Part shown: positions 1 through 20,000 of the stretch, piece by piece
How the letters are laid out: each line of letters opens with the position of its first letter
Numbering within the stretch: the first letter of the stretch is position 1
Virus record (IMG/VR): IMGVR_UViG_3300047322_000261
DNA from: an uncultured virus (IMG/VR IMGVR_UViG_3300047322_000261)
Lineage: Duplodnaviria > Heunggongvirae > Uroviricota > Caudoviricetes
Strand: one strand, 5' to 3'
DNA length: 20,000 bases
Program-made: the position numbers and the translations under genes
Notes under the pieces: generated by a model
Seen by the model: only the letters and a program-made list of their open reading frames with translations
Database searches by the model: none
What the model was told of the DNA's origin: nothing

Positions 1-2
1 GT

Positions 3-1586
3 CTTGACTGTTACAATGTCGCTGTCTTCTGGATGTTCGGCGTTGTCTTTGGTGATACCTAGGATAAGGTTGGCTGATTCCTCTAGCTCTCCCGCACCGC
101 GAGCATCGTGTAAGGATAGGGCCTTCCTAGCTCCACGATTTCCCTTGTCGTCTTTTTGTGGTCTACCTACCTGAGAACCCATAACAACAACGGTTCCTGT
201 GTTCTTGGCTAATACCTTAGCCTGCTGTGCCTTAGCCGCCATAGCTTCGTATCGGTTGAACGACACGCCTTTAACAAGACCCATGTAGTCAATCATTACC
301 ATAGCCGGATGCTTGCCAAACTTTAACTCTGATTGCTCGATCAGTCTCTCCATGTAATCCATTGTTATTCCTGATCTGTCGCAGGTTAGGATATGTTCTA
401 GGTTCTTAAACTTCTCTTTCATAGAAGCTGTTCCTTCTCGGTAATCTTTAAGAACGTCGTCTTCTAGGCAGTTACATTCCATCTGGGTGTTACGCATGAA
501 CATAGCTTCAAGTGGTAGCTCTAGCTCAAAGAACAACGTTGGCAGAGGCTTTGCAGACCTAGCCATGTATTGCATGAACGCTGTCTTGCCTTGCCCTGTG
601 TCACCCATGACCATGATTAACTCTCCCGGCATCATGGTTTTGTTACCGTAAGCGGGAGCTAGTCTACCTAGCGAGAACCCGCGAGTATTGACTTCCTTAA
701 CATATTCCTTAAACTGTTCTTCCATTTCGTAAACAGTGTAAAGAGGCAAAGGCTCGATAGCCATAACTGCCGACATAATAAGATTCCTTACAGCGGTAGA
801 CTTGTCTTCCTGCGTCTCAAGGTAGTCAGAAATATCCTTAAACTCTTTAGGGATGTTGACTTTCTTGGCTGAGTTTACCTTACCGTCTAGCGATGCTATG
901 ACTGCTCTGTAATGCTTGTCTCCTGCCGCGTCATTGTCCGAAAAGATCAGAACGTTCCTTCCCTTGAGAAACTCAGAATAGGCCGGAAACCACGAGCTAG
1001 AACCACCGCAATGAGTAGTAGCGCAGTATCCTAACCCTATAAGGGTGTCTGCATCTTTCTCTCCCTCGCAAAGTAACACGGTCTCTGACTTCATTACTTC
1101 GGGTAGATTGTATAACACGCGGGTTATACCATCAAGACTCCAATTCCAATCATCGCCTTCTGGTTGACGCTGGCGGAACGACTTAGGCTCATACCTAACT
1201 ACTTGGTATAGTAACTTGCCAGTCTCGTCGGTGTAGTCGTAGGTCTTTACTTCTTTAGATTCTAGGGTGGCGGAAGGGGTCGGAGTCTGCACAGTCCCTT
1301 GTCCGCTTTTATTAGCAGGCTCCCCGCCACCCAATTCTTCAACAGCTTGCTTAAAGTCCATTCCTTTCTCCATCATAACCCAATCTATTGAAGTCCCGCC
1401 TGTGTCGCAGTCGTTACAGTGCCACACGTTCTTTCCTACGTCTAGGCTTACACATAGGTGCATCCTGCCATGTTCGGTTGTTGGACATTTGTTGGTGACG
1501 TAGTTATTTCCGGCTCGGCGTAAACTCGCCCCTCGGCCTTGAACGAACGAATGGATTGGGTATTTCTTGATTTCTTCTGTTGTCAT
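3..1586 (-). CDS. Bifunctional primase-helicase (CHC2 zinc finger + TOPRIM + DnaB-like SF4 helicase), partial, runs off left edge
   Basis: Not in the ORF track because it has no stop in the window. Manual translation from ATG 1586 (ATGA overlap with upstream stop) gives MTTEEIKKYPIH...KCPTTEH...WHCNDCDTGG (zinc finger), VLLCEGEKDADTL...VLIFSDNDAAGD (TOPRIM), PGELIMVMGDTGQGKT (Walker A), VMIDYMGL (Walker B), VVVMGSQVGR and HDARGAGELEESANLILG (SF4 H3/H4-like). Confidence 0.93.
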   Translation of the reverse strand, partial: MTTEEIKKYPIHSFVQGRGASLRRAGNNYVTNKCPTTEHGRMHLCVSLDVGKNVWHCNDCDTGGTSIDWVMMEKGMDFKQAVEELGGGEPANKSGQGTVQTPTPSATLESKEVKTYDYTDETGKLLYQVVRYEPKSFRQRQPEGDDWNWSLDGITRVLYNLPEVMKSETVLLCEGEKDADTLIGLGYCATTHCGGSSSWFPAYSEFLKGRNVLIFSDNDAAGDKHYRAVIASLDGKVNSAKKVNIPKEFKDISDYLETQEDKSTAVRNLIMSAVMAIEPLPLYTVYEMEEQFKEYVKEVNTRGFSLGRLAPAYGNKTMMPGELIMVMGDTGQGKTAFMQYMARSAKPLPTLFFELELPLEAMFMRNTQMECNCLEDDVLKDYREGTASMKEKFKNLEHILTCDRSGITMDYMERLIEQSELKFGKHPAMVMIDYMGLVKGVSFNRYEAMAAKAQQAKVLAKNTGTVVVMGSQVGRPQKDDKGNRGARKALSLHDARGAGELEESANLILGITKDNAEHPEDSDIVTVK

Positions 1587-1789
1587 TTTGTTAGTGCGTT
1601 TTCTCCTGTTACTGCTTTCATAAAAGTGTCGTGATTTGGAAGGTATCGTTCCTGCATAGCCCATAGTTTTGTAGGAAACAATGGTGAGTTTCGGATAATC
1701 CAACCCTCTGCTTCGGCGTAACTACGTAGCGGTAACGGACACGCCTTTTGTCTATTGTCTTCTCTAATTACATACCATATCTCATTCAT
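1583..1789 (-). CDS. Hypothetical phage protein, 68 aa
   Basis: ATGA overlaps at both ends within the leftward operon; no recognisable motif. Confidence 0.7.
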   Translation of the reverse strand: MNEIWYVIREDNRQKACPLPLRSYAEAEGWIIRNSPLFPTKLWAMQERYLPNHDTFMKAVTGENALTK

Positions 1790-1971
1790 TGTATTATGTA
1801 TCCTTCAACGGTTGACCAAAAAGGTTTGAATGGCTCTATGCTCTGTGCCTCAATAGCACCTATTTCAGCTTCCATAGCGTAAGGGTTATCTGAATAAACA
1901 TAGACTCGATGGTCTCCATGTCCTGAGTCTACCAACTCAGTTAGTTTGTCTCTTAGTTTTTCAATGGTCAT
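1786..1971 (-). CDS. Hypothetical phage protein, 61 aa
   Basis: ATG start, ATGA overlap with the downstream gene, N-terminus MTIEKLRDKLTELVDSGHGD resembles common small phage proteins. Confidence 0.7.
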   Translation of the reverse strand: MTIEKLRDKLTELVDSGHGDHRVYVYSDNPYAMEAEIGAIEAQSIEPFKPFWSTVEGYIIQ

Positions 1972-2072
1972 ATTAATTTTATGCTAGCAGCTAGCTGGTT
2001 ATTTATTCCTCTTATTGGCTATTGATTAGTGTAACAAAAACCCGCGTGCGGTGATTGTGTTGCGCGGTTGTT

Positions 2073-2092
2073 CTCAAGTGTGCTCAAGTGTG
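2073..2092. repeat. Perfect 10-bp tandem repeat CTCAAGTGTG x2
   Basis: Directly visible at 2073-2082 and 2083-2092; the copy at 2073-2082 contains the TGA that ends the HTH gene on the minus strand. Confidence 0.85.
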
Positions 2093-2409
2093 CTAACATG
2101 CTCATGCTGGTTGCTTCCGTAAATCTTCCATAAGGTATGAGTCCATCGACCACCCTCTGCGTGTTCCTGAGACCTGCTCAGTAGCTTTAACGATTCAAGC
2201 TCTTTAGCAAAACGCCATATACTCATTCGGCTAACTCCTAGAGCCTTAGCAAGAGTAAGAGTTGACGGGAAAGCTACACTTTGTTGCGGAGCGCAGTAGG
2301 ACTTAAGAGCTAAATACAAACACTTTCCACCCATTGAAATTTCTGGATTAAGTATAAACTCTTTTCTAACAGGAAACGACCAATCGCCTTCATAAATTAT
2401 CCTATTCAT
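2074..2409 (-). CDS. Winged-HTH protein resembling the N-terminal domain of phage replication initiators
   Basis: ILNPEISMGGKCLYLALKSYC...AFPSTLTLAKALGVSRMSIWRFAKELESLKLL matches the pattern of replication-initiator HTH domains; located upstream of the primase-helicase. Confidence 0.8.
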   Translation of the reverse strand: MNRIIYEGDWSFPVRKEFILNPEISMGGKCLYLALKSYCAPQQSVAFPSTLTLAKALGVSRMSIWRFAKELESLKLLSRSQEHAEGGRWTHTLWKIYGSNQHEHVSTLEHT

Positions 2410-2768
2410 CCTTGCAGGTCGTCTTGAATATACTTACTGTGAGACAGTAGAGACCTTCTAGCCTCTAGCATACACCTACCAGTTTCGTAGTTATAGATCG
2501 TCTGGTGGGCATCCTCTACTCGTTTTCTAAGGTTATCCATGTCAGAAATAAAATGCTCTGACGTTCTGGCAAAATACTCGGCCTTAGCCACAGAATCACC
2601 AGACAAAAGGTAGGGATTCATGTGTTTAGCTAGTATGCTTTTACGATCATCAGAGGCAAACTCTAGTATCTGTTTAGCCTCGCCAGCTAAGTCAGAAAGG
2701 TCTTTAACCATTACCATTGCTTCGTTTAATTCCTTGGCGATTTCAACAGATTGTGTATGGTCACTCAC
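2406..2768 (-). CDS. Alpha-helical/coiled-coil protein, possibly UvsY-like recombination mediator
   Basis: 120 aa, helical composition, SVAKAEYFARTS...EARRSLLS pattern, next to SSB and nuclease genes. ORF is well supported; function is a weak inference. Confidence 0.5.
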   Translation of the reverse strand: MSDHTQSVEIAKELNEAMVMVKDLSDLAGEAKQILEFASDDRKSILAKHMNPYLLSGDSVAKAEYFARTSEHFISDMDNLRKRVEDAHQTIYNYETGRCMLEARRSLLSHSKYIQDDLQG

Positions 2769-2773
2769 TACTT

Positions 2774-2807
2774 AGTATCTCACACTCTTAGGTTTGGACA
2801 ACGGAAA
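2774..2807 (-). promoter_or_regulatory. Sigma70-like leaderless promoter for gene 2768
   Basis: Minus strand TTTCCG-TTGTCC(2801-2796)-16 nt ending TGA-GATACT(2779-2774)-5 nt-GTG start; shares TTTCCGTTG with two other promoters. Confidence 0.55.
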
Positions 2808-2817
2808 CGTTGTAACA

Positions 2818-3087
2818 TTATTTGTAGAGTATGTATCCTTTCTCTCTAGCCTCGCGTTTGTGGTCTTCGATCCAGTTGTGGTGAATAATACAGACCGTCA
2901 TAAACGTGGTGCTATCGTTTAGATACTTTCCTCTACGCATCTTATGATGGATTGTTACACCATAGTCACTTCCGCAGATTTCACAGAACGGGTGAGTAGC
3001 AAGATAAGCTGGCTTAGTGTAGTGATTGAAGCAATGAAGCTCTCTAGCTAGCTTGTTACTTACTCTCTTAAGTGGTGTTCGTCTCAT
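2818..3087 (-). CDS. HNH endonuclease family protein
   Basis: CEICG...TIHHK..RG...MTVCIIHHNWI zinc/HNH pattern with a basic MRRTPLKR N-terminus. Confidence 0.85.
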   Translation of the reverse strand: MRRTPLKRVSNKLARELHCFNHYTKPAYLATHPFCEICGSDYGVTIHHKMRRGKYLNDSTTFMTVCIIHHNWIEDHKREAREKGYILYK

Positions 3088-3530
3088 ATTAGGTCTTTTA
3101 CGTGTGTTACTGGAGGATTATGAGGATGAGGGTAGAAGTCATTAAATCTAGCCATTTGAGATAGCTGCGCGTCTAAGTGTTTCCAGTTGGTAGAGTCTAT
3201 ATTAACCCAAACGTCAGGAAACTTATCCATGAATTGAGTATCAAGTTTAGTGCATCCTAAGCCGTGGTGGATGCCATACCCGCCTTTCATCGAATAGGTG
3301 TATGAACACCAATGATAGGGGCAATCGAGTAGGGCCTGTATAGCACCCGGCCACGGAATAATATCATGCTCTACTATAACAACGGTCTCACGCCTTTCCC
3401 ATAGCTCGCATAACAGCTTCCAGTAATCATCATCCCCGCGCATCTCTATAAACTCAATTTCGGGACGCTCTTGACGGAGAATTTTTCTAATCAATGGCTC
3501 ATGCCAAGTATAGGGACAGATTACTTTCAT
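3084..3530 (-). CDS. Small GT-A-fold glycosyltransferase-like protein
   Basis: N-terminal beta strand VICPY, VVIVEHDIIP (DxD-like EHD after a hydrophobic strand), GLGCTKL, W.HLD and C-terminal VTH, as in GT2-like enzymes; only 148 aa. Confidence 0.6.
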   Translation of the reverse strand: MKVICPYTWHEPLIRKILRQERPEIEFIEMRGDDDYWKLLCELWERRETVVIVEHDIIPWPGAIQALLDCPYHWCSYTYSMKGGYGIHHGLGCTKLDTQFMDKFPDVWVNIDSTNWKHLDAQLSQMARFNDFYPHPHNPPVTHVKDLI

Positions 3531-4192
3531 TTCTTGTTAATTGCGCGGAACGCATAGTATAGGTCTAGCTGGCGTTGAAAAACGTTCCAGTGCTTCTCAA
3601 GGTCATCTAGCCACCTAACTTCCGTATCCTTTGGGTTGTCTTTACCGTGACGAAAGATAACTCGGCGTTTAATATGTTCCTCGTTATTCTCGTTCCAAAG
3701 GTTCTCATATCCGGCTACTTGGCGATAGAAGCTTCCATAAATACTTGGAGAGCTTTTTTCGTCTACTAACACTAATTCCTTGTCTTTATCTCTAGCAACA
3801 ATGTCTAGCGTTCCACCAAACTTATAGTTCTCACTTACTAGCTCTAGCTCGCTAGCAACATACTCAAGACCTTCCTTACCCCAAGTTGTCTTGAATTTCT
3901 CAAAGACCTGAGTGCCACCATCAATGGCTACCTTGGAGTATTCCTGTAGGTCAGGGTCGTCTCCCTTAAGCCAGCACTCAATGAGAAAGTGAGCTACTGA
4001 ACCTATATTAGCGGCTACCTCTGTTACCTTTTTGTAGTCCTGTTTATCTAGTCCGAGTTTCCACGCCCAAGCTATAAGGAATGACTGGTCTTCCCCAACC
4101 TTGGAAACAGTAGAACCACCCGGACAGATAGAACCGTCTTTTAACCTATAGATAACATGAGCGCGTGTTGCGCTAAGCTTACGCAGAGCCAT
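3527..4192 (-). CDS. PD-(D/E)XK exonuclease (RecB/Cas4-like phage nuclease)
   Basis: AANIGSVAHFLIE, ASELELVS..YKFGGTLDIV, LVDEKSS, QVAGY motifs. Start placed at ATG 4192 (MALRKLS) rather than the track's 4270, giving only a short overlap with the SSB stop. Confidence 0.88.
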   Translation of the reverse strand: MALRKLSATRAHVIYRLKDGSICPGGSTVSKVGEDQSFLIAWAWKLGLDKQDYKKVTEVAANIGSVAHFLIECWLKGDDPDLQEYSKVAIDGGTQVFEKFKTTWGKEGLEYVASELELVSENYKFGGTLDIVARDKDKELVLVDEKSSPSIYGSFYRQVAGYENLWNENNEEHIKRRVIFRHGKDNPKDTEVRWLDDLEKHWNVFQRQLDLYYAFRAINKK

Positions 4193-4784
4193 GTAGGAAG
4201 TCGTAGAATTTAGCGGCCAGCTTAACAATCTTTTCTGGACTTCCTTCTCCTGAAGCGGCAGACAGATCAACGGCAGCTTTAAGGGCTACCTGTTTCTCGA
4301 TTGACTCACGTTTGGTTTCCTCAGAAACGAACCTAGTGTTCTTAACCACCATCTCTGACGGTTTGGGTGTTAATTGCTCGGCTAACTCGTCTGTCTCGGT
4401 AGCGTTGAACACTTCCTTAACATCTTCCTCTGTAACAGGCCCACCTGTAACTTGGTCGATCTTAACGTGCTTCTCTACCTTAAGCTGTTTCTTTCCCTTG
4501 TATTCATCAACGGTGATTCCGCTAATCCTGCCCTTACTGTCTTCCTGAGCTAACAAGATAACATCTTCACCCTCAAGGTTGCGAAGGTCTAGGTTAAATC
4601 GGTTCCAAAAGGTAGCCCGAATCTCACCATCGAAATCCTTAAGGATAGCAGCCTGCATCTTCCAAGGCCTTCCGTTAGCTTCACCTTCCCCCGGTTCAAA
4701 CCCTTTCTTTACCTGAACTGCCAGTTTTAGGACTGGCGAACCCTTAGCTAGCTCATCAATATCCGCGATTGTAACTTGATTCAT
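4179..4784 (-). CDS. OB-fold single-stranded DNA-binding protein
   Basis: WKMQAAILKDFDGEIRATFW is an RPA/SSB-type OB-fold signature; acidic linker; C-terminal SIEKQVALKAAVD helix as in phage SSB-like proteins. Confidence 0.72.
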   Translation of the reverse strand: MNQVTIADIDELAKGSPVLKLAVQVKKGFEPGEGEANGRPWKMQAAILKDFDGEIRATFWNRFNLDLRNLEGEDVILLAQEDSKGRISGITVDEYKGKKQLKVEKHVKIDQVTGGPVTEEDVKEVFNATETDELAEQLTPKPSEMVVKNTRFVSEETKRESIEKQVALKAAVDLSAASGEGSPEKIVKLAAKFYDFLHGSA

Positions 4785-4793
4785 ATATGAATT

Positions 4794-4827
4794 AATATAG
4801 CACAGGTTTAACTAGCCACAACGGAAA
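4794..4827 (-). promoter_or_regulatory. Leftward promoter of the replication arm (extended -10)
   Basis: Minus strand TTTCCG-TTGTGG(4821-4816)-16 nt ending TGC-TATATT(4799-4794)-9 nt-ATG 4784. Confidence 0.6.
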
Positions 4828-4828
4828 T

Positions 4829-4857
4829 TTGACACACCCCTTCCAGTAACATAATAT
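4829..4857 (+). promoter_or_regulatory. Rightward sigma70-type promoter for the capsid leader/gene
   Basis: TTGACA(4829-4834)-17 nt-TAATAT(4852-4857), back-to-back with the leftward promoter. Confidence 0.75.
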
Positions 4858-4861
4858 AACA

Positions 4862-5085
4862 ATGGGACTGAAAGTAAGTCGCTGTAACCCTAAGCAGCCT
4901 CTAATATCCGTAACCTAGAGTAGTTAGCTTGTTACCCTGAGGTAACATGAACCGAGCTAGCATTGGTAACGAGAAGGGTTCGCAACATAAGTCGTGGAGC
5001 TACGTGTGTGGTTCCTGCGTTGCGTTCAAGAACCCTTTGGAGGCAATGTAAGACATAAATAAGGGTAACAGAAAGAATAACTTAT
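4862..5085 (+). ncRNA. Candidate structured 5' leader RNA of the major capsid gene
   Basis: Longest non-coding stretch in the window, almost fully tiled by helices: GACT/AGTC, GCTG/CAGC, CTCTA/TAGAG, GTTAGCT/AGCTAGC enclosing TGTTACC/GGTAACA, and CATTG/CAATG enclosing AAGGGTTC/GAACCCTT, GCAAC/GTTGC and GGAGCTAC/GTGGTTCC. Confidence 0.55.
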
Positions 5086-6291
5086 ATGGCTTATCCTAAT
5101 GACTGTCTGTCACCAGCAGTCGCACTGGACATTGCAAATAAGGATTCTCTACGTATCGTTGGGCAGGTTGCCATGACGATTGCGCAGCGTTCGGCATATA
5201 CCGACACGATTGACGGTGGGACATTGGAAAATGTTTCTGACGTTGTTCGTTCGATCACTGGCGAAGCTGCGGTTCCTTCTGCTTCTCTGACTCGACCCAT
5301 TTTCGTTCCCGCTGCTAACGCTTGCGGAACGGGTGGTGGCGTTGACCAGACAGGCACTACGGAATATCAATTCCAATTGATGAATCTTCGTGGCCGTGGG
5401 CCTAAGGTGTGTGTTAAGACTACGAGAACTGGCTTTATCTCCAGTTATACTCATGCTCTTAACTCGCTGAAACAGATGCTTGTCAGGTTGCAAAACGCGG
5501 ATATTCGCGCTAACTACTATGACAACTCTGGATGTAAGTGTATTGTAGACTCGACTGGGACGTTCGCACAGGACTTCGCAGGAGATGTTAATGCGCTTAG
5601 CACAGCGTTCCCTAGCAGGACACCTAATGCTCCGATTACGTTTCGTTCGCTTGAAGTTGTAATGACTTACATGCGTGAGACGTTAGGGGTTCAACCCGTT
5701 GACATGGCAGGCGTGCAGGAAGGTGTATTCAAATTCATCGGCTCGCAGTTTGCTATTCAGTCAATGCGCGATGAGCTTCACATCGGTCAGGACACCCGCG
5801 CCTTGGTTCAAGGTGGGTATGATCTAGGATATGAAACTGTGAGAGGCTACGGCTGGTCTGGGCCTTATCATGGTATTGTATTCGGGGTTGACCCTGAGCC
5901 GTTGAGAGGCACTACGCTTGCAGCGGGTGTTCTTACGCTCATTGAGCCCGGAACGGCAGTAGCTACAACCACAGGTTTTGGGTATCGTCCTAATGCCTCA
6001 TGGGTGTCTGCTACATACGAAGTAGGATTCTTGTTTGGTAAAAGCCCATTTGCACGATTGGTTCCGACCTATCAGAGAGTTCCCGGATGGGACTTCCCTG
6101 CTCAGATCGCCAATGGTGGATTGGACTTCAAGATTCTTAGCGACGCTGATTGCAATTTCTGGGAAGACTTCGGTCAACACAGATACGAAATTGAGCGAGC
6201 TTATCAGCCTATCCATCCTCATGCTGTGTGTGCCTTCATGGCAACACGCGCATCGTTTGGTGCTGGTTGGAGCAACGCGCTCACCTACTAA
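5086..6291 (+). CDS. Putative major capsid protein
   Basis: 401 aa, first gene of the structural arm, own strong promoter, followed by a GC-rich hairpin. From memory, segments such as IDGGTLENVSDVVRS, EYQFQL..LRG.GP.VCVK and DCN...DFGQH.Y.I.RA.QPI.P resemble capsid proteins of uncultured environmental phages; not verified by search. Confidence 0.75.
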   Translation: MAYPNDCLSPAVALDIANKDSLRIVGQVAMTIAQRSAYTDTIDGGTLENVSDVVRSITGEAAVPSASLTRPIFVPAANACGTGGGVDQTGTTEYQFQLMNLRGRGPKVCVKTTRTGFISSYTHALNSLKQMLVRLQNADIRANYYDNSGCKCIVDSTGTFAQDFAGDVNALSTAFPSRTPNAPITFRSLEVVMTYMRETLGVQPVDMAGVQEGVFKFIGSQFAIQSMRDELHIGQDTRALVQGGYDLGYETVRGYGWSGPYHGIVFGVDPEPLRGTTLAAGVLTLIEPGTAVATTTGFGYRPNASWVSATYEVGFLFGKSPFARLVPTYQRVPGWDFPAQIANGGLDFKILSDADCNFWEDFGQHRYEIERAYQPIHPHAVCAFMATRASFGAGWSNALTY

Positions 6292-6312
6292 TTAGTAGGG
6301 TAGAGTAACAGT

Positions 6313-6345
6313 AAGGCGGGGGAGTAAAATCCCTCGCCTTGCTTG
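6313..6345 (+). terminator. Hairpin after capsid gene, probable leaky intrinsic terminator
   Basis: AAGGCGGGGGA-GTAAAA-TCCCTCGCCTT 11-bp stem with one G-U; weak U tract (TTGCTTG) overlapping the next -35 box. Confidence 0.65.
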
Positions 6346-6368
6346 CTATATAGTCATAGCTGTAATAT
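6339..6368 (+). promoter_or_regulatory. Leaderless promoter for gene 6374
   Basis: TTGCTT(6339-6344)-18 nt ending TG-TAATAT(6363-6368)-5 nt-ATG. Confidence 0.65.
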
Positions 6369-6373
6369 CTAAT

Positions 6374-8614
6374 ATGCCCGACGCGCCCGGAAGACTAACA
6401 GTAATAACAGGAGATGCTGGTAAGTCTTCTTACGACATAGCAGTTAAACATGGCTTCATAGGAACAGAAGAAGACTACCTAAACTCCCTGCATGGAGCTA
6501 CTGGAAACTCTGGTGGGTTTATTAATAAAGGTAACTGGCTAACTGGAACTACCTACAACCCAAGTGATTATGTCTTTGATACCGCTACAGGCGGAGTGGG
6601 GGAATCGGTATGGCTAGTTAGGTCTACCCTGTCTTTTGTATCAACCACTCATCCCAAGGACGACCTAAGTAACTGGTTTGAGCATATACCCGGAACACCA
6701 TTTGTTCCTACAACTAGGTTGGTTTCAACCCAATACTCTATTCAGGGTGGTGGAGACCTATCTGCTGACAGAACGCTACAGTTAGTTAACGACGTATTAA
6801 CCCCCGGAATCAACAAGGTCTACGGGACTGACGGTGCTGGTGCTAGGGGTTGGCAAGCAGCGGGAGCGGGCGGGGGAACAGGAGATGTAATTTCTGATGT
6901 TGGTGTATCTGTAGCCGACGAGCTAGTAAAGTTTGCTGGAACAACCGGAAAGCATGTAACAAGGGCAACAGGAACAGGACTAGCTAAACTTACTTCTGGT
7001 GTTCTATCAACAATAACCGACAATTCAAGTAATTGGGATTCTGCCTTTACCGACAGACTTAAGTGGGATGGTGGTGCTACAGGTTTAGTAGCGGCTACTG
7101 GCCGGACTAGCCTAGGACTGGTTATAGGGACTAATGTGCAGGCTTGGGACACAGACCTAGACACATGGGCGACATTGACTCCTAGTGCCAATTTTCAAAC
7201 ATTGGTTCCTCACACCTTCGCACAAATACGAACAGACTTAGGGCTAGTCATAGGAACAAACGTTCAAGCATGGGACACTCAGCTCGATTCGCTTGCTGCG
7301 CTTTCTTACACAGGAAACACACTAAAGGTAGTCCGTGTTAATGCTGGAGAAACAGGATTTGAGTTAGCTACAGTGGCGGGTGGAAGCGGAACAGTGACCA
7401 GCATAGCCACCACTTCGCCAATTACGGGCGGAACAATCACAACCACTGGAACGATAGCACTGGATGTTAGTGTAGATCACGCATTTACTGCGGCTCAAGG
7501 CATTACCCTGAGCGATGCCGCAACCAATACCGCGCCTAATCTACTTACTCTTGTTCATAATTCTTCTGCAACCCCGGCCGCGAATTTTGGTGCGGGCATA
7601 TTACTCAAGGCTAAAGACTCTACAACCAACAGTCAAGACCTAGCCGGACTGTCATCATACTGGGTTACGGCTACACATGGCAGCACTAAGTCCAATTTAG
7701 AATTTAAGGCAGTTTCAGCATCGGCACTAGGCGCACTGATGACACTGAAGGGAACAGGCTCTACTGGTGTTGGTATTTTAGATTTCCCGGGTGCAGGAGG
7801 ATTGACATTTAGTGGCGTTGCCACAATCGGAAAGATAGTTATTGGCGACGGAACGTCATGTAAACTTAGCGCGTCTACCTATCCAGATGGACAAGGCTCA
7901 ACTGGACATGTTGTCATCAGTAGCGGTGGTAACTACGTCGAATCTACCCCAACATTCCCTAACGCATCTGCTACAACCAAGAAGGTAATCAAGTCAGACG
8001 GGACTAACTGGGTAGAATCTACTGAGACATATGACGCGCCCGGAACCAGCGGTAATTTAATGCAGTCAGATGGGACTAACTGGACAAGCGTAACTCCCAA
8101 GACTCAAGTGTTTGCTGACGCACCAAACAGTATCGTTGCGATAAACGTCTTAACGGGTGCCCCAGCTACACTCGTAACAAAAAGTATAACATATTCCGCA
8201 GGGGACACCGTTATTATTACCGCGTTTGGCCAAATTGTAAATAACTCAGGGGCAGTAGCAACGTATTCCATTAAGTTTAACATTGGGTCAATGACTGCAA
8301 CGATGGCCTTCGCTGGAACCGTGGCAGCATCAGCAACGGTTAGAACGCCGGTCGAGATACAATTAGTCGTCAGTATTCTATCTACTTCGTCAGCTTGGTT
8401 GTTCGGGCGAGACTTGGCGGCGGTCGGGGCTAATTTAGGGACAGCTTCAGGAATTAACGCGACAAACTTTTGCCGATACGTGAACCAGCAAAGTTCATCC
8501 AACCTAACTGGAGCGCAAACCACAAACGTTCAAATGTTTTCTAGCACTAACACGGCGACTCAAAGTTTTGAACTGGCGGCTTACACTATCCAAAAATTTA
8601 CTACTAACCCATAA
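6374..8614 (+). CDS. Fibre-like virion protein (tail or head fibre), 746 aa
   Basis: G/T/S/A-rich; GKSSYDIAV..GF.GTEEDYL.SL motif, GGGDLSADRTL, two LGLVIGTNVQAWD repeats, GSGTVTSI, two SDGTNW repeats, all typical phage fibre modules. Confidence 0.78.
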   Translation: MPDAPGRLTVITGDAGKSSYDIAVKHGFIGTEEDYLNSLHGATGNSGGFINKGNWLTGTTYNPSDYVFDTATGGVGESVWLVRSTLSFVSTTHPKDDLSNWFEHIPGTPFVPTTRLVSTQYSIQGGGDLSADRTLQLVNDVLTPGINKVYGTDGAGARGWQAAGAGGGTGDVISDVGVSVADELVKFAGTTGKHVTRATGTGLAKLTSGVLSTITDNSSNWDSAFTDRLKWDGGATGLVAATGRTSLGLVIGTNVQAWDTDLDTWATLTPSANFQTLVPHTFAQIRTDLGLVIGTNVQAWDTQLDSLAALSYTGNTLKVVRVNAGETGFELATVAGGSGTVTSIATTSPITGGTITTTGTIALDVSVDHAFTAAQGITLSDAATNTAPNLLTLVHNSSATPAANFGAGILLKAKDSTTNSQDLAGLSSYWVTATHGSTKSNLEFKAVSASALGALMTLKGTGSTGVGILDFPGAGGLTFSGVATIGKIVIGDGTSCKLSASTYPDGQGSTGHVVISSGGNYVESTPTFPNASATTKKVIKSDGTNWVESTETYDAPGTSGNLMQSDGTNWTSVTPKTQVFADAPNSIVAINVLTGAPATLVTKSITYSAGDTVIITAFGQIVNNSGAVATYSIKFNIGSMTATMAFAGTVAASATVRTPVEIQLVVSILSTSSAWLFGRDLAAVGANLGTASGINATNFCRYVNQQSSSNLTGAQTTNVQMFSSTNTATQSFELAAYTIQKFTTNP

Positions 8615-8626
8615 CCTGAACCAGAC

Positions 8627-8656
8627 TTGCCATAAACTTATTCAGGAATGTAATAT
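8627..8656 (+). promoter_or_regulatory. Leaderless promoter for gene 8662
   Basis: TTGCCA(8627-8632)-18 nt ending TG-TAATAT(8651-8656)-5 nt-ATG. Confidence 0.7.
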
Positions 8657-8661
8657 AACAC

Positions 8662-8976
8662 ATGCTCTTACAGGCCAAAATCTTAGCTTGGTGGATCACT
8701 GTTAGTATAGCAACTCTTGCTGTAACATTCTGCCAAACCCCTCAGGTGGCAACACATACACATAAACACCAAGTAACTCACAGGCACAAAGAAGTTGCTG
8801 TTGGTTCTAAACCCGCCCCAACTCCTGCTACACCTAATACACCTAAACCAAGCCCGACCCCAGTTGACAACGCAACATATTTGGTTCAACCAGATGGTAG
8901 ATGGGAGTGGATTCCACCCGGCCCACACAAGATACATTCACAACTACAGCCAGTTAGGAGGCCTGACTCGTTCTAA
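8662..8976 (+). CDS. Secreted or membrane-anchored Pro/Thr-rich protein, 104 aa
   Basis: N-terminal hydrophobic helix, His-rich segment, PAPTPATPNTPKPSPTP linker; TAATG overlap with the next gene. Confidence 0.65.
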   Translation: MLLQAKILAWWITVSIATLAVTFCQTPQVATHTHKHQVTHRHKEVAVGSKPAPTPATPNTPKPSPTPVDNATYLVQPDGRWEWIPPGPHKIHSQLQPVRRPDSF

Positions 8977-9386
8977 TGTGGAAAAGATTTTACTTTAAGC
9001 CGTTCGAGGGGTTTATTGGGTTGTTTGTTATTGTCAACGGCTGGCTAACGTTGTTCCCAGTAGCAGAAGGTGGCTCTGCCGTTAAAGACAACCTATGGAA
9101 CCTTATGGGATACGGAGGTATCGCTATACCTATATTCCAAATCGTAGCGGGGTTACTTAAGGTGGTCGGAATAGCAATAAACAAGGCAAACCTAGAAGCT
9201 GCTGGACTTATTCTTGTTACGGCCATGTTCGGAATACGAGCAATCAGTCTTGTGTCTGACGGGGATGTTACAAACTCCGACATTAATAACTTGGTCATAG
9301 CTGTAGGAATCATGGCATCCAACATCATAAGGATAACCCAAGTAAGCAACAATCATGGGTTTATCATAACAGAAAGAAAGATTTAA
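8976..9386 (+). CDS. Integral membrane protein with about 4 TM helices, holin candidate
   Basis: Four hydrophobic stretches in 136 aa, located in the lysis region. Confidence 0.6.
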   Translation: MWKRFYFKPFEGFIGLFVIVNGWLTLFPVAEGGSAVKDNLWNLMGYGGIAIPIFQIVAGLLKVVGIAINKANLEAAGLILVTAMFGIRAISLVSDGDVTNSDINNLVIAVGIMASNIIRITQVSNNHGFIITERKI

Positions 9387-9394
9387 CACTAGGT

Positions 9395-9715
9395 ATGGAT
9401 TACGCTCCCGTAGTGACAGGTATTATTTCTTTCATCTTCGGGGGTGGACTTGTATCCGCTGCTGTGGCACTGTATAAGGTAAAGCCGGAAGCTGGCATGA
9501 TAGTCGTTTCGGCTGCACAGGGGGCCTTAGTAGTGCAAACAGGAGTTATAGATAATCTACAAAAAGAAATAACAAGACTTGGTCAAGAAGTTGAAGAACT
9601 TAAGGCTAAGTTAGATGATAGAGATAAGTTAATCATGGTGTTACAGAACAAGCTATTGTCTATGTCTACGTCGCAGGAAATCCACGACACCCAAATCAAA
9701 GACTTGCAGAAATAA
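9395..9715 (+). CDS. Single-TM plus coiled-coil protein (holin/antiholin-like)
   Basis: VVTGIISFIFGGGLVSAAVAL TM followed by heptads IDNLQKEITRLGQEVEELKAKL. Confidence 0.6.
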   Translation: MDYAPVVTGIISFIFGGGLVSAAVALYKVKPEAGMIVVSAAQGALVVQTGVIDNLQKEITRLGQEVEELKAKLDDRDKLIMVLQNKLLSMSTSQEIHDTQIKDLQK

Positions 9716-9751
9716 TTTCCGTTGCTATGCCTTGTTTCAGGCTTGTATAAT
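9716..9751 (+). promoter_or_regulatory. Leaderless promoter for gene 9757
   Basis: TTTCCG-TTGCTA(9722-9727)-18 nt ending TG-TATAAT(9746-9751)-5 nt-ATG. Confidence 0.75.
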
Positions 9752-9756
9752 ATAAC

Positions 9757-10032
9757 ATGGACGATGTAACCAAAACCAAGATTGAAGATCAGATTAAGGT
9801 AAAGAAATCAGAGGCAGAAGCTTTCTCTGCGAGCGCGCAAGAGGAACTCAATAAGCGCAATCGAGAAATCCAGAAGCAAACGGCAGACCTACAGAACCTT
9901 GCCCGTAGCTTCCAGACTGAGATCGACAAGCGTGCAGGAGCCATAGAGTCACTTCAGGCTATTATTACTCCAACAGATACAGACCCAAAAATTATTGAAC
10001 TTCCAAACCAGACAAAGCCTAGGAAAAAATGA
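9757..10032 (+). CDS. Soluble coiled-coil protein, 91 aa
   Basis: Continuous heptad pattern, own promoter, ATGA overlap with the lipoprotein gene. Confidence 0.7.
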   Translation: MDDVTKTKIEDQIKVKKSEAEAFSASAQEELNKRNREIQKQTADLQNLARSFQTEIDKRAGAIESLQAIITPTDTDPKIIELPNQTKPRKK

Positions 10033-10682
10033 AGTGGCTTTTGCTAGCATCTCTGGTTTTAGTTGGATGTGCTACACCTAGCGGTGTAACACCTAAGCCG
10101 GATATTAGGCCTGTTGTAGAAAGTCATCAAAAGGCTCAAGCTAGCGTTAAGAAATCTCAAGACTATGTTAGCAAGATTCAGACTAGCCAGAAGCAAGCTA
10201 CGGCAAGCATACAAAAAGCTACAGAGGCCTTGGATAAATACACCGGAGCATCAAGTGCTGCCGTTGACTCCGCACGAACAGCTTTGGCAGATGCGGCTAG
10301 GCAGCAGGAGGCTGCTAGTCAATACGCGGATTGGGCTAATACAGAGCTAGCTAATGCGTGGAAGTATGAATCTGATACGGGAGAAAAAATAACCACCTTA
10401 AGTGGACAAATAGATCAAGCACACAAACACGAACAAGAGCTAGCTGATTATGAAGCCAAGACAAAGCCAGTTATTGACCAAGTTAATAAGTGGTGGGGTC
10501 TTGGAGCTTTTGTGTATGGCGCAAAGGTATTGTCTAGGCATCTGTTTATTCTAGCTGCCGTAGTTGCTGTTATTGCGCTGGCTTTGTTTGCTTTGTCATT
10601 CTTCTTTCCAGTCATCGGACTTGCTTTCGGGGCAGTCAGGGGAGTATTAAATAAGGTAGTGAATATCATTAAGCGGAGGTAA
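10029..10682 (+). CDS. Lipoprotein with C-terminal TM, unimolecular-spanin-like
   Basis: MKWLLLASLVLVG-C lipobox, long A/Q/K/S-rich helical region, C-terminal TM LFILAAVVAVIALALFALSFFF and basic tail. Confidence 0.7.
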   Translation: MKWLLLASLVLVGCATPSGVTPKPDIRPVVESHQKAQASVKKSQDYVSKIQTSQKQATASIQKATEALDKYTGASSAAVDSARTALADAARQQEAASQYADWANTELANAWKYESDTGEKITTLSGQIDQAHKHEQELADYEAKTKPVIDQVNKWWGLGAFVYGAKVLSRHLFILAAVVAVIALALFALSFFFPVIGLAFGAVRGVLNKVVNIIKRR

Positions 10683-10683
10683 C

Positions 10684-10833
10684 ATGTTTACATTAATTAT
10701 ACAAGCCATATTCTTCACGGCCTTCGGGCTAACACTATTCGGCGTGCCATACTCAACCTTGGTAGCGCAGGTAGCAGCCCTTATCTTTGGAGTTTATCTT
10801 ATCATCAAAGCAATCAAAGCATCCAACGTCTAA
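10684..10833 (+). CDS. 49-aa two-TM membrane protein (holin/pinholin candidate)
   Basis: Below the track's size cut-off. Manual translation MFTLIIQAIFFTAFGLTLFGVPYSTLVAQVAALIFGVYLIIKAIKASNV; starts 1 nt after the upstream stop. Confidence 0.7.
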   Translation: MFTLIIQAIFFTAFGLTLFGVPYSTLVAQVAALIFGVYLIIKAIKASNV

Positions 10834-10836
10834 CCT

Positions 10837-10995
10837 ATGATGGACGCGACTTGGCAGGCTAACTTAATGCTAGTCCTGCATGGATTAATCTTACTACTGA
10901 CCGTTGTCGGGCTTGGTATTTTGCTCCGAGTGCTATACATCGTTAACAAATTCTACGAGGAAACAAAGGAATTACTGCATGCAGCCCAAAAGTAA
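10837..10995 (+). CDS. 52-aa single-TM membrane protein
   Basis: Manual translation MMDATWQANLMLVLHGLILLLTVVGLGILLRVLYIVNKFYEETKELLHAAQK; starts 3 nt after the upstream stop. Confidence 0.68.
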   Translation: MMDATWQANLMLVLHGLILLLTVVGLGILLRVLYIVNKFYEETKELLHAAQK

Positions 10996-11155
10996 AGGTA
11001 GCAAGATACAGGCAATCATGAATCAGTTTTATGGTAAGGATGCTCAGAGAGCGTTCTATAAACCAAAGAACACGAGTAACGGAACAGACTTACTTAGCAT
11101 GACGCTCCCTAGAAGTAAAAGTAACAAGCTTCAAAACACCAATAACCCTAAATGA
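10979..11155 (+). CDS. Small basic phage protein, 58 aa
   Basis: ATG 10979 preferred over the track's TTG 10904: MQPKSKGSKIQAIMNQFYGKDAQRAFY resembles a recurring small phage protein pattern (KG.KI...M...YG.....FY); ATGA overlap downstream. Confidence 0.55.
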   Translation: MQPKSKGSKIQAIMNQFYGKDAQRAFYKPKNTSNGTDLLSMTLPRSKSNKLQNTNNPK

Positions 11156-11640
11156 CTCCACTACTAACAATCACTTCTAAGGGCGAAGGATATACCGCAA
11201 CCGTGTATGATCTCGGAGACGGTAGCTACTCCTTCACTGGAGACATGGACAATGACGTAGATGGTTCCGATTTCTGGAGGCAAGACCCATGCGGTCAGTC
11301 AGAGACTACGTTACAGTTTAGTGGTAAGTCTATTAACTCTGGTGTGGTTCCCGGAATTGTGTTACCGCCGCCCATTATCAAGGCAGTAGTTCCAAGGGTT
11401 TTGGGATGCAGGGCTACGGCCACATGGAATGGTAAGACTGTTGACGGTGTTGTTTTTGACGTAGGCCCAACTAAGAAACTTGGAGAAGGTAGTTACGCAA
11501 TGCTTAAGGCTTTAGGTGCGCCCGCCTTTACTAACGGGAACGGTGGCATAGATGAACCCACTGTTGAATATAGGTTCTGGCCGGGCGAACCTGCTTATGT
11601 TAATGGAGTTACTTACGTTTTACAGAAATACGGAGCATGA
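11152..11640 (+). CDS. GH75 (chitosanase-like) glycoside hydrolase, probable endolysin
   Basis: MDNDVDG...DP..QSET...VPGIVLP...LG...GKTVDGVVFDVGP....GEGS.A...LG....GG....V.Y.FWPG follows the GH75 pattern with candidate catalytic Asp (DVGP) and Glu (GEGS); lies at the end of the membrane-protein cluster. Confidence 0.78.
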   Translation: MTPLLTITSKGEGYTATVYDLGDGSYSFTGDMDNDVDGSDFWRQDPCGQSETTLQFSGKSINSGVVPGIVLPPPIIKAVVPRVLGCRATATWNGKTVDGVVFDVGPTKKLGEGSYAMLKALGAPAFTNGNGGIDEPTVEYRFWPGEPAYVNGVTYVLQKYGA

Positions 11641-11831
11641 TCTACGACTACAACAACGATCCTAGATACGCTGACAAAGCTTTCAATAGTGAAGCTAGGG
11701 TTATATCTCCAGAGCTTAAGAGACTGTATATAGAGATGGAACAAAATCCTAACTACCACATTAGTAGAGAGTGTTCGTTTTACCCTCGCGGGTTTCCCAA
11801 ATCTTCACCCGTCTGGTCAGTAGCTTCTTGA
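11637..11831 (+). CDS. Hypothetical protein, 64 aa
   Basis: ATGA overlap with the GH75 gene; no motif recognised. Confidence 0.55.
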   Translation: MIYDYNNDPRYADKAFNSEARVISPELKRLYIEMEQNPNYHISRECSFYPRGFPKSSPVWSVAS

Positions 11832-11857
11832 CCTTCTCATAGCTCGGAATGTAAAAT
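11828..11857 (+). promoter_or_regulatory. Leaderless promoter for gene 11864 and the tail operon
   Basis: TTGACC(11828-11833)-18 nt ending TG-TAAAAT(11852-11857)-6 nt-GTG. Confidence 0.65.
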
Positions 11858-11863
11858 GTAGGT

Positions 11864-12073
11864 GTGGATACCTACTTAGTTACATTACTCAATCCGGCAG
11901 CTAACCCTGACGAGATCGAGGAAGAATACATCTATGCTGACTCTCAGCAAGCAGCCGAGAGCGAAGCAGCTAACCTAGTTGCTCGCCACCCTTTCAACGA
12001 TGTAAGTTTGTTGACAGTAAGGCTAGTAGACCCACAAGAACTCTATCATGAAGAAAGCTCCCATACCATTTAA
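11864..12073 (+). CDS. Small acidic hypothetical protein, 69 aa
   Basis: GTG start directly after a promoter; beta-beta-alpha-beta-like pattern (YLVTL...YIYADSQQAAESEA...LLTVRLV). Confidence 0.65.
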   Translation: MDTYLVTLLNPAANPDEIEEEYIYADSQQAAESEAANLVARHPFNDVSLLTVRLVDPQELYHEESSHTI

Positions 12074-12299
12074 CGAAGAAGCAGTAGAACCAGCAGGCTC
12101 TCCAGACCCAGACGATAAGGGTTTTCATAACTTCCTAGACAGTGTAAATTTCCGGCGCAAGATTCATGACCCCAACTACCCAACAAAGGGAACTGGGGCA
12201 CATGTTCCGTTATGGGTAGCACCGCAACTAGCACATCAATTAATTGCAACACACGGAAGAACAGGACATGTTATTCCGCATCAGAATGATTCACTGTAA
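12048..12299 (+). CDS. Hypothetical protein, 83 aa
   Basis: ATG start, TAATG overlap with the fibre gene. Confidence 0.6.
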   Translation: MKKAPIPFNEEAVEPAGSPDPDDKGFHNFLDSVNFRRKIHDPNYPTKGTGAHVPLWVAPQLAHQLIATHGRTGHVIPHQNDSL

Positions 12300-14446
12300 T
12301 GGAATTTAATCCATTTAGGCTAATAGTCCCGCAGAATAACGAAAACATCAAGTCTATTACTCTAGTCAGTAACTTAGACTGGCTAGACCTATCTGGTGGG
12401 ACGGTTACTGGTCAAGACGCTCAACTACCAATCTCGGCTAAGTCTAACACTCCAGCACTACGAGTGTTCGCTACGGGTGTAGGTATTGGGGTTCCGTCCA
12501 TGATTCCGCTGGTAGCGGGTCATATCCCTAACATAGAAATTTCTCAGGTAAACGGGTTACAGTCTGCGATTAACTCGATCATTAAGACCTTTGCTAGCGC
12601 GAACGACACAGCTATCTCTATTTCTAACAACGGGGTTGGCGACTATACGCTAACCCCTCATTTTGGTTCCTCGGCTAACACGCTAGCACAAGGAAACGAC
12701 AGTAGGTTCCCCGCTAACGTAACGGGACTACGAAAGAGTGCTGGCACTGGTTCTACTGATATCGCCGCAGTTGCTAAGACTGACTACTGGGACACAACAA
12801 ATTTTGTAGCCTCTGGTGCTTCGCACGCTAAAGGTCTTGTGCCAGACCCCGGTTCATCGGCAGGAACTACTAGGTTTTTACGAGAAGATGCTACGTGGGT
12901 GGCTCCGGCTGGCTCTGGAACGGTAACAAGCGTAGCCCTAACAACTCCCGGAGTTTTGTTCTCTGTAGCTGGCTCGCCAGTAACAACTGCTGGCACGCTA
13001 GCAATGTCCCTGGTTACACAGACAGCTAATAGAATCTTTGCTGGCCCTACCAGTGGTGGAGCGGCTACTCCTACATTCAGGGTTCCTGTATATGCAGACG
13101 TTTCTCCTATTGTTGGCTCAAGTGCTAGCACGATAGCAGCAGGTAACGACACGAGGTTTCCCTCTAGCGTTACTGGTTTACGAAAGTCCGCTGGTGCAGG
13201 CTCTACAGACGTAGCAGCCGTAGCTGGTGTTGACTATGCAGCCGCTACAACTTTTGGCTCTAAAGGCCCCTCTCACTCAATAGGTCTAGTTCCAGACCCC
13301 GGAGCAGGATCAGCACCATACGTTAGGTATCTAAGAGATGACGGATCGTGGCAAGTTTTCACTCCAGATATCGCAAGCCTAACAAACCCGATGTTAGCTA
13401 CAATGTCTGCCAAGACATTAAAGGCTAACGCTACAGCAGGAACAGCTAGTCCAACAGACGTTAGCGCATTGGTGGCTAGGTCGTCTGCTTTACTTAATCT
13501 CGAATCAATAACTTCTTTCGGTAATGCTAACTACGCTGGCTTGGCAACTGACAGATATATTTCTACGTCTGCGAATTTTACAGCAACTCGGACGGTAACA
13601 CTTCCTCTGGCTAACACATTTAACCCCGGACAACAGATCACAATTTCGGATGATTTTGGAGCTATTAACGGTGCGTTTTTTATGATGATCGCCCGATCTG
13701 GCTCTGACACTATTCAAGGAACTCCGGCGTCTCTCGTTATGGATGTTCCTAAGGGTGGCTACGTCCTTTCTTCTGATGGAGTTAGTAAGTGGTTTGTAGT
13801 TAAGAGATACCCGGCCACCAGAAGGGTTGTCATAACCAGCAACGGAACATACACTACACCTACTGGAGTTAAGTTTCTCATTATAGAGGGACTAGGCGAC
13901 GGGGGTGGTGGCGCAGGGGCATTAGGAGCATCTTCTCAGGCCTCAGTTGGTGGTGGTGGAGGGGCCGGGGGATATGTCATTAGGTTTGAATCTCCACCGC
14001 TGGCTTCTTATGCGGTAACTATAGGCCCCGGAGGTATTGGCGGAATAGGGGCATTAAATGGGGGTAATGGTGCAGGCACGACTTTCGGTGCTGTCTTGGC
14101 GGCTAATGGTGGCAATGGTGGAATCACTATGGCTACAGGAACCTCTACTCTGTTTGTTAATGGCGGACTAGGACAGTATGGTAGTGCGGGTGACTGGGGT
14201 TCGGCTGGTGGAGACGGAGGAATGGGCACTAGACTATCTGGCACTGTTGCAGCGTCAGGATTTGGTGGAGCGGCATCTCTTTATAGTGGAACAACTCAAG
14301 GCAAAACAGTCCAAGGTGACGGACTAGATGCAAGCGCAGCTAGGCACTTCGGTGGTGGTGGTGGGGGTGCAGTTTCCTTTAACACAACCCCACAAACAGG
14401 TGGCCCCGGTGGACAAGGGGTTATCATAGTTACGGAGTATTACTAA
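12299..14446 (+). CDS. Tail fibre protein with internal duplication and glycine-rich C-terminal domain, 715 aa
   Basis: ISQVNGLQSA, duplicated GND.RFP..VTGLRKSAG...GLVPDPG....R.LR.D..W block, GSGTVTSV, AGPTSGGAATPTFR, C-terminal GTYTTPTGVK...GDGGGGAG...GGQGVIIVTEY. Confidence 0.82.
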   Translation: MEFNPFRLIVPQNNENIKSITLVSNLDWLDLSGGTVTGQDAQLPISAKSNTPALRVFATGVGIGVPSMIPLVAGHIPNIEISQVNGLQSAINSIIKTFASANDTAISISNNGVGDYTLTPHFGSSANTLAQGNDSRFPANVTGLRKSAGTGSTDIAAVAKTDYWDTTNFVASGASHAKGLVPDPGSSAGTTRFLREDATWVAPAGSGTVTSVALTTPGVLFSVAGSPVTTAGTLAMSLVTQTANRIFAGPTSGGAATPTFRVPVYADVSPIVGSSASTIAAGNDTRFPSSVTGLRKSAGAGSTDVAAVAGVDYAAATTFGSKGPSHSIGLVPDPGAGSAPYVRYLRDDGSWQVFTPDIASLTNPMLATMSAKTLKANATAGTASPTDVSALVARSSALLNLESITSFGNANYAGLATDRYISTSANFTATRTVTLPLANTFNPGQQITISDDFGAINGAFFMMIARSGSDTIQGTPASLVMDVPKGGYVLSSDGVSKWFVVKRYPATRRVVITSNGTYTTPTGVKFLIIEGLGDGGGGAGALGASSQASVGGGGGAGGYVIRFESPPLASYAVTIGPGGIGGIGALNGGNGAGTTFGAVLAANGGNGGITMATGTSTLFVNGGLGQYGSAGDWGSAGGDGGMGTRLSGTVAASGFGGAASLYSGTTQGKTVQGDGLDASAARHFGGGGGGAVSFNTTPQTGGPGGQGVIIVTEYY
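12665..13351 (+). repeat. Diverged ~78-aa intragenic duplication (12665-12898 and 13115-13351)
   Basis: GSSANTLAQGNDSRFPANVTGLRKSAGTGSTDIAAVA...REDATW versus GSSASTIAAGNDTRFPSSVTGLRKSAGAGSTDVAAVA...RDDGSW. Confidence 0.9.
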
Positions 14447-16206
14447 TGACCACGCTTGAAACCCTATCGGAGACCATAGTTTCAATACAAAGGCAGATCA
14501 ATGACCTGGATGTTATTGTTTCCAGTCAAGGTCAGCAGTTAGTTACTCACGGTAACGACATTCACACCTTACAAGACCCACCAATAGGTGTTCCCACAGA
14601 ACTTCTAGGCTGGCTAGCAACTCACGGAATACGAGAGGTAGATACAGACCTAGATACAGACCTTACAACTCTGGAAACAGGCTCTACGTCAAACTCGGAA
14701 GCCATAGATCAACTTGTTTCAGACCTAGCACAAGAAGTTAGCGACAGAACTACAGCGGACGGTGACTTAACAGATATCGTAAACGACCTGCAAACTCAGA
14801 TCGACACAAACTTAGATACACTAACACAAGAAATTACAGACAGGTCTAATTTGTCTGTTACTGTTTCAGACGGACTTGATACCGTCAACGCTAGGATAGA
14901 TAGCCTTCAGTCTGATGTAACAACGGCATCTACGGTAGGAACTACCTCTAGTGCTGCACTGTCTTCCCAGATCGCATCCCTAAGCGCATCTCTGCAAACT
15001 GCCCAAACCCAGATCACGTTACTTCAAGGTATAGGGGTTGATCCAGCAGGGGCGCAGGCATCTCAGATTACAACCCTAACAACCATAGCGAATGACGCGG
15101 CTACAGCGGTAGCGTTAGAAACTACCAATAGGACTAACGCAGATAACACATTACAGTTGTCAATCAACACCCTCAACGCTTCACTGTCTGGACTTAATTC
15201 CGGGCTTGCTAGCGAAAAAAGCGACAGGCAGGCAGCGGACTTGGATATCCAGTCAGACGTATCCTCGCTTCAGGCTACCGTAAGTGGTCAATCGGGCTTA
15301 ATATCCTCGGAAACGGCTGCTAGAATTGCTGCCGACGCTACACTTACTACTAATGTAGATACCAACACAACTGACATAGCCGATAACACTACAGATATAG
15401 CTAACGAGGTTACAGATCGCACCAATGCCGACATAGCACTACAAGCTGCTATTGACGCAAACACGGCAAATGTTGCCACTAACACGGCTAACATCGCACT
15501 TAACACCACCGGAATAGCTACGATTAACACTAGGTTTAGCGTAGTGAAAGACGGTAGCGGGTATGTAACTGGCTGGCAGATCGTAGATCAATCAACTGGG
15601 GCTGGAGCCTTTAAGGTTAAAGACCTGAATAACGATGTTCGTGTTCAGAACCCCGGATATGTAGGTAAATACTTTCCACCAATTTCCATACTAGGGTTTA
15701 CGCTTCCTGTGTCTTATGACGTAGGATGGGGTGGAGCAACTAGCAACGATTTCCAAGGAACAGACACCAATAACTACACGAGATTGGTTAAGGTATACGC
15801 TACGCAGACAGTAGGAATTAACGGATCGTGCTTCCTCGGAGTGGATAACTCAACTGGTGGTAATCTGAACAGACTGGGCCAAGTTTTGACTACCTTCAGG
15901 GTAGACTTTAGCGGATCAGTTAACCGATACCTGTCTCTATGGTATAGAATTAAGACCGCACCTAGCGACACTACGCAACGCTGGCTACCTGTTGCATTAG
16001 CTGATAACACGGTTGCCGGACAAAGGACTTATGAATACACAAGAGGGCAAGCTGTGGTTCAAATCAGCGTAACCGCTGACAAAGTGATTGAGTTTGGTCT
16101 TACTGCCTTAAACACACTTGACGCAACTATAGCTAACTCTGGTTCTCCGTTTATCTATGGTGGCTCCGTTAGCGTTACAACCCTTAACATGGTGACAATC
16201 TCCTAA
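14446..16206 (+). CDS. Coiled-coil fibre/spike protein with DUF1983-like segment, 586 aa
   Basis: About 360 aa of heptads with repeated E..(D/N/A)R..AD motifs typical of trimeric coiled coils, then RFSVVKDGSGYVTGWQI (like the post-coil segment of host-specificity proteins) and a beta-rich C-terminal domain. Confidence 0.72.
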   Translation: MTTLETLSETIVSIQRQINDLDVIVSSQGQQLVTHGNDIHTLQDPPIGVPTELLGWLATHGIREVDTDLDTDLTTLETGSTSNSEAIDQLVSDLAQEVSDRTTADGDLTDIVNDLQTQIDTNLDTLTQEITDRSNLSVTVSDGLDTVNARIDSLQSDVTTASTVGTTSSAALSSQIASLSASLQTAQTQITLLQGIGVDPAGAQASQITTLTTIANDAATAVALETTNRTNADNTLQLSINTLNASLSGLNSGLASEKSDRQAADLDIQSDVSSLQATVSGQSGLISSETAARIAADATLTTNVDTNTTDIADNTTDIANEVTDRTNADIALQAAIDANTANVATNTANIALNTTGIATINTRFSVVKDGSGYVTGWQIVDQSTGAGAFKVKDLNNDVRVQNPGYVGKYFPPISILGFTLPVSYDVGWGGATSNDFQGTDTNNYTRLVKVYATQTVGINGSCFLGVDNSTGGNLNRLGQVLTTFRVDFSGSVNRYLSLWYRIKTAPSDTTQRWLPVALADNTVAGQRTYEYTRGQAVVQISVTADKVIEFGLTALNTLDATIANSGSPFIYGGSVSVTTLNMVTIS

Positions 16207-18797
16207 TGATAGTAGCCGATATTTACGATGACGCAAAAGAGGTTCTTGGATTTAACCACCAAGACAAGATTTTCCGTCGCATAACAGACGCAATAGAAGC
16301 GTTAGCCAACAAGGGTTCTTGGGAGCCATTGCTGGCATACGTAATGATTCCTGTTAGTGATAACATTCTGGTATATCTTCCCGATTCAGTAGAGGTTCCA
16401 ATTAGGGTAACACTAGATAACAACCCTGCCTTCGCTCGCGGTAGAATGTATGAGTTTACCATGAACGGACCCGGCCCATTCGACGAAAGAGTTGAGTGGT
16501 CATGGGAAGACCTAGGTGAGTATAACTACAAATATGCAGACAACGAAGGAAATGTAACATCTGAAGCTAGGTCAACACGAAGGGTAATCAGGCTTAATAA
16601 GACAGGTAACTTCGTCAGGATGTTAGTTAGGCTGCGAACTACCAAGATTCTAACCCTGCAAGACTGGATACCTCTACACTCTAAGCTAGCAATCTTAATG
16701 ATGCTTAAGGCCTTAGAGAGTTACCGCAGGGGTTCCCCACAAGACTTCCAGCTAGCGCAGGGTCAGGAAGCTCAAGCACTTAAGTTTCTACAGGAAGAAC
16801 AACAGTCCAGAGCTTCATACCAAGAAATAGCTCAGGCTATGGATAAGCCACCCATTATAGGGTATGCCTATCACTCTGGTAACATGGTCGTTGTGGCCGA
16901 TATTTACGACGAAGCCTCTATGATTGTTGGTGGAGTTGGTAAGTCTCATGTGTTCGACGCTATTACCGAGGCTATAGAATGTCTGGCTAACAAAGGCCAG
17001 TGGGATGCCATGACGGGTTATCTAACTATGGCTCCTAACAGTAACCTTGTTGGTCTTCCAAGGCAGGTAGAAATACCTATCAGGATTAACATAGAGAACA
17101 ATCCAACAATGGCTAGGTCTAGGTTGTTTGAGTTTACGGTAAATGGCCCCGGAACAGACCTAGGCGAAGTAACCACGCTTACGTGGGAAGATCAAGGTAG
17201 TGGGCCTTTAATGGTTCCATTAACTACACCTTCTCCTATTAACGTAGGTGGTGGCAGCGGAGACGCAGGAAAGAAAGTCACAGTAACGGGAATAGACACC
17301 GACGATAAAGAACAGTCAGTTACTTACACAATTCCAGCTAATGAGGATCAAGAACAAGCCGGAAGTAGAGTTACGTGGAAAGAAGTATACACCATAACTA
17401 AAGACATAACGCAAGGCCCAGTTAGCGTGTTTGCTAATTACGGACTTGCTGCGTTTCTCTATCCAGATGAAACCGCACCGCTTTTCAGACAGATTAAGCT
17501 TTCTAAGGTAGCTAGCGAGATCAGAATAATGTTCAGACGGTCATCTCTTAAGGTGACTTCCAAGGATGACATAATACCCCTTAAGTCTAGGTCAGCTATC
17601 CTGAACATGATGCGGTCACTACAGCTTTACAAATCAACAGACCTGAATCCAGAGAAGCTACAAATGGCTCAGGCATTAGAGGTTCAGTCTCTTAAATACC
17701 TACAAGAAGAAGAACAGTCTAGGCTGGCTTACATTCAGGCATCACTTAAGGACAGTATGCCAGCTTTAGGTCGCAACTACAATTCTCGCGGAGTTCTTAC
17801 CGCTGGCGATGTGTTCGACGACGCTGCTGATATCTTTGGCCCAATAGGACGAGAGCGTTTATTCGACAAGATAACAGAGGCAACAGAGGCACTGGCTAAC
17901 AAATCTCAGTGGGACGGAATGGATGGGTATGTAGACATTCTTTCCGATGGTCGCGGGTATATCTCTCTGCCGCCTCAAATAGAAGTTCCTGTTGGAATGA
18001 ACTTCTGTAACACACCTGCGCAAATGAAGTCTAGGTGGTATGAATTTCACATTAACGGCATAGGCTCAAGATGTATTCCTTGCGATTCTTGGATGGATGT
18101 TGGCGAGTATCCAATTATCGTTGAGCCACCTTCTGGTGTTCGGTTATACGCTATATCGTCTTTTGAGGCAGACAGGGGTGCTTCTGTAAGAGCTTACGGA
18201 TACGACCAGACCGGAAGCTGGATTAGGTCTATAGAAAACAATGTATATGTTGACGGTGAGATTATTCCTGTAAGCGTCAGGACTAACACGGATGCTCCAG
18301 AGCAAATCCCGGTAACATCACATGAGTTTGCACAAATCAGCAGGGTTAGCAAGAGCGTAACAGATATGCAGATAGAACTGTGGGGTGGAACATCTAATTA
18401 CACTCAGCAAGACTTCATATCTCCACCCGTAGCTAACGACCCACCAACCACACCGCTGTTTTTAGCCTACTACGAACCCGACGAAACAGAGCCAATGTTC
18501 CGAAGGATCAAGGTTCCGGCTAATGTTACATGGGTTAAGATGAGATTCCGTAAAACCACACTAAAGATAACCAAAATGTCTGATGTTATCAACATGCGAT
18601 CTAAGACAGCCTTGGTTACAATGCTTAGGTCTCTCAAGGCACTAGATGTTGGAGACATTAACGCATCTCAGGGATTTGAGACGGTTGCTGTTAAACTTAT
18701 ATCTGAAGAACAAATGAGCAGGAATCCGGCAGAGACGTTTGATATTCAATACGATACAGCTACGTGCTTTGCTGACCCACTACAGGGACAATACTAA
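16206..18797 (+). CDS. Virion structural protein with three tandem homologous domains (head-tail adaptor/tail tubular A-like by inference), 863 aa
   Basis: Three units begin VADIYDDA / VADIYDEA / AGDVFDDA and share IT(D/E)A.E.LANK..W, LP...E.P, R..EF..NG.G, W.D.G, R....K....D.I...S..A...M...L and EE..... Confidence 0.7.
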   Translation: MIVADIYDDAKEVLGFNHQDKIFRRITDAIEALANKGSWEPLLAYVMIPVSDNILVYLPDSVEVPIRVTLDNNPAFARGRMYEFTMNGPGPFDERVEWSWEDLGEYNYKYADNEGNVTSEARSTRRVIRLNKTGNFVRMLVRLRTTKILTLQDWIPLHSKLAILMMLKALESYRRGSPQDFQLAQGQEAQALKFLQEEQQSRASYQEIAQAMDKPPIIGYAYHSGNMVVVADIYDEASMIVGGVGKSHVFDAITEAIECLANKGQWDAMTGYLTMAPNSNLVGLPRQVEIPIRINIENNPTMARSRLFEFTVNGPGTDLGEVTTLTWEDQGSGPLMVPLTTPSPINVGGGSGDAGKKVTVTGIDTDDKEQSVTYTIPANEDQEQAGSRVTWKEVYTITKDITQGPVSVFANYGLAAFLYPDETAPLFRQIKLSKVASEIRIMFRRSSLKVTSKDDIIPLKSRSAILNMMRSLQLYKSTDLNPEKLQMAQALEVQSLKYLQEEEQSRLAYIQASLKDSMPALGRNYNSRGVLTAGDVFDDAADIFGPIGRERLFDKITEATEALANKSQWDGMDGYVDILSDGRGYISLPPQIEVPVGMNFCNTPAQMKSRWYEFHINGIGSRCIPCDSWMDVGEYPIIVEPPSGVRLYAISSFEADRGASVRAYGYDQTGSWIRSIENNVYVDGEIIPVSVRTNTDAPEQIPVTSHEFAQISRVSKSVTDMQIELWGGTSNYTQQDFISPPVANDPPTTPLFLAYYEPDETEPMFRRIKVPANVTWVKMRFRKTTLKITKMSDVINMRSKTALVTMLRSLKALDVGDINASQGFETVAVKLISEEQMSRNPAETFDIQYDTATCFADPLQGQY

Positions 18798-19999
18798 TGG
18801 ATGTAAATGTAAGAGACTACGGAGCGGTAGGTGACGATACTACAGACGATACCCTAGCGTTCAGAAACGCACTTAACGCCATTCGGCATACTGGGGGTAA
18901 CTGCTTCGTTCCATACGGTAGATACAAGATTTCTCCTAACGGAATAGGTGGAGATAATCACCACCCGTCTATAACGGATAACATAAACTTGATTGGTATA
19001 CAGCAAAACAACGTTAATCCAATGATAAGGGTTCACGATCACGCTCATGCTGTTATTTTGTTATGCACTGGCTCTAACTGGAGCATTGAGAATATGGACA
19101 TTGACATGATGGGTTTCTATGGAGACTCAGATGTTATACCAGTAGACCCTGACGCTGACCCCGGAACGGTGTCTATTACCAACCCAAGAGCAGGATGTAA
19201 CCCTATCACCGTAGCTAATTCTTTTCCTTTACCTAGTAACTGGAAGATTACTAAGTGTAACTTTGTTAATGCAGGATATAGTAATATCATAGCTAGGGGA
19301 ACCCAGTTTGAAATCTCTCATAACTCCGTAGTTTGCAATTTTGGTTATCAGTTGGGCGGTCATCCAGTTCATATAGGAATCAATTTAACAGCTAGCTCTC
19401 ATCCTGATCCACGAGACCCAAGTAAAACCATAACAACATATCCAAGTAACGGTCTGATAACATATAACACCCTACAGGGAGTTGGCATAGGGGTTGCCGG
19501 AAGCAACCATGTTATATCCTACAACACCGTTATACAGTGCGGCTTTGGTTCATCGTTTTTCATGCAGTCTCAGGCGCAAAATCTTAACAACCTATTACTT
19601 AGGAACAGGGCATCATTTGCATTGGAAGGTCTGGACGACGCTCAATCTAAGATAAAAAATAGGAATCGACCAGACGCAACTGTTCTGCATAACACCTTTT
19701 TTCAGGTTACTGGTTATGAGACATGGGGCAACAAGTCCTATATGGTTCATAACGTAGCTAACGATAATGCTGGTGGTGGGCTATTGGTTGGTGGACAATA
19801 TAGCGTAGCTGCTTTTAATCGCGCAGTAGATAACGGCAGAGATGTTGGAGATAGTAGACACGGAACTCGCCCCGGAATTGTTGTTAGGACATTAGGGGGG
19901 AATCTACAATCCCATAACGGTTCTAACTCTCTTATCTTTGGCAACTACTGCACTGACACTAGGGCAATCGGAGCCAAGACTCAGGATTACGGTATTTCC
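18797..19999 (+). CDS. Beta-helix tailspike/depolymerase (pectate-lyase-like), partial, runs off right edge
   Basis: Not in the ORF track. Manual translation from ATG 18797 (TAATG overlap): MDVNVRDYGAVGDDTTDDTLAFRNALNAIRHTGGNCFVPYGRYKI, then N-rich beta-helix rungs (ISHNSV, ITYNTL, ISYNTV, IFGNYC); open to the window end. Confidence 0.85.
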   Translation, partial: MDVNVRDYGAVGDDTTDDTLAFRNALNAIRHTGGNCFVPYGRYKISPNGIGGDNHHPSITDNINLIGIQQNNVNPMIRVHDHAHAVILLCTGSNWSIENMDIDMMGFYGDSDVIPVDPDADPGTVSITNPRAGCNPITVANSFPLPSNWKITKCNFVNAGYSNIIARGTQFEISHNSVVCNFGYQLGGHPVHIGINLTASSHPDPRDPSKTITTYPSNGLITYNTLQGVGIGVAGSNHVISYNTVIQCGFGSSFFMQSQAQNLNNLLLRNRASFALEGLDDAQSKIKNRNRPDATVLHNTFFQVTGYETWGNKSYMVHNVANDNAGGGLLVGGQYSVAAFNRAVDNGRDVGDSRHGTRPGIVVRTLGGNLQSHNGSNSLIFGNYCTDTRAIGAKTQDYGIS

Positions 20000-20000
20000 G

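Follow-up and report, generated by a model that had tools for sequence, protein, structure and literature searches.

The gap between promoter and capsid gene in an uncultured phage is most likely a folded mRNA leader, kept in different shapes by related phages and with no sign of an on/off switch

Two blocks of genes meet in the DNA analysed here (20,000 nucleotides from an uncultured soil phage of the Caudoviricetes, IMG/VR record IMGVR_UViG_3300047322_000261; this whole stretch is referred to below as the window). The leftward genes, up to position 4784, carry replication functions (primase/helicase, exonuclease and HNH endonuclease), and the rightward genes, from 5086 on, are structural and include matches to tail fibres and tail spikes. 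The phage belongs to a large, uncultured family that is found in soil, freshwater and marine samples and has genomes of approximately 60 to 78 kb. We annotated the first rightward gene (5086..6291, + strand, 401 amino acids) as a major capsid protein gene of the HK97 fold, using an AlphaFold model and Foldseek. This open reading frame (ORF) has no Pfam or PHROG match, its 295 homologues are all unnamed, and the AlphaFold model, built on 31 of the 295 homologues, has a pLDDT of 63; among the Foldseek matches listed from the PDB, all are phage or phage-like capsid structures (best match 9vye_A, E = 5.6e-5). The label of major capsid gene, which a preliminary description of the locus had attached to this ORF, is therefore justified. 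Just after the capsid stop codon lies a terminator-like, GC-rich hairpin with a 14-bp stem (6310..6343, + strand), which overlaps the -35 box of the next promoter. The 91-nt stretch containing this hairpin folds to -35.4 kcal/mol (z = -5.5, with none of 200 shuffles as good); the U-tract of the hairpin, UUGCUUGCU, is weak, and the terminator scan did not list it.

The capsid gene is preceded, at a distance, by a sigma-70-type promoter (4829..4857, + strand; TTGACA at 4829-4834, a 17-nt spacer and TAATAT at 4852-4857, with 10 of 12 consensus matches), from which a transcription start is predicted at about 4863-4865. A start close to 5086 would count against the presence of a leader, and promoter scans of the window revealed no better promoter-like site near that position. 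Elsewhere in the window, promoters of the form TTGnnn-18-TAnnnT end 5 to 6 nt ahead of the rightward starts at 6374, 8662, 9757 and 11864, and a TTGTGG-17-TATATT element, read by eye, lies 9 nt ahead of the leftward start at 4784. The preliminary description had counted six such promoters at 5 to 9 nt from a start codon; we recovered five of them (four at 5 to 6 nt, and the one found by eye at 9 nt). It had also singled out the capsid gene as the exception with a long leader, and rightly so, for its start lies approximately 222 nt after the promoter at 4829-4857 and the intervening sequence is ORF-poor (the longest ORF has 34 amino acids). Promoter-proximal genes of this phage appear to be leaderless, with a long folded leader on the capsid gene only. 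An 18-codon ORF starting at 4862, placed as the leaderless genes are, was considered as a small leader peptide; we rejected it as a conserved feature because three close relatives (L081, L082 and L083, described below) have no start codon there. The leaders of the same three relatives are also preceded by a -35 block, TTGACAC, and a -10-like box, and promoter-like boxes of the form TTGAC...TAnnnT, read by eye, stand directly ahead of the leaders in all clades of the family that we compared. A single low-depth contig from another soil run (n = 1) is identical to the window from 4863 on and differs just upstream, which is weak evidence for a possible module boundary at the predicted start near 4863.

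The approximately 220 nt between promoter and capsid gene most likely constitute a leader of the capsid message that is folded and untranslated (4863..5085, + strand; about 222 nt, multi-helix, with no long ORF and no Rfam match). The leader folds to -74 kcal/mol, with a z score of -3.31 and 1 of 200 shuffles equally good, and a second control gave a z score of -3.50 with none of 100 shuffles equally good; the reverse strand yielded z scores of -0.07 and -0.38 in the two controls. The leader had been described as tiled by helices, and it indeed folds better than shuffled sequence on the + strand only, an asymmetry that favours an RNA over a DNA element. For comparison with the surrounding sequence, we folded 111 sliding segments of 238 nt along the transcribed strand of the window (mean z = -0.55, standard deviation 1.27, 15 shuffles each). 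Three to four of the 111 segments fold as well as the leader or better, placing the leader about fourth, and the minimum (z = -4.7) falls where the capsid gene ends. Well folded as it is, the leader is no outlier within the window. Covariance models from Rfam 15 gave no match at gathering score in the whole window, in agreement with the earlier statement that the leader belongs to no recognised family. The best sub-threshold match in 4700-5200 was P36, with an E value of 0.37; its score of 18.1 bits falls short of the cut-off of 36, and the likeness to the P36 sRNA was therefore rejected. The terminator scan listed nothing within 4862-5085.

The word GTAAC, previously counted five times in 4862-5085, does occur there five times, against 0.57 times per 224 nt in the rest of the window, and a sixth copy lies at 4846, inside the promoter spacer. 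None of 2,000 mononucleotide shuffles reached five copies of GTAAC, and 35 of 2,000 reached five copies of any 5-mer. Relatives do not retain the repeat, having one, zero and zero copies.

The predicted fold has a robust core domain (4897..5044, + strand) in which a closing helix, formed by GCCUCUAA (4897-4904) and UUGGAGGC (5037-5044), surrounds two arms. The GCCUC/GAGGC pairs of this helix (4897-4901 with 5040-5044) have an ensemble probability of 0.99. Two pairings had been proposed as competitors within the leader; both are correctly positioned, but GCCTC (4897-4901) with GAGGC (5040-5044) is this stable closing helix rather than a competing pairing, and AACCCT (4886-4891) with AGGGTT (4975-4980) has a probability of 0.002. 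Arm 1 (4907..4972, + strand) comprises an outer helix and then an inner hairpin, UGUUACC-CUGA-GGUAACA (4930-4947), with a 3' bulge UGAACCG. Six of the seven pairs of the inner hairpin have probabilities of 0.90 to 1.00 (0.57 for the outermost); this is the local hairpin proposed at the outset, from the complementarity of TGTTACC (4930-4936) with GGTAACA (4941-4947), which is correct. Arm 2 (4975..5036, + strand, probabilities 0.92 to 0.99) is built from AGGGUUC/GAACCCU, then GCAAC (4982-4986) with GUUGC (5019-5023), and then a tip hairpin, GGAGCUAC-GUGU-GUGGUUCC (4996-5015, + strand), giving 20 predicted pairs with internal loops. RNase III processing hairpins of the T7 R-site type are irregular and about 20 bp long with an internal loop; arm 2 resembles them, and we treat this as a resemblance only.

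Downstream of the core lies a pre-RBS (ribosome-binding site) element, AGGGUAACAG (5062..5071, + strand), that is nearly always paired but with varying partners: positions 5062-5066 have unpaired probabilities of 0.00 to 0.06, and the element pairs with 4882-4891 at a probability of about 0.38 and otherwise with other partners. It is followed by an A-rich initiation region (5072..5088, + strand) with a weak Shine-Dalgarno-like GAAAG and the start codon at 5086. The prediction leaves the RBS region open (mean unpaired probability 0.56 for positions -20 to -1 before the capsid start), and in the ensemble prediction the last 15 or so nucleotides ahead of the AUG are mostly open. The pre-RBS block ACAGAAAGA recurs ahead of the gene at 9395 and in capsid leaders of relatives. 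The fold given here for the window's leader includes nested pairs only; pseudoknots are supported in the distant clade only (see below).

The preliminary description had offered, as one of several readings, a possibly two-state translational switch. In such a device, riboswitch-like or thermosensing, 4930-4938 would toggle between the local hairpin of arm 1 and a helix with 5062-5070 beside the RBS. Its sequence claims, coordinates and complementarities alike, are all correct: TGTTACCCT at 4930-4938 is perfectly complementary to AGGGTAACA at 5062-5070, and the capsid ATG at 5086 follows 15 nt after 5070. The constant pairing of the pre-RBS element with one or another of several possible partners would suit such a device, and the relatives likewise hold, by eye, more than one complement of their own pre-RBS block. 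The predicted energetics, however, do not provide two exclusive folds of comparable energy, for the long helix has a probability of 0.000 and, when forced, yields -68.5 rather than -74.3 kcal/mol, a cost of 5.8 kcal/mol. Nor is the alternative pairing kept in relatives: L081 lacks the 5' partner, and its equivalent of the pre-RBS element, UAGGGUUA, pairs locally with UAACCCUA; L082 and L083 use a GUGUGUC/GACACAC helix instead. No expression platform is apparent, either one masking the RBS or one acting as a terminator (0.56 mean unpaired probability from -20 to -1 and an empty terminator scan in the leader), the Shine-Dalgarno-like region and the AUG are about equally open in either state, and the window's type of leader has neither a conserved core resembling a ligand pocket nor an Rfam riboswitch match. 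We see no sign of an on/off switch and regard one as extremely improbable. Another part of the original proposal is supported, namely a long, structured, promoter-proximal leader with a strand-specific fold before a real capsid gene.

We next consider the relatives closest to the window, which are metagenome contigs with capsid identities of 94% (L081), 87% (L082), 84% (L083 and L084) and 80% (L085). The leaders of L081, L082 and L083 are approximately 175 to 242 nt long, and L081 is the sole relative whose leader can be aligned with that of the window (an nhmmer search with the window's leader against all upstream regions returned L081 only); covariation for the window's own fold was accordingly assessed on two sequences, the window and L081. 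Identity between the two leaders is 75% in the 3' domain and 53% in the 5' half, which is unalignable, as compared with 73% at fourfold-degenerate sites, and overall, conservation of the leader does not exceed that of synonymous sites. Arm 2 is the best-conserved part: all 20 of its 20 pairs are kept in L081, 2 of them by changes on both sides, and in its lower stem both strands are identical and the asymmetric loop is invariant, against 73% identity at fourfold-degenerate capsid sites. The closing helix of the core is absent from L081, and arm 1 there has the same layout (outer helix, inner hairpin and a 3' bulge, AGAACC) with unrelated helix sequences, as read by eye from the centroid fold. 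The leader of L081 folds with a z score of -1.56 (8 of 100 shuffles as good), that of L083 with -1.64 and that of L082 with -3.44; L082 and L083 have a different leader, with their own repeated word, GGCCGUGCU, present twice, and the GUGUGUC/GACACAC helix before the RBS. The expectation that relatives would preserve the structure thus holds for arm 2 (20 of 20 pairs, 2 compensatory) and for the presence of long folded leaders, and fails for the closing helix and the 5' half.

Leaders of the window's own type are thinly sampled in the collections that we searched. Three other runs, from soil or rhizosphere, yielded contigs that show no difference from the window over the leader parts they cover and therefore offer no variation for covariation tests. 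Among the sequencing runs listed for this DNA, none is an RNA run. An exact-word scan of IMG/VR for the arm-2 strand gave zero matches, a search of IMG/VR by means of a single protein gave no close relatives, and a phage collection held no cultured relatives by DNA or protein. Three contigs of metagenome-assembled genomes from a genome collection carry inconsistent taxa (Chthoniobacter, Peribacteraceae and Rhodoferax), and we therefore make no host call.

The conservation of arm 2 raises the possibility that the leader is an operator. A host protein, or one of the phage (the capsid or scaffold protein, or a further late factor), would bind the arm-2 stem or the GUAAC words and thereby tune how the capsid mRNA is translated or decays, as happens under the autogenous control of T4 gene 32. 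The T4 gene 32 mRNA leader is an autogenous translational operator in which folded 5' structure, with a pseudoknot as nucleation site, precedes an unstructured A/U-rich tract that extends to the start codon. The window would share this layout (a folded domain and then an open, A-rich tract to the AUG), and the distant clade's element contains pseudoknots; the likeness is one of predicted layout. Gene 32 encodes a single-strand binding protein, and the gene downstream in the window encodes a capsid protein. Binding of this kind could account for the invariance of the arm-2 lower stem and asymmetric loop in L081 despite 27% change at fourfold sites, and for the repeated words (five GUAAC against 0.57 expected in the window, and L083 and L082 with a word of their own twice), and the fast turnover of leader sequence seen between clades would be expected of an RNA co-evolving with a phage protein. 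Against it, the repeated words differ among close relatives and their structural positions are not comparable, and no pseudoknot was noticed in the window's leader (nested folding only). An operator seems rather unlikely to us on this evidence.

We extended the comparison to the phage family by collecting loci from a capsid alignment (A1), 80 from IMG/VR and 80 from metagenomes. These loci contain 76 distinct upstream gaps of 120 to 400 nt, typically 215 to 260 nt and without a long ORF. Their mean z score is -3.12 on the + (coding) strand versus -1.95 on the - strand (15 shuffles each), and relatives thus keep long folded leaders; 55 of the 76 gaps score below -2, and in 55 of the 76 the + strand gives the better fold. 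Averaged over the 76 leaders, the unpaired probability is approximately 0.3 upstream of position -45 and approximately 0.55 from -35 to -1.

Forty of the gaps form one sequence cluster, which we refer to as the distant clade, and from 36 of these 40 we derived a structure by hand that has seven nested and three crossing helices. In a MAFFT alignment made independently of the structure, 78.7% of cells pair versus 62.3% in shuffles, and the covariation score is 0.407 versus 0.161 in shuffles (0 of 500) and 0.07 to 0.135 in slid controls. A covariance model of this leader, R1 (172 positions, comprising P1, P2, P3 and downstream helices; alignments A4 and A7), matches 72 of the 80 IMG/VR loci and 15 of the 80 metagenome loci (87 of 160), always on the capsid strand; 8 of the 87 matches are partial and cover the P3/pseudoknot block only (model positions 63-99). 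In the model-fitted alignment, two crossing helices that lie outside R1 are paired in 87% and 95% of cases, with compensatory changes, and the third is weakly supported. The distant-clade RNA is a double pseudoknot of approximately 170 nt with strong covariation that is not catalogued in Rfam; searches with Rfam models of the relatives' leaders returned nothing at gathering score (20 loci) and nothing at E values up to 1 (7 loci). It usually ends 35 to 60 nt ahead of the capsid ATG. In one sub-clade a gene with an FGE-sulfatase domain stands between the RNA and the capsid gene (4 of 4 tested), with the RNA approximately 1 kb upstream of the latter, and the RNA is therefore best assigned to the start of the operon. 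The double-pseudoknot RNA is a by-product of this analysis and a stronger one than the window's leader itself.

The distant-clade leader resembles that of the window in lying between a TTGAC...TAnnnT promoter and the capsid operon, in its length and in the open A-rich tract that follows; it differs in its two supported pseudoknots and in two conserved single-stranded blocks, CAGGCCG and UCCGUAU, neither of which is present in the window. R1 did not match 4785-5100 at E values up to 10, with default filters or with filters off, and its best match in the window (filters off) falls in coding sequence with an E value of 3.5. A group of five loci at intermediate distance (L001, L089, L092, L094 and L097), whose capsid proteins are 52 to 53% identical to that of the window, has yet another conserved leader. 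We modelled it as R2 (182 positions, with an AAGGGUU/AACCCUU helix and a pre-RBS block, UUAACAGAAAG, among its defining features), and a search with R2, filters off, gave no match to the leader of the window. Two features nevertheless appear, by eye, to be common to the window and this clade: the arm-2 base helix, AAGGGUUC/GAACCCUU, which surrounds a variable hairpin (similar helix AAGGGUU.../...AACCCUU in each of the five loci), and the pre-RBS block ACAGAAAGA. A degenerate 15-mer drawn from the intermediate-clade leader occurs in at least 120 places, apparently as chance GC-rich matches, and was set aside.

The window's leader matches neither R1 nor R2, and what is conserved is therefore an arrangement (promoter, long folded leader, open A-rich start and capsid gene) rather than one RNA family. 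Related phages keep the capsid leader in different shapes, and the window's leader is a poorly sampled variant of the promoter-leader-capsid arrangement.

These family-wide data also bear on whether the leader does anything at all, for it could be a functionless spacer, that is, mosaic intergenic DNA at the junction of replication and structural genes that folds by chance or by way of its repeated words. Its z score is no outlier in the window, its identity to L081 is at or below the synonymous level with an unalignable 5' half, and the L081 and L083 folds are only marginally better than shuffles, all as a spacer would have it. A spacer would not be expected to keep its length and foldability across 76 distinct gaps, to show clear covariation in the best-sampled clade, to fold in a strand-asymmetric manner, or to have arm-2 stems that are invariant and whose pairs are kept through compensatory changes; we judge it improbable.

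The leader might instead give rise to a separate, stable noncoding RNA, freed by processing or termination and acting in trans or in assembly, with the capsid protein translated from the remainder or from read-through transcripts. The leader does have its own promoter and a compact core (4897-5044) closed by a stable helix, and the location of the RNA approximately 1 kb from the capsid gene in some distant relatives links it with the promoter and not with the start of the capsid gene. But the scan showed no terminator-like site in 4862-5085, a second promoter near 5086 was not found, and in most loci the RNA ends 35 to 60 nt before the capsid ATG, making such an RNA decidedly improbable.

A leader that lies directly downstream of the promoter opening the structural block, in an arrangement kept across the family, could also act on RNA polymerase and render transcription of the structural genes resistant to termination, as an analogue of the HK022 put elements or of the lambda late leader. 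The latter consists of PR', 6S RNA and tR', on which Q acts, and HK022 has put RNAs; the window is like both in that a long leader directly follows the promoter that opens the late structural genes. It differs from the lambda 6S type and from put in that the scan found no intrinsic terminator in the leader, there is no Rfam match and hence no resemblance to put, and the structural block has several internal promoters. Moreover, downstream of the capsid gene lie a terminator-like hairpin and another promoter, so that long-range anti-termination seems unnecessary, and we consider a polymerase-modifying role very improbable.

We favour a constitutive, cis-acting leader, possibly bound by a factor, that would stabilise a capsid mRNA with its own transcription unit and serve its translation, a model to which we assign about an even chance. 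The promoter consensus, the length of the leader, its predicted fold, the strand asymmetry and the partial structural conservation are directly supported; the ends of the transcript and the role of the leader in stability and translation are what we infer beyond them. According to this model, host RNA polymerase would start at about 4863 from the sigma-70-type promoter and transcribe the approximately 222-nt leader together with the capsid gene, into an mRNA that is probably monocistronic and that probably stops, or is stabilised, at the hairpin at 6310-6343. The leader would fold into the core at 4897-5044 with its two long, irregular arms, while the last 15 or so nucleotides ahead of the AUG would stay open and A-rich. 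In this form it would shield the most heavily used of the late messages at the 5' end and offer a start that is poor in Shine-Dalgarno sequence but lies in an open context, allowing abundant synthesis of capsid protein, whereas neighbouring genes would start without a leader. A nuclease or a protein may have its site in the invariant lower stem of arm 2.

Such a stabiliser or enhancer role is a generic proposal, for which the E. coli ompA leader and the T7 gene 10 leader, 5' stabiliser or enhancer leaders of highly expressed mRNAs, are the nearest models. The window has in common with them a promoter-proximal, structured 5' untranslated region, a very highly expressed structural gene and helices upstream of an open start; its leader is much longer (approximately 222 nt) and multi-branched, lacks a strong Shine-Dalgarno sequence and has no sequence relation to either. 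The capsid protein is the phage product made in greatest abundance, and to our knowledge it is largely unknown how uncultured phages secure its output. If leaders of the present kind set the lifetime or the translation of the mRNA, they would constitute a compact, portable expression module and a regulatory principle shared by the family; if a protein binds them, they would provide a link between head assembly and capsid synthesis. More speculatively, all capsid operons of this phage family might begin with a dedicated promoter and a fast-evolving structured leader, the window's leader and the double-pseudoknot RNA being alternative nuclease-resistant or protein-sensing 5' modules that couple capsid output to the state of infection or of head assembly. 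We think this unlikely as it stands; were it true, these modules would represent a new class of control element for phage late genes.

Structured leaders before phage head genes are already known as candidates. GP20-a and GP20-b (RF02991 and RF03003 in Rfam 15) are candidate cis-regulatory RNAs upstream of phage structural genes, and candidate RNAs upstream of a major capsid protein domain appear in a further study (Fremin et al. 2023, PMC10690425). Both sets are like the leader described here in being RNA candidates from comparative genomics that lie directly upstream of phage head genes. The GP20-a and GP20-b models of Rfam 15 had no match in the window or in the loci of 20 relatives, and four short motif words of the distant clade are absent from the searchable supplement text of PMC10690425, a search that covered its files other than 1, 2 and 4.

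One further observation concerns how the family's leaders may have come to differ. In two loci of the intermediate clade (L092 and L094), the first block of the leader, CCCAGCCAG, recurs approximately 25 nt before the start of another gene, and the capsid leader of these loci looks, in sequence, like an insertion of approximately 144 nt into an ordinary short leader.

The capsid operon of the distant relatives opens with an RNA of about 170 nt, found in L050 (2281-2459) and at 86 further loci (covariance model R1, with alignments A4 and A7). Two pseudoknots are supported in this RNA, with strong covariation, and its conserved blocks include CAGGCCG and UCCGUAU. We found no match to it in Rfam, either at the gathering score (20 loci searched) or at E values up to 1 (7 loci searched); as judged against Rfam, the RNA is uncatalogued. 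The gene that follows the leader RNA is not always the capsid gene, and in some relatives the two are separated by a gene whose product carries an FGE-sulfatase domain (Pfam PF03781, E 1e-21 to 1e-24; L039 1486-2469, L042 1456-2439, L141 1486-2448 and L144 234-1004). The L141 protein has a hydrophobic N-terminus, which resembles a signal peptide.

The intermediate clade (L001, L089, L092, L094 and L097) has a conserved capsid leader of its own, of about 180 nt (about 2322-2506; mean column identity 77%). The first block of this leader, CCCAGCCAG, is found again about 25 nt upstream of the start of another gene (L092 4505-4546 and L094 4324-4363), and because of this recurrence the leader looks as if it had been inserted into a standard short leader. 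For the leader of the window itself, low-depth contigs from two other soil runs (X4 and X3) are exactly identical to the window up to or from 4863 or 5082 and diverge from it across that point; this is a hint that the two ends of the leader are mosaic boundaries. We also considered an 18-codon ORF on the plus strand (4862-4918), which begins 4 nt past the -10 box, positioned as in leaderless genes, as a small leader peptide. No start codon equivalent to 4862 was found in the leaders of the three close relatives compared (L081, L082 and L083), and the ORF is therefore probably fortuitous.

Elsewhere in the window, rightward promoters of the form TTGnnn-18-TG-n-TAnnnT (6345-6373, 8633-8661, 9728-9756 and 11834-11863) end 5-6 nt upstream of the start codons at 6374, 8662, 9757 and 11864, respectively, and a leftward promoter read by eye (4785-4815) ends 9 nt upstream of the leftward start at 4784. 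The mRNAs of these five genes are probably leaderless, or nearly so, at translation; internal genes, in contrast to these promoter-proximal ones, are preceded by GGAG-type Shine-Dalgarno sequences. The block ACAGAAAGAA precedes both the capsid start (5068-5077) and the start at 9395 (about 9365-9375), and similar blocks, UUAACAGAAAG, lie upstream of the capsid genes of relatives; the block may serve this phage group as a signal for translation initiation.

Immediately 3' of the capsid stop codon lies a GC-rich plus-strand hairpin with a 14-bp stem (6310-6343), which shares bases with the -35 element of the following promoter; the 91-nt stretch containing it has a folding z of -5.5. The hairpin is likely a terminator or 3' stabiliser, in which case the capsid gene would form its own transcription unit. 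In the sliding-window control (15 shuffles), the capsid gene folded more strongly towards its 3' end (5781-6360) than the leader did, with z values of -4.1 and -4.7.
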